Assembly: GCA_018652265.1 (NCBI GenBank)
Contig: JABICL010000030.1
Location: forward strand, 6,818 to 70,817
Source: Candidatus Peribacteria bacterium
GTDB taxonomy: Bacteria > Patescibacteriota > Gracilibacteria > Peribacterales > Peribacteraceae
Direction of reading: 5' to 3'
Length of the DNA: 64,000 nt
The notes beneath the pieces were generated by a model. It saw only the letters and a program-made list of their open reading frames with translations. It searched no databases and was not told the DNA's origin. This document shows positions 1 to 64,000 of this stretch, piece after piece. A program made the translations under genes and the position numbers. How positions within the stretch are numbered: the first letter of the stretch is position 1; each line of letters begins with the position of its first letter.

Positions 1-11
1 AGATCGAAGGC

Positions 12-2792
12 ATGACTAAATTCAAAAGAGCTGTAGAAGACATAGATTCTAGAGTCGAGGAACACGAGGAAAACTATGGATTTGGCGAGAAGACTGGATC
101 ATATGATTGGGCTTGGGCAGTATATATGCGTGAAGAAGGAAAAATTGTTTTAAACAAAGCAAAAATTGAATGGTATGCAAAAGAGGAAGGGGTTTCATAT
201 GAAGAAGCAAAAGATATAGTCCTCACAGAGGAAAAAGAACATGCCATAAACCATAATTACGCACTACACGTAAACTCCAGATTTTTCATAGATACATACG
301 AAAAAGTTGAAAATACTGATGCAGGACTAATGTTAGAAAGAGTTGGGAAAAAATGGGTAAGCGACGTAGGCCTCACAGATGGACAATGGAAAACAGAAGT
401 AGCAGATGAATTAATTGCAAAGAGAGTTTTGTATAACAAATACAAACATTTGATCCCAGATCATGATCACATTCCGAAACACATACCTCTATATTTGGAT
501 GATGTTCTTCTATTTAACAAATTAGATAGTCTAGGAATAGAAACTAGCCATGAAAAAAGTGAAGAATTGGAAGATAATTATAAATTAGAATTTGGAAGAG
601 TAGGTGCGCGGGCAGGAGGACAAAACGAAGAAGATGAAGAGAACAGAAGACTTATAGAACATCCATACGTAGAAGGAGGAGATGGATCTAATGGATACGA
701 AGATGCATCCTCTACTGCACGCGAAATACGTGATGCAGAAAATGCACTTGTAAAAATAAGAGGATTCTTCGAAACATATCCAGCTCAAGCAGGAGCTTCA
801 TCTGAAGAATCTGGTAAAACAAATAAGCAAGTATCAGATGAACTTGCAAAGGAATTTGCAGAAGTAAACAAAACATATCAATCAGAAACAAATCCAGAAA
901 GAATTGATTATCTAAAAGGAAAAATATCTAGAATAAGCGGAGCTCTTTTAACTATAACAGGGAAAATTTCTAAGTTTGATTCTGATCAAAGAGATTTGAG
1001 AGGCGCAGAAAAAAGATCACTTGGAATACGAGCAATATGGTGGGAAGTAGAATGGATGGGAATAAACGATATAGTCGCAATATTTAAATCCATTGGAGAA
1101 GATATAAAGCGTCAACATCAAAGAAGGCAGCAAGGAAGAATAGGAAGAGTTGGCGGAGCTTTAACCTCATGGATAGATAAAACTCCAATACTAAATGAAC
1201 TTCCTTATATAAGTACAGTTCCAGCAGAATTCCAACGTAGAGCAAAACAAGCAGAAGTAGATGAGGTAGAAAACTGGAAAAAAGCCCTTGTGGATCTCGA
1301 TTCATATGAACTTCAAGAAATGGCACGAAAACCAGCAAATAAAGATCAACTGAAAGCCATTTTAAATATTTTGGCAGAACGCGGAAGAATAGATTGGGCA
1401 GATACAGAACTTTGGGATGCCCTGAACAGATTCTCATATTACACAATGCCAAAGGAAGAATGTGAGAGGAATGAAAGTTTGCGAGAAGATTGGCTTAGAA
1501 AAGTTATAGGAGATGTATACGACGACAAAGATCACTACAGAGCATGGAAGACTCAAAACGACAGTTCTATCGAAAGCGAGAAAAAGAAATTTACAACAGA
1601 GGCAGATAGACTTAGTAATCTTTCTGGAGGACTTACTGGAGAGCTTTCAAAGCAACTTAGGATGTTCGAAGAAACTAAGGCAAGGGGCGAAAAAACGATG
1701 CCAGACGATGTGCATCCCCACATATACGAAGAAATTCTCGATTACTCTATAAGAAATGGAAAAATGAGCATGGAAGATAAATTCTATTATCTTGTTCGTG
1801 GAATAGCATCTGGTCTTATGAATAGAGATAGGCTTGGATATTTAGCTGGAGAAGGCGCTGGAGGACTTCTGAATATTTTCCCATTTATCGATTACTTCTA
1901 TGGCAAAAATAACACGATGCCGGAAATTCAAGCTCTGGCAAAAAGGCTTACGGAAGAGAGTGATCCAGCCAAAGATGGTCATTACAGGCCAGGAATTAAA
2001 ACCAGACTTTGGCTTGAGCTAGAAGTATCACGAGAACCACGTGTACAAGAACGTCTAAGAAAAGGAATAGATAGAAAAGCAGGAGAAATGGACCACGACG
2101 ATATGCACTTCTTTATACCTCGTTTGGACTTTCAAACTATCAGTGGAATGGCACTTCCACAGGGTGGTGGTAAACAAAAGATGAGTAATGATGGATGGAG
2201 AAATGCATATTCTGGATATAACTCTTTCTTTAAATCTCTTGGAATACTTTCAAAAATGGAGGAAGACAGAGTAGACGGAGCTAAATTTAGTGCAGAAGAT
2301 GCTTATCAGATAATCAAAGGTGTAGCAGGTTATGTTCGTATGGATAGCATACTTACTAAGCGTTCAAGTTTTAGTGATACAAAAGGACGTAGACCTTCAA
2401 TTAGTTTTGGTGAAATGAGAAATACTTATTCTGTAGCAAGCGGAGGAGAACATACCGTGTACGAAGATAGAGGTAAGGTTGATATATTTATAAGAAAAAT
2501 GCTAAAAGCATATGACTTCGAAGATGATTACATAGAAAAACTACTATTAGACACAGAAAGCAATCCGAATAGAGAAAAATCTGAACAAGATATGGCTGAA
2601 CAATTATCTGATGGATTAGAACATCACTTAGAAAAGGCCGTAAAAGAAAAGGGCATAGAAAGAATGAAAAATCTTCTAAAAGAAAGTATAGGAAATTTCA
2701 CAGAATCAGATGAAGAAGGTTACAATTACAATAATGCAAAGGAAATGTATAAAGAAAGTATAAAAGCAAAAAGAGAATTCACTAAAAGCTAA
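12..2792 (+). CDS. Large soluble hypothetical protein (926 aa) heading a unit with three T4SS-pilin-like genes
   Basis: Unbroken 2.8 kb ORF; its stop overlaps the next start (TAATG, 2790-2794); no hydrophobic segments and no catalytic motif I can name. Confidence 0.6.
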   Translation: MTKFKRAVEDIDSRVEEHEENYGFGEKTGSYDWAWAVYMREEGKIVLNKAKIEWYAKEEGVSYEEAKDIVLTEEKEHAINHNYALHVNSRFFIDTYEKVENTDAGLMLERVGKKWVSDVGLTDGQWKTEVADELIAKRVLYNKYKHLIPDHDHIPKHIPLYLDDVLLFNKLDSLGIETSHEKSEELEDNYKLEFGRVGARAGGQNEEDEENRRLIEHPYVEGGDGSNGYEDASSTAREIRDAENALVKIRGFFETYPAQAGASSEESGKTNKQVSDELAKEFAEVNKTYQSETNPERIDYLKGKISRISGALLTITGKISKFDSDQRDLRGAEKRSLGIRAIWWEVEWMGINDIVAIFKSIGEDIKRQHQRRQQGRIGRVGGALTSWIDKTPILNELPYISTVPAEFQRRAKQAEVDEVENWKKALVDLDSYELQEMARKPANKDQLKAILNILAERGRIDWADTELWDALNRFSYYTMPKEECERNESLREDWLRKVIGDVYDDKDHYRAWKTQNDSSIESEKKKFTTEADRLSNLSGGLTGELSKQLRMFEETKARGEKTMPDDVHPHIYEEILDYSIRNGKMSMEDKFYYLVRGIASGLMNRDRLGYLAGEGAGGLLNIFPFIDYFYGKNNTMPEIQALAKRLTEESDPAKDGHYRPGIKTRLWLELEVSREPRVQERLRKGIDRKAGEMDHDDMHFFIPRLDFQTISGMALPQGGGKQKMSNDGWRNAYSGYNSFFKSLGILSKMEEDRVDGAKFSAEDAYQIIKGVAGYVRMDSILTKRSSFSDTKGRRPSISFGEMRNTYSVASGGEHTVYEDRGKVDIFIRKMLKAYDFEDDYIEKLLLDTESNPNREKSEQDMAEQLSDGLEHHLEKAVKEKGIERMKNLLKESIGNFTESDEEGYNYNNAKEMYKESIKAKREFTKS

Positions 2793-3196
2793 TGAAAAAA
2801 TTTATATCCACAATATCCGGCATAGCACTAGCAATGACACTAAGTGTCACCACATTCGCTGCGCAAAGACCAATTGAGCTGCTCGAACCTGTGCCAAATG
2901 GCACGCCAAGCGGATTAACTGAAATAGTAATAGATACAAGTCAGCCACTTCCTCCTCTAAGCATACTAAATGCTTACTTAAACCCATTTATACCATGGGC
3001 AATAGGAGTTTCTGCTGGACTTGCCATTCTTATGATAATCCTTGGAGGATTCCAGATTATGCTTAGTGGTGGAGGAGATATAAAAAACAGCGCAGGAACA
3101 AAAAGAATAATGTCTGCAATATTTGGACTCCTGATTCTTGTATTTTCTGCAACTATACTCAACTGGTTAAATGCAAATTACTTCAGGCTAATCTAA
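2792..3196 (+). CDS. Small membrane protein with TrbC/VirB2-type (T4SS pilin-like) topology, paralog 1
   Basis: 134 aa: signal peptide (..TTFA/AQ), then two hydrophobic helices split by short loop SGGGDIKNSAGTKR; family call is pattern recognition only. Confidence 0.55.
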   Translation: MKKFISTISGIALAMTLSVTTFAAQRPIELLEPVPNGTPSGLTEIVIDTSQPLPPLSILNAYLNPFIPWAIGVSAGLAILMIILGGFQIMLSGGGDIKNSAGTKRIMSAIFGLLILVFSATILNWLNANYFRLI

Positions 3197-3780
3197 TGAA
3201 ATTTAAAATAATAAATTTACTGGCACTTGTTATCGCATTCACAATACCTGAGTCAGCACTTGCTCTGCCTCCACCAATCATATGTGGAATAATTCCTGGA
3301 TGTGGACAAGGTCCCGAGAATGTAATTCATACAGCAGGAGTGCCACTAATTGCACAAATATTACTCAACACCGCTGCAGTCCTTAGTTTGATCTTTGTAA
3401 TGGTAGGAGGAGCCAGACTTCTTCTTAGCTTTGGAAATGATGATGCATTTAATAGGGCAAGACAAACAATTGTATGGTCACTTGGAGGAATGATTACTGC
3501 AATCATGTCTCATAGAATAGTTATGATTGTGATCTCTGAAACTTATGTAACAGGAGGCAATCCAATACTCGATTTCCTAGCAACTGTAGTAAATATAATG
3601 TCTATGCTTCTTAATGTTACATTTTTGATTGCTGTACTTATAGGAGGATTCCGCATGGTAATGGCCAGAGGAAAAGACGAAGAAGTATCCAAGGGAAAAA
3701 CAATGATCATATATGCAATCATAGGAACTATAATTATAAATCTAGCCCCATTTATTGTTCGTATGGCTATAGCATTCTAA
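3196..3780 (+). CDS. Small membrane protein with TrbC/VirB2-type topology, paralog 2
   Basis: 194 aa: signal peptide, helix-loop(SFGNDDAFNRARQ)-helix plus extra C-terminal helices; start overlaps previous stop. Confidence 0.55.
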   Translation: MKFKIINLLALVIAFTIPESALALPPPIICGIIPGCGQGPENVIHTAGVPLIAQILLNTAAVLSLIFVMVGGARLLLSFGNDDAFNRARQTIVWSLGGMITAIMSHRIVMIVISETYVTGGNPILDFLATVVNIMSMLLNVTFLIAVLIGGFRMVMARGKDEEVSKGKTMIIYAIIGTIIINLAPFIVRMAIAF

Positions 3781-3782
3781 AC

Positions 3783-4214
3783 ATGAAAAAATTTAAAACA
3801 CTAGAAGCGGCAAAATCTATCACAAAAATATTCTCACTACTACTTGGAATAAGCCTAGCTCCAACAAAAGCAATTGCTGTATCTCTATCGGATATAGGAA
3901 ATACGAATGCCGGAATAGCAGCTATGTGGACTGGAATTATGACCTACATGGCTCATCCTGGAGATCCAGATGGAATAGGAACAATTACTGGCATAGTTAT
4001 CGGTACAGTATTATTGATGATAGGCTCTGCTGCAGTTGCAGTGATTCTATATGCATCTATCAAGCTGATCACATCTGGAGGCAACGATGAAACTGTAAGA
4101 AAAGCATGGAAAGAGATGATTTTTTATGCAGTTTTGGGGCTTCTGTTTGCCATTCTTTCAGAGACCATAATGAACTATGTAATATCTTTGGTGAGCACAA
4201 TTTCTGCGAGCTAA
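3783..4214 (+). CDS. Small membrane protein with TrbC/VirB2-type topology, paralog 3
   Basis: 143 aa: signal peptide, helix-loop(TSGGNDETVRKAWKE)-helix; 2 nt after previous stop. Confidence 0.55.
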   Translation: MKKFKTLEAAKSITKIFSLLLGISLAPTKAIAVSLSDIGNTNAGIAAMWTGIMTYMAHPGDPDGIGTITGIVIGTVLLMIGSAAVAVILYASIKLITSGGNDETVRKAWKEMIFYAVLGLLFAILSETIMNYVISLVSTISAS

Positions 4215-4220
4215 AAAGAT

Positions 4221-4310
4221 ATGCTTCGACACGCACTTCGCCTCACAGAACTTAAGCGTCGCTGCGCTCTGCTTCAAGTTCAGCTCGCTCAGCGCGGCTC
4301 AGCATGACAT
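4221..4310 (-). repeat. Repeat family A, copy 1 (inverted orientation)
   Basis: 90 bp; reverse complement differs from copy 2 (5811-5900) at about 3 positions; begins/ends ATGTCATGCTGAGC...GTGTCGAAGCAT with internal stem GAACTTGAAGC/GCTTAAGTTC. Confidence 0.9.
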
Positions 4311-4328
4311 ATATGGTACAATTTCAAC

Positions 4329-5822
4329 ATGTTCTCAGTAAAAAAAGATGACCCATTTATAGTATTCAAGAAGCTACAGGACATCGCACGGAAAGAAGTA
4401 GGAGATGAAAACGTAATAGATCTTTCTCGTGGTGATCCTGGATTTGGATTTACACCATCTATACGAGGAAGAGAATTTGCAAGTTATGTATTACTTCTAG
4501 ATACAAGATTGAATCTAGATTCAGATAATAGATTCGCAACCAGAAAAGATGCAAAAGACTCAGATAGTATTTTGAAAAACATTAGAGATATAACTCTAGA
4601 AATTTACAAAAATGAAATAGGAGAAAAATTTCTTTCGGATCTTGATGAATTCATAGAATTTTCTATATTAGCTGCTAGAGAAGAAGGTAAAAATTGGGGG
4701 AAAGAAGATGTTCTGTGGGAATTATTTTCATATGCCGCTATGAGCGGAGGTTCATATTTAAATCCTCGCGGACAAGAACTTACTAGAATAATCACAGCTG
4801 CGTGGCATAGATCTGAGCTTGAAACAAATATATCTAGTAGAGACATAATACTTACAAACGGCGCAAGTCACGCAATAGGAACAATTTTTAAGGCGCTTGG
4901 AGAAGAGGGTAATGGATATTTAAAAAGAGGAGACAGTGTTGCAATTGCTTCCCCTGTGTATTCGCCTTATAACAGGATAATAGAAGAACGTGGACTTATA
5001 CCTATTCCCTACACTATGGATCCACTAACTGGAGAATTATCAAATCTTCAAGTAGACAAGAAGCCAAAAGCAATAATTCTGATAGATCCAAACAATCCAA
5101 CTGGATTCTCCCTTTCACAAGAATCTCTAAATGCACTTGCAAAATTTGCAAAGGATTCTAATTCTTTAATCATTACAGATGAAGTTTATTATTCTTTCTT
5201 TCCTCACAAAGAAACAATGATAAAAGTAGCTCCAGAAAGAACAATCTGCATAAATGCCAGATCAAAAACAGAAAGAAGCACAGGTCTTCGCTCTGGAGAA
5301 ATAATAATAACAAAAGCAGGACGTGAAAATATCGCACAAATGATAGGACTGTCTGATGCAGCATCTCTAGAGCAATTACTAATGTTCTCTAAGGCACCAG
5401 GCAGAACAGGTGGCCAATTCCAGCACACCACATTTGTGCCTGGCCCATCACAACTGCTTGGAATATCACATATAGCTCTAGGACGAGAAGAGCGTGAAGA
5501 ATATATGAAGAATCTTCAAAACAATCGTGATACTTTTTGCAAGAGCCTAAATCTTCCACACAAAAATAATACTTATTACATAATCTTTGATCTGGATTCA
5601 ATTGATGGATGTACGACTAAAGATTTACCAATCGAAGATAAGCTAATACTTCTTGCAAAAGCAGGAGTTGTTTTTATTCCTGCTTATAGATTTTTCGCAG
5701 AAGAAGATAGAGATAAACCAGGAGTACTCACATCTGTACGCGCTTCCATAGTAAACACTACACCTGACAAACTAAAAGAGGCCGGGGAAAGGGTTAAGAA
5801 AGTTTTGTGCATGTCATGCTGA
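4329..5822 (+). CDS. PLP-dependent aminotransferase, class I/II (long-armed, possibly aspartate 4-decarboxylase-like)
   Basis: 497 aa; LIDPNNPTG and SKTERSTGLRSG (PLP-Lys region) signatures; TACAAT 6 nt upstream of ATG; last codons MSC-stop come from repeat A copy 2. Confidence 0.85.
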   Translation: MFSVKKDDPFIVFKKLQDIARKEVGDENVIDLSRGDPGFGFTPSIRGREFASYVLLLDTRLNLDSDNRFATRKDAKDSDSILKNIRDITLEIYKNEIGEKFLSDLDEFIEFSILAAREEGKNWGKEDVLWELFSYAAMSGGSYLNPRGQELTRIITAAWHRSELETNISSRDIILTNGASHAIGTIFKALGEEGNGYLKRGDSVAIASPVYSPYNRIIEERGLIPIPYTMDPLTGELSNLQVDKKPKAIILIDPNNPTGFSLSQESLNALAKFAKDSNSLIITDEVYYSFFPHKETMIKVAPERTICINARSKTERSTGLRSGEIIITKAGRENIAQMIGLSDAASLEQLLMFSKAPGRTGGQFQHTTFVPGPSQLLGISHIALGREEREEYMKNLQNNRDTFCKSLNLPHKNNTYYIIFDLDSIDGCTTKDLPIEDKLILLAKAGVVFIPAYRFFAEEDRDKPGVLTSVRASIVNTTPDKLKEAGERVKKVLCMSC

Positions 5823-5900
5823 GCCGCACTGAGCGAGCTGAACTTGAAGCAGAGCGCAGCGACGCTTAAGTTCTGCGAGTCGAAGTGCGTGTCGAAGCAT
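5811..5900 (+). repeat. Repeat family A, copy 2
   Basis: 90 bp, supplies the stop codon of the aminotransferase; lies between convergent aminotransferase and frr. Confidence 0.9.
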
Positions 5901-5907
5901 GTTTCAA

Positions 5908-6450
5908 TCAAACCTGCATAATATCCTCCTCCTTTGACTTAGAAATTTCCTCTAATTCTTTATTTGCTTTATCTACTTCTTTTTGAAGAGCAGTTTCAAA
6001 ATCCCTGTGCTCATCTTCACTTCTACTTTCGTCTCTTTTCGAATTAGAATGAAATTCCTGACGCTGTTGTCTTACAGAAATCCTAGCTTCTTCTGCTAAT
6101 TCTTTAACTATCTTTACTATTTGCAAGCGCCTTTCTTCTGTCATTGGAGGCAAATTCAACCTAATTACAACACCATCATTAACAGGATTTACTCCTATGT
6201 TTGCATCACGAATAGCAGATTCTATCTGCTGCATTACGCCCTTATCCCATGGCTGTATAACTATAGTACGAGCATCCTGGATGCTAATACCTGCAACACC
6301 TTTTAGGGGCTGCTTTTGACCATATGCATCAATCATAATACCTTCTACTAAAGAAGCAGATGCTCTACCTGTCTGAAGCTTTGCATATTCCATCTTTAAA
6401 TGTTCTGTGGTTTTCTGCATGCCTTTCTTAAAAAGATTTATATCACTCAT
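5908..6450 (-). CDS. frr: Ribosome recycling factor
   Basis: 180 aa, full-length RRF-like sequence (..VNPVNDGVVIRLNLPPMTEERR..); TAAAAT 6 nt upstream of ATG. Confidence 0.95.
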   Translation of the reverse strand: MSDINLFKKGMQKTTEHLKMEYAKLQTGRASASLVEGIMIDAYGQKQPLKGVAGISIQDARTIVIQPWDKGVMQQIESAIRDANIGVNPVNDGVVIRLNLPPMTEERRLQIVKIVKELAEEARISVRQQRQEFHSNSKRDESRSEDEHRDFETALQKEVDKANKELEEISKSKEEDIMQV

Positions 6451-6487
6451 AGTTGTATTTTAGATTATTGGAAGCATTATTCCAACA

Positions 6488-6548
6488 AGCGATCTGCGTT
6501 CAGCGTTCAGCGTTCCGCAGCAAAGCAAAAAACGGATCGCGGATCGCT
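6488..6548. repeat. Heptad-repeat palindromic element (empty form of the 27083-27515 cassette)
   Basis: gcgatct gcgttca gcgttca gcgttcc ... cggatcg cggatcgct; ends AGCGATCTGCG / CGCGGATCGCT are inverted; left end identical 11-mer to 27082-27092. Confidence 0.8.
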
Positions 6549-6551
6549 AAT

Positions 6552-7262
6552 CTATGGCATCACTTTTGTCCCTACCTCCTCACCTTTTACAACTTTCAAC
6601 AAATTCCCCTTTTTACCAAAATCGAAAATAATCAACTTCATTCCCTGATCACGACAAAGGCTAAGTGCTGCTTGATCCATTACCTGCAAATTCTTTTCTA
6701 TGGCATCTTGCAGAGTTATAGAATCATATTTCTTGGCATCTTTGTTCGTATTTGGATCTTTATCGTAGACTCCATCTACATTTGTAGCCTTCAGTATCAC
6801 ATCACAATTAAGCTCAAGAGCCCGAAGAGCTGCAGCTGAATCAGTAGTAAAATATGGATTTCCGGTTCCTCCAGCACATATTATTACTCTCCCCTTCTCT
6901 AGATGCCTAACTGCACGCCTCCTTAGATATGGTTCTGCAAGTTGTGGAACATCTACAGCAGAACAAACTCTAGTCATAGCACCATTTGATTCTAATGACG
7001 CCTGCAAACCTACTGCATTCATTATGGTTGCTAGCATTCCCATTGCGTCACTTGCTGTTCGTTCTATTCCAGCCTCCTTTTTGTCACGATATCTCCAAAT
7101 ATTTCCTCCGCCTATAGTTACAGCTACTTCAACGCCTTCTTTCATTACAGAAATAATCTCTTCGGAGATATTAGCAATAGCCTCATCATCCAATCCATAT
7201 TCATTGTTTCCAGAGAGAGCTTCTCCGGAAAGCTTTAGCATTATTCTTTTGTATTTAGACAT
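6552..7262 (-). CDS. pyrH: UMP kinase
   Basis: KRIMLKLSGEAL and GGGNIWRY motifs; ORF-track N-terminal 42 aa is read-through of repeat B; ATG 7262 has TGcTACAAT 7 nt upstream. Confidence 0.93.
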   Translation of the reverse strand: MSKYKRIMLKLSGEALSGNNEYGLDDEAIANISEEIISVMKEGVEVAVTIGGGNIWRYRDKKEAGIERTASDAMGMLATIMNAVGLQASLESNGAMTRVCSAVDVPQLAEPYLRRRAVRHLEKGRVIICAGGTGNPYFTTDSAAALRALELNCDVILKATNVDGVYDKDPNTNKDAKKYDSITLQDAIEKNLQVMDQAALSLCRDQGMKLIIFDFGKKGNLLKVVKGEEVGTKVMP

Positions 7263-7312
7263 TGGGGAGATTGTAGCATATATGGCTGTGCCACGTGGTA
7301 ACGCTTGAAACT

Positions 7313-7423
7313 GGTCCTTCGACTCTCCGCCTTCGGCGGATCGCTCAGGATCATTCGATTCCATTGCAAAAATAGGATGGTTTACCATGAGTGAGTATTT
7401 TGCGCAGCAAAATACGAATCGAA
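7313..7423 (-). repeat. tRNA-trailer repeat family B, copy 1
   Basis: About 110 nt directly after the CCA of tRNA-Arg; tRNA-proximal 75 nt about 90 percent identical to 21552-21626; contains hairpins GTATTTTGC/GCAAAATAC and ATGGT/ACCAT closed by CCATTCGATTC/GAATCGAATG. Confidence 0.85.
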
Positions 7424-7500
7424 TGGTACCCCGGACAGGAATCGAACCTGTGACCTAAAGCTTAGAAGGCTTCCGCTCTATCCAACTGAGCTACCGGGGC
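7424..7500 (-). tRNA. tRNA-Arg (anticodon TCT), CCA encoded
   Basis: Cloverleaf folded by hand: acceptor GCCCCGG/CCGGGGT, anticodon loop CTTCTAA, T-loop TTCGATT. Confidence 0.9.
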
Positions 7501-7582
7501 ATACCTTTAGTATTATTAATATTCCAGAGAATTATACACACCTATAGTGATCTTTCTTACTCAAATTGCTATAATTTAGCTC

Positions 7583-7993
7583 ATGGAGATTACCCCAGAA
7601 CAAAAACAGGATATAGACAAGAATAAGGACGTCGCAGCAATGGGCTATTTATGGATAATGTCCGTAGTAGTTCTGTATGCAAGAAAAGATTCTCCATTTA
7701 TTCAATATCATGCAAGACAGGGGCTTTGGCTTTTTCTAGTCAGTATTCCTGTATGGCTAATACCTGGAATTGGTAAGTATCTAGAATTTTTCATACTTGC
7801 TGGAATGATCATAGGATTTATAAATGCTGCACAAGGTAATTATCATGATATTCCGATTGTTGGACAACTTGCAAAAGGATCTCTTACGCTACACGAAATA
7901 TGGAAAAAAGTTGTAGGAGCAATTGGAAATGCATTTGGCGTTTTCAAAAAAGGCGTCAAAAAACCAGACGATAATAAAAATGTAGATAATTGA
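7583..7993 (+). CDS. Small membrane protein, DUF4870-like
   Basis: 136 aa, 3 TM, YHARQG motif typical of that family (from memory); TGcTATAAT 7 nt upstream of ATG. Confidence 0.5.
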   Translation: MEITPEQKQDIDKNKDVAAMGYLWIMSVVVLYARKDSPFIQYHARQGLWLFLVSIPVWLIPGIGKYLEFFILAGMIIGFINAAQGNYHDIPIVGQLAKGSLTLHEIWKKVVGAIGNAFGVFKKGVKKPDDNKNVDN

Positions 7994-7995
7994 AA

Positions 7996-8370
7996 CTACT
8001 TATCCAATATCCCCTTCACGCTTTCTATAATCTTCGCAAAAGGTGCGTTTGCTTTTACCATGTAATCCGTAGCACCTAAAGATTTGGCCTTCTCTATATC
8101 TTCATCTTGTCCCAAATTAGAAAGAACCATCACAGGAGTATCTGTATGGCCAGAACCTTTCAGGAACATAAGAAAGTTAAACCCATCCATTCTAGGCATA
8201 ATTACATCTAGCAAAATCAAGTCGAAACTCTCTTGCTCTATTAACTCACTAGCTTCTTTTCCATCTTCAGAAATAGAAACTTGATACCCCTCCGACTCCA
8301 GCTTTATCTGTAAAGCATGAGAAAGCGCTTTTTCATCCTCAACTACTAATATGTGTTTTTTATCACTCAT
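7996..8370 (-). CDS. Stand-alone response-regulator receiver domain (CheY-like)
   Basis: 124 aa; VVEDE, LLDVIMPRMDG, ..KA.. receiver signatures; TATAAT 7 nt upstream of ATG. Confidence 0.9.
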   Translation of the reverse strand: MSDKKHILVVEDEKALSHALQIKLESEGYQVSISEDGKEASELIEQESFDLILLDVIMPRMDGFNFLMFLKGSGHTDTPVMVLSNLGQDEDIEKAKSLGATDYMVKANAPFAKIIESVKGILDK

Positions 8371-8412
8371 ACCAAGTATTATACCATTTTTAGACCTTAA
8401 TAAAAAGATGTT

Positions 8413-8886
8413 CTAGTGAACGAATTCCTCTGTCTCATCAGAATTTAATACCCTTACCCTACCTCCGGTATAAGGATACTGAATTTTATAACCCGTAAAG
8501 TAACTATGATTTTCGTATGCACGCTCTACAGGAACGCTCACTATATATCCTCCGGTTACAATTTCATCAATAAATAATACTCCGCCCTGCGCAGTACAAT
8601 CGCCTTCAGAAACAGTTGCCTTACACACTGGGGTAACATTTACAGTTTTGCCCTCATCAAATGGCACATCTCCACCATTGTCCCATCTATAATTAGATAT
8701 CGACTCAGAAACAGCACGAACTCCAACTTCTCCCTCTGTAGAAATTAATTTTGCAAAAATATCTGCGATATCTATTTTGGAAGAAATTAATATAAACAAA
8801 GATGCGAGGATAGCGAGCCCAAGAACTATTTCTATCATAGTTCCACCACATTTTTCCCTATTTTTTCTAAAAATATAATTCATCAT
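8413..8886 (-). CDS. Type IV pilin-like protein
   Basis: N-terminal G/GTMIEIVLGLAILA prepilin-like segment with Glu at +5; C-terminal Cys pair and ..TGYKI.. region resembling the C-terminus of the upstream pilin; start overlaps upstream stop. Confidence 0.55.
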   Translation of the reverse strand: MMNYIFRKNREKCGGTMIEIVLGLAILASLFILISSKIDIADIFAKLISTEGEVGVRAVSESISNYRWDNGGDVPFDEGKTVNVTPVCKATVSEGDCTAQGGVLFIDEIVTGGYIVSVPVERAYENHSYFTGYKIQYPYTGGRVRVLNSDETEEFVH

Positions 8887-10598
8887 TCATAGAGTACACA
8901 CGTCCTTTCATCATTTACAAGATCCCATACCAGACAATTTGCAATGCCTATAGTGCCAATAATTTCTATCTCCTGATCAAGCTCTGCAAGTGGAGCGCGG
9001 AGATATAGCTTATTTGTACCAAAATCATGTCTAACTTCATAACCGGTAAGAACAGTTCCAGTGCTTGTATCTGCATCTTGCATAGGATCCGCAGGAATTT
9101 CTGCAAGATATCCAGGAACCAGCACATCTAGAGATACTCCACCATACGCATCACACTCCACAACAGAAACTCCATATCGACATACTGGCTCATATTCTTC
9201 TTCTATGGCTCCAAGTGGCGCAGGTTCAGAAGTTCCTATATTTTTTGTGTTCATCCACCATGTAATGGTGTCTGCATTTCTATTTGCAGCAACTATATCT
9301 AGAGCACTATCTTTGTTTACATCGATAGCAGCAATTTCGTGCACTCCATTTGCATCTGACCCAGCTGCAAAAACATAAGTACCAGAAAACGTTCCTCCTC
9401 CTTCGTTTTCCCAGTAAGCAATCTTATCTCCACCATCAGATGCAGCCACAACGTCTAAATCATTATCGAAATCGACGTCAGCAACTATTATCTCCTCTCC
9501 ACCAAAGTTATTTGCTATCTGATGCGATGTCCATCCACTTTGTTTTGGATTGCCATCATTTTCATACCATTCAACTTTTCCAGAAAGAGAAATTCCAACC
9601 ACATCTATATCGTTATCGTCATCTATGTCACCAAAAGTAACTCCCCTTTCTCCTGATTCACCATTATCTATGGTGTAACTGTCCCAGAATCCACTCCAAC
9701 AATTGTTTTCCGGAGTTCCATCATTTTCCCACCAGTACACATATTCTGAACTAAATAATCTCCAACCATTTGCTCCAATAATATCTTTATCTCCATCATC
9801 ATCTAAATCTACTATTTTAATATCGCTCATAGAACCGAACAGACTCAATGCAACACAATTCTCATCCCAATTGTCACCTTCTGGAGAACCATCATTTTCG
9901 TACCATCTAATTGGAACAAATAAAGAGAAATCGGATGCGACAACTACATCATTTCCATTTTCTCCGTCTATGTTTTCAATGGCTACAGAATTAATATTTT
10001 TAAAATTACTCTCTATGGTAGTACGAGAATCAAAACTCGGAGGACTTCCTCCAAGATTTTTCCACCAAGCAATGTCTTTCTTGTTTGCATCTAAAGAAAC
10101 AATATCGTTCAATAGATCACCATTCATATCTCCAACGGCAATGTCGTAACCTCGGAAGTTGCCGGTCTCTATATCGCTTTTTGTCCACGTAAAATATGGA
10201 CCAGTCCCACTCTGCTTCCACCAAGCCACCTCTTTGTCGTTACCTTGAGATGCTCCACCAACAACGTCTATATTATTATCTCCATCCAAATCCACTGGAA
10301 ATATCGATCTTGCAGAATTCATATTGTCCTGAATTATGTAAGCACCCGAGAAATCTACAACTCCTTCTATTTGTGGAATAATTATTTCTACCGGAGTCTG
10401 CCCATCATTATCTATAGTAAAAGCTGTAATTGCACCCAATAAATCATTGAGCATGACCCTTCTTTCACCGTTTCTGGCATTTCCAAGCATGACCCCCGGA
10501 TTAACCTGAGAAATAACCACAGCAGACATAACACCCATTATCCCTAAAGTTAAAGTTACCTCTAGTAAAGAAAAAGCTGATTTGTGAGAATTTAACAT
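8883..10598 (-). CDS. Type IV pilin-like protein carrying an FG-GAP/VCBS-type beta-propeller
   Basis: 571 aa; N-terminal KSA/FSLLEVTLTLGIMGV prepilin-like helix; seven Asp-rich repeats (VDLDGDNNIDVV, GDMNGDLLNDIV, ENIDGENGNDVV, VDLDDDGDKDII, GDIDDDNDIDVV, ADVDFDNDLDVV, AIDVNKDSALDIV). Confidence 0.7.
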   Translation of the reverse strand: MLNSHKSAFSLLEVTLTLGIMGVMSAVVISQVNPGVMLGNARNGERRVMLNDLLGAITAFTIDNDGQTPVEIIIPQIEGVVDFSGAYIIQDNMNSARSIFPVDLDGDNNIDVVGGASQGNDKEVAWWKQSGTGPYFTWTKSDIETGNFRGYDIAVGDMNGDLLNDIVSLDANKKDIAWWKNLGGSPPSFDSRTTIESNFKNINSVAIENIDGENGNDVVVASDFSLFVPIRWYENDGSPEGDNWDENCVALSLFGSMSDIKIVDLDDDGDKDIIGANGWRLFSSEYVYWWENDGTPENNCWSGFWDSYTIDNGESGERGVTFGDIDDDNDIDVVGISLSGKVEWYENDGNPKQSGWTSHQIANNFGGEEIIVADVDFDNDLDVVAASDGGDKIAYWENEGGGTFSGTYVFAAGSDANGVHEIAAIDVNKDSALDIVAANRNADTITWWMNTKNIGTSEPAPLGAIEEEYEPVCRYGVSVVECDAYGGVSLDVLVPGYLAEIPADPMQDADTSTGTVLTGYEVRHDFGTNKLYLRAPLAELDQEIEIIGTIGIANCLVWDLVNDERTCVLYE

Positions 10599-10669
10599 TT
10601 GTATACAGATATTAAACCTAATTTATTCTAAATGGAATATTACGAAAGATATGAAAAATCTGCTAACCT

Positions 10670-11902
10670 GTGCATGTGGAAGAAATGATCAACTCACTCG
10701 GGACGTTATCTGCAGTTATAGGTTCACAGTGGGGAGATGAAGGGAAAGGCAAAATAACCGATATTCTCTCTGAACACTTCGATATTCTTGCTAGAGCAAG
10801 TGGAGGAGCTAATGCAGGGCATACTATTTTTGTAAACGGAGAAAAACATGTGTTTCATCTACTTCCATCTGGGTGCTTGCATCCAGATAAACCAATAGTT
10901 CTTGGAAGTGGAATGGTTATACATCTACCTACACTTTTAGATGAGATAAAAACGCTACGAGAAGCTGGAATAGATGTTGTACCAAGACTACATATTTCCG
11001 AGGCTGCTCACGTTGTTCTCGAATATCACAAAAAAATAGATGGAGTTGTAGAAGAAAGACGCTCAGGTGCAGGCGGCATAGGAACAACTATGAGAGGCAT
11101 AGGTCCTACATACGCAGATAAAGCTCATAGAATAGGCATGCGAATGGGAGATCTAAAAAAAGATGAGGGAGAAATAAAAAAATATTTCGAACATCACGCA
11201 AACTTTGCAGTAAAGATGTATGACATATCAGTAAATTCTGAAATAGAGCTACCACAACTTTTTGATGCAAAGAAATTACTCGAAAAAAGAATTACAAATA
11301 CTGTTTCATACCTGCATAAAGCATTAGGAAAGAAAAGAATTCTTATAGAAGGGGCTCAGGCAACGTTACTTGATATAGATCACGGAACCTATCCACATGT
11401 AACGAGCTCAGGAACAACTGTCACAGGGGCATTACAAGCGCTAGGACTACCACCTAAAGAACTTACATCGTGCATAGGAGTAGCAAAAGCATATTGCACC
11501 AGAGTAGGAGCAGGCCCATTTCTTACAGAAATCTCTGGGAAACGTGGAGATGAACTTAGAGAAAGAGGCGGAGAATATGGAGCGACCACAGGAAGACCTA
11601 GAAGATGTGGATGGCTTGATATAGGCGAACTTAAATTTGCGAGTAGAATAAATGGATTCACACATTTAAATATCACAAAACTAGATGTACTAGATGCAGA
11701 ACCTTCTATACCAGTCTACAACGGCAATGATGTAACTGAACTTCCTGGATGGCAAGAATCTACTGTGGGAAAAACTGACTACCTTCAGTTACCTGAAAAA
11801 GCACAAGAATATGTGGAATACATAGAAAAAGAATCTGGCGTACCTGTAGGCTTTATAGGAACAGGACCAGGGAGAGAAGAAATGATTGTTAGAAGTAATT
11901 AA
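10670..11902 (+). CDS. purA: Adenylosuccinate synthetase
   Basis: QWGDEGKGK P-loop, GIGPTY, full-length 410 aa; true start may be GTG 10676 or ATG 10685. Confidence 0.95.
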   Translation: MHVEEMINSLGTLSAVIGSQWGDEGKGKITDILSEHFDILARASGGANAGHTIFVNGEKHVFHLLPSGCLHPDKPIVLGSGMVIHLPTLLDEIKTLREAGIDVVPRLHISEAAHVVLEYHKKIDGVVEERRSGAGGIGTTMRGIGPTYADKAHRIGMRMGDLKKDEGEIKKYFEHHANFAVKMYDISVNSEIELPQLFDAKKLLEKRITNTVSYLHKALGKKRILIEGAQATLLDIDHGTYPHVTSSGTTVTGALQALGLPPKELTSCIGVAKAYCTRVGAGPFLTEISGKRGDELRERGGEYGATTGRPRRCGWLDIGELKFASRINGFTHLNITKLDVLDAEPSIPVYNGNDVTELPGWQESTVGKTDYLQLPEKAQEYVEYIEKESGVPVGFIGTGPGREEMIVRSN

Positions 11903-11903
11903 A

Positions 11904-11954
11904 GCCCTTCGACTTCGCTGCTCGCAAAGCTCGCAGCTACGCTCAGGATGACAT
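11904..11954 (+). repeat. CCTTCGAC..hairpin..GCTCAGGA element (B-core type)
   Basis: cccttcgac-ttcgctgctcgcaaagctcgcagctac-gctcaggatgacat; same frame as 7315-7350 and 21518-21555. Confidence 0.7.
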
Positions 11955-11974
11955 TTAATTCGTACAACAAAAAT

Positions 11975-12064
11975 ATGTCATGCTGAGCCGTACTGAGCGA
12001 GCTGAACTTGAAGCAGAGCGAAGCGAAGCTTAAGTTCTGCAAGACGAAGTGCGTGTCGAAGCAT
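11975..12064 (+). repeat. Repeat family A, copy 3
   Basis: 90 bp between convergent purA and 12068..12337. Confidence 0.9.
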
Positions 12065-12067
12065 GTT

Positions 12068-12337
12068 CTACTGCGCTAATCCCTCATAATCAACATTATC
12101 CCTTGTAAACTTCGCTACTTTTTCTAAATTCACATCTTTACCATTTGCAGCACTTGCAATCTGAGTTGGCGCAAATTCAGAGCTCTTGTCAGTTCCTACA
12201 ACATCGCCAACTATTCCACTTACAAGTTCTCCTAATCCCATTCTTGCAGTATTCAAAACATTTTTTGCAGCCTCCGCTGCGCCTGACACAAAATCATTAC
12301 CTTCTGATAAAACTTCTGGAGTGGAGTGGTCTGTCAT
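12068..12337 (-). CDS. Hypothetical protein (89 aa)
   Basis: ORF only; Gly/Ala-rich; no recognizable motif. Confidence 0.4.
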   Translation of the reverse strand: MTDHSTPEVLSEGNDFVSGAAEAAKNVLNTARMGLGELVSGIVGDVVGTDKSSEFAPTQIASAANGKDVNLEKVAKFTRDNVDYEGLAQ

Positions 12338-12370
12338 GCGTTTATATGGGTATATTTATTTTGTAAATTT

Positions 12371-12763
12371 TTAGAAAATGAACACATCTGCATGCTCTTC
12401 TATTCTTTGTTTTGATTGCCATAACATATCTATAAGCCCCTTCATTTCTACTGACTCGTCATCCTCTTCTCTGGCATGAAAATCCATAATTCTATCTAGA
12501 AGAGATGCAATATTGGGAATAGCTTGATCTGTTTTTGCTCTAAGTTCGTCATCTAAAGAATCATAAATATCATCATTTATAAAGCTTGATGGCTTCTTGG
12601 TATCTATCTTTCCATCATCTATCAGAGAAATTACAGTTTTCAGAAAATTCTCATATTCGTCAGTTAGCTGCACTGCCTGAGGCTTTCCAAGCTGTTCCTG
12701 CTTTTCCTCTGAAGGATCCTGTCCAGAGTGTTTTTTGATAGCTTTAGCAAAATCATCTGCCAT
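12371..12763 (-). CDS. Acidic hypothetical protein (130 aa)
   Basis: ORF with TGcTATAAT 7 nt upstream of ATG (leaderless architecture). Confidence 0.55.
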   Translation of the reverse strand: MADDFAKAIKKHSGQDPSEEKQEQLGKPQAVQLTDEYENFLKTVISLIDDGKIDTKKPSSFINDDIYDSLDDELRAKTDQAIPNIASLLDRIMDFHAREEDDESVEMKGLIDMLWQSKQRIEEHADVFIF

Positions 12764-12782
12764 ATCTTGTATTATAGCACAT

Positions 12783-14819
12783 GTGGGACTTGCAAACGAG
12801 ATAACAATCCGGCACTTAAAAACAACCGATACTTACATCGAGGCTCTAAATGAAATTGGAATAAGAAAAATAGAAGATCTGATTCTATATCTACCACGTG
12901 CGTATGAAGACCTTTCTCAAATGCAAAAACTTGCAACTGCGCAAGAAGGAGACAAAGTAACTATCAGAGGAACCGTAAGTAATTTAAAACTTGTAAGAAC
13001 AAGGACCGGAAAGAAATTGGTACAAGCAGATTTCACAGATACAGATGGAACTGTGTGCAAAGTAGTTTGGTTTAATCAGCCACATATAAAGAGAATGCTA
13101 TCAGATGGAGAAGACATCGTACTCACTGGAAAATTGGTTCGAACAGGTAAAAAATTCACATTACAAAGCCCTGTATTTGAATCAGGTAATCGTGAAATGC
13201 TTCTTCATTCTGGTCGTATAGTTCCTGTATATCCACAGCATGATGTAATAACTACTAGATGGCTGAGGGAGAAAATGGCACTTGTTAAAAATGTTATAAG
13301 TGATCTGCCGGAAACGTTACCAGAAGAGTTGATAAGTGGTCAGTGGTTAGTGGCTAGTGGTCAGTCGAAGGATCAGAATGAGGAAAGTAAGAAGCTTATG
13401 CCAAGAAATGAAGCAATAATGCAGCTGCACTTTCCTGAATCTGGTGAACTTTTGAAACAAGCACAAGACAGAATATCTTTTGAAGAGCTTTTTAATCTGC
13501 AACTAATTGCGCTTAAAAGAAAACAAGAATGGCAAGCAGAATCTCAGGATAGAATAAAAATTCCTATGAACGTAGAACTTATAAAATCATTTTTTGCTTC
13601 TCTTAAATTTACTCCTACAGATAGCCAAAGAATTGCAATCTATGAAATATTGAAAGATCTAGAAAAGCCAGTGCCTATGTCTAGGCTTCTGGAAGGAGAC
13701 GTAGGATCAGGTAAAACACTAGTTGCAACTGCAGTTATCGCAAATGTGCTCTATTACAACGGACAATGTGCTCTTATGGTTCCTACAGAAGTTCTCGCCA
13801 AGCAGCACGCTGCAAATATAACTAAACTTCTAAATAAAACATGTGTTGCTCTTCTTACTGGGTCTACCCCGAAGAAGGAGGCACAGGAAATAAAACTAGG
13901 CCTTGCTCGTGGGACTATAGACGTAGTTATAGGTACGCATTCACTTATACAGCCAGATGTGAAATTTAAGGATCTTAGATTCGCAGTAGTAGATGAACAG
14001 CATAGATTCGGTGTAGAGCAGAGAAATAAATTAAAAGCCAATGGCTCTCCACATTTCCTATCTATGACTGCTACTCCTATTCCTCGAACGCTAGCTCTCA
14101 CTGCATACGGAGATCATGATCTATCTGTACTGCTCGAAAAGCCTGGAAACAGAAAGTCTATTAAAACAAAAGTAGTTTCACCGAAAGATCGTCGCACAGT
14201 AGAATTATTTATAGATAAAGAAATAGAAGATGGCCGGCAGGCATATGTAATCTGCCCACTTATTACAGAAAGTGATGAACTCGCAGAAGTAAGAAATGTA
14301 ACTTCAGAAGCAAAAAGATTAAAAGAAATATTTCCACGTCGAAATATTGCACTACTTCACGGAAAGCTTACTCCAAAAGAGAAAGATGAAATCATGGGAG
14401 AATTCAAAGAGAAGAAATCAAACATTCTAGTTTCTACCTCTGTAATAGAAGTAGGAATAGATGTTCCAAATGCATCTATAATTCTTATAGAAGGATCTGA
14501 ACGCTTTGGCCTTTCCCAACTTCATCAATTACGTGGTCGTGTAGGACGAGGAGATCATCAGAGTCATTGTTTTTTGTGTACTACAGACGTCGCACAAGCA
14601 AGCTCACAGAGACTGAAGGCTATGGAAAAATTCACTGATGGGTTCTATTTGGCGGAAGTAGATCTAAAGCTAAGAGGTCCTGGCGAGTTGTATGGAACCC
14701 GCCAGAGCGGCATGCCGGAGATTCGAGCCTCCTCACTCACTAATCCTGAGCTGGTTGTAAGAGCGAGGAGGGCGGCGGAATTGTTTCTTGATAAGAAAGA
14801 GGCTCTAATAATCAATTAA
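12783..14819 (+). CDS. recG: ATP-dependent DNA helicase RecG
   Basis: Wedge domain plus SF2 helicase: GDVGSGKT, VVDEQHRFG, ..QLRGRVGRG; start set to GTG 12783 (TATTAT 7 nt upstream) instead of ORF-track 12735, which overlaps the divergent gene. Confidence 0.9.
   Translation: MGLANEITIRHLKTTDTYIEALNEIGIRKIEDLILYLPRAYEDLSQMQKLATAQEGDKVTIRGTVSNLKLVRTRTGKKLVQADFTDTDGTVCKVVWFNQPHIKRMLSDGEDIVLTGKLVRTGKKFTLQSPVFESGNREMLLHSGRIVPVYPQHDVITTRWLREKMALVKNVISDLPETLPEELISGQWLVASGQSKDQNEESKKLMPRNEAIMQLHFPESGELLKQAQDRISFEELFNLQLIALKRKQEWQAESQDRIKIPMNVELIKSFFASLKFTPTDSQRIAIYEILKDLEKPVPMSRLLEGDVGSGKTLVATAVIANVLYYNGQCALMVPTEVLAKQHAANITKLLNKTCVALLTGSTPKKEAQEIKLGLARGTIDVVIGTHSLIQPDVKFKDLRFAVVDEQHRFGVEQRNKLKANGSPHFLSMTATPIPRTLALTAYGDHDLSVLLEKPGNRKSIKTKVVSPKDRRTVELFIDKEIEDGRQAYVICPLITESDELAEVRNVTSEAKRLKEIFPRRNIALLHGKLTPKEKDEIMGEFKEKKSNILVSTSVIEVGIDVPNASIILIEGSERFGLSQLHQLRGRVGRGDHQSHCFLCTTDVAQASSQRLKAMEKFTDGFYLAEVDLKLRGPGELYGTRQSGMPEIRASSLTNPELVVRARRAAELFLDKKEALIIN
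13335..13369 (+). repeat. Heptad block AGTGGNN x4 (+1) in-frame inside recG
   Basis: agtggtc agtggtt agtggct agtggtc agtcgaa encoding SGQWLVASGQS. Confidence 0.85.
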
Positions 14820-15148
14820 ACTGATCCTTTACGACAGCCACTATATACATAAGGCTCAGTTCCCTTTTTAAAAATTGGCACCATATGTGAATCTTCTGGT
14901 GGCGTCCCCATTGCATCTACTACCTGCTCTCTTGAGACATCTAATACATCCGCAAGATTATCCACATATGCAGGGTTTATCCTTTCTGTTCTACCCATTG
15001 CTCTTGCAGGAGTAGTTTCTCCATTTTTAGTAAACTGTCTCTTGGGAATCTCTTGAGACTCTGGAAGAATTCTATGTATTGGCATAGGGTAATTTGGGTA
15101 AAAAATAAGAAATAAAATAAATAAAAATAAGAAATCATAAAACCTCAT
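14816..15148 (-). CDS. Hypothetical protein with N-terminal membrane anchor (110 aa)
   Basis: ORF; start overlaps upstream stop by 4 nt (operon with 15145..15561). Confidence 0.5.
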   Translation of the reverse strand: MRFYDFLFLFILFLIFYPNYPMPIHRILPESQEIPKRQFTKNGETTPARAMGRTERINPAYVDNLADVLDVSREQVVDAMGTPPEDSHMVPIFKKGTEPYVYSGCRKGSV

Positions 15149-15561
15149 GTTTGTGAGGAGGGATATTCAACTTGTGAAACACTTAAAGCACAATCTAAAT
15201 CTCGACAAACTTCTCTAGTCGGCCATCCTATTGCTGAGAAAATCTTATTTGCAGCATCCCCTTCTCCAAGGACTCTAAGCCTAGAAGCAGTACTATGTAG
15301 AAGGCTTGGTAAAGCACTTATAGATATTGGCTCTTTATCTTTTCCAGCACCACGTCGTGCTATTTTAAGCAAATTAATTAGATCGAACGCATCCTGACGA
15401 ACTCTGGCCCATAATTTAATTACAGAATTAAACTGAGGCTGAAAACTAATTGTTCCAATGCCTAGATTGCCATTATTCGGAATATCTCTCCCATACACAT
15501 CATTCACTAAGCCTTGTAACTCAGATGATATTTTTAGCCTATCTGGTAATGCTGTACTCAT
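15145..15561 (-). CDS. Hypothetical protein (138 aa)
   Basis: ORF; preceded 20 nt upstream by an intrinsic terminator and a leader mini-ORF. Confidence 0.55.
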   Translation of the reverse strand: MSTALPDRLKISSELQGLVNDVYGRDIPNNGNLGIGTISFQPQFNSVIKLWARVRQDAFDLINLLKIARRGAGKDKEPISISALPSLLHSTASRLRVLGEGDAANKIFSAIGWPTREVCRDLDCALSVSQVEYPSSQT

Positions 15562-15574
15562 AATTTACATATAA

Positions 15575-15601
15575 ATAAAAAACCCTCGCTTCGTGCGAGG
15601 G
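15575..15601 (-). terminator. Intrinsic terminator inside the leader of 15145..15561
   Basis: Minus sense CCCTCGC-acgaa-GCGAGGG followed by TTTTTTATTT. Confidence 0.75.
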
Positions 15602-15626
15602 ATTTAGTTTCAGGTTGTAGAAGTGT

Positions 15627-15698
15627 TTACGACATAACCTGCCCTCGCGATAAGCGCATCATCATCATTTGCATCATCATTAGGGATTGGCTGGTCAT
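15627..15698 (-). CDS. Leaderless mini-ORF MTSQSLMMMQMMMMRLSRGQVMS (candidate leader peptide)
   Basis: TTGACA (15729-15734) -17 nt- GATACT (15706-15711) -7 nt- ATG; 9 Met in 23 codons; ORF contains GCGAGGG that can pair with the 5-prime arm of the terminator. Confidence 0.5.
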   Translation of the reverse strand: MTSQSLMMMQMMMMRLSRGQVMS

Positions 15699-15730
15699 TG
15701 CGTGCAGTATCTGACTACTTAGAATGTTTG

Positions 15731-16219
15731 TCAAGAGATGGAGCTAAATTCTGTCTTATGCATTAGAGACCCATATATCGCAAGTCCTAGGGCATCTGCG
15801 GCATCATCTGATGTGCATTTTTCACCCAACGTAATTTCTATCATATCCTGCATTTGCTTCTTATCTGCATGCCCATCACCAGTAACTGTGGACTTAAGCT
15901 CAAGTGGAGCTGGTTCGATTATTGGAATTCCTGCACTTTCTAAACTCACAATAATCACTCCCCTAGCCTGCGCTACATCTATAGCAGTTTTTCTATTTAC
16001 CTCGAAATAAAGTTTTTCAACCACTGCAAGATCTGGTTTGTATTTTTTTATAACTTCACAAAGATCACTTTGTATTTCTAATAGACGACTTGGCAAACTT
16101 AAACCTTTTTTAGTTTCGATAGTAAACCAATCTATTAATTCATATTCACCAGGATTATCTGAATCAATAATTCCTATTCCTACAGTAGCAAGGCCAGGGT
16201 CGATACCTAATACTCTCAT
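15731..16219 (-). CDS. ruvC: Holliday junction resolvase RuvC
   Basis: MRVLGIDPGLATVG.. RNase H-fold resolvase N-terminus; start set to ATG 16219 (TATCAT 7 nt upstream). Confidence 0.92.
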   Translation of the reverse strand: MRVLGIDPGLATVGIGIIDSDNPGEYELIDWFTIETKKGLSLPSRLLEIQSDLCEVIKKYKPDLAVVEKLYFEVNRKTAIDVAQARGVIIVSLESAGIPIIEPAPLELKSTVTGDGHADKKQMQDMIEITLGEKCTSDDAADALGLAIYGSLMHKTEFSSIS

Positions 16220-16257
16220 TGGCACAATGATAGCCTAAATAATGTTGATACAAACCA

Positions 16258-16390
16258 AAAATTTTCAATTCATAATTTTCAATTTTCATTCAATTTTCAA
16301 GATCTAATTCTCAATTTTGCAGAATTCGCATGTTTGAAAATTGGCTCATTGATCCTTGAATGAAAATTAGAAATTTAAAATTGTAAATTA
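16258..16390. repeat. AATTTTC-type heptad block and inverted GAAAATT block in the ruvC / transferase intergenic region
   Basis: aattttc aattcat aattttc aattttc attcaat tttcaag (16258-16318) faced by ttgaaaatt ... tgaaaatta gaaattt aaaattg (16334-16390). Confidence 0.7.
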
Positions 16391-16447
16391 TCTCTAATAA
16401 CCACAAATCCACATATTTGTAATCCAGCTATCAGCTACAATACCCCC

Positions 16448-17506
16448 ATGTCTGAAGCTCTGACATTTCTACTTTATTCAACAACAATCTGCCTCCTGCT
16501 TCACATGCTCGCATGTGCAGTATTTCCAAATTTCAAACTACTAGATAAGCCAGAAAAATATGGACTCAAAAGAAAGCCTCTTCCATATCCAACGGGCATA
16601 GCATCCGTAATTGCATTTATTTTGATGTTCACCGTTGCTCAGACTCCCCTATCTTTTCAAGCAAAAGGACTATTGCTAGGAATTGGTCTACTCACATTCA
16701 CTTCGATAATAGATGATATAAAAAGTCTTCCAGCCTGGGCAAGGCTACTTATTCAAGCACTAATCGCATTTATAATATTTGCAGCAGGCACTCGCATTTA
16801 TACAATCACAAATCCACTTGGAGGAATAATAAAACTAGATACTATAGACATTCATCCAGCACTACTCACTACTCACTACTCACTACTCACTAAGATAGGA
16901 CCTCTTCCATTCGCAAGTGGTCTTTTCACAATAGCTTGGCTTCTTCTCACTACTAATTCGTTCAACTGGCTAGATGGCATACCAGGACAAGTAAGCATTC
17001 TCTCTTTTATAGGAGGAATAACACTTGGAATACTTGCGCTAAGCTCTAGAGTAGATCAACCAGAGATTGCTATAATTTCTTTTATAGTCGCAGGAATCGC
17101 ACTTGGTAGTGCTGTTTTCGATCTACCTCCAAACAAAACTGTAATGGGAGATACTGGAGCAATGTTTTTTGGACTCATGCTTGGAACAATAAGTATTTAT
17201 GCAGGAGGAAAAGTAGCAACTGCTTTGCTTGTAATGGGAGTGCCACTTATCGATGCAGCACTAGTAACAACTAAAAGGATTATAAAAGGTAGATCTCCAC
17301 TAAAAGGAGGAAGAGATCATCTTCATCATATGCTTATAGACAATAGGCAATGGACTGAATCTCAAGTAATACTTCTTACAGCAGCACTTGGAACTTCATT
17401 TGGAGTTTCTGCATTATTTATGAGCACATTAGGAAAATTTGCCGCCATCGTATTACTTGGAATTGTAATGCTGCTTATCACTAGATATGCATCTAAGAAA
17501 AACTAA
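16448..17506 (+). CDS. Polyprenyl-phosphate HexNAc-1-phosphate transferase (MraY/WecA family)
   Basis: 352 aa, about 10 TM; NWLDGIPGQ and MGDTGAMFFG motifs; TACAAT 6 nt upstream of ATG. Confidence 0.85.
   Translation: MSEALTFLLYSTTICLLLHMLACAVFPNFKLLDKPEKYGLKRKPLPYPTGIASVIAFILMFTVAQTPLSFQAKGLLLGIGLLTFTSIIDDIKSLPAWARLLIQALIAFIIFAAGTRIYTITNPLGGIIKLDTIDIHPALLTTHYSLLTKIGPLPFASGLFTIAWLLLTTNSFNWLDGIPGQVSILSFIGGITLGILALSSRVDQPEIAIISFIVAGIALGSAVFDLPPNKTVMGDTGAMFFGLMLGTISIYAGGKVATALLVMGVPLIDAALVTTKRIIKGRSPLKGGRDHLHHMLIDNRQWTESQVILLTAALGTSFGVSALFMSTLGKFAAIVLLGIVMLLITRYASKKN
16860..16894 (+). repeat. Perfect heptad tract (CACTACT)x4 + cactaag inside the transferase gene
   Basis: Read directly; encodes LLTTHYSLLTK. 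Confidence 0.95.
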
Positions 17507-19140
17507 CCTCCTTCCTCTTTCGAATCAGACCTAGCAGACAATATCCTCATATTTGTCATAGGTTCGCCATCTGCAGTAAAGGCTCCTCTTACAGCAGGAA
17601 TCACTGTCTTTATGCCACGTGGAATCATTCTTATAAATGCACGTCCTCTACTATCAAATTGCTCCTGAGTAATTACAGAAGGAGAGAAATCCGCTTCGCC
17701 AAATGAAGCCTGCAAATGAATTTCTCCTTCAAATTTTACATTCTTTATAAAGTTTCCATCTTCATCTCTTGCATAAAGAACTATCTCTTCCCAATCTTTA
17801 TCGAAATCACCATCGTGAAGAATCGTAATACTAGAAACAACGTGTGAAACCTTTGGCATTTGCATATCGGTTTCGGCAGTAGAGCGTGATTCTGCAATTT
17901 CTGATTCATCTTCCCCTGCCCCGCGAAGTTCGTCCGCCACGGCGGACGACGAAGTGGGGTCTACAACTTCTATAACCTCCTTGTCTTCTATTGCCTCTTC
18001 CTCCGGCTCTATAAACAACTCCGAATCTACATTCGAATCCACCACCTCCACAACTTCGCTCACAATTACCTGCTCTTTATTACTTCTTCTTCTCGCAATT
18101 CTTGCGGCAACATTTTCGCGTAATTTTTCTATAAATGTCTTTCCAGAAAGAACTACAGAAGCAGTTATTTCTTCTGAAGATAACTCTTCTTGTTTTTCTG
18201 ATTTTACAATTGCCATACCATTCTCCATTCCCCAATCTCTATAATTTTCGATGTAAGCCAAAGGATTAATTGTATATTGCTCTGCCCTATCTTTTCCTAA
18301 TCCATTATCTACTGCCTCTATAAAACTAAGCCCTGCTTCAGTAGCTTCTGAAGTTGTAAATGGCCAATAGGGATGGAAAGGAGCCTCTCTATCTATCTGG
18401 AAATGTAGATGTGGTGCAGTTGCAAATCCAGTCTGTCCAGTAAGAGCAATTTGCTGTCCTTTTTGAACAATTTCACCAATGCTCACATACATTTTTCCTA
18501 AGTGAGCATAATTCGAATATAGAACTTCTGTCTTATCTGGATCATCTACGTTTGGAACACCTGGATGTTTTATAACCACGGTATTACCAAAACCATATCC
18601 TCTTTCTACAACTCTTGTTACTACTCCATTCATTACAGATACAACTGGAGTTCCTTTGGGAGTAAGAAGATCTGCAGCAGGATGACTACCACAATTAAGT
18701 CCACCAGAATCATAATCACCATTGTAATCAACAGATAAAATACTTCTATTGTGACCTGCATCATCTCCACATCCACGTGCAGGGAGATAAGAAGGAAGTG
18801 ATACAAGTAATTCTTCCGGAACATCTGTGAAATCAAAATTTCGATTTCCACCTCCCCATCTACCAGGATCAGGCACTACAGGAAGTGGTGACACCGCTCC
18901 AGTAAATACTATTTCTGCCTCTTGTCCCCAAACAGATTTCCAGAATGCTCCCCATCCATGCTGTCCAACCATGTTTCCTACCAGAAATGCAGCACAGGAA
19001 AAAAGGGCCAACCAAAAAGACCATCTCTTGCTAAGGAATCCCTTCATAGACTCCGTAGGTTGCCTGTATAGTGCAGAAACTGAATAGTGATGAGCGTCAA
19101 ACATTTTTGTTTTTGTTACTATATAATATACCATAATCAT
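17503..19140 (-). CDS. M23 (LytM-type) metallopeptidase with N-terminal anchor and long C-terminal extension
   Basis: GYGFGNTVVIKH ... YAHLG ... APHLHFQI motifs; start uncertain (M1, M13 or M32). Confidence 0.85.
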   Translation of the reverse strand: MIMVYYIVTKTKMFDAHHYSVSALYRQPTESMKGFLSKRWSFWLALFSCAAFLVGNMVGQHGWGAFWKSVWGQEAEIVFTGAVSPLPVVPDPGRWGGGNRNFDFTDVPEELLVSLPSYLPARGCGDDAGHNRSILSVDYNGDYDSGGLNCGSHPAADLLTPKGTPVVSVMNGVVTRVVERGYGFGNTVVIKHPGVPNVDDPDKTEVLYSNYAHLGKMYVSIGEIVQKGQQIALTGQTGFATAPHLHFQIDREAPFHPYWPFTTSEATEAGLSFIEAVDNGLGKDRAEQYTINPLAYIENYRDWGMENGMAIVKSEKQEELSSEEITASVVLSGKTFIEKLRENVAARIARRRSNKEQVIVSEVVEVVDSNVDSELFIEPEEEAIEDKEVIEVVDPTSSSAVADELRGAGEDESEIAESRSTAETDMQMPKVSHVVSSITILHDGDFDKDWEEIVLYARDEDGNFIKNVKFEGEIHLQASFGEADFSPSVITQEQFDSRGRAFIRMIPRGIKTVIPAVRGAFTADGEPMTNMRILSARSDSKEEGG

Positions 19141-20230
19141 GCAATTTGGTCAATCACCAGAAATCGTAAATTTGGCTTCTACAAGCGAAATGGAGACGAT
19201 TTGCATCGGAAAATCGCTCGCAAGCAGCATCTATCAAAATAACACCACAATGTGGCTGTATGGGGACCTAGGAGCTGGGAAAACCACCTTCGTAAAGGGT
19301 CTTGCAGAAGGCTTAGGCATTTCTGATCCAATCACTAGTCCAACCTATGCCTTGGAGAATAGATATGGTTCGACAAGCTCACCAGAGCCTAATAATAAAT
19401 TACTACACGCAGACCTATATAGGCTTAGCTCGTCTGATGCTAAAAAATTCGTAGAAGAAACTGAAGAGTTTCCTGGCGTTAGAGTTGTGGAGTGGAGTGA
19501 AAGACTTTCCTCGTCCGAGCTCTCCTCGACCGAGCGCCAAAGCGCGAGTGGAGAGACAACCTCTCGATTCGTCCTTCGACAAGCTCAGGACTCACTCGAG
19601 GAAAGCACGATGAATAGCAAATCAATACATATAGAATTTGAAGAAATCTCTGAAACAAAACGTAATATAAAAATTACCTTCAACGATGCAAAAATCCCCT
19701 CTCGCAAGCAAATAGAAGAATGGAGAGATGATGTGAAACTTCCAGAGCATATCTGCGCTCACAGTGATGCTGTAGGAAAATTTGCTGAAGAACTTGGGCT
19801 TAAGCTTCTAAAAAAAGGAATAGTAAATCGTCCCCTACTTCTTAAGGCCGCCGGAGAAGCACATGATTTACTTAGATTTGTAGATATAGATTCATCAGAT
19901 AAAGAAGATGTTTGGAAAAAATTGGGAGAAAAATATCCCGGTCGCCACGAAGAAGCATGTGCTAATTTTCTAGAAGATGAAGGCTACAGCGAACTCTCAT
20001 CTGTCATCCGTCCACATAGCCTTCTATCACTTGATGATCCAAATGCATTCTCTACTGTGGAACAAAAAATTCTTTTCTATGCAGACAAAAGAGTACTTGG
20101 AGAAAAAGTTGTTAGCTTAGACGAAAGATTCGATGACTTTATTGTTCGTTACGGAAAAGGAGTGGAATCCGAGGATGCTAAGAGGTGGAGGAAGATTACG
20201 AAGGAGATGGAGAAGGAATTTATTTTCTAA
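19139..20230 (+). CDS. tsaE: TsaE (t6A ATPase) fused to an HD-domain phosphohydrolase
   Basis: GDLGAGKTTFVKGL P-loop, VVEWSE; C-terminal H..HD pattern (HSDAVG, EAHDLLRF); repeat C copy 1 sits in-frame in the TsaE part. Confidence 0.8.
   Translation: MQFGQSPEIVNLASTSEMETICIGKSLASSIYQNNTTMWLYGDLGAGKTTFVKGLAEGLGISDPITSPTYALENRYGSTSSPEPNNKLLHADLYRLSSSDAKKFVEETEEFPGVRVVEWSERLSSSELSSTERQSASGETTSRFVLRQAQDSLEESTMNSKSIHIEFEEISETKRNIKITFNDAKIPSRKQIEEWRDDVKLPEHICAHSDAVGKFAEELGLKLLKKGIVNRPLLLKAAGEAHDLLRFVDIDSSDKEDVWKKLGEKYPGRHEEACANFLEDEGYSELSSVIRPHSLLSLDDPNAFSTVEQKILFYADKRVLGEKVVSLDERFDDFIVRYGKGVESEDAKRWRKITKEMEKEFIF
19505..19605 (+). repeat. Repeat family C, copy 1 (in-frame in tsaE)
   Basis: 101 bp with perfect 9-bp terminal inverted repeat CTTTCCTCG/CGAGGAAAG; modules GCTCTCCTCGACCGAG, CGAGTGGAGAG, GTCCTTCGACAAGCTCAGGA; encodes LSSSELSSTERQSASGETTSRFVLRQAQDSLEES. 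Confidence 0.9.
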
Positions 20231-20552
20231 CATATCTAAGAGTATTCCCTCTTCTTAAATATATAAGAGATAAACTGTCTTCTGTAAGTTCTGAAATCGA
20301 GTATTTGAAATCCTCGTCATCCCCAGACACAATCAAGTATATCTCGTTCACAAAACTTTCGACCACAAAAGGTGCAGAGGAAATTAATTCCTCATCATAG
20401 ATATCTTTTTTCACATCACCCTCGAAAACTATCTTGCTACTGCTATCATCAGTGGAAATCCATTCTCCTTGAATGAGGTCAGATAAATTTTGATTGTCTG
20501 ATGTACAACCGATTGCCAATAAACAAAATATTAATATAAAAATTCTCTTCAT
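20220..20552 (-). CDS. Small lipoprotein
   Basis: 110 aa; lipobox LLAIGC at residues 11-16. Confidence 0.6.
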   Translation of the reverse strand: MKRIFILIFCLLAIGCTSDNQNLSDLIQGEWISTDDSSSKIVFEGDVKKDIYDEELISSAPFVVESFVNEIYLIVSGDDEDFKYSISELTEDSLSLIYLRRGNTLRYVRK

Positions 20553-20602
20553 GAAGAGAGTGTATCATCAATTTTAATAACCAAAACTGATATACTAAAA
20601 TC

Positions 20603-21214
20603 ATGCCCACAGCAGATGACATTTATATACACTGCGATGAGCTAGATAATATTCCTCCAATCTGTAAGAAGAATTGGGAGTTTGAAATCTCTCTGCTTGC
20701 GACAAAGCTAAAGCCGAATGCAAAGGTATTACAAGTTGGTTGTATGGATGGGACAAGAATTATTGCACTACTAAATACTAGACCAGATCTCGATATAACC
20801 GGGTTAGATATCGAGCAGAGCATGGTGGATAGCTGTAATGCTAATCTGGAGAAAGTTGGGAAGAAAGCCACTGTGATTCTGGGAGATATCACAAAACCAG
20901 TTCCAGTATCTGATTTTGATTATGTAATTTGTCTAAACAACACACTTGGATATATCCCCGATCAAGAAGCATCACTTAAGAATATGAAAAACTTAGGAGA
21001 AAAAGTAATCATCTCAGTATTTGGAGAAGGATTTGATGATGAAATTTCAAAATCATATTTCACATCTATCGGACTTACAGTTCAGTCTATAGATGGAGAT
21101 ATGTTTGTGATGGATGATTTCGTAAATGTACTTAGATATTCAAAAGATGTTGTAGACAACTGGGATGGGAAAATAACATACACTCCGCTTGGGTATTTTT
21201 GTGAGATTGGATAA
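20603..21214 (+). CDS. Class I SAM-dependent methyltransferase
   Basis: Motif I VLQVGCMDG; TATACT 6 nt upstream of ATG. Confidence 0.75.
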   Translation: MPTADDIYIHCDELDNIPPICKKNWEFEISLLATKLKPNAKVLQVGCMDGTRIIALLNTRPDLDITGLDIEQSMVDSCNANLEKVGKKATVILGDITKPVPVSDFDYVICLNNTLGYIPDQEASLKNMKNLGEKVIISVFGEGFDDEISKSYFTSIGLTVQSIDGDMFVMDDFVNVLRYSKDVVDNWDGKITYTPLGYFCEIG

Positions 21215-21221
21215 GCATTAA

Positions 21222-21476
21222 CTACTTCCATTCTCCATTTATTAGCTTCTCTTTCTTTTCTCTAGTCCATTTCTTGATTTGCAACTCTCTTTTTCTTGCT
21301 TCAGATTTTCCAATAAATGCATCTGAGGCATAAACAAGTTCAAAGGGCCCCTGATTAATTGCAAATCTAGAACCTTTTCCTGAGTTATGTTCTCTCATGC
21401 GCTCTTCTGCATTCGTTGTAATGCCAACATAATATCTTCCAGTATTTGCACGAGCTATGTAAACAAACCATGCCAT
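21222..21476 (-). CDS. GIY-YIG nuclease family protein (small, UPF0213-like)
   Basis: 84 aa; FVYI..GRYYVGITTN..R..EHN pattern; TATGAT 8 nt upstream of ATG. Confidence 0.85.
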   Translation of the reverse strand: MAWFVYIARANTGRYYVGITTNAEERMREHNSGKGSRFAINQGPFELVYASDAFIGKSEARKRELQIKKWTREKKEKLINGEWK

Positions 21477-21513
21477 GATAAGTAATCATAACATCTTTTG
21501 TGATCTTTCTATT

Positions 21514-21626
21514 GGGCCCTTCGATGCGCTCGCTACGCTCGCTTACTCAGGGTCATTCGATTCTATTGTAAAAAGTCGAATGGTTTACCATGAGTGAGTA
21601 TTTTGCACAGCAAAATACGAATCGAA
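21514..21626 (-). repeat. tRNA-trailer repeat family B, copy 2
   Basis: Directly follows CCA of tRNA-Ile; see copy 1. Confidence 0.85.
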
Positions 21627-21703
21627 TGGTGGGCGATGGAGGACTTGAACCTCCGACCTCGACATTATCAGTGTCGCGCTCTAACCAGCTGAGCTAATCG
21701 CCC
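21627..21703 (-). tRNA. tRNA-Ile (anticodon GAT), CCA encoded
   Basis: GGGCGAT acceptor, anticodon loop CTGATAA, T-loop TTCAAGT. Confidence 0.9.
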
Positions 21704-21851
21704 TTAATGTAAATGATATACGATTCTGTGCTTCCTGTATTCTACGATGCGAAGATGGAAGCTGCCTGCCGGCCTTAATCCATGAAATACTACGAAAAAC
21801 AGAGCAAAAAAGCTACATGTTTTGTGGATAATATTGGAGTATAATCCAATT

Positions 21852-22106
21852 ATGGATAAAAAAGTCCTCCACAATAAGCTTAATTTCACAGTTATATGTC
21901 AACCAGCAAAAGAAGGTGGATACACTGTCCATGTGCCTGCACTGCCAGGATGTCACACACAAGGAGAAACAATGGAGGAAGCTGAAAAAAATGCAAAGGA
22001 AGCAATCGAGTGTCACTTGCTTGCCATGAAAAAGATGGGAGAAGCAGTTCCAGAAGAACAAGTTGGTGCAAAAATATTCACAATAGAACTAAACTTGGAA
22101 GACTAA
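21852..22106 (+). CDS. hicB: HicB-family antitoxin
   Basis: YTVHVPALPGCHTQGETMEEA.. (UPF0150/HicB fold); TATAAT 6 nt upstream of ATG 21852; stop overlaps hicA start (TAATG). Confidence 0.8.
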   Translation: MDKKVLHNKLNFTVICQPAKEGGYTVHVPALPGCHTQGETMEEAEKNAKEAIECHLLAMKKMGEAVPEEQVGAKIFTIELNLED

Positions 22107-22327
22107 TGAGGTTACCAACTCTGAAACCATCAGAATTAATAAAAGCTCTCAAAAAAGCTGGATTCGAAGAGCTGCGCCAATCAGGAAGTCATCTTTCTCT
22201 TGGGAACAGAAATAATGGCAAAATTGTAACTGTGCCAATACACAATAGAGATCTAAAACGAGGACTACTTTTTAGTATAATTAAAGATGCTGGAATATCT
22301 CAGGAAGATTTAGCTAAACTCCTATAG
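22106..22327 (+). CDS. hicA: HicA-family mRNA interferase toxin
   Basis: 73 aa; KALKKAGFEELRQSGSHLSL.. pattern. Confidence 0.8.
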   Translation: MRLPTLKPSELIKALKKAGFEELRQSGSHLSLGNRNNGKIVTVPIHNRDLKRGLLFSIIKDAGISQEDLAKLL

Positions 22328-22333
22328 AAACAT

Positions 22334-23674
22334 TTAATACTTCTCAAAATAAGTATCTATCTCCCAGTCACTTACCTGAACTCTATACCCCTCACATTCA
22401 GCTTTCTTCGCCCGCATGAATGATTCGTAAGTATGAGGACCTAGAGCATCTCTTATAACCATATCACTTTCTAATTGTTTAAGTGCTTCATCTAGAGACT
22501 GAGGCAAAACATCAAATCCTTTTTTCTTAGCTTCATCTACAGAAAGCTCATATAGGTTCTCTTCTACAGGATCAGGTGTATACATTCTCTTTTCTATTCC
22601 ATCGAGGCCAGCAGCTAACATTACTGCAAATGCGAGATATGGATTTGCACTAGGATCTGGACAACGAAGCTCAAAGCGAGTTGCCTTTTCTCTTCCTGGT
22701 GCATAACGAGGAACACGTATAAGAGTGGAGCGATTTTTCTGTCCCCATGCGATAAATACAGGAGCTTCATATCCTGCAACTAACCTCTTATATGAATTGA
22801 CCAGAGGATTAGTGATCGCACATATAGCTTTTATATGTTTTAGCTGTCCTGCCATAAACCATTTGGCAGTTTGAGATAGTTTGTATGCATCATTTGGATC
22901 ATAAAAAATTGGAGCCTCTCCATCGAACAAACTTTGATGAACATGCATTCCGGATCCATTTATACCTTCTATAGGTTTAGGCATAAATGTTCCATATAAG
23001 TTATGTTTGTCTGCAATAGATTTGATTGTTAGCTTCATGGTCGTAGCTGCATCTGCAGTAGCAAGCGCATCTGCATATTTGAAAGCTATTTCGTGCTGCG
23101 CTGGAGCTACTTCATGATGAAGTGCCTCCACATCCAATCCAAAATCATCCAAGGCTAAAGCTATTTCTTTCCTTATACTCGTTGCCTTATCTGTTGTCTG
23201 ATCAAAATATCCGGCTGAATCATGAGGTATAGGTAGCAACTCTCCATTATCCCCTTTTTCGAACAAGAAGAATTCTAATTCTGGACCAACAAAGTATTTA
23301 TGTCCCATTTTTGCTGCTCGTTCCATTTGTTTTTTTAGTATATATCTTGGATCACCTGCAAAAGGCTGTCCATCTGGCATAAAAACATCACATATAAATC
23401 TAGCAACAACTATTCCATTTTCTTTTGTCCATGGAATTATTGCGAATGTATTTAAATCCAATTTCAGAAACATATCGCTTTCACAGATTCTCGTGAAACC
23501 CTCTACAGAAGATCCATCGAACCAAACATTATGATTTATAGCATCTTCTAGCTTGCTCACAGGAATTGTGACCGCCTTCAAATTTCCACAGATATCTGTG
23601 AATTGGAGACGAATAAATTGGACGTTTTCTCTTCGGACTGTTTCTAGTATTTGTTCTTTTGATTTGGGCTGCAT
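22334..23674 (-). CDS. glnA: Glutamine synthetase type I
   Basis: 446 aa full length; GSGMHVHQSLF, NPYLAFA motifs. Confidence 0.95.
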   Translation of the reverse strand: MQPKSKEQILETVRRENVQFIRLQFTDICGNLKAVTIPVSKLEDAINHNVWFDGSSVEGFTRICESDMFLKLDLNTFAIIPWTKENGIVVARFICDVFMPDGQPFAGDPRYILKKQMERAAKMGHKYFVGPELEFFLFEKGDNGELLPIPHDSAGYFDQTTDKATSIRKEIALALDDFGLDVEALHHEVAPAQHEIAFKYADALATADAATTMKLTIKSIADKHNLYGTFMPKPIEGINGSGMHVHQSLFDGEAPIFYDPNDAYKLSQTAKWFMAGQLKHIKAICAITNPLVNSYKRLVAGYEAPVFIAWGQKNRSTLIRVPRYAPGREKATRFELRCPDPSANPYLAFAVMLAAGLDGIEKRMYTPDPVEENLYELSVDEAKKKGFDVLPQSLDEALKQLESDMVIRDALGPHTYESFMRAKKAECEGYRVQVSDWEIDTYFEKY

Positions 23675-23725
23675 AGATGGAGACTAAAGAAGTAGCTCAC
23701 GTCTTGCAACAAAAAAGCGAAATTT

Positions 23726-25336
23726 GTGCATATGGAAGCAAAGACCCCATTTGAAGGAAGTAAATTAAACCGGTATCATCCGTTAGACATGTCATTTAGT
23801 ATTCGACACTTACATCAAGAGGATAAGAAGAGCGCTAAAAATATATTCAAAAACGTTAAAAAAACATTTCCATGGAAAATGGTTTTTGGATTTGCTTTTA
23901 CAGTAGGTAAGCCACTTTTTGAACTTGGCCTCAGATTGCATGAAAGACAACAAAAAAGAGCACGCTTCAAAAGAATGATATCTATAGGAATATCTATAGT
24001 GGTAGTAATAGCTATAACACTCATAACATTTTCTCTTATAGTAAAAATTGGCGGGGCTTCTTTTGGAACGTTTACAAAAATGTCTGCCATGCCAACAGGA
24101 TCAAATGATAGTGGCATTACGAATATGCTTGTTCTAGGACAAGGAGATGAAAAAGGAATAGATCTCACAGACTCAATAATGGTTGTAAGTATCGATCCAG
24201 AAAAAACCGAAAGTATAATGGCTCTTTCTCTTCCTCGTGATCTTTACTTCTTGCATACAGACTCTATGGAGACAGAGAAAGGCAAGCTTAATCTTCTCTG
24301 GAGAGATAACAGAATACTTATAGGGCAAAATCAGGGATTGGATAAAGAGGAGGCATCTATGCTTTCTATGAGACAGCTCGCAGACGAGATAGGGAATGCT
24401 TTAAACATAGAAATACATCACACAGTAAAAATAGACTTCGAAGCATTTGAAAAGGTAGTAGATACAATAGGAGGCTTAGATGTAGAGGTCGCAGAAGAGA
24501 TTCATGACGAAGAATATCCAGATGAGAATTATGGATATCAAATATTTCATCTAGATGCAGGGCAGCAACACATAGATGGAGCAACAGCCCTTAAATATGT
24601 GCGTACCAGATCAACAACAAGTGATTTTGATAGATCTAGAAGACAACAACAAGTTATGAGTGCAGCAATTGCTCGTGCAAAAGAATCAGGCCTTCTAAAA
24701 AAACCACACAAACTACTAGAGCTGTATTCCATATTATCTGCGCACATAGAAACAGATTTAAAAACCAGACAGATGGTATATCTTGCAAATTTAGCAAGAG
24801 ACTTAAACAGAGACAATTTTGTCACGTTGCAGCTTAATAATGTAAATGGACTATACGGAGATCAATTATTCAAAGGAGGACTTCTTTATGCTCCACCTAG
24901 AAATTTATTCGAAGGAGATTCAGTATTATTACCAGTTTCTATTCCTGAATTTCCTGTTACCTGGAAACAAGTTCAATTTCTTTCTAAATTATTTTTCACA
25001 GAAAGAAATCCTCATATAGCATCACCATCATTTACCGTTTTAAATGGAGGTGCTCCAGAAAAATCTGCAGGAAAAGTTGCTAGAGAATTTAAGAAATTTG
25101 GATTCGATTTGGCAGTTGTATCAAATACCCCTCGAAAAGAGGAAGTGACAGAATCCTTCATAAGTGCAAATAATGCCGATTTTGACCCTCAAATAGTGGA
25201 ATATTTCTCTAATTTAATTGGTATTCCAGCCAAAGAATTACCAGATAGCATTCGCGAAAAAGCCGAAGGAGACGTTACAATAGTACTTGGTAAAGATTTT
25301 GAATTTAATTACTTCCAGAATTTCATTCTTCCTTAA
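23726..25336 (+). CDS. LytR-CpsA-Psr (LCP) family protein with C-terminal LytR_C-like domain
   Basis: N-terminal TM; DSIMVVSIDP..LSLPRDLY..ALKYVRTR motifs; start GTG 23726 or ATG 23732. Confidence 0.85.
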   Translation: MHMEAKTPFEGSKLNRYHPLDMSFSIRHLHQEDKKSAKNIFKNVKKTFPWKMVFGFAFTVGKPLFELGLRLHERQQKRARFKRMISIGISIVVVIAITLITFSLIVKIGGASFGTFTKMSAMPTGSNDSGITNMLVLGQGDEKGIDLTDSIMVVSIDPEKTESIMALSLPRDLYFLHTDSMETEKGKLNLLWRDNRILIGQNQGLDKEEASMLSMRQLADEIGNALNIEIHHTVKIDFEAFEKVVDTIGGLDVEVAEEIHDEEYPDENYGYQIFHLDAGQQHIDGATALKYVRTRSTTSDFDRSRRQQQVMSAAIARAKESGLLKKPHKLLELYSILSAHIETDLKTRQMVYLANLARDLNRDNFVTLQLNNVNGLYGDQLFKGGLLYAPPRNLFEGDSVLLPVSIPEFPVTWKQVQFLSKLFFTERNPHIASPSFTVLNGGAPEKSAGKVAREFKKFGFDLAVVSNTPRKEEVTESFISANNADFDPQIVEYFSNLIGIPAKELPDSIREKAEGDVTIVLGKDFEFNYFQNFILP

Positions 25337-25363
25337 TTGTTAATTATTCATTGTTAATTAATT
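25336..25363. repeat. Heptad block ATTRTTN x4 ending 1 nt before an ATG
   Basis: attgtta attattc attgtta attaatt, then t-ATG (25365). Confidence 0.8.
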
Positions 25364-25364
25364 T

Positions 25365-26402
25365 ATGACTCCTAGAGAAATAATTGCCGAATCATGGCTA
25401 ATTACTACAAAGCACAAAAACAAGCTGCTTTTCTGGGGAGCTCTTGATGCATTTATACTAATGGTATCAGCAATGATATTTGTAATGTATCAAAGTTATG
25501 TACTTGGTGCATTCTTTCGAGATGGAGAGACTGCATCATGGAAAACAGTAATAGAAGTAATATCAACACCACTACAAGGCAATACTGCAATAATGATCAC
25601 CTTGATAGTGCTAGTAGCAATATATTTGATTTTATGGACTGTGATTCCTAGATTTGCAACTGCAGCGCTTATAGGGTTATCTGCAAAAATTCACTGTGGA
25701 GACGAGCCAAAAGGAGGTGTGGTTCTTGCATTCTTTAACTTCTTTGCACTACTTGAGCTCGCAGCAGCTCTTGGGCTTATAGGAGCCAAAATGCTCTTTT
25801 CTCTGTGGTCTTTGGCAGTTAGATACATGTCTGCAGGTGATGGAAGTGGAATATTCACCTTAAGCGCAATTCTTATAATTCTATGGTGTGTTTCATTTAT
25901 ATTTCATTTTCTCTTCACATTTGCAGAAGAGGCAGTGGTTATTAGAAAGTTTGGAGTATTTAAAGCATTGGGACAGAGTTTTAAATTGGTTCTTTCTTAT
26001 CTAACAAAAGTAATACTTATTGCGGTACTTCTACTCATAATAATTCTTAGGATAGTAGTAAATGCCATAGTGATATTTCTAATACCATCCCTGGTAATGG
26101 GGCTAGGATTTCTATTTATGAGATTTATGCCAGAGGTAGTAAGTTTTGGGATAAGCGGTGGAATAGGACTCCTAATAGTAATTGTCGCAAGCTACTTCTT
26201 GGGATACGTAACAGTATTTAAACATACAGTCTGGACCATTACTTACCTAGAGCTATCCAAAGAAAAAGAATTAGATGTTATAGAGACAGAAGAAATTACA
26301 ACAAAGAATAAAAGGGAAACAGAAGAGATAGAAGATAAAAAAGAAAAAGAAGAAACAAAGGAGTCAGAAGATCCAGAAACAGAGCTAGAAACTAGCAATT
26401 AG
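25365..26402 (+). CDS. Multi-pass membrane protein with acidic C-terminal tail
   Basis: 345 aa, 7-8 hydrophobic segments, E/K-rich tail; no named family. Confidence 0.6.
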   Translation: MTPREIIAESWLITTKHKNKLLFWGALDAFILMVSAMIFVMYQSYVLGAFFRDGETASWKTVIEVISTPLQGNTAIMITLIVLVAIYLILWTVIPRFATAALIGLSAKIHCGDEPKGGVVLAFFNFFALLELAAALGLIGAKMLFSLWSLAVRYMSAGDGSGIFTLSAILIILWCVSFIFHFLFTFAEEAVVIRKFGVFKALGQSFKLVLSYLTKVILIAVLLLIIILRIVVNAIVIFLIPSLVMGLGFLFMRFMPEVVSFGISGGIGLLIVIVASYFLGYVTVFKHTVWTITYLELSKEKELDVIETEEITTKNKRETEEIEDKKEKEETKESEDPETELETSN

Positions 26403-26414
26403 AAACTAGCAACT
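26387..26414. repeat. Heptad block (agaaact agcaatt)x2 spanning a stop codon
   Basis: agaaact agcaatt agaaact agcaact; the TAG stop of 25365..26402 lies inside. Confidence 0.8.
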
Positions 26415-26423
26415 CATATATTG

Positions 26424-26462
26424 TTGACGGTGTACAACCGTGCAGGTATACTCTCGTATACC
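26424..26462 (+). promoter_or_regulatory. lexA promoter with overlapping palindrome (candidate LexA operator)
   Basis: TTGACG (26424-26429) -17 nt- TATACT (26447-26452); perfect palindrome GGTATAC-tctc-GTATACC 26445-26462 ends at the ATG. Confidence 0.6.
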
Positions 26463-27080
26463 ATGTCATCTACAGCTTCACTAACGGATCACCAGAGAAC
26501 GGTGCTTTCATATATAAAAGAATTTCAATCAAAGAGAGGTTATTCCCCTTCTCTCTCTGATCTTGCAATTGCATTTGGAGTAAGAAGTAAAAATGCAGTA
26601 GCAAAAGTTGTTAACGTTCTTGCAAGAGAAGGATTCCTAGAAAAGGATCCAAAAGGAAGAATTAAAATACTTGATAGTGGAAAAAAGGAATCTTCTGTAG
26701 AACCAATGGTACTTCCACTGTTTGGACCTATTGCAGCTGGCTTTGCATCTCCTGCAGAAGAGCAGGCAGAAGAGCAAGTTAAGCTTATGGACATGATGGT
26801 TCGTGATCCATCCCGCACTTTTCTGCTACGCGTAAAAGGAGATAGCATGATCGACGCCGGAATTATGGAAGGAGATTTGGTAGTAGTAGAAAGAGGCAAA
26901 GAACCACGCGTAGGAGATATAGTTGTAGGAATTTTAGACGGCGAATTCACTCTTAAGCGCCTCGCAAAAGATAAAGGTAAGTACTATCTACATGCCGAAA
27001 ACTCGGAATATCCGGATTTATACGCACTAGAGGAGCTTAAGGTTGCTGGAGTAGTTAGAAGTGTCGTTAGAATGCTTTGA
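26463..27080 (+). CDS. lexA: LexA repressor
   Basis: wHTH N-terminus, cleavage site PIAAGF, GDSM (Ser) and LKRL (Lys) dyad; start set to ATG 26463. Confidence 0.9.
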   Translation: MSSTASLTDHQRTVLSYIKEFQSKRGYSPSLSDLAIAFGVRSKNAVAKVVNVLAREGFLEKDPKGRIKILDSGKKESSVEPMVLPLFGPIAAGFASPAEEQAEEQVKLMDMMVRDPSRTFLLRVKGDSMIDAGIMEGDLVVVERGKEPRVGDIVVGILDGEFTLKRLAKDKGKYYLHAENSEYPDLYALEELKVAGVVRSVVRML

Positions 27081-27082
27081 GA

Positions 27083-27110
27083 GCGATCTGCGATCCGCGG
27101 TCTGCGATCC
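27083..27110. repeat. Heptad block GCGATCY x4, left flank of the four-helix-bundle gene
   Basis: gcgatct gcgatcc gcggtct gcgatcc, starts 3 nt after the lexA stop. Confidence 0.85.
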
Positions 27111-27129
27111 GATTTCCATAGAATTTACC

Positions 27130-27516
27130 ATGATGAAATTATCATTCAAGGATCTAAGAGTTTGGACTAAGGGAATAGAACTTGTAGACATTGTCTACAG
27201 AATTACAGAGGGTTTTCCTAAAAATGAATTGTATGGTCTCACTTCTCAATCAAGGCGTTCTGCAGTATCTATACCATCTAATATTGCCGAAGGTAGTCAA
27301 AGAACATCTGACAAAGAATTTGGAAATTACATTTTAATTGCCAAGGGCTCTCTTGCTGAACTACATACACAAATGATAATTGCAAATAGGCGCGGCTGGC
27401 TGAATTCCTCAAAAGAGAAAGATTTATTCACAATAATAGATGATTTGAGCAAAATGTTATATTCACTACGCAAAAAACTGAACACGGAGCGCGGAGCGCG
27501 GATCACGGAACGCTAG
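27130..27516 (+). CDS. Four-helix-bundle protein (23S rRNA intervening-sequence protein family)
   Basis: KDLRVW, SIPSNIAEG, AKGSLAELHTQ motifs; TAGAAT 5 nt upstream of ATG 27130. Confidence 0.8.
   Translation: MMKLSFKDLRVWTKGIELVDIVYRITEGFPKNELYGLTSQSRRSAVSIPSNIAEGSQRTSDKEFGNYILIAKGSLAELHTQMIIANRRGWLNSSKEKDLFTIIDDLSKMLYSLRKKLNTERGARITER
27481..27515. repeat. Heptad block, right flank of the four-helix-bundle gene
   Basis: aacacgg agcgcgg agcgcgg atcacgg aacgcta; CGCGGATC complementary to GATCCGCG in the left block; includes the stop codon. Confidence 0.8.
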
Positions 27517-27530
27517 TATATAATGTATTC

Positions 27531-29726
27531 GTGACAAAAGAAGATCCAATTAAAAATCTTAGAGCAAGAATATCCAGGGCACCAAAAAAGCCTGGTATTT
27601 ATCGTTGGTTAAATTCCAGTGATAATATTTTGTATGTAGGCAAAGCAAAAGACTTGCGAGCACGCATGAAGAGTTATGTGCAAAAAAATCCAGACAAATC
27701 ACTTGGGCCTTGGAAGCTTGCACTACTTAAACATATAGAAGATGTAGATTGGACTGTTACGGATAATGAGCTTGAGGCTTTAATCTTGGAAACGAATCTA
27801 ATAAAAGAACATCATCCAAAATATAACGTCCTCATGAAGGATGATAAAAATTATGTGTATGTGATGATTACCAGAGATGAGTTTCCTCATATAGAAATAG
27901 TTAGGAATATGCAGGAAATAAAAAAGGGGGCAAAAGAAGCCGTATATTTTGGCCCTTTTACGAGTTTAACTCGTATAAAACAAGCTCTGGAACTACTAGA
28001 TGAAATCTTTGGATACCGCGCCTGTAAACGGTCTGTTGAGCAATTAAACAAAGATTCCAACGTAAAATGTAAACAATGTACAGAGTCTCAGATAGGTAAA
28101 TGTAATGGGCTTTGTATGGGAAAGGTTTCAAAAAATGAATACTTCGAAAGAATAGAAGAAGTAAAAAGATTCTTCAGAGGAAATCATGAGCATATGATAA
28201 AAAAATTAAAAGAAATGATAGAAACAGCAGCAAAAAATATGAAATTTGAACGTGCGGCAAGATGTAGAGATACACTTGAATTTATAAAATCTCTATCTGA
28301 GCAACAAATTGTTTCTGGGACATCAGGAGAAGATACGGATATATTTGGTGTAGCTATTCAAGCAGATAAAGCTCAGATAGTACTGCTTCAGGAACGTAAT
28401 GGAAGAATAATCAATGAACTCAGTTTTTCTGTAAAAGGAACCGCAGATTCTTCTTTTGAAGTATTATCTCAGTTCTTGCCTCAATACTACAGAGAATCCC
28501 CTACTATCCCCAATACAATAATTGTAAGTAAAGACTTCGAGGAAACCTCATTATTTGAAAAATGGATAAATAAAGAACTTAGCTCTGACAAAAAAATCTC
28601 GATAAAAATTCCAGAAAGAGGCAAAAAATCTAAGCTTCTCAAAATGGCAGAAGAAAATGCAAAAGAGAAAGCAGCAAAAGAACTTGCAAGCTGGGAATCT
28701 GCAGCACACAAAATAGAAACTGCACTAAATGAGCTTAAAGATGCACTTAAATTAAAAGAAAAACCAAAACGAATAGAATGTTATGACATATCACACATGG
28801 GAGGCACGGAAACTGTTGGTAGTATGGTTGTTTTTGTAAATGGTAAATCAAAAAACGATCAATACAGATCTTTTACTATAAAAACAATGAAAGATGGGGA
28901 AATAGATGATTATAAAGCGATACAAGAAGTTTTTACTCGTAGATTAAGACATTTAGCTAAGGGAATTAAAGAGGAAGAAACTGCCTGGGCAAAGAACAAA
29001 ATTTCTTTTTCTAAAGCCAAAAAGGATGAGATAGAAAATATAAAAGAATTTATGGAACAGGAAGAAGAACACCTAAGTCCAGAAGATTTGAATCACGAAG
29101 ATTTCATTGTCGGAAAAATTGGAGATAAAATCATATCTTTCGGCAGACTTCTAAAACACTCTCCAAATGAAATAGAAATTAAGTCAGCTTGGGTTCATCC
29201 AAGTCACAGAAATAAAGGTCTAGGAACTTTCATGGTTAGAAAACTACTGCAAAAAGCTAACAAAATGAAATTTAAGAAAGTTTATATAAGAATATTTGTT
29301 GAAATGGAGGAATTCTATTCGTCTATGGGATTTGTAAGAGTAAAAACACTTCCTCCAGTTATAGGTAAAAAAGTGGCAGAAATAAGAAAAAATCATCCAG
29401 ACATTAATGGCACAACAATGGTATACATTTTCTCTGAAAATAAAGAAGATTCTTCACTTGGAACAAAGCCTGATCTAATAGTTATAGATGGAGGAAAAGG
29501 GCAATTGGGGGTAGGAGTAAAAGCTCTAAAGGCAGCAAAACTCAAGATTCCAATAATATCGCTCGCTAAACGAGAAGAAGAGGTTTTTGTGCCTAGAGTG
29601 GCAAAACCAATTCAATTTCCAAAAGACTCCGAATCTCTATTTATACTTATGAGACTTAGAGATGAAGCGCATAGATTTGCGAATAGACATAGGGAGAAGA
29701 AAATGAAGAACTCAGTTTTGGGATAG
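27531..29726 (+). CDS. uvrC: Excinuclease ABC subunit C with an inserted GNAT acetyltransferase-like domain; no C-terminal HhH2
   Basis: GIY-YIG (GIYRW..LYVGKAKDLRARM), Cys cluster, UVR helix pair, endonuclease domain (YDISHMGG .. VIDGGKGQL .. DEAHRFA); about 170 aa between RRLRHL and KPDLIVIDGG contain VHPSHRNKGLGTFMVRKLL; TATAAT 6 nt upstream of GTG. Confidence 0.88.
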   Translation: MTKEDPIKNLRARISRAPKKPGIYRWLNSSDNILYVGKAKDLRARMKSYVQKNPDKSLGPWKLALLKHIEDVDWTVTDNELEALILETNLIKEHHPKYNVLMKDDKNYVYVMITRDEFPHIEIVRNMQEIKKGAKEAVYFGPFTSLTRIKQALELLDEIFGYRACKRSVEQLNKDSNVKCKQCTESQIGKCNGLCMGKVSKNEYFERIEEVKRFFRGNHEHMIKKLKEMIETAAKNMKFERAARCRDTLEFIKSLSEQQIVSGTSGEDTDIFGVAIQADKAQIVLLQERNGRIINELSFSVKGTADSSFEVLSQFLPQYYRESPTIPNTIIVSKDFEETSLFEKWINKELSSDKKISIKIPERGKKSKLLKMAEENAKEKAAKELASWESAAHKIETALNELKDALKLKEKPKRIECYDISHMGGTETVGSMVVFVNGKSKNDQYRSFTIKTMKDGEIDDYKAIQEVFTRRLRHLAKGIKEEETAWAKNKISFSKAKKDEIENIKEFMEQEEEHLSPEDLNHEDFIVGKIGDKIISFGRLLKHSPNEIEIKSAWVHPSHRNKGLGTFMVRKLLQKANKMKFKKVYIRIFVEMEEFYSSMGFVRVKTLPPVIGKKVAEIRKNHPDINGTTMVYIFSENKEDSSLGTKPDLIVIDGGKGQLGVGVKALKAAKLKIPIISLAKREEEVFVPRVAKPIQFPKDSESLFILMRLRDEAHRFANRHREKKMKNSVLG

Positions 29727-29742
29727 CATTGCAAACTTCAAC

Positions 29743-30129
29743 ATGCAGTCATATACTCCCAGAGCTATGAAAAAACTAAACTTCATTATCGGCGCACTTG
29801 GCGGAGCAATGACAGGATATCTTCTTAGTAATGAAGATCTCAGAAAGAAACTATCAAAAGCAAAAAATCACGGAGAAGCAGCTAAGATTCTTGGAAAAGA
29901 ATTACAGAGAAGTGGGAAGAAAGTCGCAAAAGAAGCAAAAGAGCTTATAGAAAAGGATGATGTTCACGAAAAATTTGGCGAATGGAAGACATATTTTTTA
30001 GAAGAAGGAGAAAAGCTTGGTGTAAAAGCAAAAAAAGCAGCTAAAAAGACTGCAAAGAACGTAAAGAAGAAAGCAGCTAAATCTTGCAAGAAAGCCTGCA
30101 AGAAAGCAAAATCTAAGCTTAAGAAGTAG
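29743..30129 (+). CDS. YtxH-like protein (membrane anchor plus Lys-rich helical tail)
   Basis: GALGGAMTGYLL anchor; start may be ATG 29767 (TATACT 9 nt upstream). Confidence 0.55.
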   Translation: MQSYTPRAMKKLNFIIGALGGAMTGYLLSNEDLRKKLSKAKNHGEAAKILGKELQRSGKKVAKEAKELIEKDDVHEKFGEWKTYFLEEGEKLGVKAKKAAKKTAKNVKKKAAKSCKKACKKAKSKLKK

Positions 30130-30135
30130 TTATAA

Positions 30136-30231
30136 ATGTCATGCTGAGCCGTGCTGAGCAAGTTGAACTTGAAGCAGAGCGACAAAGTCGCGATGCTTAA
30201 GTTCTACGAGTCGAAGTACGTGTCGAAGCAT
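30136..30231 (+). repeat. Repeat family A, copy 4
   Basis: 96 bp between convergent 29743..30129 and pnp. Confidence 0.9.
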
Positions 30232-30241
30232 ATAGGGCAGA

Positions 30242-32476
30242 CTAACGTCTACCCCTATTGCCTCCACGATTGCTACCTCGTCTTTCACCTCTGTCATCCC
30301 CCATGCCCTCAGGTCTTTCCTGTAGCTGCTTGATAGAAAGCCTTGTTTTTCCATCCATAGCATTATATTCAACGCATTTTGCCTTCACTTCATCCCCTAC
30401 ATTTAGAACATCTTCTACATTCTCTGTTCTCTTCCACTGAAGCTCAGAAATATGAATCATTGCATCTTTACCTTTAAGGAATTCTACAATTGCTCCAACT
30501 CCATCAATTATTCTTACAACCTTAGCATCATAAATTGCATCAACCTCTGGTTTTGCCACTATGCCTTCGATCCATTCTTTTGCCTTTGTCATAGATTCTC
30601 CGTCTGCAGATGTGACAAATATCAGACCACTATCTTCTATATCTATTTCTACACCAAGTTCACCCGTAATCTTCTGAATAGTTTCTCCTCCCTTTCCTAT
30701 TACCAAACGAATATCATCTGGATTTATATTTATAGTCTCTATGCGTGGAGCATATGGACTCATTTCTTTTCTGTACTCAGGTATAGCAGAAAGCATTGCC
30801 TCAAGAATTGTTGCTCTGCCAACTTTTGATTTAGCTAAAGCTTCTTCAAATACGCTATCAGGTAGTCCCTTTATTTTGATATCCATCTGGATAGCAGTTA
30901 CACCTTTCTCTGTCCCCGTAACTTTGAAATCCATATCTCCTCCGAAGTCTTCTTCGTCCTGAAGATCAGAAAGTACAACGTATTTTCCTTTTTCTTCATC
31001 GGACATAAGTCCGAGAGCAATTCCAGATACAGGATTCGTAATTGGAACTCCTGCAGCCATAAGAGCAAGAGTAGATCCACAAGTAGCTGCCATAGAAGAA
31101 GATCCATTACTTTCTAGAATTTCTGTGACTGTTCTAATTGTGTATGGGAAATCTTCCTCGGAAGGAATAACCGGCAAAAGACCTTTCTCTGCGAGCCTAC
31201 CATGTCCAATTTCTCTATTTCCCACAAAAAGACGATTTGATGTCTCACCTACAGAAAACGGTGGGAAATTATAATGATGCATGTATCTAAGCTCTTTTTC
31301 GCCCTCCATACCCTCTACAAGCTGTTTGTCGCCAGGAGCGCCAAGTGTACACGTTGTAAGACCTTGTGTTTCTCCACGTTGGAATAGTGCAGATCCATGA
31401 ACACGCTTAGGTAGTACATCTACTATCGAACCAAGTGGCCTAATCTCATCTACACCTCTGCTACTCATACGAATTCCTTCATCTATTACTAAGCGACGAA
31501 CCTCTTTCTTTATGATTTTATCTACAAACGTAGAAGCATTCTTTAGAAGCTCTTCTTTCTCTTCTTCTGAAGCTACTTTTATTTCTCCGCTTTCAATTTT
31601 TTCCTCGACTTGTTCAGAAGCACCATTCATAAGATCAGTGAAAATTCTTCTTCTTTCTAGTTTATCTAGATCATCCTTTATGGCTTTTGTAATAGTAGGA
31701 AGTGATGCTGTTTCTAATATTTTGTAAGCGTCACCGTGCTCATAAACAGTTGGGGCTTCGAATTTTTCTTTTCCTATCTCTTTCTTTATATCTGCAAAGA
31801 ATCTAGCAATTTTCTGAGCCCACTTCTTACCAAATTCTATTGCTCTAAGTATTTCTTCCTCTGGAAGCTCATTAGCTCCTGCTTCTATCATCACAATACG
31901 TTCGAGAGATGCAGTAAGGAACATATCTAAATCTGCTTTCTTCCTAGCTTCTCTGGATGGATTTAGAACCAATTCTCCTCCTATCATACTTACTCTTACA
32001 GACCCTAGAGGGCCATCACATGGACAACTAGAAATAGCTACAGCTAGATTTGCAGCATTGGAAGCTGCAACATCATGCTCGTTATCAAAATCATAAGAAA
32101 GCACAGTGCAGAAAACTTGAATATCATTGTGCAAAGTTTTTGGGAACATTGGTCTAAGTCCCCTGTCTATTATTCTGCCAAGAAGAACATAATCATCATT
32201 TGGTCTTCCTTCACGCTTTCTAAATCTTGAACCTCCTATCTTGCCTCCAGCATAAAACTTTTCTTGGTATACGACCTGTAAAGGTAAAAAATCTACTCCA
32301 TCACGAGCTCTACTAGAAATAGTACAATTACTCATACATACTGTATCGCCCATTTGGCACAAAACAGTTCCACTTGATTGTCTAGCAAGCATTCCTGTTT
32401 TTACAGTCATAGGCTTATCACCTAGATCTAGGGAATATTCTTTTGCTGAAAGTTCAGCGACCTTTGATTTGGACAT
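30242..32476 (-). CDS. pnp: Polyribonucleotide nucleotidyltransferase (PNPase)
   Basis: 744 aa; two RNase PH domains, KH, S1, RG-rich tail. Confidence 0.95.
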   Translation of the reverse strand: MSKSKVAELSAKEYSLDLGDKPMTVKTGMLARQSSGTVLCQMGDTVCMSNCTISSRARDGVDFLPLQVVYQEKFYAGGKIGGSRFRKREGRPNDDYVLLGRIIDRGLRPMFPKTLHNDIQVFCTVLSYDFDNEHDVAASNAANLAVAISSCPCDGPLGSVRVSMIGGELVLNPSREARKKADLDMFLTASLERIVMIEAGANELPEEEILRAIEFGKKWAQKIARFFADIKKEIGKEKFEAPTVYEHGDAYKILETASLPTITKAIKDDLDKLERRRIFTDLMNGASEQVEEKIESGEIKVASEEEKEELLKNASTFVDKIIKKEVRRLVIDEGIRMSSRGVDEIRPLGSIVDVLPKRVHGSALFQRGETQGLTTCTLGAPGDKQLVEGMEGEKELRYMHHYNFPPFSVGETSNRLFVGNREIGHGRLAEKGLLPVIPSEEDFPYTIRTVTEILESNGSSSMAATCGSTLALMAAGVPITNPVSGIALGLMSDEEKGKYVVLSDLQDEEDFGGDMDFKVTGTEKGVTAIQMDIKIKGLPDSVFEEALAKSKVGRATILEAMLSAIPEYRKEMSPYAPRIETININPDDIRLVIGKGGETIQKITGELGVEIDIEDSGLIFVTSADGESMTKAKEWIEGIVAKPEVDAIYDAKVVRIIDGVGAIVEFLKGKDAMIHISELQWKRTENVEDVLNVGDEVKAKCVEYNAMDGKTRLSIKQLQERPEGMGDDRGERRGSNRGGNRGRR

Positions 32477-32486
32477 GATATAGATT

Positions 32487-32510
32487 GGAAAGGATATAAC
32501 TCACCTTTCC
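32487..32510 (-). promoter_or_regulatory. Stem-loop 10 nt upstream of the pnp start
   Basis: GGAAAGG-10 nt-CCTTTCC. Confidence 0.5.
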
Positions 32511-32710
32511 ATCAACGCTTATTTTTTACCTCTCCCATTTTGGATTCACATTTGAAGCTCGTCTGCGTGACACGAACCTCGAACGTAAACCCAGAGAGAC
32601 AGCGATAATGGAAGGATCTGGCACCAGTGTACACCCACCTTTACAAAATCGCAATTCGTGAGATTTACACACAAATACAAGAAAAGTCCTCTTCTCAGAG
32701 GGGCTCTAAT

Positions 32711-33127
32711 CTAGAAATGCAATTGTCGTACTTTAACAATAATGCCATCTCTAGTAGCATCAGTCTTCAATTTACAATCTTCACATAGAACTATACTTCT
32801 CACTTCTGCGCATATTTCATCAGAACAACCAAAAACTCTAAGTCCAGCATCTATCTGTTCTAGAGTACGCAAATCATGCAAATGAAATTGGCCAGACACA
32901 CCTTTTATATCAGACACACCACTCTGCCTCATTCTTGTGCTACAAGCATAATATGGCCTTTCTGCCCCACATGTTTTTGATTTATCTACTTCTCCATCCT
33001 CTCCCCTAAATTCTTCCAGAAAAACTCCAAAATATTCAACTACTGCCCTAACTGGATTACCATCAGATCCAATTAATTGTTCATCTGCCGCAAATGTTTC
33101 TTGCATTGTACTCATGTAACGGTACAA
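32711..33127 (-). CDS. Cys-rich hypothetical protein (138 aa)
   Basis: ORF only; followed by hairpin CCTCT-gaga-AGAGG + ACTTTTCTT (32680-32704). Confidence 0.5.
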   Translation of the reverse strand: MYRYMSTMQETFAADEQLIGSDGNPVRAVVEYFGVFLEEFRGEDGEVDKSKTCGAERPYYACSTRMRQSGVSDIKGVSGQFHLHDLRTLEQIDAGLRVFGCSDEICAEVRSIVLCEDCKLKTDATRDGIIVKVRQLHF

Positions 33128-33180
33128 GAGTACACATGTGAATACAAAAAATCAAGGAAAATAAGAAAAAATCTTCCACA

Positions 33181-33212
33181 ATTGTTCATTATTCATTATT
33201 CATTGTTCATTT
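33181..33212. repeat. Heptad block ATTRTTC x4 (+1) overlapping a stop codon
   Basis: attgttc attattc attattc attgttc atttt. Confidence 0.85.
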
Positions 33213-33487
33213 TTTTGAAGGCGCTTCAAAAACAGCTTAGCACCCCCAGATCCTTCGCTTATAACCCTAGAACCACGAGTAACCTTACTTATGCTTATGC
33301 CTAATTTCTTAGCTATTGTCCTCTGTGGAACTCCATCTGAAAGATCTTTAAGCTCCTTCCATCTCTTACTTATAGACTCAAGCTCAGAAGGAGTAAGAAT
33401 GTCCTCAAGTAGCATCTGTGCTTCTTTTTCTGATCGAATAGAAGTAAATAGCTTATACAAATCCTTTTTGAGCTCAGATTTATTCAT
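33200..33487 (-). CDS. TrpR-like (YerC/YecD family) DNA-binding protein
   Basis: SELESISKRW .. QRTIAKKLGISISKVTRGS HTH; start set to ATG 33487 (TGcTACAAT 8 nt upstream). Confidence 0.8.
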   Translation of the reverse strand: MNKSELKKDLYKLFTSIRSEKEAQMLLEDILTPSELESISKRWKELKDLSDGVPQRTIAKKLGISISKVTRGSRVISEGSGGAKLFLKRLQKNEQ

Positions 33488-33548
33488 GAAACCTGATTGT
33501 AGCAAAAACAACCACTACTGCGCTACTCTCCTGCCTTCCTAATACACC

Positions 33549-33815
33549 TTAGCGCTTTAAACCATTCTTCTTGATTACTTCTTCATACTCCTTTGTTTCA
33601 TGCATTTTCATGTAGTTTAAAGTCTTTCTTCTCTGAGCAACTTTACCTAGAAGTCCACGACGTGCAGATTCATCTTTCTTATGCTCCTTCAGATGATCTG
33701 AAAGGAGATTTATTTCTGTGGTCAGAATTGCGATTTGGACGTGGGAAGACCCAGTATCCTTTTCGTGTATCTGATGTTTGCCAATCAATTTCTTCTTGTC
33801 TGTTCGTGTAAGCAT
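33549..33815 (-). CDS. rpsO: 30S ribosomal protein S15
   Basis: GSSHVQIAILTTEINLLSDHLKEHKKD; start set to ATG 33815. Confidence 0.93.
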   Translation of the reverse strand: MLTRTDKKKLIGKHQIHEKDTGSSHVQIAILTTEINLLSDHLKEHKKDESARRGLLGKVAQRRKTLNYMKMHETKEYEEVIKKNGLKR

Positions 33816-33883
33816 ACGCAAGGTGGGACTTTATCAGTGGAAAACGAACCACGCAAGGGAAAAGCTCAAAAAAAGAGCTCTAT

Positions 33884-34684
33884 TTAGCAAATTCTCTCAA
33901 TATTTGAGATTTTTTCTCCATAAAAAATAGATCCGAGCTCAGAAAATCTATTTAGACTCCCTGTAGTCAGGAATACTGTCTCCCCTCCCTTTTTTATCTC
34001 ATACTCAGGGTGTCTCTTCATATAATCCATAAGCTTTCTAGAAACTACATCAGGAGTATTTAGAATTTTGCACTTACTACTCATTTTCTTCTCGAAAAGC
34101 TTCCTCATAGTTTCATAATGAGTGCATCCAAGTACTAATACATCTGGATTTGATGATTTGATAGAGGAAAGATAGAACCTAAGAATCCTATTTGTTTCAG
34201 GCTTATTTATCCACCCCTCTTCTACAAGAGGCACAAGTAGTGGACATGCTTTTTGGGTTACATTTGCATTCATATTTATCTTTTTAATTTCATCAACATA
34301 AGCGCCTGATTCTATGGTTCCCCTAGTGCCCACTACTCCTATTCTTCCATTTTTAGAAATGCTTACAGCTTCCTCTGCAAGCGGTCTAACTACACCTATA
34401 ATATTTTTCTTTTCTCCACTTAGAGTTGGCAACCAATCTTGTTGCAGGGTACGCAAAGTATCTGCAGATGCAGTATTACAAGCTAGTAATATCAAATTAC
34501 ATCCTCTACTAAATAATTCTTCACAACACTCTTTTGTGTATTTAGTAACGACTTCCCTACTTCTATTCCCATAAGGAGTTCGTGCACTATCGCCCAAATA
34601 GGCGATAGAAATATCAGGACATTTCTCTCGAATTCCTCTAAGGACAGTAAGTCCGCCAAATCCTGAATCAAACACTCCAAGCAC
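33884..34684 (-). CDS. murI: Glutamate racemase
   Basis: FDSGFGGLTV, LACNTAS, LGCTHY motifs; GTG start. Confidence 0.92.
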   Translation of the reverse strand: MLGVFDSGFGGLTVLRGIREKCPDISIAYLGDSARTPYGNRSREVVTKYTKECCEELFSRGCNLILLACNTASADTLRTLQQDWLPTLSGEKKNIIGVVRPLAEEAVSISKNGRIGVVGTRGTIESGAYVDEIKKINMNANVTQKACPLLVPLVEEGWINKPETNRILRFYLSSIKSSNPDVLVLGCTHYETMRKLFEKKMSSKCKILNTPDVVSRKLMDYMKRHPEYEIKKGGETVFLTTGSLNRFSELGSIFYGEKISNIERIC

Positions 34685-34746
34685 CGTTATAGTCTATAGC
34701 ATTTTCCCCCACTCTTTCTTCCAAAAAAGATGGCTTAAGTGCTACA

Positions 34747-36213
34747 ATGAAAAATCCAATGGAGACGATACTTGAACTCTTGAGACGGCTTAATGGAAAT
34801 ATATCCAAAAAAGAGGTAGATGATCTAAAAGATGCATATGAAATGTCATGTGAGATTTATGGAAATGAACAATATATAACTGGTGAATACTTATCTACAC
34901 ATGTAAAAGAGGTAACAAAAATGCTACTTCCAATGCATCCGGAAACAAAAATAATAATCTCTGCACTTTTACAACACGTTAGAAATCCAGAAGATTTAAG
35001 AAAAATAGAAAAAAGATTTGGCAAAGATGTTAGAAGAGCCGTTGCATCTCTTGGGGTACTTGAAAACGAATGTAGAAGAAGCCACAGTCATTCAAAATCA
35101 CAGCTAAATAAAATGTTACTCGCGCTCTCTGAAGATGTTCGAGTTCTTATAATTTGCCTACATGATCATGCCCATGTTTTAAATAATTCGCATCACATGG
35201 AACATAAGGCAAAAATAGGAGTAGCTAGAGAAATTTTGGAAGTATTTGCCCCACTATGCGCTAAGCTTGGAATTTATTCTCTTAAATACACGCTAGAAAA
35301 CAGAGCATTTTCTATACTTTATCCTCAAGAGGCAGAAGACATAGAAAAATCATTTGAGGCAATACATAGAAAAAATGGCAATTTGCTTCCATCTGCAGAG
35401 CTTGCTCTAACAAGAACACTAAAATCCGAAGGCATAGAATGTGAGATATCACATAGAAAAAAATATCCTTATAGTATTTTTCGCAAAATGCATAAAAAGG
35501 GCATAACTAACATGGTTGATTTGTATGACTTATTTGGAACGCGAGTACTCGTAGATTCTGTAGAAGATTGCTACAGAGTACTTGGAATACTTCATAGAAC
35601 ATACAGACCTATTCTTCACAGAATAAAAGACTACATAGGAATGCCAAAGCCAAATGGATACAGATCGCTTCATACTACACTTCTTGGATTAAGCTCAGAA
35701 AGCTTAACTATGCCAGTGGAAGTACAAATACGAACCAACGAAATGGATAAAGAAGCTGAATATGGAATCGCAGCACATTGGAATTATGAGAAAAAAGGTT
35801 CATCCGAACCACTCATAAACAAAATGTGGTCAAACAGGATGCAAAGAATGCATGCAATATCTAATTCATCTTCTATGGAAGAAGAAGACATACATGAAGA
35901 AATAGCAGATAGAATATATGTCCTCACTCCAAAAGGAGATCCAATAGAACTTAGAAAAGACTCCACACCACTGGATTTTGCATTCCAGATACATTCAGAC
36001 ATAGGACTAAAATTCAAAATGGCAAAAGTAAATGGTGCAGTTGCACCCATAGATCATCATCTAGAAAATGGTGATGTAGTAGAAATATTAGTCAGAAAAA
36101 ATCCAACACCATCAGAGCAATGGATTTCTATATGCAGAACAAAAGATGCCAGAGCAAGACTAAGAGCATTCTTTCATGATAAGCCAAATAAAAAGATTGG
36201 GGCCAGGAAATAA
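34747..36213 (+). CDS. rel: RelA/SpoT homolog (HD-like, synthetase, TGS; no ACT)
   Basis: YRSLHTTL, EVQIRT synthetase motifs; TGS (IYVLTPKGDPIEL); HD motif replaced (ALLQHV). Confidence 0.85.
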   Translation: MKNPMETILELLRRLNGNISKKEVDDLKDAYEMSCEIYGNEQYITGEYLSTHVKEVTKMLLPMHPETKIIISALLQHVRNPEDLRKIEKRFGKDVRRAVASLGVLENECRRSHSHSKSQLNKMLLALSEDVRVLIICLHDHAHVLNNSHHMEHKAKIGVAREILEVFAPLCAKLGIYSLKYTLENRAFSILYPQEAEDIEKSFEAIHRKNGNLLPSAELALTRTLKSEGIECEISHRKKYPYSIFRKMHKKGITNMVDLYDLFGTRVLVDSVEDCYRVLGILHRTYRPILHRIKDYIGMPKPNGYRSLHTTLLGLSSESLTMPVEVQIRTNEMDKEAEYGIAAHWNYEKKGSSEPLINKMWSNRMQRMHAISNSSSMEEEDIHEEIADRIYVLTPKGDPIELRKDSTPLDFAFQIHSDIGLKFKMAKVNGAVAPIDHHLENGDVVEILVRKNPTPSEQWISICRTKDARARLRAFFHDKPNKKIGARK

Positions 36214-36216
36214 AAT

Positions 36217-37005
36217 CTATCCCAAAACCTTCTCTTTAAGAATTCCGATCAATTTCTCCGGATCATTTTCTTTTATCTCAAGCTTTTCTACTAGAGTCAT
36301 TACTCCAAACCTGACTTTCAATCTGTTTTCTGCTTTTGGCTTAAGGCTTTTTACAAAATCAGGAAGGCTTTTACCTGTTTGCTCTAGGTATTTCTCTAAA
36401 TCCATACCAAATTGCTCCAAATACTGAATATGAGCCTCAAGCATAGCTCTAACTTCTTCCTCTACAAGCTCCTCTGCTATTTCAACTTTTGTATTGGAAG
36501 CTAAGGCTTCGAAGAATTTCTCTTCTGTCCATGTTTCATCTTTCTTTCCTTCATTTTCTTCTTTCTTATCCTTATTTTCACCCTCTTTCTCTTTCTTATC
36601 TGCCTCCTTATCTGCTTCTTTTTGTGCTTTTTTTACATCTTTCTTTATCCCCTTTTCATCTACTTTCACATTTGGATTCTCCACAAATATTAAATTAAGA
36701 GTAAGAGGACTAGTAGAAGTAACCTCCACTCTTGGTCGAATGATTGGTTTCACATCTTCTTTTTTTATAACTTCCTGCAAAGCTCCTGGAACTAAATGTT
36801 GCACTGTCTCTTCTAGAATTTTATCTTCTGAAATTTTTTCTTTAACCATATCTACTGGAGCATTTCCCTTCCTAAATCCTTTTACATCAATACTTTTTGC
36901 AAGTGCTTCCATAACCTCAGATTCAGCCTTCTTATATACATCCTCTTCGAAAGTAACAGTAGCCTGAGTACGTGATGCGCTTAGCTTTTTTATAGTTATA
37001 TTCAT
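36217..37005 (-). CDS. tig: Trigger factor lacking the PPIase domain
   Basis: N-terminal ribosome-binding GFRKGNAP motif and Trigger_C-like C-terminus joined by K/E/D-rich linker; 262 aa. Confidence 0.75.
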   Translation of the reverse strand: MNITIKKLSASRTQATVTFEEDVYKKAESEVMEALAKSIDVKGFRKGNAPVDMVKEKISEDKILEETVQHLVPGALQEVIKKEDVKPIIRPRVEVTSTSPLTLNLIFVENPNVKVDEKGIKKDVKKAQKEADKEADKKEKEGENKDKKEENEGKKDETWTEEKFFEALASNTKVEIAEELVEEEVRAMLEAHIQYLEQFGMDLEKYLEQTGKSLPDFVKSLKPKAENRLKVRFGVMTLVEKLEIKENDPEKLIGILKEKVLG

Positions 37006-37925
37006 TTCTTCTTACGCCAGAAAACAAGTAATGGAGTTGCTAAAAATAGAGAAGAATATGTTCCTATTATCAGTCCCACAATTAGAGTCAAAACAAACCA
37101 TTTAATGCTTTCTCCGCCAAGGAAATATAGTGCAAACAAAGGAATAAGCGTACTTAAGCTTGTATTTATGGATCTAGCTATACTTTGCTGTAATCCCCTT
37201 TCTGCTACCTCTTTGAAAGTATCTTTACGATCTTGATTGAACACATTCTCACGTACTCGATCAAAAATAACTATCGTGTCATTTACAGAATAACCAAGGA
37301 TTATAAGAAGCGCCGTTACGAATAAGGTATTTACTTCAAAGCTTGTGAAGCTTCCTATGAGAACAAAAATTCCAATGGTAATTATAAGATCATGAATCAA
37401 AGCAATTACAGCAATCACTCCGAACTTCCATGGGCTTAATTTTTTTGGAATATTTCTGAATGCATATGCAATATATAGAACCATAACAACTGCGGCGGTA
37501 AGTATTGCCCATACCGATCTTGTTTTTAGCGTATTTCCAACAGTTGGACCTATGGTTGTAAATCTTTGCTCTGTAAATGTACCTATTTTATTTGTTAGAT
37601 GTTCGCTTAGAGCAACATGAATCTCATTTGTAATTTCTTTTATTCTCACTATATATCCTCCTTCTGAAGTTTTTAGAATATAAGGCTGTCCTAGATCAAC
37701 TTCATTTTCTGATGCAAACTCAGAAAGCTCATTTTCAAAATTAGCTTTCTCTGTGTCTTCATCAAATGACAATTCAATCAGAGTTCCACCAGTAAAATCT
37801 ATTCCAAGCTTTAGGCCTGGATACATAATCAATGAAACACCGATAAGAACTAAAACAGATGATAAGGTAAGCCAGAGTCGTAATTTGTTAGTTATGCTGA
37901 ACATATGTGAAACCAAGGATAACAC
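37002..37925 (-). CDS. secF: Protein-export membrane protein SecF
   Basis: GIDFTGGT motif, 6 TM. Confidence 0.85.
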   Translation of the reverse strand: MLSLVSHMFSITNKLRLWLTLSSVLVLIGVSLIMYPGLKLGIDFTGGTLIELSFDEDTEKANFENELSEFASENEVDLGQPYILKTSEGGYIVRIKEITNEIHVALSEHLTNKIGTFTEQRFTTIGPTVGNTLKTRSVWAILTAAVVMVLYIAYAFRNIPKKLSPWKFGVIAVIALIHDLIITIGIFVLIGSFTSFEVNTLFVTALLIILGYSVNDTIVIFDRVRENVFNQDRKDTFKEVAERGLQQSIARSINTSLSTLIPLFALYFLGGESIKWFVLTLIVGLIIGTYSSLFLATPLLVFWRKKK

Positions 37926-37955
37926 GTAGCAAGACCCACAGAAAATGAATTCTTC

Positions 37956-39170
37956 CTAAAACACTAGTACCTCCGGCCAGAAAATCATAAGAATACCAAG
38001 TGTAGCCATCAAAACCCCTCCAAATATAAGAGAGAATCTTCTATATCTTGTAGTTAGACCAGTTGCTCTCAAGGTACTTATAGCAATTGCGAATATGATC
38101 AAATCATCGATCATGTAAGCAATTATGTATAGAAGCATGTACCAATATCTCGATAGATTCGATAAATCATTAAATGCAAGAATTTCTGTAAATATCGCAG
38201 GCAGCCCTGCGGTACATACTAGTTCTATGAGATTTACAGAGAATGCGAGAATTGCAACACCCAGAATCATAGATGGCCAAGATGCAATCTCTATTACACG
38301 CCTCATCTTATCTATAGTTTTCTTTCTGGAGCTTAAATTAGTAACTTTGCATTCATTCGGATCTTTCCCAAAAGCTTCATACAGATAAAAAGATCCACCA
38401 CCAATTGCAACTATACCTATCAATTTTTGTACCCAAACATTCAACCCAACCAGAAGAAATACATTTAGCCATGCAGCTATAAATACATAGTACATAGCTC
38501 CAGATACAAACAGGAATATCCCACCAATTACCCATATCTTTTTCCATGATCTTGTATTTATAAGGAGTGTTAGCAGAGTTATAAGAACCCACATTGCACA
38601 TGGATTAAATCCATCGAGTCCTCCAAGTATCAAAGAAAGAACTGGCAAAGAAAATTCTCTAAGATCTGTTTCTCCTACAAACCAAAAATCAAAAACAAAA
38701 CGATCATCATTTCCTTCTACAGTACATGGAACAGTTGGATCATCGATACACGTCTCCCCTCCTCCTACTATCTCCGAAGTTCCTTCTCCCAACAAAAATT
38801 TATTAAACGAAACGCAACCGCTATCACTAGGCGTACAATTATTTATTATATTTTTAAGTCTTTCTCCCGTTGTTTCATCTGTATCAAATCCTTGAATTAT
38901 CTGGCCGTCTATTACAGTAACAGGAACTGCCTGCTGCAATCCTGGCAGTCTAAGCTGTAATTTTTCAAAAAGATCCTGTGCTTCTTTATGAATAACATTG
39001 TGATATGTAACCTCAGGAGCGTCTTCCCATTTATCCACAAATTCTTTTAGGTCAGCACAATGAGTACATCCATCACGTACGAATACATGCATGTCGCCAT
39101 CACCTGCTGCAAAAGCAGTAGACGCAAAAGAAACCAGAAAGGCTATTAATAGAACTTGTACCTTTTTCAT
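37956..39170 (-). CDS. Membrane thiol-disulfide oxidoreductase-like protein (glutaredoxin-fold CTHC + DsbD/CcdA-like membrane domain)
   Basis: Signal peptide, FVRDGCTHCADLKEF, then multi-TM domain with GFNPCAMW. Confidence 0.55.
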   Translation of the reverse strand: MKKVQVLLIAFLVSFASTAFAAGDGDMHVFVRDGCTHCADLKEFVDKWEDAPEVTYHNVIHKEAQDLFEKLQLRLPGLQQAVPVTVIDGQIIQGFDTDETTGERLKNIINNCTPSDSGCVSFNKFLLGEGTSEIVGGGETCIDDPTVPCTVEGNDDRFVFDFWFVGETDLREFSLPVLSLILGGLDGFNPCAMWVLITLLTLLINTRSWKKIWVIGGIFLFVSGAMYYVFIAAWLNVFLLVGLNVWVQKLIGIVAIGGGSFYLYEAFGKDPNECKVTNLSSRKKTIDKMRRVIEIASWPSMILGVAILAFSVNLIELVCTAGLPAIFTEILAFNDLSNLSRYWYMLLYIIAYMIDDLIIFAIAISTLRATGLTTRYRRFSLIFGGVLMATLGILMIFWPEVLVF

Positions 39171-39187
39171 GCTTTTACTTTAGCATT

Positions 39188-39709
39188 TCATCTTATTTTC
39201 CGTAACCCTGTTCTAAGCAAAAATATCGCCTTTCTGAGAGCTATTTTTGATTTATATAAATCATCTTCTGTTTGAATATTTTCAAGAATAGATTTTGCAT
39301 TTAATAATTCTTTTGGATTATCTGCTGTAGCAAATTCTATCCTCGATAAATGTGACATAAGAATTTTTGCCTGCAACTTTCTATAACTAAGAACAACTGG
39401 CTTCCACTCAATTCTAGTGGCAGATATTAGATTGTCTAAACTTTCACAATCATTTTTAGAAGCTAGAATCTCTGCCTGATCTTTTGTCCATGCAACAAGC
39501 CAATCTGCTTTTGTACGAAAATCTTCTCTCTCCTCAGCAGAAAGAGTTTCGTTTCTCTGAATTTTCTCCATAGTACTTCTTATTCTTCCGCTTCCTTCAA
39601 GCAATACTCGAATTACATTTTCCTTTTTCTGCGCACATGAAGCAGACTCTGCCATTGCAGATTGAAATGATATTAGAAATATAATAATAAAAACATATAG
39701 AAGTCTCAC
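39188..39709 (-). CDS. Secreted hypothetical protein (173 aa)
   Basis: Signal peptide; TAGAAT 7 nt upstream of GTG start. Confidence 0.55.
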   Translation of the reverse strand: MRLLYVFIIIFLISFQSAMAESASCAQKKENVIRVLLEGSGRIRSTMEKIQRNETLSAEEREDFRTKADWLVAWTKDQAEILASKNDCESLDNLISATRIEWKPVVLSYRKLQAKILMSHLSRIEFATADNPKELLNAKSILENIQTEDDLYKSKIALRKAIFLLRTGLRKIR

Positions 39710-39863
39710 TTGATGGATTCTATCAAAATTGCAAATTAGCGACAGTCCAACTTTCGCTCTTGGTGGCTTGCCAGCCGAAGTCGTAGCGGATCGTTCAGGA
39801 TAAACTTCTCATGTTCAATCACATATAATCGCGGCGTAGTCCGCCATGGCGGACGAAGCCGGA

Positions 39864-39951
39864 TGGTACCGCTGACTGGATTCGAACCAGTACGCTCATA
39901 TATGAGCAAGGGATTTTAAGTCCCTCGTGTCTACCATTCCACCACAGCGGC
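39864..39951 (-). tRNA. tRNA-Leu (anticodon TAA), long variable arm, CCA encoded
   Basis: Anticodon loop CTTAAAA; variable stem GCTCA/TGAGC; T-loop TTCGAAT. Confidence 0.9.
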
Positions 39952-40032
39952 ATTTGAAATAACTGCAATTATCCTAGCAAACCCTGATGTATTCCTCTAG
40001 ACTTTCGATCTACTAGAATTACCAAATTTACC

Positions 40033-40581
40033 ATGAAAAAAGCATTACCTATATTCGCTTTAACGACCTTATTAGCCTTATCTGCATGCGGTGGAGATTT
40101 AGATGACCCTCTTGCAAGAGATTGTGAAGTAGAAAGAACAGAAATAGAGGATGTTTCATTATGCCTTCCTACAGATTGGACAATAATTTCTCAAGGATTC
40201 GGTGAGCAGAGTAATTACGTAATAATGGTTAGTGCAGCAAATTCTGGAAGTGTAATGCAATTACATGTGAAGAAAGATGATTTGCAAGAGCCAGTCAAAT
40301 CAACAACAGAGCTTTCTGAAAAAGCAGTAGATCTTGCAAGACAAACTGCTCCTAATTATTCAGTAGTTTCCACAGATCCAATAACTATAGATGGCAAAGA
40401 TTCAATACTACATATATTCGATGCTCAACCTGCTGGGAATGAAGAATCTGTTAGATATTACCAATTTGTAACTACTTCAAGTGGTTACATGTACGGCTTT
40501 ACGGCAGTCATGAAGCCGGGATTGGATGAATACCTATTGGAGATTGTTATAGATGTACTGAAGGGTATTAGATTTATCTAA
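40033..40581 (+). CDS. Lipoprotein (182 aa)
   Basis: Lipobox LALSAC. Confidence 0.6.
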   Translation: MKKALPIFALTTLLALSACGGDLDDPLARDCEVERTEIEDVSLCLPTDWTIISQGFGEQSNYVIMVSAANSGSVMQLHVKKDDLQEPVKSTTELSEKAVDLARQTAPNYSVVSTDPITIDGKDSILHIFDAQPAGNEESVRYYQFVTTSSGYMYGFTAVMKPGLDEYLLEIVIDVLKGIRFI

Positions 40582-40637
40582 ACACAGCATCTTATCATTG
40601 CAATCAGTACGTGTGATCAATTAGAATTGATAAGTAC

Positions 40638-40712
40638 GCGGGTATCGTATAATGGCTATTATGACGCCTTGCCATGGCGTAGATACGGGTTCAATTCCCG
40701 TTACCCGCTCCA
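40638..40712 (+). tRNA. tRNA-Gly (anticodon GCC), CCA encoded
   Basis: Anticodon stem ACGCC/GGCGT, loop TTGCCAT; T-loop TTCAATT. Confidence 0.88.
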
Positions 40713-40806
40713 TCCGGCTACGCCGCGGTTTACCGCGACGGAGTCTAGTAGCCGAGGTGTCACGGCGTAGTTGAGTGAGCAGAGCGAATGAAACGAAGCC
40801 GGACAG
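40713..40806 (+). repeat. Palindromic tRNA-trailer element (family E)
   Basis: TCCGGCT..AGCCGGA terminal inverted repeat, nested CTACGCCG/CGGCGTAG and CGCGG/CCGCG stems; TCCGGCT..ACGCCGCG also follows tRNA-Leu (39825-39863) and CCGGCTACG follows the tRNA-Gly-CCC duplicate (43710). Confidence 0.7.
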
Positions 40807-40917
40807 TAATTGGCGTACTATCTAACACAAACCTCAATTTGGAAAGATTGAAGCTTTTTGGTGTTGGATTTTTATTTAGATATCACTTTATACATTGAAA
40901 TCTAAGAGTAAAATCGA

Positions 40918-42426
40918 ATGCCAATGTCTTCTTCTGAATTAGAAAGCGAAGTAATGGAAAGAGCTGGAAACCAGTGTGAATTGCTAGTTTTAATAAATAA
41001 AACCATTCTAGAAGTTAGACATGAATTAGGTGAATCAGGAGTAATAGATGTTGAAGAATTAATTTCTACAGTAGACGAGAGAACAAATGATATAGGAGAA
41101 TTAACAGATATCTCGAATGATTTGAGAAGACGTTGGATCAGAGCATTAGACTCTTCAAATGAATCACCACTTGTTCAATATTCTAGATTTATCTCTGAAA
41201 GATTTTCATCAAGAGATGAAGTAGAAACATTAGTTAAAAATGCATTGGAAAAAGAAGATCAATTATTGCAAAAACTGACATGTGATTATCCTTTGATAGG
41301 CTTATCAGCTAATCAGTTACATCATGAGTGCATCGCTGATGAATCTAATCTTCCACTTAGAGGATGGTTTGAAGATTGCTTGAGACTTGCAGCTGAAACT
41401 CACAATGGAATCAGAACATTCTTTGATACTTGTTTACATAGAGCAGATAAAACAGGTCAATCTGAAATATTGGCACCATTTTTGAATGATTGGGAAAAAG
41501 ACATAGAGATAACCCTGGCGGAGTGCGTCAATTTAGCCAATGTATTTATAATTCACGCACAACAAGAAAATTGTGCCGTTTTTGCAACTCACATAGTTAT
41601 GCCAATAACAGGAGAAATTGTGGTAAATGGAAAGACAAAGAAAAGAACACCTAATACTTCAAGTCAAGAAATAATGGCAATGAAAAAATTCGATTTTCTA
41701 TCTAAAAAATATCGAAGATTTTTTGATCCGCGCAATATAGTAGACGAAGAAAAAAACATTGCTGCAGTGCCAGTTATAATAAGTTTTGAGGATATAAGAA
41801 GATTTTTGAAATTCTATAATACATTTTGGAAGAATATATCAGAGGGCATAAAGCCTACAGGAAGTCATCCTTCACAAGATAAAAATGGTGCAAAGATAAT
41901 AGATCTAAAAGAAGCAGCTTCGGTGACTAGTAGGCCTAGAAAATATGAAGACAGAGAACCAAGAATCAGTATATGTCGTACAGGAAATCAATTTGGTAAA
42001 TTTGATTTGCGAATTGATCAAGACGGTGCATGGCAAGTCACATTTGATTTCGGAAATACTGACTACGAAAAAACATTAGACTGTACACGTAAAATTTGTA
42101 CAGGCATACAAAGTGGTCATCTAATAACAGATTTATCCGAAGTGGTTGGAAAAGATGATGCAGACATGTCTAGAAGTGGCAATGGAAGATATCCATCTAT
42201 TATGGGAGCAAAAGATGTGGAAGGCTTTACAGCATCAGATAGGGCATCTTTACTTGGATCTGCTATCGTGCACGCAGGAACTGATATAGGAACTCGTAGT
42301 CGCGGATTAAAAATATCACATCACTTTGCAGAACACACACAAAATGGATATCAAATGAGAGGAGTTGAATTTCAGGAAATAGCAAAAGCTATGACAATAA
42401 TGCTTACAAGAAATATAGGAAATTAG
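40918..42426 (+). CDS. Hypothetical protein (502 aa), no recognizable domain
   Basis: ORF only; start ATG 40918 or 40924. Confidence 0.55.
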   Translation: MPMSSSELESEVMERAGNQCELLVLINKTILEVRHELGESGVIDVEELISTVDERTNDIGELTDISNDLRRRWIRALDSSNESPLVQYSRFISERFSSRDEVETLVKNALEKEDQLLQKLTCDYPLIGLSANQLHHECIADESNLPLRGWFEDCLRLAAETHNGIRTFFDTCLHRADKTGQSEILAPFLNDWEKDIEITLAECVNLANVFIIHAQQENCAVFATHIVMPITGEIVVNGKTKKRTPNTSSQEIMAMKKFDFLSKKYRRFFDPRNIVDEEKNIAAVPVIISFEDIRRFLKFYNTFWKNISEGIKPTGSHPSQDKNGAKIIDLKEAASVTSRPRKYEDREPRISICRTGNQFGKFDLRIDQDGAWQVTFDFGNTDYEKTLDCTRKICTGIQSGHLITDLSEVVGKDDADMSRSGNGRYPSIMGAKDVEGFTASDRASLLGSAIVHAGTDIGTRSRGLKISHHFAEHTQNGYQMRGVEFQEIAKAMTIMLTRNIGN

Positions 42427-42427
42427 C

Positions 42428-43507
42428 CTACTCCTTCACTACATGCACCGTCTGCGTTGGGAAGGCGAATTCGATGCCTTCTTTTTCGAATTCTCCTACA
42501 AGTCCTAGATTTATCTCTTGTCTTGCATCCATGTATTCAATGTAATCTCCAGTAAGTGCATAGAATACGATTTCAAAATTTATACTGAAATCTCCAAACT
42601 CTTTTAGATGAACACGATCTAATTCTGCATTTTCTATAGAAACAATCACACTTTTTACAATCTCAGGAATCTTTGCAAGTTTCTCTTTTGATGTGTCATA
42701 CGTCACTCCTACTACAAAAGGTATGCGGCGTTTTTGCATCTGCTTGAAGTTTCTTACCCTGCTACTTGTTAGCTCTGCATTCGAAATTACAATCTCTTCA
42801 CCTTGCAAAGCCTCTATTCTAGTTGTTTTGAGGCCTATTTTTTTAACTGTTCCCATATGATCTCCAACAACAATAAAGTCTCCAACTCTAAATGGCTGAT
42901 CGAAATATATGGAGAAGGAGCTAAACATATCTCCCAAAATATTTTGAACAGCAAGGGCAATGGCAATACCTCCAACTCCCAAACTAGCTACTAGAGAAGT
43001 AACATTAAAGCCTAAATTAGAAAGCACAAGTATTGCTCCAATAGTCCACAAAGCAATCTTTATGATTATCTGCAACACATGAGACATGTGCTCTTTTTCG
43101 GATTCATTTCTATCCCCCATCCAAAATCTAACTACAAAGAATAAAATTATACGTTCTAGAATACGAATTACTTCGTAAACTATAACTACTACAAATAATC
43201 CATAAATTACTTTTTCAACAATTTCAGAAGAAGAAACAAGTCTTGAGGCTATAAATAATGATGTAACAAAATAAAAGAATCCACTAATTCCTTCTAGCAT
43301 TTGAATAATTGCATCATCTCCTTTGAAGGAGGTTTTTTGAACTATTTTGCTTATCCTACTTATTACCACTCGTCTGAATACTTGTAGTGCAACATACACA
43401 CATACAAGACATGCAACTGCAACTAGCCAGTCTTGTAGAGAATTGCCGATAAGCTGCTTGGAAAGGATTTCTTTGTATTGTGTCATGACCTCCATATATT
43501 CTACCAT
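42428..43507 (-). CDS. mscS: Small-conductance mechanosensitive channel (MscS family)
   Basis: GVGGIAIALAVQNILGD..PFRVGDFIVV..GTVKKIGLKTTRI; ORF-track start 43558 overlaps tRNA-Gly, so a downstream Met (43507/43495/43486) is used. Confidence 0.85.
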   Translation of the reverse strand: MVEYMEVMTQYKEILSKQLIGNSLQDWLVAVACLVCVYVALQVFRRVVISRISKIVQKTSFKGDDAIIQMLEGISGFFYFVTSLFIASRLVSSSEIVEKVIYGLFVVVIVYEVIRILERIILFFVVRFWMGDRNESEKEHMSHVLQIIIKIALWTIGAILVLSNLGFNVTSLVASLGVGGIAIALAVQNILGDMFSSFSIYFDQPFRVGDFIVVGDHMGTVKKIGLKTTRIEALQGEEIVISNAELTSSRVRNFKQMQKRRIPFVVGVTYDTSKEKLAKIPEIVKSVIVSIENAELDRVHLKEFGDFSINFEIVFYALTGDYIEYMDARQEINLGLVGEFEKEGIEFAFPTQTVHVVKE

Positions 43508-43520
43508 AAATCTGATCCTA

Positions 43521-43595
43521 GCGGGCGTCGTATAATGGTCATTATGGAAGCTTCCCAAGCTTCAGAAGGGGGTTCAATTCCCCTCGCCCGCTCCA
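43521..43595 (+). tRNA. tRNA-Gly (anticodon CCC), CCA encoded
   Basis: Anticodon stem GAAGC/GCTTC, loop TTCCCAA. Confidence 0.88.
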
Positions 43596-43622
43596 ATCTG
43601 CATCAGCAGATTGGAGCTTTTC
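43591..43622 (+). terminator. Hairpin-T tract using the tRNA 3-prime end
   Basis: CTCCAATCTGC-atca-GCAGATTGGAG-CTTTTC. Confidence 0.65.
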
Positions 43623-43709
43623 ATGCTGCGAACAACGAGCGAAGCGAGGCAGTAAGTAGGATGAAAGGCAGTGCAGAGGAGCGTAGCGACGTGGTGCTCG
43701 CCCGCTCCA

Positions 43710-43874
43710 CCCGGCTACGTCCAAAAGTATGCATTTCTCGAAATGCATACTAACAAACACAAACCTTGGGAATTAAAATCATATACCGCTTTTACTGATC
43801 GTAATCGTGCTGAAGAATTCGAGATATATCTAAAATCCCATTCTGGAAGAGCATTTACTAGAAAACATTTGTAA
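43710..43874 (+). pseudogene. Remnant of a GIY-YIG nuclease gene (core deleted)
   Basis: C-terminal ..HKPWELKSYTAF..AEEFEIYLKSHSGRAFTRKHL resembles GIY-YIG family C-termini, but the GIY..YIG..R..H core is missing; 12-bp-arm perfect palindrome AGTATGCATTTC-tc-GAAATGCATACT at 43726-43751. Confidence 0.5.
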
Positions 43875-43898
43875 GGTGACGACACCAAGGCACCTCAA

Positions 43899-44909
43899 TC
43901 AATCATCCCCTTCCACACTTATAGGATCCTGGAAGTTGTTATCTGCTTCCTGAACAGTTCTAGGACGAGGACGGAAACCACTCTTGAGCTTAAGCTGTAA
44001 AACAGCATTCGTGTTCTTTATAGACTTTCTGTAGGAAGTATTAACTCCTCTCCTGAGAAGAGCATTGCCAGTTTGCCTGGAAATTCTAGATGATGATCTA
44101 GATAAAGATTTATTTCTCTGATAATTACGATATTCCACTAGATATTCACATCTTTCTGTCCATGAACTTCTAGGAACTTTCGCACAGTTATTATTTTCCA
44201 CATATCTCCTTATCCTTGCCTCTTCGGATCTACTAAGAGAATCTGATCCTGGACCGTCTTCATCAAATTCTTCTACATCGACTCCAGCACTTTCAGAATA
44301 AGAGCTATCACCTGTAGTTTCAAAACGGCTCGTATCTATAGGGGCAACTCTTCTACTGCTTACCCTTCTATTTACAGCCCTAGTTCTGCGCCCAATTCTT
44401 CTTCTTGCCAAAGCCTCTTTTGTTTTGGAATCTTTTTCTCTAAGCAAATAAATACATCTTTCATATTCTGCTGTCTCGAGGCCATCACTTTCACAATTAT
44501 CATTTCTTACATAACCCTTTATACGACTCTCTCTGTTATTGTCTAACTCTTCAGACCCAGGACCATCTGGATTGAAAACTGTGCTACCTGTTTGAACTGC
44601 TACTGTTTTATTAGGTAATTTTAATCGTTCACTCGTTGTTCTACGTCTTAATTGCATTCTCCTATCTCTTCTGGAAAGATTTTGACATTGCCTTTCCCAA
44701 TCTAAATATTCATACCTTACTTCTTGTTCATCAGACAAATTTCTAGGAATAGATCCACTATTTAGGTATCTCTTAAATCTAGCCTCAGTGTGAGTGTCTA
44801 ATGCATCTGATCCAGATGGTGCAACATCGCAATTAACTTCTGCTGCATTTACCTGAACAGTTCCAATAAAAATAAAGGTTATTATAAAAAGTGTTTTTAC
44901 ATTTCTCAT
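43899..44909 (-). CDS. Secreted Arg-rich protein built from three about 100-aa repeats
   Basis: Signal peptide; repeats each with PGS(D/E).L....E(A/S)R(I/F)(K/R).Y(V/L).N..C...ERC.YL; TAGAAT 7 nt upstream of ATG. Confidence 0.6.
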   Translation of the reverse strand: MRNVKTLFIITFIFIGTVQVNAAEVNCDVAPSGSDALDTHTEARFKRYLNSGSIPRNLSDEQEVRYEYLDWERQCQNLSRRDRRMQLRRRTTSERLKLPNKTVAVQTGSTVFNPDGPGSEELDNNRESRIKGYVRNDNCESDGLETAEYERCIYLLREKDSKTKEALARRRIGRRTRAVNRRVSSRRVAPIDTSRFETTGDSSYSESAGVDVEEFDEDGPGSDSLSRSEEARIRRYVENNNCAKVPRSSWTERCEYLVEYRNYQRNKSLSRSSSRISRQTGNALLRRGVNTSYRKSIKNTNAVLQLKLKSGFRPRPRTVQEADNNFQDPISVEGDD

Positions 44910-44968
44910 AAAACAAATTCTAACACATTAGTATGTTTTTGTACTGCTATTACAACCTTTGGCTCTGC

Positions 44969-45928
44969 CTAGCGCAATCCAACTGACTTTCTTACTCTAT
45001 CCATAGTCTTTTCTGCAATTTTCCTAGCTTTTGCAGCGCCATTCTTTACAACTTCTTTTGCAGACTCATCCGAAATTTCCAATCTCTTCTTTCTCATATC
45101 ACCAAAATAATTGAAAAATTCTTCTGCTAACATTTTCTTAGCATCACCATATCCAAGTCCCCCAGCACGATACTTATCTTCCAATTCTTTCTTACCATCA
45201 TCATCCAAAAACAAAGAATGTATTTTGAATACATTGCAGTTTTCTGGATCTTTTGGCTCTTCTACTCCTTTTGAATCCGTAACTATTCCCATAATTATTT
45301 TTTCTGTCTTCTTGTCATCTGCAAAAAGTGGAATCGTATTTCCATAACTCTTACTCATTTTTCTGCCATCCGTACCTGGAACTACTGCAACATCTTCTCG
45401 TATCTGAACATCTGGCTCTTTTAGAACTCCATCTCCATATGCATTATTAAATTTCTGAGCTATATCACGAGTCATCTCTATATGTTGCTTCTGATCTTTT
45501 CCTACAGGAATCAAATCCGAGTCATATAACAAGATATCCGCAGCCTGCAAAACAGGATAAGCAAAGAGGCCATGATTTGGCTCTAAGCCTTGTGCAAGCT
45601 TATCTTTGTAACTCACTGCTCTTTCAAGTAACCCCATAGGAGTAATACAAGAAAGAATCCATAAGAGCTCTGCATGCTCTGGAACATCTGATTGAAAAAA
45701 CAGAATTCCTTTCTCTGGATCAAAACCACAAGCAAGAAGATCTTTTACTAGATTCATTCTGTATTCCCTTAATTCATTTGCATCACGAACAGAAGTAAGA
45801 GCATGTAAATCTACCACTATATAAATATTCTCTTCTTCTCCCATTAATTCTATATTTGGCTTTATAGAACCAAAATAATTTCCGATATGTGGATCGCCTG
45901 ATGGCTGCATTCCTGATAGTACTCGCAT
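44969..45928 (-). CDS. trpS: Tryptophan--tRNA ligase
   Basis: PHIGNYFG (HIGH) and KMSKS motifs; TACAAT 6 nt upstream of ATG. Confidence 0.93.
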   Translation of the reverse strand: MRVLSGMQPSGDPHIGNYFGSIKPNIELMGEEENIYIVVDLHALTSVRDANELREYRMNLVKDLLACGFDPEKGILFFQSDVPEHAELLWILSCITPMGLLERAVSYKDKLAQGLEPNHGLFAYPVLQAADILLYDSDLIPVGKDQKQHIEMTRDIAQKFNNAYGDGVLKEPDVQIREDVAVVPGTDGRKMSKSYGNTIPLFADDKKTEKIIMGIVTDSKGVEEPKDPENCNVFKIHSLFLDDDGKKELEDKYRAGGLGYGDAKKMLAEEFFNYFGDMRKKRLEISDESAKEVVKNGAAKARKIAEKTMDRVRKSVGLR

Positions 45929-45977
45929 GAGCGGATTGTATCATATGCAACAGAAAAGCGACTAACAGTACAAGCCT

Positions 45978-46012
45978 GCTAATCGCTAATCGCTGCCTGC
46001 TAATCGCTTACT
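45978..46012. repeat. Heptad block GCTAATC x4 (+1) at the rplL stop
   Basis: gctaatc gctaatc gctgcct gctaatc gcttact. Confidence 0.8.
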
Positions 46013-46430
46013 TTAGATTTACTGTTGCTCCAGCCTCTTCTAGCTTCTTCTTGGCTTCTTCTGCTTCTTCTTTTGGAACACCTTCTTTTATAACTGCAGG
46101 TGCACTATCTACTTTTCCTTTTGCTTCACCAAGGCCAAGTTGTGTGATTTCACGTACAACCTTAATAACTGCAATTTTCTGACCTCCTGCCTCTGCTAGC
46201 TCAATATCGTATGCACTTTTCTCCTCTTCTTCAGCTTCTCCACCTCCTGCTGGAGCAGCTCCTGCAACAGCAACTGCAGCTGGGGCAGCGCTTATGCCGT
46301 ATTCAGTTTCCATGTACTTTACGACATTATTAAGTGATACAACATTTAACTTTTCGAGAGCATCGATAAGTTTTTTTTCATCTGCGGAGAGGGTTACCTT
46401 CTCTTCTGTAGCGGTTGTGTCATCTGACAT
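46008..46430 (-). CDS. rplL: 50S ribosomal protein L7/L12
   Basis: Ala/Glu-rich hinge, C-terminal ..[19 protein letters not shown]..; start set to ATG 46430. Confidence 0.93.
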
Positions 46431-46473
46431 AGTATTTGGGGGAATTAATAATGAATAATTAGTAATAAATAAT

Positions 46474-47004
46474 TTAAGATTCTTTATTTTTTGCAACTTC
46501 GTTTACTGCTCTAGCAAAAGCACCAAGTGGACTTCCACACATGCTTGCAAAGTTTCCAAGAGGAGCACGAAGCATGGCTGCAAACTTCGAAAGTAATTCT
46601 TCTTTGCTAAGCATCTTCGCAAACTCTACTGCATCCTCTTTTGAAAGAAGCTTGCCATCTACAACTCCGCCAACGATTTCTACTGCATCATTTTTCTTGC
46701 CAAATTCAAATGCAACTTTGGCTCCACTTATTTCATCTTCGAAACTAAAAACAAAAGCAATTGGCTCATTGCCAAAAGCCTCATCAGAAACTTCTGGATA
46801 ACCCTCCTCTTTAGCTGCAATATTAAATAATGTTTTCTTGGCTACTTTCATTCTCGCATTCTTCTCCAACATCTTTCCTCTTAGATCATCAATATCAGAA
46901 ACACTAAGCCCACGATATTTCATGAAAGCGAGTGACTTTGTCTTCTTGATTGCATCTCTTATGTCTGCAACCTGTGCCTTTTTCTGATCTTTTGTAAGTG
47001 CCAT
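46474..47004 (-). CDS. rplJ: 50S ribosomal protein L10
   Basis: 176 aa, L10-like throughout; upstream of rplL. Confidence 0.92.
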
Positions 47005-47011
47005 ATTTACG

Positions 47012-47046
47012 AGTGGGTAGTGGTTAGTGGGTAGTGGTTAGTCACC
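47012..47046. repeat. Heptad block AGTGGNT x4 (+1), 8 nt upstream of the rplJ ATG
   Basis: agtgggt agtggtt agtgggt agtggtt agtcacc. Confidence 0.85.
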
Positions 47047-47097
47047 TCGCAACCGCAACAAATATCTTGATGATTCCAAATCCAGTGAAATTTTCTA

Positions 47098-47276
47098 ATA
47101 AAAAAACTGGTCTTCGGGACGTCCGGGAGACCAGCGAGGCACACGGCACGAATCAGTAAGCCAGAGCCGACTAGTCGATGCTGTATACCTCGGGAAGACT
47201 TACTTTCAGCCCTGCGGGCCTATCGCTTCCGGTCTTCGGACTGCGAGTATTCTACTTATATACACATCACTGTCAA
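47098..47276 (-). promoter_or_regulatory. Promoter, GC-rich structured leader and intrinsic terminator upstream of rplJL (L10-leader-like attenuator)
   Basis: TTGACA (47271-47276) -16 nt- TAGAAT (47249-47254); about 110 nt GC-rich leader; CTGGTCT..AGACCAG hairpin (47107-47133) + TTTTTTT. Confidence 0.6.
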
Positions 47277-47306
47277 GATATTTGTACAGAAACCCCAAAT
47301 AATTGC

Positions 47307-48032
47307 TCAAGAAGCCAAAATAGCGCCCACAAAGAATGCAAGCGCTGCACTTACAGCCCCAAGCACCAAAAGCTCCATTGCCCCAGAAAACTTCCTTCTT
47401 TTGGCAATTGACGATCTTACAATCCCCAGAGCAATCAAAGCCACTCCTGTAGACAAAATTGCGGTTTGAAATTTCAAATCAGATGAAACGCCAAAAATAT
47501 ACGGCACCAAAGGAATTGCACCGAAAATTACAAAAGATACAAAGGTAGCTGTGCCATGCAGCACAGGAAACTCAGTAATATCAGGCGTAAGACCGTGCTC
47601 CTCTCTCATCATAGTATCTATCCAGACATCTTCATCTGAAGTAATTTTATTTACCACCATCTCCAAATCCCCTCCTTCGAATCCTTTCTTTGCAAACATT
47701 TCCATAACCTCCTCTCTTTCTATCTCTGGAATTTCACGAATCTCTTTTCTCTCCTCCTCGTACAGTCGGTGGTAATTATCTCTTTCTGATTTTATAGAAA
47801 GATAATTTCCAATTCCCATAGAGAGTCCATCTGCAAACAAATTCGCAACTCCAAGAATTATGACTATATAGTGAGCAAGATCTGCTCCAGCAGCTCCTGC
47901 TACCACTGCAAAAGTAGTAACTATTCCATCTACACCTCCATAAACAATATCCTGCAAAAACTCCCCTAGTCTACTGCCATGGTAGTCAGCCTCCTTGTGT
48001 GCAAGTAACTTGGCGCTTGGCGAAAACCTCAT
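47307..48032 (-). CDS. VIT1/CCC1-family iron/manganese transporter
   Basis: 241 aa; [12 protein letters not shown] motif, cytosolic Glu-rich helix bundle, 5 TM; TACAAT 8 nt upstream of ATG. Confidence 0.8.
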
Positions 48033-48050
48033 GAATCTGAATTGTACACC

Positions 48051-48194
48051 TTGACACTAATTTTTGAAAAAGTAGTATGAGGTCAATGTTCGCAAGAACA
48101 CTCGCAGTTGGCCTCGTCGTCGCAGTCGTCCATTAGGACCGCACGAGTTTGCTAACTGAATATTCCAACCTCGTGCAAAACGAGGTTTTTTGTT
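48051..48194 (+). promoter_or_regulatory. Promoter, leaderless mini-ORF and terminator/antiterminator upstream of 48213..48467 and pcrA
   Basis: TTGACA (48051-48056) -16 nt- TAGTAT (48073-48078); GCACGAG (48141-48147) complementary to CTCGTGC (48170-48176), the 5-prime arm of terminator AACCTCG-tgcaaaa-CGAGGTT-TTTTTG (48167-48194). Confidence 0.65.
48086..48136 (+). CDS. Leaderless mini-ORF MFARTLAVGLVVAVVH (candidate leader peptide or small hydrophobic peptide)
   Basis: ATG 7 nt after the -10 box, the same spacing as 20+ genes here; stop codon 5 nt before the antiterminator strand. Confidence 0.5.
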   Translation: MFARTLAVGLVVAVVH

Positions 48195-48212
48195 TATTAC
48201 CAATTCATAATC

Positions 48213-48467
48213 ATGGGAATAGATCACATAAAAACGGAAGATGATCTCTCAAAGAGTCAACGAGATCTAATACTAGGATTGACTAATCCTTGCAATGGGA
48301 CAGTCTCGCCCGAAATTTTCTCTAACATAATGATTCGCATGCAAGCAGCTAGCGAAAAGGCTGGCAATGTCCTAGCTCTATGTGACTTAAAACATGTTGT
48401 AAAGAAGGTCACAGGAAAATCAGTATCACATAAACGAACAGATGGTACTATGAGTGCCGGTGAATAA
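48213..48467 (+). CDS. Hypothetical protein (84 aa)
   Basis: ORF overlapping the pcrA start by 14 nt. Confidence 0.5.
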   Translation: MGIDHIKTEDDLSKSQRDLILGLTNPCNGTVSPEIFSNIMIRMQAASEKAGNVLALCDLKHVVKKVTGKSVSHKRTDGTMSAGE

Positions 48468-50718
48468 AGATAGCAATTTAATTTTTGAAGGCCTAAACGA
48501 ATCGCAAACAAAAGCCGTAAACACTTTAAAGGGTCCTCTGCTGATCCTTGCAGGAGCTGGTAGCGGAAAGACTCGTACTCTCACGCATAGGATCGCAAAT
48601 CTGATTCATAACGGAGTAGAACCATGGAGAATACTTGCTGTCACTTTTACAAACAAAGCAGCGAATGAAATGAAAGACAGGATCAGCGCTCTTCTAAAGC
48701 TTACAAATGCAAACAGCGACAACATGCCTGCCACCGGCACATTTCACTCTATATGTGTTCGCATACTTAGAAGGGATATAGAAAAAATTGGAAGAGATAG
48801 AAACTTCGTGATCTACGATACTTCAGATCAAGAAACTCTTATGAAAGGAATACTGAAAGATATGAATATCGACTCAAAAGAACTAAAGCCAAAAGCAGCA
48901 CTTGGACAAGTTGGAAAATTTAAGAGTGAAGCAATGAATACAAAAGAAGTAGCAGAGCAAGCCACATCAGATTGGATGGCTAGGATGGTAAAAATTTATT
49001 CCACTTATCAAAATAAACTTAAAGAAAACAATGCATTGGACTTCGATGATCTTATTCTGGAATGTATAAGACTATTTCGCGAAGCTCCAGATGTATTAGA
49101 TAGATATCAAAACACATGGAAATATCTAAATGTAGATGAGTACCAAGATACAAATCATGCTCAATATATATTTATATCCATGCTTGCAGGTAAATATAGG
49201 AATCTGTGTGTAATAGGTGATCCAGATCAATCTATATACGCATTCCGTGGAGCAGACATAAGAAACATTTTGGAATTCAACGAAGAATACCCAGATGCAG
49301 TCTCCATAAAGCTGGAACGCAATTACAGATCAACTCAACAAATACTAGATTCATCCGATGCAGTAATTGCAGCAAATCCAGGAAGACCACAAAAGAAAAT
49401 GTGGACGCATAGAGCAGATGGAAACTTATTATCTATTCACGAAGTGAGAGACGAAAAAGATGAAGCAGAAGAAACTGTGAATAATGTTATGAGCAAACTC
49501 GCAAATGGCACATCACTAAACGAACAAGTGGTGCTATACAGAACAAATGCACAATCCAGACATTTCGAAGAAGCTTGTATGCGAAATGCACTTCCCTACC
49601 GGATAGTAGGAGGAGTGAAGTTCTACGCTAGAAGAGAAGTAAAAGATCTTCTCGCATATTTATATGCAATGCATAACCCCCAAGACGCTTTATCTCTACT
49701 TCGAGTAATAAATGTTCCTGCTAGGAAAATTGGTAAGACAACTATAGAAAAAATAAATGCATTTTGTCAGGAGCATGAGATGTCATTTTGGTCTGCCCTA
49801 AAAAATATTAATTCCATAGATCATATAAATGAATCAACTAAAAATCGAATCTCTGAATTTGCTGCACTCATAGAAAAATATAAAGAAAGAAGATTACAAA
49901 TTTCTGTATCTCAGCTTTCCACAGAATTATTAGAAGAAATACAAATGGAAAAATGGTTAAGGGATGACACAACAGAAGGAGAAACTAGATGGGAAAATAT
50001 AGGAGAACTTATAAACGTAATGCATAAGTACGATGGCCTTGAGTCTGAACAATCCTTTGTGAGTTTTCTAGAAGAAGTAGCACTAGTATCTGAAGTAGAC
50101 AAAATGAATGACGCACGTGATGATGCTCTTACTTTGATGACTCTTCATCTGTGCAAAGGTCTGGAATTTGGCCATGTAGTAATTGCAGGATGCGAAGAAG
50201 GAATCTTCCCTCATTCAAATTGCATGTTCGACAAAGAACAATTAGAAGAAGAGCGTCGTATTATGTATGTAGGAATGACCAGAGCAAAAGATCAACTTAC
50301 TCTAATGCACGCAAATAGCAGAACTGTATGGGGTGATATGCAAGCAAACTCTGCATCTCGCTTCTTAGACGACATTCCGGAAAAGCTTGTAGAGAGAAAG
50401 GGAGATATATTTAGTAGAATGCAACTCTCCTCGAGCGGGCTCTCCTCGACCGAGCGTCGCAACGCGAGTGGAGAGGCATCGCGAACGTCGAGAGGTTTAT
50501 CGGATCTAGATTTCAACCAAGACATAAACTCTTCAGAAGAAGACTTCAATCAGGATCCTTCTCATGATTTTGAATCCGGTGCTCGCATACATCATCCTAT
50601 ATTTGGCGATGGAACTATTATGTCTTTGAGTGGTGACATAGCAGAGATACGATTCGATTCCGGAAATGTAAAAAAGATTGCCTTAAACGTTGTGAAGGTT
50701 GAGGTGATTCAGAAATAG
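48454..50718 (+). CDS. pcrA: ATP-dependent DNA helicase PcrA/UvrD
   Basis: GAGSGKTRT Walker A, DEYQDT, full SF1 motif set, C-terminal HHPIFGDGTI.. tail domain; repeat C copy 2 in-frame near the C-terminus. Confidence 0.92.
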   Translation: MPVNKDSNLIFEGLNESQTKAVNTLKGPLLILAGAGSGKTRTLTHRIANLIHNGVEPWRILAVTFTNKAANEMKDRISALLKLTNANSDNMPATGTFHSICVRILRRDIEKIGRDRNFVIYDTSDQETLMKGILKDMNIDSKELKPKAALGQVGKFKSEAMNTKEVAEQATSDWMARMVKIYSTYQNKLKENNALDFDDLILECIRLFREAPDVLDRYQNTWKYLNVDEYQDTNHAQYIFISMLAGKYRNLCVIGDPDQSIYAFRGADIRNILEFNEEYPDAVSIKLERNYRSTQQILDSSDAVIAANPGRPQKKMWTHRADGNLLSIHEVRDEKDEAEETVNNVMSKLANGTSLNEQVVLYRTNAQSRHFEEACMRNALPYRIVGGVKFYARREVKDLLAYLYAMHNPQDALSLLRVINVPARKIGKTTIEKINAFCQEHEMSFWSALKNINSIDHINESTKNRISEFAALIEKYKERRLQISVSQLSTELLEEIQMEKWLRDDTTEGETRWENIGELINVMHKYDGLESEQSFVSFLEEVALVSEVDKMNDARDDALTLMTLHLCKGLEFGHVVIAGCEEGIFPHSNCMFDKEQLEEERRIMYVGMTRAKDQLTLMHANSRTVWGDMQANSASRFLDDIPEKLVERKGDIFSRMQLSSSGLSSTERRNASGEASRTSRGLSDLDFNQDINSSEEDFNQDPSHDFESGARIHHPIFGDGTIMSLSGDIAEIRFDSGNVKKIALNVVKVEVIQK
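50424..50495 (+). repeat. Repeat family C, copy 2 (partial, in-frame in pcrA)
   Basis: ctctcctcgagcgggctctcctcgaccgagcgtcgcaacgcgagtggagagg..cgtcgagagg; encodes LSSSGLSSTERRNASGEASRTSRG. Confidence 0.85.
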
Positions 50719-50947
50719 GGTCAGGAATTTCTACGTATTCACTCAGAACAATTCCATAACGACTTCTAAGTACTTCAAGCTCTCTCATCATCAATGCATG
50801 TTCTTCCCTTGTCATAAAATCTAGATCAGTTGAATCAACAGATCCGCCTCTTACAATTTCTAATGCTTGTGCAAGGTTATATACCTTAGATAAAGCACTA
50901 GGTTGAATTTCATAGGAGATCGATAACTGATCTATTCTTGCGTCCAT
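50618..50947 (-). CDS. Hypothetical protein (109 aa); 3-prime 100 nt antisense to the pcrA end
   Basis: ORF only; shares an MTREE-containing segment with 50974..51426. Confidence 0.4.
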   Translation of the reverse strand: MDARIDQLSISYEIQPSALSKVYNLAQALEIVRGGSVDSTDLDFMTREEHALMMRELEVLRSRYGIVLSEYVEIPDPISESPQPSQRLRQSFLHFRNRIVSLLCHHSKT

Positions 50948-50973
50948 AATATTTTAAAATCACAAACTAAAAA

Positions 50974-51426
50974 TCATTTAGAGGAACGAATCTCCGCTAA
51001 TCTCTCTTTTGTAAGACATCGACTCAATTGTTCATCAACCTCTTCTCTAGTCATATTTCCTGCATCCACTATGAATTGATCTACAGAGCCTGAATCAATA
51101 TCTCTTGATGGGAATTGTCTCTGCAAACCTTTCATAGCACTTTTCCACGCTAACGTTGCACCATTATTGGCAACGCCAGCATCCTCTTCCTCTGCCACAT
51201 CAAGACGAAGCCTGATCAATTCGAGTCTGGCCTCTTCAGAAGTCTGAGTTATTCTTTCTCCAGTATCCAGTCCGGCAATCCTTATATAAGATTTCAGATG
51301 CGAATCACTCGTGCGTTTTGCGCGCTCATGTATATCACTTAGCGCATCTAATAAATATATAGAATCGTCCCCATTACAATCATTGTTTCCCATAATAACT
51401 TTTAGTAAAAAATAAAATGTTGTCAC
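50974..51426 (-). CDS. Hypothetical protein (150 aa)
   Basis: ORF; GTG start with GGAGGT 9 nt upstream (one of the few SD-like sites) or ATG at codon 12. Confidence 0.5.
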   Translation of the reverse strand: MTTFYFLLKVIMGNNDCNGDDSIYLLDALSDIHERAKRTSDSHLKSYIRIAGLDTGERITQTSEEARLELIRLRLDVAEEEDAGVANNGATLAWKSAMKGLQRQFPSRDIDSGSVDQFIVDAGNMTREEVDEQLSRCLTKERLAEIRSSK

Positions 51427-51723
51427 ACAAAAATACCTCCGACCTTTACAGGGGAGGTGCTTGTGAGACTAGTTCTTGTTTAGGTTACACACATCGGCAC
51501 TCTCCCTCTGTAAAGAAGGAAAAGAAGAAGCCAAAAAAGAAAGTGTTCCTTTGCAAGATGCGATCAATTTAACACCATGAGAGAAAATGTCAACTTTATG
51601 AAAGATATTTTTACAAATCCTGATAGTATCAGACTACAGCTCTGTTGTACTTATGTGATGACCCCGCCTCCAGAAATGGAGTACATCACGGACAGTGCAG
51701 CAGAGCTATTTTTTCAGTAACTT

Positions 51724-51819
51724 ATGTCATGCTTAGCCGTACTGAGCGAACTGAACTTGAAGCAGAGCGACGAAGTCACGATGCTTAAGTTCAGTGAGAC
51801 GAAGTACGTGTCGAAGCAC
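51724..51819 (+). repeat. Repeat family A, copy 5
   Basis: 96 bp; supplies the last 9 codons and stop of idi (..STRTSSH). Confidence 0.9.
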
Positions 51820-52315
51820 TATTAATTCCCTCCACAAACCACGGAGCATATTCCTGTGAGTTATTTTCCATATCTGTGAGCAACTCCTCTACTTTTACCC
51901 ACTTCCACTCAGATACCTCTGCAGGATCTGCGGAAATTTCAACCTCATCAACTTCTCCTACCAGAATACTCAAATACTCATGTTCAGCACCTTTTCCACT
52001 TGAATCCTCTGCAAAATAAACAAAATTCCCAGCTAACTTCAGATTAGAACAAGTAAATCCCATCTCTTCATTTAACCTTCTTTTTGCAGTCACAATCACA
52101 TCCTCACTCTCTACTTCATGACTACAGCACGTATTAGCCCAAAATCCACCCCATAGCATTTTCTCATCGGATCTCCTCTGCACCAGAAGCTCTGTGCCCG
52201 AATTTCTAAATATATACACAGAGAATGCCTTATGCAGCAATCCTTCTTTATGAGCTTTCACTTTTTCACAAACTTCTATGTTCTCTCCCTGTTCATTACA
52301 AATAATCACATTCAT
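51791..52315 (-). CDS. idi: Isopentenyl-diphosphate delta-isomerase, type 1 (Nudix fold)
   Basis: LHKAFSVYIF, WANTCCSH, Nudix-like EE region; start set to ATG 52315 (TATATT 7 nt upstream). Confidence 0.85.
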   Translation of the reverse strand: MNVIICNEQGENIEVCEKVKAHKEGLLHKAFSVYIFRNSGTELLVQRRSDEKMLWGGFWANTCCSHEVESEDVIVTAKRRLNEEMGFTCSNLKLAGNFVYFAEDSSGKGAEHEYLSILVGEVDEVEISADPAEVSEWKWVKVEELLTDMENNSQEYAPWFVEGINSASTRTSSH

Positions 52316-52375
52316 TGTTGACAATATACATGAAGCAGGAAGATACTTTTCGCCTTAATTTAACCTATTCATAAC

Positions 52376-52921
52376 ATGACAAGAAGAAGATCATATGTTC
52401 ACGCTACAGGATGCAGAAACTTGCGTGGTAGTGGTGAAGAATCGGAAAGAGGCGTTGTTAATTCAGGTGCACATAGTCGCGCAAGTGCACATGAAAGACT
52501 GGGTCAGAGGGATATAGAGCTTATAGTCAACATTGGGGATGCAATAATCAGAATTGCTAAAAATAGGATAATACTTGAAGCAAAAACAAAAATGAAGAAA
52601 GTGATGGAGCACAGCACCCATCCAAAAGAAGACGACGCAGCTATAGCAAGAAAAAAATTGCTTGAACCACTGGGTACTACATCGTCTAAAACAGAAAATC
52701 CTGAAGTAGACTTAGATAGCATCAAAATTCCATCAGATAATAAGCTTCTTTCGGAAGCAGTTAGTCACACGAGATTACTGGTAGTCAGAAATTTTCAAGA
52801 AAGTGCCGAAAGATTAAGTAAACTCGGACTTGTAACAGTGGGTGGAACAGTGTCATTAACTGATAAAGGCAAAACTGTTTACAGGGCAGAAAAACATAGA
52901 ACACAAAAAAATAGAAATTAA
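52376..52921 (+). CDS. Hypothetical protein (181 aa)
   Basis: ORF only. Confidence 0.4.
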   Translation: MTRRRSYVHATGCRNLRGSGEESERGVVNSGAHSRASAHERLGQRDIELIVNIGDAIIRIAKNRIILEAKTKMKKVMEHSTHPKEDDAAIARKKLLEPLGTTSSKTENPEVDLDSIKIPSDNKLLSEAVSHTRLLVVRNFQESAERLSKLGLVTVGGTVSLTDKGKTVYRAEKHRTQKNRN

Positions 52922-53075
52922 TAACTTCCTGTAATACGGCTTCGCAATATAAATACCATTTATTTTTTCGTAGAAATACTAATAACAAAGTGTCGATATC
53001 ACTTCGCCGCCATTAGGACTGCAATACTCACAACTAAAATAGTTTTTTAATCGGAAAATCATATAAAATACCCAC

Positions 53076-53954
53076 ATGTCACGAGTACCCGAATTTTGTA
53101 GCAAAAATGGAATCCAACTAAACAAAGGCTTAGGACAGAATTTTTTGGTAGATGAAGCTGTACTACAAAAGATATTAGAGACTGCAAATATAAAAGATAG
53201 TGACTTCGTACTCGAGATAGGTGCTGGAATTGGAGTTTTGACTTCTGAACTTGTAAAAAGAGCAGGAAGGATTATGGCTGTAGAGATAGATGGGAAGCTG
53301 GTTCCTTTGATAAATAAATATGTAAACACTCACGAGCTCTCCTCGAGTGAGTCCGCCAGCGGGCGGGCGAATCGAGAGGCCGCCTCTCCACTCGTCCTTC
53401 GACAAGCTCAGGAATCGGTCGAGGAAAGCAATAAGCTGAATATTATTAATGCAAATGCATTGGAAGTTGATTTTCCAAACGAGCCTTACAAAATAGTCGC
53501 AAACATTCCATATCACATAACATCCCCTCTACTTCGTCATGCATTTTTGGAATCAGAGGTTTATCCAAAATCTATGACACTACTAATACAACACGAAGTA
53601 GCAGAAAAAATTTGTGATGAGAAAAGCAAAGGCATGCTTACGATCTTAGTCGGACTATTTGGTAAACCTACACTTATACAAAAAGTCCCACCAGAAGCAT
53701 TCCTTCCTCCACCAAAAGTAAATTCAGCAATTCTTCACATCGATTGCTTCGATTCCCCTATCGCAACTAAGGAACAAATAGAAAAAATCTTCCAGCTCAC
53801 AAAAGTAGCATTTGGGAAAAAGAGAAAAATGCTTAGAAACTCCATAGGAGAAATAGATGGAGGTATGGAAATACTAGAGAAAGCTGGAATTGAAGCGACA
53901 AGGAGACCACAAGAGCTTTCTATTGAGGAGTGGATTAAATTGGCTAACCAATAA
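53076..53954 (+). CDS. rsmA: 16S rRNA (adenine1518/1519-N6)-dimethyltransferase
   Basis: GQNFL, EIGAGIGVLT, NIPYHITSP motifs; TAAAAT 6 nt upstream of ATG; repeat C copy 3 in-frame. Confidence 0.92.
   Translation: MSRVPEFCSKNGIQLNKGLGQNFLVDEAVLQKILETANIKDSDFVLEIGAGIGVLTSELVKRAGRIMAVEIDGKLVPLINKYVNTHELSSSESASGRANREAASPLVLRQAQESVEESNKLNIINANALEVDFPNEPYKIVANIPYHITSPLLRHAFLESEVYPKSMTLLIQHEVAEKICDEKSKGMLTILVGLFGKPTLIQKVPPEAFLPPPKVNSAILHIDCFDSPIATKEQIEKIFQLTKVAFGKKRKMLRNSIGEIDGGMEILEKAGIEATRRPQELSIEEWIKLANQ
53329..53429 (+). repeat. Repeat family C, copy 3 (in-frame in rsmA)
   Basis: gagctctcctcgagtgag..ctctccactcgtccttcgacaagctcaggaatcggtcgaggaaag; encodes ELSSSESASGRANREAASPLVLRQAQESVEES. Confidence 0.88.
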
Positions 53955-53978
53955 GAAACAAGATCCAAGCCGAAGGTA

Positions 53979-54091
53979 GCAAGCGTGCAGGCGGTATTTT
54001 GCGTAAGAAATCGATCCGAAACCTCTGATAAGTAATAAACGGTGATGGGTTACGTCGATTTCGTCGCATATACCGCCTTAAGCACGCGAGC
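53979..54091 (+). repeat. About 113-nt imperfect long hairpin between rsmA and the GT2 genes
   Basis: GCGTGCAGGCGGTAT/ATACCGCCTtaAGCACGC, TGCG/CGCA, GAAATCGA/TCGATTTC arms around a 24-nt loop. Confidence 0.7.
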
Positions 54092-54094
54092 GGG

Positions 54095-55012
54095 GTGCAA
54101 AAATACTGTATCCTTGCCTCTGTGTTTCTAACAGCCAGCCTCCTCACACATAACTCAGAGAAATGGGCACGCAAGTGCTTAGAGACACTTGTATCACAGG
54201 AGAGCCTAGGAGAATTCCAAATCGTATGTCTGGACAATGCATCAAGTGACAAAACATACATAAACGAACTAGAAAAAGATTTTTCAGAAGTTATATTTAT
54301 AAAAGAAGATGAAAACTTAGGATTTTCTAAGGGTCACAATAAAATTATAAGAGAATATCCAGCAACTTATCACGCAGTATTAAATGTAGATGCAATATTC
54401 GAATCAGATTTCTTATATAAACTTACGAAAGCCTTAGAAGATAATCCAAACTTCGGATCTGCTACAGGAAAACTTTTTAGATGGGACTTCGGCTGCAATC
54501 CAGAAAAAACAGAAATTATAGATAGCGCAGGGATTGCTATGACTAGCTCCCATAAGTTTTATGATAGAGGGCAAGGAAGAGAAGAATCAGAACCTATAAG
54601 TGATGAATACGATTATTACGATATATGCTTTGGAGGAACAGGAGCAGCAGTTATATATAGACGTGACGCAATTGAAGAATGCGGGCTATTTGATGAAAAA
54701 ATGTTCATGTACAAAGAAGACATCGACCTTGCTTACAAACTCATGAAGAACGAAAGATTTTGTATATTTGTACCAGATGCAATCGGATGGCATGCAAGAT
54801 CTACAAACATCTCTAGAAAGAAAAGATCTAAACAAGAAAGAATATATTCAGCAGCGCACGAATCATTGATTTTAAAAAAGCATAAAAAAGATTGTACACT
54901 AAAAACAAGGCTTCTAACTTTCGCACGGCAAATTATCAAATGGACATATTTACTAATTATCGAACCACAAGTATTTTTCGGAGCACGTAAACTACTAAAA
55001 GAATTATCTTGA
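54095..55012 (+). CDS. Glycosyltransferase family 2
   Basis: THNSEKW..CLDNASSD.., GGTGAAVIYRR, ED.DL motifs; non-ATG start. Confidence 0.8.
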   Translation: MQKYCILASVFLTASLLTHNSEKWARKCLETLVSQESLGEFQIVCLDNASSDKTYINELEKDFSEVIFIKEDENLGFSKGHNKIIREYPATYHAVLNVDAIFESDFLYKLTKALEDNPNFGSATGKLFRWDFGCNPEKTEIIDSAGIAMTSSHKFYDRGQGREESEPISDEYDYYDICFGGTGAAVIYRRDAIEECGLFDEKMFMYKEDIDLAYKLMKNERFCIFVPDAIGWHARSTNISRKKRSKQERIYSAAHESLILKKHKKDCTLKTRLLTFARQIIKWTYLLIIEPQVFFGARKLLKELS

Positions 55013-55833
55013 ATACATCACCTAAAATATCGGCAATTATTCTCAACTACAAAACTCCTCATGAAACACTCGCATGCGTTGATGCATTACTTGCACAAAC
55101 AATCTCAGAGGAAATAGAAATAATTATCGTAGATAATGACTCCAGAGATTCTTCTGTAGAAATTCTTAGAAGTCTTCTTGGAAAAGAAAAGCCAATCAAA
55201 TTAATGCAAACAGAAAAGAATATTGGATTCTCTGGAGGTAATAATCTAGGAGTAAAAACTGCATCTGGAGATTACATACTAATCGTAAATCCAGATACTA
55301 CACTCGAAAAGGATTCTCTAGAAAAGATGTTCAATTTCTTAAATAGTAGAGATGACATAGCAATAGTGGGACCACAACTTGTATTTCCAAGTGGGACCAT
55401 AAGAGATTCATACAGAACATTTCCTACTATTCTAGACATAATCATAAAGCGCACTCCACTAAGTATTTTCTTTCCAAAGAGAATGCGTGACTATTTGCAA
55501 TGGGACAAAAGTCCGTATGAAACACGTGAAGTCGATTGGCTTGTGGGTGCATGCATGTTTATAAAAAAGGACTTTTTCGAAAAAATTGGCGGATTTGACG
55601 AAAGATTCTTCTTGTTCTTCGATGATACGGATTTATGCAAAAGATGTAGATTAAATGGTAAAAAGGTTGTCTATTTCCCCGAAGCAAAAGGGCATGATAG
55701 CCAGAATCGCCTTAGCTCAGGCGGAATGCTGTCATTTCTATGGAAAAAAACTGTGAGAATTCACATTATCAGTGCCATCAAATACTTCTGGAAATGGAGA
55801 AAAATTCTTGCTCGGAAAGCCTCATTACAATAA
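55009..55833 (+). CDS. Glycosyltransferase family 2
   Basis: SAIILNYKT..VDNDSRDSS..GFSGGNN..DTDLCKR; overlaps the previous stop. Confidence 0.85.
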   Translation: MNTSPKISAIILNYKTPHETLACVDALLAQTISEEIEIIIVDNDSRDSSVEILRSLLGKEKPIKLMQTEKNIGFSGGNNLGVKTASGDYILIVNPDTTLEKDSLEKMFNFLNSRDDIAIVGPQLVFPSGTIRDSYRTFPTILDIIIKRTPLSIFFPKRMRDYLQWDKSPYETREVDWLVGACMFIKKDFFEKIGGFDERFFLFFDDTDLCKRCRLNGKKVVYFPEAKGHDSQNRLSSGGMLSFLWKKTVRIHIISAIKYFWKWRKILARKASLQ

Positions 55834-55845
55834 CCTTTCCCTGCT

Positions 55846-56502
55846 ATGTCTCAAATCACACTAGAAATCACACCACGAACCAAAGAAAAGAAAGTAAAAG
55901 ATCTTAGGGAGCAAGGCACTGTGCCATGCGTCTTATATGGACATGAAATAGAAAATCAACAAATAGAATGTGATGAACAAGAATTTCACAAGACTTTTGT
56001 ACGCGCAGGAGAAAGTACAATCATAGATTTAGACATGGGAGGGAAAAAGACATCTGTTCTTATACACAAAATAGATCGAGATCCAGTAACAGACAGATGT
56101 ATACACATAGATTTCTTTGCTCCAAATATGAAAAAAGAGATAACTACACACATTTCTATAGTTGCAAACGGAGAAGTTCCTGCAGTAAAAGAGCTTGGCG
56201 GAGTACTCGTAACTCATAGAGATTCCATAGAAGTAAGATGTCTTCCAAAAGATCTTCCACATGAAATAGTGGTTGATCTATCTAAACTTGCAGAAATTGG
56301 TGATTCAATCTCCGTATCAGACTTAAGCTTAGGAGAGAATGTTGCAGCTCAACTCGAAGATGATGAAATAATCTTTGCAGTAGAAGCCCCTAGAAAAGAA
56401 GAGGTTGTCGAGAAACCAGCAGAAGGCGAAGAAGGAGAAGCTACAGAGGAAGGAGAAAAGAAAGAAGGAGAAGCTGCAGAAGAAGGAGAAAAGAAAGAGT
56501 AA
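55846..56502 (+). CDS. rplY: 50S ribosomal protein L25 (Ctc form) with acidic repeat tail
   Basis: ..LREQGTVPCVLYG.. N-terminal L25 domain, second beta domain, EGEKKEGEAAEEGEKKE tail. Confidence 0.88.
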   Translation: MSQITLEITPRTKEKKVKDLREQGTVPCVLYGHEIENQQIECDEQEFHKTFVRAGESTIIDLDMGGKKTSVLIHKIDRDPVTDRCIHIDFFAPNMKKEITTHISIVANGEVPAVKELGGVLVTHRDSIEVRCLPKDLPHEIVVDLSKLAEIGDSISVSDLSLGENVAAQLEDDEIIFAVEAPRKEEVVEKPAEGEEGEATEEGEKKEGEAAEEGEKKE

Positions 56503-56513
56503 CCTTAACTCAA

Positions 56514-57572
56514 ATGCAGATTAAATCTAAAATCCCTTGGCTGGTTGCGTGTGTAGCGTGCGCTGCATATATGTTTTTTGTGCCATACGTCCCACACATA
56601 CCTAAAGCACCTAAGATCCCTGCAATTAGCACAGCACTTCCTACTACAGATGCTTTACTAATAAGCTCCTCTAGTCACATCTCTCCACAGATAATTTCAT
56701 ATCTTCCACTTGTTCCATCATCTTCTGGAAAGAAAAAATCTGTGCAATTAGTTGCTTCCATGATAGAAAACCACATGGAGTCGCGTCCTCAGAAAGGATT
56801 AAAAGATGCAATCATAGTTTTTGAGCTCATAGTAGAAGGTGATATATCTAGATTCTTGGCAATTTTTAGAGCCGATAGATTACCAAAAATTATAGAGCCT
56901 ATCAGATCACTTAGACCTCATTTTGTAAGTGTCGTTGCTCCATTTAGACCTCTCATGCTCCATGCGGGAGGAAGTGCAATCGCATATGAGGCTCTTGGAA
57001 GAAATCCTCAGATCCAAAACCACGATGCTATTAGATACGATGGTGAAACTTACGAAAGAGATCCAAAAAAAGATGCTCCTCACAATCTTATGATCACTCG
57101 TAAGGCAATCGAATCTGTTATAGAGAAAAAGAATCTACTAGATTTTGATCTTCCTGTATTCCCAACAACATATGATTTCGTATCTCCGAAGGATTATGAA
57201 GTCGCCAAGAAGATTAATTTAAGTTTTGGAAGTCCAAATCACAACGTAACTTACACATACAGTCCATTACGAGGATCCTCTTATGTACGCTCTATAAAAG
57301 GCGCAGATAAACAAGCAAGACCAAAGAATGTATTAGTTTTGGAAACTCACATAGAAGGATTTGGAGAGCCAAACACAATTCCTTGGACCAAAACATTTGG
57401 GAATGGAAAGCTCTTACTTTTCTCTAAAGGAAAAGTGTGGAGAGGAACATGGGAACGAGAAAAAGGCCAAGTCTTCAGGTTCTATGATGATTCTGGAAAT
57501 GTATTACCACTTGAAAGCGGACAGATATGGATAACTATGGTTCCAGATCTTGGTAGAGCTAGCTGGGAATAA
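56514..57572 (+). CDS. DUF3048 domain protein
   Basis: N-terminal anchor; MIENHMESRPQKGL..IVFELIVEGDISRFLAIF pattern. Confidence 0.7.
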   Translation: MQIKSKIPWLVACVACAAYMFFVPYVPHIPKAPKIPAISTALPTTDALLISSSSHISPQIISYLPLVPSSSGKKKSVQLVASMIENHMESRPQKGLKDAIIVFELIVEGDISRFLAIFRADRLPKIIEPIRSLRPHFVSVVAPFRPLMLHAGGSAIAYEALGRNPQIQNHDAIRYDGETYERDPKKDAPHNLMITRKAIESVIEKKNLLDFDLPVFPTTYDFVSPKDYEVAKKINLSFGSPNHNVTYTYSPLRGSSYVRSIKGADKQARPKNVLVLETHIEGFGEPNTIPWTKTFGNGKLLLFSKGKVWRGTWEREKGQVFRFYDDSGNVLPLESGQIWITMVPDLGRASWE

Positions 57573-58314
57573 GCTTGCTCACAACCTCTTCTACCAGCTT
57601 CTTCATAAGCCCATTTATTTCTGCAATCTCGGATTCCTTGGCTTTTAGTGTCCCCTCTTCTGTATAGAGTCCATGATTTACCTCTATCTGAATTCCAGGA
57701 ACCAGGAAGTGAGGGATTCGCTTTCTGTGACAGTGTCTGCCTAAAATATATCTACCACTATATGGATCATTTATAGATACGCTATAACCGTGACGCTCAA
57801 AGAAATCACGGAAAAATACTGTGTGCTCGCGAGTGCATGAGGTCCAATTCACATTTCCTAGATTTATATCTTTACGAGGCTTGCCTTCATCTGGCTTTCC
57901 TGGAGGGCCTACTGGAGTATAGCTATGGCAATCGATTAAAAATCTTGCATCTGCCATATAGGCATCTATCTCTGCATGAAAAGGATCATGATATTTCTTT
58001 ATAAGACTTTCAAATTGTTTTTCTGTTGGTTCAATTTTGTATATCTGCTCTCCATTCCAAGTTTTATGAACCATCACACCATCTTTACCTCCTTCGTATT
58101 CTTTACTTATATCATCAGGTGCTCGATTAACATCCAAAAGCACGCGAGAGACACCTTCACTCTTTACAGTATAGGCATCAGGGATTTTATATATACGATC
58201 TGTATATAGATCAGAATAAGGGAACAGCTCTTCTTCCGAGAGAAGTACATTCTCTTTCAGTTCTTCTGGGATACTGAACGAATAGTGCGGTAATGACAGA
58301 ATTATTGGATGCAC
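57559..58314 (-). CDS. N-formylglutamate amidohydrolase family protein
   Basis: LSLPHYS.., LLDVNRAPDD, LIDCHSY, DINLGN pattern; GTG start. Confidence 0.65.
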   Translation of the reverse strand: MHPIILSLPHYSFSIPEELKENVLLSEEELFPYSDLYTDRIYKIPDAYTVKSEGVSRVLLDVNRAPDDISKEYEGGKDGVMVHKTWNGEQIYKIEPTEKQFESLIKKYHDPFHAEIDAYMADARFLIDCHSYTPVGPPGKPDEGKPRKDINLGNVNWTSCTREHTVFFRDFFERHGYSVSINDPYSGRYILGRHCHRKRIPHFLVPGIQIEVNHGLYTEEGTLKAKESEIAEINGLMKKLVEEVVSKLIPS

Positions 58315-58378
58315 GGTTTAATAATGTTTATGGCTATAAGCATTCCCCGTTCGCCACGGCGGATAAACTAAGTGGGAG

Positions 58379-59215
58379 TTACTTGGATATTTTGAATTTG
58401 TTTTCGAATAATTTTTTGGCAGGTATTACAACTGTGCTATCACCACTTTTTATAACAACACCTGTAATCAAGAATTTTACGATTTCCCCCTTAATGTCAC
58501 ATTCACAATCTATATGATCTCCTATTTTCAAATGTGATTTAAGCTGCATACATGTAATAGCATTTTCCAAAAATGGCTTAGCAGCGAGTGCGCCTGCAAA
58601 ACTGATAGCAATAAATAGTATTGCGAGTATTCGTGCTGCATTCATAGTAATTACAGATACATCGAAACCTATTTGCTGCAATGCAATCAGACAAACAAAT
58701 ATTACTATAACCACCTGTACTACGGCACCAAGCAATTCAGCATATGAAATTCCTGCCTTAGCACAAAAAGTAGAAACAACGTCCCGTAAAAACCTTCCAA
58801 GAATTAAACCTATTACAAGTATAAATAGTCCGACTATAAGATGTGGAATATATGAAACTATTGCACCTATCGCATCAGACACAGCTCCAAGCTGGAGAAT
58901 ATCTGTTATAAGAAGTAGTGCAGCTAAAATTATTAACCAATAGATCAAAAAACAAAAAATACTAGATACACTTCTCTTTATTCCTACCATTCTTAGCATT
59001 CTGTCTACATTTACCTTGTTTGCAATTTTATCTAGACCCAAAACATCAAAAATATGCTTCACAAGTTTGCATGCAATACGTGCAACTATAATGCTCACAA
59101 TGAGCACCAAGAGTGCAAGTATTATTTGCGGAACCACTTCTACAATTTTGTCTGATGTTTGAGATAAAAGTTCAGAAGTTGTTTCTGAGAGCTGCTTTTT
59201 CATAGCGGAAAACAT
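58379..59215 (-). CDS. Membrane protein with conserved-TM-helix repeats (MscS-associated type)
   Basis: 278 aa; repeated TM helix + ..LGLDK../..AGISYA.. loops; TGcTATAAT 7 nt upstream of ATG. Confidence 0.5.
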   Translation of the reverse strand: MFSAMKKQLSETTSELLSQTSDKIVEVVPQIILALLVLIVSIIVARIACKLVKHIFDVLGLDKIANKVNVDRMLRMVGIKRSVSSIFCFLIYWLIILAALLLITDILQLGAVSDAIGAIVSYIPHLIVGLFILVIGLILGRFLRDVVSTFCAKAGISYAELLGAVVQVVIVIFVCLIALQQIGFDVSVITMNAARILAILFIAISFAGALAAKPFLENAITCMQLKSHLKIGDHIDCECDIKGEIVKFLITGVVIKSGDSTVVIPAKKLFENKFKISK

Positions 59216-59268
59216 ATTGTCTATTATAGCACATGGAGCAGTTTTTGTTTACCTACGATATATTTAGA

Positions 59269-59303
59269 AGTGGCTAGTGGGCAGTGGGCAGCGGATAGCA
59301 AAC
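59269..59303. repeat. Heptad block AGTGGNN x3-4 (+1)
   Basis: agtggct agtgggc agtgggc agcggat agcaaac, directly abutting repeat C copy 4. Confidence 0.8.
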
Positions 59304-59388
59304 AGCTCTCCTCGACCGAGTTCGCCGCGGCGAACGAGTGGAGAGGTAGCCTCTCGACATTCGCCTTTGGCGAATGCTCGAGGAAAGC
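59304..59388 (+). repeat. Repeat family C, copy 4 (intergenic)
   Basis: agctctcctcgaccgag-ttcgccgcggcgaa-cgagtggagagg..cctctcga..ctcgaggaaagc. Confidence 0.88.
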
Positions 59389-59487
59389 ACAACGAGCTGA
59401 GAAGCTATAAGTGTTATATAATTTGCTCTTTCATCAAAAATCTGTTAAAAAGTACGAGTAATTTTATTTTTTATCCCAATTCTTACT

Positions 59488-59628
59488 ATGTGTGGCGACG
59501 AAAACCCAACACCAGAAGCAGAAGTAAAAGAAGGCGGTTGCTGTAAAGAAGGAGAATGTGCAGCTCCTGATGCAGCTCCTGCAACAGAAGAAGCAACTCC
59601 AGAAGCAACAGATGCTCCTGCTGCTTAA
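59488..59628 (+). CDS. Small acidic Cys-containing protein (46 aa) MCGDENPTPEAEVKEGGCCKEGECAAPDAAPATEEATPEATDAPAA
   Basis: Below the ORF-track size cutoff; genome-typical codons; followed by a strong plus-strand terminator; no -10 box or SD at canonical distance. Confidence 0.35.
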   Translation: MCGDENPTPEAEVKEGGCCKEGECAAPDAAPATEEATPEATDAPAA

Positions 59629-59656
59629 TTAACTTTACAAAGTTTTTTAGATAAAG

Positions 59657-59687
59657 CGCGATACCCTAGGTATCGCGTTTTGTTTTT
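59657..59687 (+). terminator. Intrinsic terminator after the small ORF
   Basis: CGCGATACC-cta-GGTATCGCG + TTTTGTTTTT; no other plus-strand gene upstream, which implies a plus-strand transcript here. Confidence 0.7.
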
Positions 59688-62029
59688 GGTAAATAAATTG
59701 GATCTATAATCCCCTGTGTTTTCTCTATCAAATCTAAATCTTTCAAATTGATACGACCAATATACAAATCTTTCATATCTCCACCATTCTCTAGATACTC
59801 AGTTACATCTTTTAATCCACGGAAATAGATTAAATTTCTGGTGAATACTCCAGGCACAACAGTGTCTCCCATTCCTCGCTTAACTTTGAAACAAGTTCTA
59901 AGTGCCAAAACATCATCAAAACCTAATCTTCTTATATAAGATCTAAGTTCAGCAAATGAATGTTTGGATCCATAATTTATAGCCAGAATATTCATAGCAG
60001 GCCAAAATCTTTTTTCATGATTTTCTGGAAGAACTGCATTTTGATTATATATAGCAAGACCTTCCTGAGTATCTAAATAATCTGCCATACCACGCCTAAA
60101 GATTTGATAAGCCTGCTTCTCGCCATTTACAGCACAAAGAACGTGAGTTTCTATCTCATGCGCTATCAAACTATCTACCCTTTCTTTGGAAAATTCACTA
60201 CCTGCACGAATCATCACTTTCTTTCCTCCTACTGCACAATCAGAAACTGATGTAGATTTAATTTCTGCGCTCCATTCATTTAATCCATAACTCGTAAGTA
60301 TGTCCGAAAAAATATCTTTTACTTTTTCTGCTGAAAGCATTTCTTTTTTATTTGCATCTTTCTTGTCTTTTTTTCTAGATTGCAAAATCCCTCTCGCCTC
60401 TTTTACAAGCGATTGAATTGGAGAACCATAAAGAGCAATTGATGCAGTCTGAAAAGCAGAATTATCACCACGAACTTTAAGTAATTTAATTTTATTTATT
60501 ATTTCTTCTTTTTTCTTATCTAAAATTATGCCAAATGCAGAATCATCTGATTCCAGATACGAGAGCCTATCCATAAGCTCATTGGAATCGAAGTCTAACT
60601 CGGAATATTTAAATACAGGATTGTAATCTTTGTCTTCTTCTGCTTTTACCCTTTCTTCTTCTAGATTTTCTGGACGAATGTATTTAAGTAGTTGAACTTT
60701 CCTATCTATATCTGCAAGTTGCTTGTCTAATCTTTTCAAATCAACTGTTGTTTTTATACCTTCACTCTCTACGTTCTTACCAGGATCTACCAAGAAATTC
60801 TTTAGATCTCTCTTTCCAAGTGAGGCATGCACTCCTTCTTCCTCTATAGGAAGAGGAAAAACAACTGTTTGTAATTTTTTACCACCCAAAACAAACTTTA
60901 CCTTTATATTTCCATCAGAAGTTCTCTCGATTGCACCTAGCTGATCTAACTCATCTATAAGAGAAGGATCAAATACTGTTCTATCATGATCTGGTCTAAG
61001 TATTGCAGGAACAACCATAGATTTTTTTCCTCCTATTATTTCTATATCTTCTCTGGTTCCTAGAACTGGTTTTTCTTCTTTTGCTTCCGGTTCTTTTGCA
61101 GAAACTTTTTCACCAAATAAATCTTGAGCAATTCTTACACCTTTTTCTGGAGAACTTACGCTTAGTCCTTCTACGCGATCTAGCCTTTTTCCAAGTGGCG
61201 CTAGGTTTGCTAGCTGCACCCTAAGTCCTGCACGAGCATTTACCTCTAGAAGAATCGGCCCACTATCTTTATCTATCGTCATATCTACACCCAAGAAACC
61301 AATGTTTGTTATCTGCTGTATACGGGAAGATATAAGTAGCATCTCTTCCCAATAAGGAATCTTGAAATTCAAGATAGCTTTTCCATCTGGCAAAGTATCT
61401 ATTCTTTTAGTTCCTTGCACTGCAAAAGTTGTAGAGCCTTTTGCTATATCTATACCAAGTCCTATGCCACCAATGTGCAAGTTGGCCTTCCCTTCACTTT
61501 CTGCAGTAGGAAGTCTCATCATAGCCATCACAGGAACTAGGTTATGAACAATAATTCTGAGATCTGGAAGTCCTGCAGGTTTTACAGAATCAAAACAACT
61601 ATGCGAAATTATAGTTTGCTCAAAGAAAGCAACATCCTTTCTATGATTTAAAGAATACATTCCATCAAGAATATCTTCACAGTGTCTGAATATTTCTTCG
61701 TAACTTATATGTTTTCCTCCAGCAGTTTTCCATCCTCCATGTTCTTTTTTACTTAGGACTATTATTCCCTCTCCACCATAACCAAAATTAGGTTTAAGCA
61801 CACATGAATCAGGTAGTGACGAAAAATCAAAACTTCTTATATCTTCTCTAGAGCTAAGTTTAGCGTACAGCCTAGGCACAGGAACGCCTCTAGCTTCTAG
61901 GAAAGCTTTTGTTTTCAGCTTGTCATCTGCAAATGCAACTGCCTTTCTGGGATTGAAAGGTTTCAGGTATTTTAGGTTACGTGCATTTATACCAAGTATG
62001 CCGTGATTTTTTGGAAGAAAGAAAAACAT
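59666..62029 (-). CDS. Fusion: ATP-grasp alpha-L-glutamate-ligase-like domain + DUF1704 (QEGLA-motif, HExxH) domain
   Basis: N-terminal GILGINARNLKYL..DDKLKTKAFLE..KPNFGYGGEGI (ATP-grasp amidoligase type); C-terminal HEIETHVL ... TQEGLAIYNQ. Confidence 0.75.
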   Translation of the reverse strand: MFFFLPKNHGILGINARNLKYLKPFNPRKAVAFADDKLKTKAFLEARGVPVPRLYAKLSSREDIRSFDFSSLPDSCVLKPNFGYGGEGIIVLSKKEHGGWKTAGGKHISYEEIFRHCEDILDGMYSLNHRKDVAFFEQTIISHSCFDSVKPAGLPDLRIIVHNLVPVMAMMRLPTAESEGKANLHIGGIGLGIDIAKGSTTFAVQGTKRIDTLPDGKAILNFKIPYWEEMLLISSRIQQITNIGFLGVDMTIDKDSGPILLEVNARAGLRVQLANLAPLGKRLDRVEGLSVSSPEKGVRIAQDLFGEKVSAKEPEAKEEKPVLGTREDIEIIGGKKSMVVPAILRPDHDRTVFDPSLIDELDQLGAIERTSDGNIKVKFVLGGKKLQTVVFPLPIEEEGVHASLGKRDLKNFLVDPGKNVESEGIKTTVDLKRLDKQLADIDRKVQLLKYIRPENLEEERVKAEEDKDYNPVFKYSELDFDSNELMDRLSYLESDDSAFGIILDKKKEEIINKIKLLKVRGDNSAFQTASIALYGSPIQSLVKEARGILQSRKKDKKDANKKEMLSAEKVKDIFSDILTSYGLNEWSAEIKSTSVSDCAVGGKKVMIRAGSEFSKERVDSLIAHEIETHVLCAVNGEKQAYQIFRRGMADYLDTQEGLAIYNQNAVLPENHEKRFWPAMNILAINYGSKHSFAELRSYIRRLGFDDVLALRTCFKVKRGMGDTVVPGVFTRNLIYFRGLKDVTEYLENGGDMKDLYIGRINLKDLDLIEKTQGIIDPIYLPKTKRDT

Positions 62030-62171
62030 AACACTATACGGCTTCGCCGTTTTAAAAAATACTTATTAATTTTATTTATATCATCAAAATTGATCTCCGA
62101 TCCCGCTACGCCGCTATTATTCTCAATATTATTCATACACATTAATCATGTTTTAAATGCAAACTCACACC

Positions 62172-63734
62172 TCACTCCTCCATGTATCTAAATATTTCCT
62201 TGAATCTCAAGGTTTCACTTAGGCGAAGCCCTGTCCATTTACCTAGGAAGATGTTTACAACAATCGTAAGAAATACAGTTTCTGGATAAGCAATTATAAG
62301 AGATTTCAGAACCGCCCACTGCACTATTACAAAACATACTAGTGCAACAATAACCGTCTCTCCTACTGCCATAAGAGCGTTTCTAAGTCCCATCTCTGCT
62401 TTTACGCTCATAAACTCTTCAGAAAGAGTGGCCATTATAAGAAGTATAAAAATAGTATCTGGAGCCAATGTAATTCCAAAAGAAGCAGCAACCGCAAGTA
62501 CCACTAGAAGCACAAGACTAATAACCGTAAGAATAGTTGCGATCTTTGGAAAATAAAGAAGTCTATACCTCTTCATAAATGCACGAGTTAGATATCCCGC
62601 AAAAAGAATCACAGCAAGAAGCACAAGTCCTATCTCCCATCCAAGTGCAACAAGAGATAATGTAATTACAGCAGGCGTATACAAACCAAATGTAGTCACT
62701 CCTACCACTTGTTTCAGGAAAGTAATAATCGTAAGAATAAGAGGAAGCATAAGTAGAAGAATTATCATCTCGCTACTTACTCCTTTTGTAACCATATAAT
62801 TTACTAGAGTAGAAAGAATATTCCATGGCCTTATGGCAAAAGTTGCTTCGTCTACTATAGAGAAATCTATATCTCTTTTTTCTATCTCAGAAACAAACTC
62901 ATGCACATCCCCTACTTCTATAAGAGGATTTATCGCTTCTTTTCTGGTTATAACTATCTTCTCTGGATCGAGCACAGAGAAAGGCCCCTGAATTACACGC
63001 GAAAGCTGTTGAAGCCCTCCATCGGTTATTAGAACTATTGTTTGTGATCCTATTAGAGAAAGTGTTTCTTCATCTTGCTGCAAAGCTCTAGACAATGCGT
63101 TCATCGCAGTCGCTCCATCTGCCCAGAGAATAATTGCTTCAGCTCCTAGAAATCTATCTGTATTCTCTGCAATCATTTTCGTCATTACATCTTCGGTTCC
63201 AAGCGGAATCGTAAGCGCTTCGGCATGCATTATGTCTACCAATACTCCTTTTTCCTCTCCATTTGATTGATGCAGTGCTAGCTTTTCTTTCTCTACATTT
63301 GGTCCAGCAACTAAAATCAACTTCCTCTTATATACAGTTATATCCTGAGTAACTTCTGCCTCTCTTTTTGTATTGTTTAATAAATCACTAACCTGAAGAG
63401 TAATTTTATATTTACCAGGCTCATTTAATGTAAGTAGTGCTTCTTCGGATGTACTTATAGCCTGTCCATCTCTTAACCACTTATACGATACTGTATCTGG
63501 ATCTGCCGTAGAGTGAGATGCATCTAGAAGAATCTTCTTTCCTTGGCTTACATTCGATGGTCCTGTGATTACTGCTCTAAGTTCACGTGGGGCATCGGAT
63601 ACTTCCGGAACTTGGGCCAGTGCTATATACGGGACAAGTAAAATAGTGACAAGTGACAAGTGACAAGTGACAAGTAACTTTCTGCCCACTGCCCACTGCC
63701 CACTGCCCACTCGTCCAAATTTCAAATAAATCAT
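62172..63734 (-). CDS. PKD domain + unknown alpha/beta domain + 7TM domain of the kind usually fused to an inactive transglutaminase
   Basis: PKD-like (YKWLRDG..GKYKITLQVSD); C-terminal seven helices beginning LKQVVGVTTFGLYTPAV and ending GKWTGLRLSETLRF; N-terminal signal region encoded by heptad blocks. Confidence 0.6.
   Translation of the reverse strand: MIYLKFGRVGSGQWAVGRKLLVTCHLSLVTILLVPYIALAQVPEVSDAPRELRAVITGPSNVSQGKKILLDASHSTADPDTVSYKWLRDGQAISTSEEALLTLNEPGKYKITLQVSDLLNNTKREAEVTQDITVYKRKLILVAGPNVEKEKLALHQSNGEEKGVLVDIMHAEALTIPLGTEDVMTKMIAENTDRFLGAEAIILWADGATAMNALSRALQQDEETLSLIGSQTIVLITDGGLQQLSRVIQGPFSVLDPEKIVITRKEAINPLIEVGDVHEFVSEIEKRDIDFSIVDEATFAIRPWNILSTLVNYMVTKGVSSEMIILLLMLPLILTIITFLKQVVGVTTFGLYTPAVITLSLVALGWEIGLVLLAVILFAGYLTRAFMKRYRLLYFPKIATILTVISLVLLVVLAVAASFGITLAPDTIFILLIMATLSEEFMSVKAEMGLRNALMAVGETVIVALVCFVIVQWAVLKSLIIAYPETVFLTIVVNIFLGKWTGLRLSETLRFKEIFRYMEE
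63645..63710. repeat. Convergent pair of heptad blocks: AGTGACA x4 (plus sense) and AGTGGGC x4 (minus sense)
   Basis: agtgaca x4 at 63645-63672; tgcccac x4 at 63683-63710; together encode GSGQWAVGRKLLVTCHLSLVT. Confidence 0.9.
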
Positions 63735-63759
63735 AAATATTAGAATTACGAATTAAATA

Positions 63760-64000
63760 TTAAGCATGTTGCGCCTTATACTTTTCAATCTGAGATTCCA
63801 ACTTCTCACAACACCTATCTATTGCACTCAGTGCATCTTTTTTTCTAGATTCTGCTCGCAGAGTTTTCCTTGGAAAAGTAACTGTAATCATAACCTTCAC
63901 ACTATCTTTCTCTTTTTTAGTATTTCTAGAAACTGTTTCCACATGTACTACAGAACTCTCATCTTTAATCTTATTGCAATACCTTGTAAGTCTGCCTACC
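63760..64000 (-). CDS. hpf: Ribosome hibernation promoting factor / RaiA family (5-prime end beyond the window)
   Basis: Frame open to the window edge; ..VKVMITVTFPRKTLRAESRKKDALSAIDRCCEKLESQIEKYK.. matches HPF/YfiA C-terminal pattern. Confidence 0.75.
   Translation of the reverse strand, partial: VGRLTRYCNKIKDESSVVHVETVSRNTKKEKDSVKVMITVTFPRKTLRAESRKKDALSAIDRCCEKLESQIEKYKAQHA

Follow-up and report, generated by a model that had tools for sequence, protein, structure and literature searches.

We describe here a pair of co-oriented genes that constitutes a variant of the known Rim/Rlo kind of ligase-peptidase system and that carries a testable substrate prediction. The pair encodes a seven-transmembrane (7TM) protein and a 787-aa ATP-grasp/MATCAP fusion, and it may represent a two-gene CPR version of these systems whose target for reversible glutamylation is the -EE end of the membrane protein encoded alongside, a reading that we advance tentatively, at a little short of an even chance. 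The window, that is, the whole stretch of 64,000 nucleotides that was analysed, comes from a Candidatus Peribacteria contig, and the features of the locus are listed in Table 1. ORF calls and profiles bore out the original prediction that hpf, the PKD-7TM gene and the ATP-grasp/DUF1704 gene share the minus strand; the gaps are 25 nt (hpf/7TM) and 142 nt (7TM/fusion). The hairpin that overlaps the fusion stop codon is probably the end of the transcription unit. Promoter-like sites were fewer than expected from shuffles (10 observed versus 19), a count that speaks neither for nor against internal promoters, and the MscS-like gene presented its own extended -10 promoter-like site (10/12, 59223-59251). 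The databases already hold an identical 787-aa protein, titled 'DUF1704 domain-containing protein [Candidatus Peribacteria bacterium]'.

Table 1. Features of the locus, with positions in the window.
Feature	Position	Strand	Basis or remark
FGase-family (N-formylglutamate amidohydrolase-like) gene	57559-58314	-	PF05013, E 1.4e-42
MscS-like mechanosensitive channel gene	58379-59215	-	PF05552
Terminator-like hairpin, 9-bp stem, 6 GC pairs	59657-59677	-	overlaps fusion stop codon
ATP-grasp + MATCAP fusion gene, 787 aa	59666-62029	-	ORF call, Pfam, NCBIfam
MATCAP/DUF1704 metallocarboxypeptidase domain, aa 435-782	59684-60727	-	PF08014, MATCAP structure alignment
Degenerate RimB/RloA-like retropepsin-fold domain (predicted), aa 318-428	60746-61078	-	AF2, Foldseek, hhalign
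RloC-like ATP-grasp amidoligase domain, aa 7-308	61106-62011	-	PF14397, TIGR02291
PKD/7TM partner gene, 520 aa	62172-63734	-	ORF call, Pfam, NCBIfam
Conserved cytoplasmic tail GKWTGLRLSETLRFKEIFRYMEE	62175-62243	-	terminal Glu-Glu 62175-62180
7TM_transglut membrane domain, aa 323-514	62193-62768	-	PF14402
Extracytoplasmic alpha/beta three-layer (flavodoxin/Rossmann-like) domain, aa 135-320	62775-63332	-	AF2
PKD/Ig-like extracytoplasmic domain, aa 54-134	63333-63575	-	PF18911, E 1.4e-6, above gathering score
Neighbouring arrays of heptanucleotide tandem repeats, (GACAAGT)x6 and (CTGCCCA)x4.3	63633-63711	-	TRF
hpf, 3' part only, ORF runs off window end	63760-64000	-	PF02482, TIGR00741

Both catalytic domains of the fusion were identified by profile searches. 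The ATP-grasp domain matched PF14397 (ATPgrasp_ST; aa 17-287, E 1.9e-62, 211.5 bits, cut-off 31.4), and the best NCBIfam match was TIGR02291, 'alpha-L-glutamate ligase-like' (E 3e-79), whose score of 266 bits is below the equivalog cut-off of 314; the RimK subfamily model TIGR00768 gave 51.3 bits, also below its cut-off (143.4). The second domain matched PF08014 (MATCAP, formerly DUF1704; aa 466-782, E 1.2e-43, 149.9 bits, cut-off 27) and TIGR02421 (QEGLA, E 9e-50), where 170 bits against a curated cut-off of 338.65 indicate that the fusion is not a QEGLA equivalog. Its profile also matched the PDB entries 7z5g/7z6s, where HEIGTH pairs with HEIETH and TEEGLA with TQEGLA. These searches supported the original assignments of both domains, including the ATP-grasp clade that pairs with a 7TM protein and the MATCAP fold of DUF1704, and corrected one detail: the motif read as HExxH is HExxxH (H624-E625-x3-H629), as in MATCAP. 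The ATP-grasp domain conserves K79, E137, D249, E262, N264 and R266, while H624, E625 and H629 (60143-60160) and Q655-E656-G657 (60059-60067) are invariant in our alignment (A1). Down to about 30% identity, at least 79 of the 86 fusions retain both signatures (K/E/D/E/N/R and H-E-H-(Q/E)-E-G) complete; catalytic residues are thus not missing, which fits the earlier idea of writer and eraser in one polypeptide. The fusion has no signal peptide. In MATCAP, roles have been described for HExxxH and the glutamate of the downstream (E/Q)EG, and MATCAP/TMCP enzymes, which are carboxypeptidases of the HExxxH type, trim and deglutamylate acidic tubulin tails (PMC10499314). By analogy, the MATCAP domain of the fusion is a putative Zn carboxypeptidase acting on acidic C-terminal tails.

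The segment between the two catalytic domains gave no Pfam match at E <= 10 (PF05618 included) and no hit in a PDB sequence search. A retropepsin-like middle domain was not part of the original prediction. The idea came from a RimB-like consensus, which served just to retrieve real RloA sequences from the PDB; hhalign, a structure prediction, Foldseek and Pfam searches of relatives were then used to test it. The AF2 model reached a pLDDT of 93.5, and its best 50 Foldseek matches were all aspartic-protease folds, with a top TMq of 0.64 to RloA2 (9g59) and 2pma and with RloA also among the best TM scores. hhalign with RimB/RloA-like sequences gave P 3e-4, and relatives of the ATP-grasp domain carry PF05618 (RimB-like) with DTGA where the middle domain sits. 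In the middle domain, a variable RPDHDR/APERER stretch replaces D-T/S-G and an insert of about 45 aa is lost, while the C-terminal IGRRDLxxFLxDP motif is retained. Fold, hhalign and the PF05618-matching relatives argue for homology, and the domain is a degenerate retropepsin fold, presumably catalytically dead. This looks like a replacement of one peptidase by another, the retropepsin domain being apparently inactivated in the forms that carry MATCAP. All three domains are present in P0300 and in the L102 protein; the subsets in P0305 (ATP-grasp and middle domain only) and P0288 (middle domain and MATCAP only) are uninformative because both lie on contigs of 1.4-1.5 kb.

The 520-aa partner begins with a signal/anchor, followed by a PKD domain, an alpha/beta domain and then seven TM helices, and has a tail ending -YMEE. 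Its membrane part matched PF14402 (E 2.9e-25, 89.6 bits, cut-off 25), and the NCBIfam RloB model matched through this C-terminal 7TM part only (E 1.3e-12). The alpha/beta domain, which occupies the place of the inactive transglutaminase of RloB, was modelled by AF2 with strand-helix alternation (pLDDT 83.6); it had no Pfam match even at E <= 10, and Foldseek searches with the ectodomain returned generic alpha/beta matches alone (TMq <=0.47), with no transglutaminase and no specific function among them. Pfam, AF2 and Foldseek therefore agree with the original description of a 7TM partner with PKD and without transglutaminase. The tail is presumed to be cytoplasmic on the strength of the N-out ectodomain, of seven helices counted in a crude hydropathy scan and of how Pfam defines the family.

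Conservation analyses showed that the 7TM gene and the fusion form the conserved unit. An alignment-based metagenome scan yielded 80 loci and a single-protein scan of genome contigs another 2, with gene counts taken from ORFs called with genetic code 11 (code 25 is genuinely used only in L088 and L089). The 7TM gene was directly upstream of the fusion, on the same strand, in 63 of the 67 loci with enough upstream sequence, usually at a gap of 0-20 nt, and bare 7TM-only forms were likewise paired with the fusion. Four loci (L047, L056, L088 and L089) carried the fusion without an adjacent 7TM gene.

A -Glu-Glu terminus is shared by 116 of 120 homologues of the partner in the databases and by the partners at 69 of 77 loci, against a background of 1 in 67 window ORFs; this terminus had gone unremarked in the original prediction. 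The residues before it vary (YMEE, HLQEE, HIEE, TGEEE, GAEE), every GAA/GAG combination is used to encode it and all three stop codons follow. The ending is not a general trait of PF14402, as it was present in 13 of 62 bare 7TM proteins, and the proteobacterial RloB homologues that we checked end ...KARS and ...GKDK. Instead, in the few operons checked it goes with the presence of a MATCAP domain or gene: the operons of L101 and L102, with EE tails, include MATCAP, and those of L103 and L104, with basic tails, lack it (Fisher p = 0.0012, uncorrected for phylogeny and with few independent operons without MATCAP). RimK requires the -EE end of S6, and the terminal Glu-Glu of the partner is predicted to be an acceptor or recognition site, although it could be a docking motif instead of an acceptor. 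The eight partners without EE (L063, L069, L077, L090, L091, L097, L035 and L068) are accompanied by fusions that keep all catalytic residues. These partners, and the four loci without an adjacent 7TM gene, count against the tail as the substrate.

The association between ATP-grasp and 7TM genes was reportedly defined by Iyer et al. in 2009; in the literature searched, DUF1704 came up in a single paper, an unrelated one. The characterised relative is rloABC, which did not figure in the original prediction and of which a canonical copy is also found on a Legionella adelaidensis plasmid. The RloABC system of P. aeruginosa and P. fluorescens (PMC12239564) shares with the present locus an ATP-grasp of the TIGR02291/PF14397 clade, its vicinity to a PF14402 7TM gene (co-oriented here), a RimB/RloA-like retropepsin-fold module and contextual hints of a hypo-osmotic link. 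However, it has three genes instead of two, its RloA is secreted and active whereas the retropepsin found here lies inside a cytoplasmic enzyme without D-T/S-G or signal peptide, and it lacks the added MATCAP metallopeptidase domain. Its 7TM protein carries an inactive transglutaminase ectodomain in place of the PKD and alpha/beta domains, and the RloB homologues checked do not share the -EE end. RloA degrades poly-Glu, and its substrate channel carries positive charge; RimK puts Glu on the C-terminus of RpsF and RimB takes it off (PMC12239564). RimK/RimB (with RimA, in S6 glutamylation) likewise combine an alpha-L-glutamate ligase of the ATP-grasp type with a cytoplasmic retropepsin-like partner, an acceptor ending Glu-Glu (here a candidate) and a ligase and a trimming peptidase on one tail (here proposed). 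They differ in that the RimK subfamily match is weak here, the partner is a membrane protein instead of the ribosome and trimming has probably shifted from the retropepsin to the MATCAP domain. Finally, the eukaryotic MATCAP1/TMCP1 and TMCP2 of the tubulin tail cycle belong to the same PF08014 peptidase family, with HExxxH and an (E/Q)EG third ligand, and follow the same writer/eraser logic with TTL/TTLL, the ATP-grasp ligases for acidic C-terminal tails. In the bacterial system, in contrast, a single chain carries both writer and eraser, the ligase is RimK/RloC-like and not of the TTL family, there is no tubulin or microtubule-binding region and the candidate substrate is the 7TM protein.

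In the mechanism that we propose, the first gene would supply a membrane protein whose outside domain varies and whose seven TM helices are followed by a conserved cytoplasmic -Glu-Glu-COOH tail, and the second a cytoplasmic enzyme of three domains. The RloC/RimK-like ATP-grasp would use ATP to activate the alpha-carboxylate at the end of the -EE tail of the partner and add amino acids to it, most likely L-Glu, and the MATCAP-like Zn carboxypeptidase domain (HExxxH + Glu) would take the added residues off. The dead RimB-like retropepsin domain may hold the acidic tail and/or dimerise the enzyme, and the balance of ligase and peptidase would set the tail length and thereby tune the function of the 7TM protein, for which the context suggests a role in envelope or osmotic homeostasis. 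The CPR variant would thus pack all activities into two genes and offer a cheaply testable candidate substrate, the -EE tail of the partner. A bolder version, to which we give somewhat less credence, is a bacterial 'tail code' in which a fixed -Glu-Glu 7TM protein is reversibly polyglutamylated by a writer/reader-holder/eraser fusion, as a prokaryotic antecedent of the TTL/TTLL-MATCAP cycle. If true, it would provide the first concrete substrate for Rlo-type 7TM/ATP-grasp systems, and the ...QEEK or ...QEEQ ends of some relatives' tails would resemble tubulin -EEY, with one residue removed before ligation.

The main competing explanation, which we consider unlikely without dismissing it, is a Rlo-like synthesis at the membrane, in which the ATP-grasp would make either poly-alpha-glutamate in free form or a short acidic peptide, the 7TM protein would serve as anchor of the enzyme, as primer or as exporter of the product, MATCAP would control the length of the product or recycle it, and the -EE tail and dead retropepsin would have no role beyond docking between enzyme and partner. 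Protease-less cells of P. aeruginosa die under hypo-osmotic conditions, and this lethality is suppressed when rloB or rloC is lost, suggesting that RloB/RloC make something that the periplasmic RloA enzymes must remove (PMC12239564). This favours the free-polymer explanation. The periplasmic site of action of the Pseudomonas peptidase suggests that the product is exported and counts against the tail model, which does not extend to rloABC because classical RloB lacks EE. RimK is reported to make poly-alpha-Glu out of free Glu, some fusions without an EE-tailed or adjacent 7TM gene still keep their catalytic residues, and the MscS-like neighbour and the low-salinity induction in Photobacterium (PMC10308900) fit osmolyte handling. 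However, the two peptidase-type domains here are parts of a cytoplasmic enzyme without signal peptide, which would place degradation on the same side as synthesis, and docking alone leaves the exact free-terminal EE and its MATCAP link unexplained.

The tail model also has to be weighed against the FGase-family genes, a connection that the original prediction did not include. FGase canonically acts on a small N-acyl-glutamate, and the FGase gene of the window, co-oriented and two genes downstream of the fusion, scored far below the HutG equivalog cut-off; it is possibly an accessory third hydrolase. In Proteobacteria, MATCAP homologues are fused with or adjoin FGase, and most of the inspected loci also adjoin GshB-like ATP-grasp genes (Aminobacter, Sinorhizobium, Photobacterium). 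These loci thus resemble ours in coupling a MATCAP-family peptidase genetically to an ATP-grasp ligase and a FGase-family hydrolase, but their peptidase is fused to FGase instead of the ligase, their ligase is of the GshB type and they have no 7TM partner. Together with the order fusion, RimK-like gene, FGase at L064, they raise the possibility, improbable in our view, that an ATP-grasp/MATCAP/FGase trio makes and breaks a glutamate di- or tripeptide (glutathione-like or an osmolyte) and not a protein tail. Against it, the window ATP-grasp belongs to the RloC/RimK-like and not the GshB clade, the presence of a retropepsin fold and what is known of MATCAP both argue for polypeptide tails, no more than 5 of the first 84 loci (L001-L084) had FGase close to the fusion, and the 7TM pairing and EE terminus are left unexplained. 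The Photobacterium GshB-like and QEGLA genes are induced at low salinity, 38-fold and 27-fold (PMC10308900). Already in bacteria, MATCAP-type peptidases are linked with ATP-grasp amino-acid ligases, fused or as neighbours, which bears on the origin of the tubulin tail-modifying enzymes.

The original prediction had also read a functional link to the ribosome from an operon beginning with hpf. The truncated hpf ORF is genuine (PF02482, E 2e-10, 41.6 bits, cut-off 23.7; also TIGR00741; 102 aa in full in the source contig, L001). However, hpf was upstream in 21 of 61 loci with room for it, all of one lineage that also retains DUF3048 and L25 downstream, as ordinary synteny would have it. Of the predicted three-gene co-occurrence, the 7TM-fusion pair stood and hpf did not: it is a bystander, a lineage-specific upstream neighbour outside the core, and a ribosome link is unsupported. 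Elsewhere, opposite-strand flanks were read from sequence as QueA, PP2C, STAS, CysRS and MurJ (SpoIIE, STAS and MurJ being Pfam-confirmed in the related locus L085 only), and other lineages sit within ruvCAB. That the enzyme modifies HPF or a ribosomal tail, as RimK does on S6, and is co-regulated with hibernation is therefore highly improbable: the co-oriented hpf 25 nt upstream in this lineage, a distant locus (L090) directly after rplKAJL, the nearby L25 with its long acidic tail and the RimK precedent speak for it, but hpf belongs to a single syntenic clade, other lineages have the flanks just described, HPF has a non-acidic C-terminus (...KAQHA), the universal partner sits in the membrane and, CPR genomes being rich in housekeeping genes, such adjacency is expected by chance.

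The MscS-like channel and a 46-aa ORF were also considered as core parts and rejected, both being confined to the closest relatives (the MscS-like neighbour to L001, L002, L005 and L006). Likewise, the heptanucleotide arrays are found in this strain only and are missing from a relative of 88% identity, and on this ground we rejected heptad repeats flanking the cassette as ends of a mobile element. The arrays sit inside the signal-peptide-coding 5' end of the 7TM ORF, where the alignment shows about 15 extra residues with respect to homologues, and they could possibly act as a slipped-strand on/off switch.

The three genes, all on the minus strand, and the domains of their products are listed in the table. 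The ATP-grasp, DUF1704, PKD, 7TM and HPF assignments of the original prediction were borne out by Pfam and NCBIfam profiles, as was a 7TM partner that carries a PKD domain and in which neither database detected a transglutaminase domain. The NCBI entry identical to the 787-aa protein is a DUF1704 protein of Candidatus Peribacteria. The fusion and 7TM genes are 142 nt apart and the 7TM gene and hpf 25 nt, and an ECF sigma factor gene stands ahead of hpf in the source contig. Since a terminator-like hairpin overlaps the stop codon of the fusion and the next co-oriented gene, for an MscS-like channel, has a strong promoter-like site of its own, the transcription unit probably ends with the fusion.

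Genes of the locus and domains of their products (positions in the window, or in residues of the protein named)
Feature	Position	Strand	Basis
Fusion gene, 787-aa ORF	59666-62029	minus	ORF call
7TM partner gene, 520-aa ORF	62172-63734	minus	ORF call
hpf, partial ORF cut at window end	63760-64000	minus	ORF call; S30AE/HPF domain (Pfam, NCBIfam)
ATPgrasp_ST / TIGR02291 domain	aa 7-308 of 787-aa fusion	minus	Pfam, NCBIfam
MATCAP (formerly DUF1704) / TIGR02421 domain	aa 435-782 of 787-aa fusion	minus	Pfam, NCBIfam
PKD domain	aa 54-134 of 520-aa protein	minus	Pfam
7TM_transglut domain	aa 323-514 of 520-aa protein	minus	Pfam

The sole PDB matches of a profile built from 19 fusions were MATCAP structures, with HEIETH aligned to HEIGTH and TQEGLA to TEEGLA; the same position reads HQIGTH in the inactive construct used for cryo-EM. 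The metal motif is therefore HExxxH with a downstream Glu, a small correction to the HExxH proposed earlier. The same arrangement is described for the carboxypeptidases of the MATCAP/TMCP group, enzymes that shorten the acidic tails of tubulin and that deglutamylate as well (PMC10499314). The catalytic residues were present, and at least 79 of 86 fusions, extending to about 30% identity, retain them both in the ATP-grasp domain (K79, E137, D249, E262, N264 and R266) and in the MATCAP domain (H624, E625, H629 and (Q/E)655-E656-G657), so that ligase and peptidase are both under selection.

Between these domains, residues 318-428 are conserved and gave no sequence match in Pfam or PDB. Their pattern resembles that of RimB-like retropepsins, and this lead was put to four tests. 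The region's profile aligned over its full length to three PDB sequences of the RloA family (hhalign P 3e-4). The AlphaFold2 model (pLDDT 93.5) was compared with the PDB by Foldseek, and the best 50 matches were all retropepsin or pepsin folds, with the top TM scores (0.64) for P. aeruginosa RloA2 (9g59) and Legionella Lpg0085 (2pma). Independently of these results, PF05618 (RimB-like) scored above its gathering threshold at exactly the same position in relatives of the ATP-grasp domain, and one such protein (P0300) and that of locus L102 carry all three domains. The alignment shows D-T/S-G-A intact in the PF05618-bearing relatives. Its place is taken in the window family by a variable stretch (RPDHDR or APERER); the family also lacks an insert of about 45 residues and retains the C-terminal IGRRDLxxFLxDP motif. 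We read the middle domain as an inactivated RimB/RloA-like domain.

The 7TM protein of the window ends in ...RFKEIFRYMEE. A terminal Glu was found in all 120 database homologues of this partner and Glu-Glu in 116 of them, while 69 of 77 complete partner ORFs from the fetched loci ended in two to four Glu. This EE terminus recurs across lineages in which the fusion shares 34-88% identity with the query, the residues before it vary, and it is written with all four GAA/GAG combinations and followed by all three stop codons. After clustering at 70% identity, 24 of 30 clusters were entirely EE, and the 7TM gene was the only one of the 67 window ORFs with such an end. The terminus is not a general trait of PF14402: among 62 bare 7TM proteins it was seen in only 13, many ended in Lys or Arg, and RloB homologues of Legionella and Aeromonas end in ...KARS and ...GKDK. 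Among bare 7TM genes, two with an EE tail (L101, L102) share their operon with a MATCAP gene or domain, and two with a basic tail (L103, L104) come with extra ATP-grasp genes and no MATCAP. Pooled counts of EE versus MATCAP were 70/8 against 1/4 (Fisher p = 0.0012, uncorrected for phylogeny and with few MATCAP-less operons). Two bare homologues (P0401, P0402) end in ...QEEK or ...QEEQ, one residue beyond EE, which we liken to the tubulin -EEY end trimmed by MATCAP, and the fusion of locus L064 itself ends in ...YLMEE. An ectodomain is not a constant part of the 7TM partner: in distant relatives the 7TM protein is bare (215-250 aa), in Proteobacteria it carries an inactive transglutaminase, and in the window family it combines PKD with a second domain, whose model (pLDDT 83.6) is a flavodoxin-like alpha/beta fold of generic type with no specific PDB match.

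Across the 104 loci fetched, the original proposal of a three-gene, ribosome-linked system held for the 7TM-fusion pair and failed for hpf. Of 67 loci whose upstream sequence was long enough, 63 had a PF14402 gene directly upstream of the fusion on the same strand, usually 0-20 nt away; hpf lay upstream in only 21 of 61, all of one lineage, in which DUF3048 and L25 are also retained, on the opposite strand downstream. Flanking genes of other lineages, read from sequence, were QueA, PP2C, STAS, CysRS and MurJ (in L085, a related locus, and there alone, Pfam supported SpoIIE, STAS and MurJ), and in further CPR relatives the cassette lies inside a ruvC/ruvAB cluster. The link to the ribosome is thus lineage synteny and not a property of the system. 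In L101-L104, from other CPR lineages, a bare 7TM gene and an ATP-grasp-RimB-like enzyme gene follow yebC/TACO1 and ruvC, with ruvA/ruvB after the cassette in L101 and ruvB upstream of it in L104; in L101 the ligase gene is separated from a short MATCAP gene by a GNAT gene, and L103 and L104 have one or two extra ATP-grasp genes in place of MATCAP. L085 (613-1692) encodes a stand-alone 359-aa MATCAP protein in the SpoIIE/STAS/MurJ synteny of lineage-B fusions, with no ATP-grasp in the 612 nt upstream to the contig end, possibly through loss of the ligase part or as a contig-end effect. A distant 814-aa fusion (L090/L091), with ATP-grasp R266 replaced by Q, and a bare 231-aa 7TM protein ending in ...TPPNH lie directly downstream of rplK-rplA-rplJ-rplL.

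Ligase and MATCAP peptidase were also coupled in other arrangements. On proteobacterial megaplasmids, Vibrio and Photobacterium have FGase-MATCAP fusions and in Aminobacter an FGase gene precedes that of the MATCAP protein. In Aminobacter, Sinorhizobium and Photobacterium the MATCAP homologue has a GshB-type ATP-grasp gene as its neighbour, separated from it or overlapping it by a few bases. No ATP-grasp neighbour was annotated at the Vibrio (L092) or the Pseudoalteromonas (L094) locus. In Photobacterium damselae at low salinity, the GshB-annotated RS17020 was up 38-fold and the QEGLA-annotated RS17025 27-fold (PMC10308900). A CPR locus using genetic code 25 (L088/L089, 7001-9448 and flanks; the fusion has 27 TGA codons in frame) has a fusion without an adjacent 7TM gene, adjoined by a separate convergent pair of RimK (288 aa) and MATCAP (482 aa; HEIETH, REEGLA). 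In L064 (4-3771), a RimK-like ATP-grasp gene (290 aa) and then an FGase gene (264 aa) come after the fusion, with overlap of stop and start codons, and in the window an FGase-family gene lies two genes downstream of the fusion. The coupling is thus general in bacteria, with FGase as a recurrent but optional third member.

We propose that the fusion reversibly glutamylates the cytoplasmic -EE tail of its own 7TM partner. The domains and the patterns of conservation are direct observations. That the tail would be the substrate and Glu the added residue, as well as the physiological role, is suggested by three precedents: RimK/RimB, which acts on the C-terminus of S6; MATCAP/TMCP, which act on acidic tails; and RloA, which acts on poly-Glu and has a positively charged substrate channel (PMC12239564). 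Putting a ligase and a carboxypeptidase in one chain is not necessarily futile: it is known that a steady-state level of modification can be set by bifunctional enzymes whose activities oppose each other. The main rival follows the characterised RloABC system (retropepsin, 7TM and ATP-grasp), with a product made at the membrane and the -EE tail merely docking the enzyme. A small-molecule reading and a ribosomal one are less likely. Neither the ATP-grasp/7TM association nor rloABC is new, and databases already annotate the fusion; within the literature searched, its three-domain reading, the retropepsin inactivation in MATCAP-carrying forms, the -EE terminus with its MATCAP association and the FGase/MATCAP/ATP-grasp triad appear to be new.

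Other features were seen around the cassette. The 3′ ends of the FGase-family gene and of a DUF3048 gene convergent to it share 14 nt (57559-57572). The L25/Ctc gene (55846-56502, plus strand), whose synteny with the cassette is kept in the hpf-containing lineage, encodes a long Glu/Lys-rich C-terminal extension ending in ...EEGEKKE. Convergent to the fusion gene, a 46-aa Cys-rich acidic ORF (MCGDE...GGCCKEGEC...PAA; 59488-59628, plus strand) possibly encodes a small metal-binding peptide; a homologue, MCGDEPKKDEGCCEGEGC...PAA, occupies the same position in L005 (tblastn 4e-5), and none was found in more distant loci. Finally, two neighbouring tandem arrays of 7-nt units, (GACAAGT)x6 and (CTGCCCA)x4.3, lie within the 5′ end of the 7TM coding sequence (63633-63711) and lengthen its signal-peptide region by about 15 residues. 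An inverted partial copy, (AGTGGGC)x2.3, stands upstream of the MscS-like gene (59269-59301), so that the repeats flank the 4.4-kb cassette on both sides. They are confined to the same-strain contigs L001 and L002; a relative of 88% identity lacks them. Since 7 is not divisible by 3, gain or loss of copies would alter the reading frame, and the arrays are a possible phase-variation switch.
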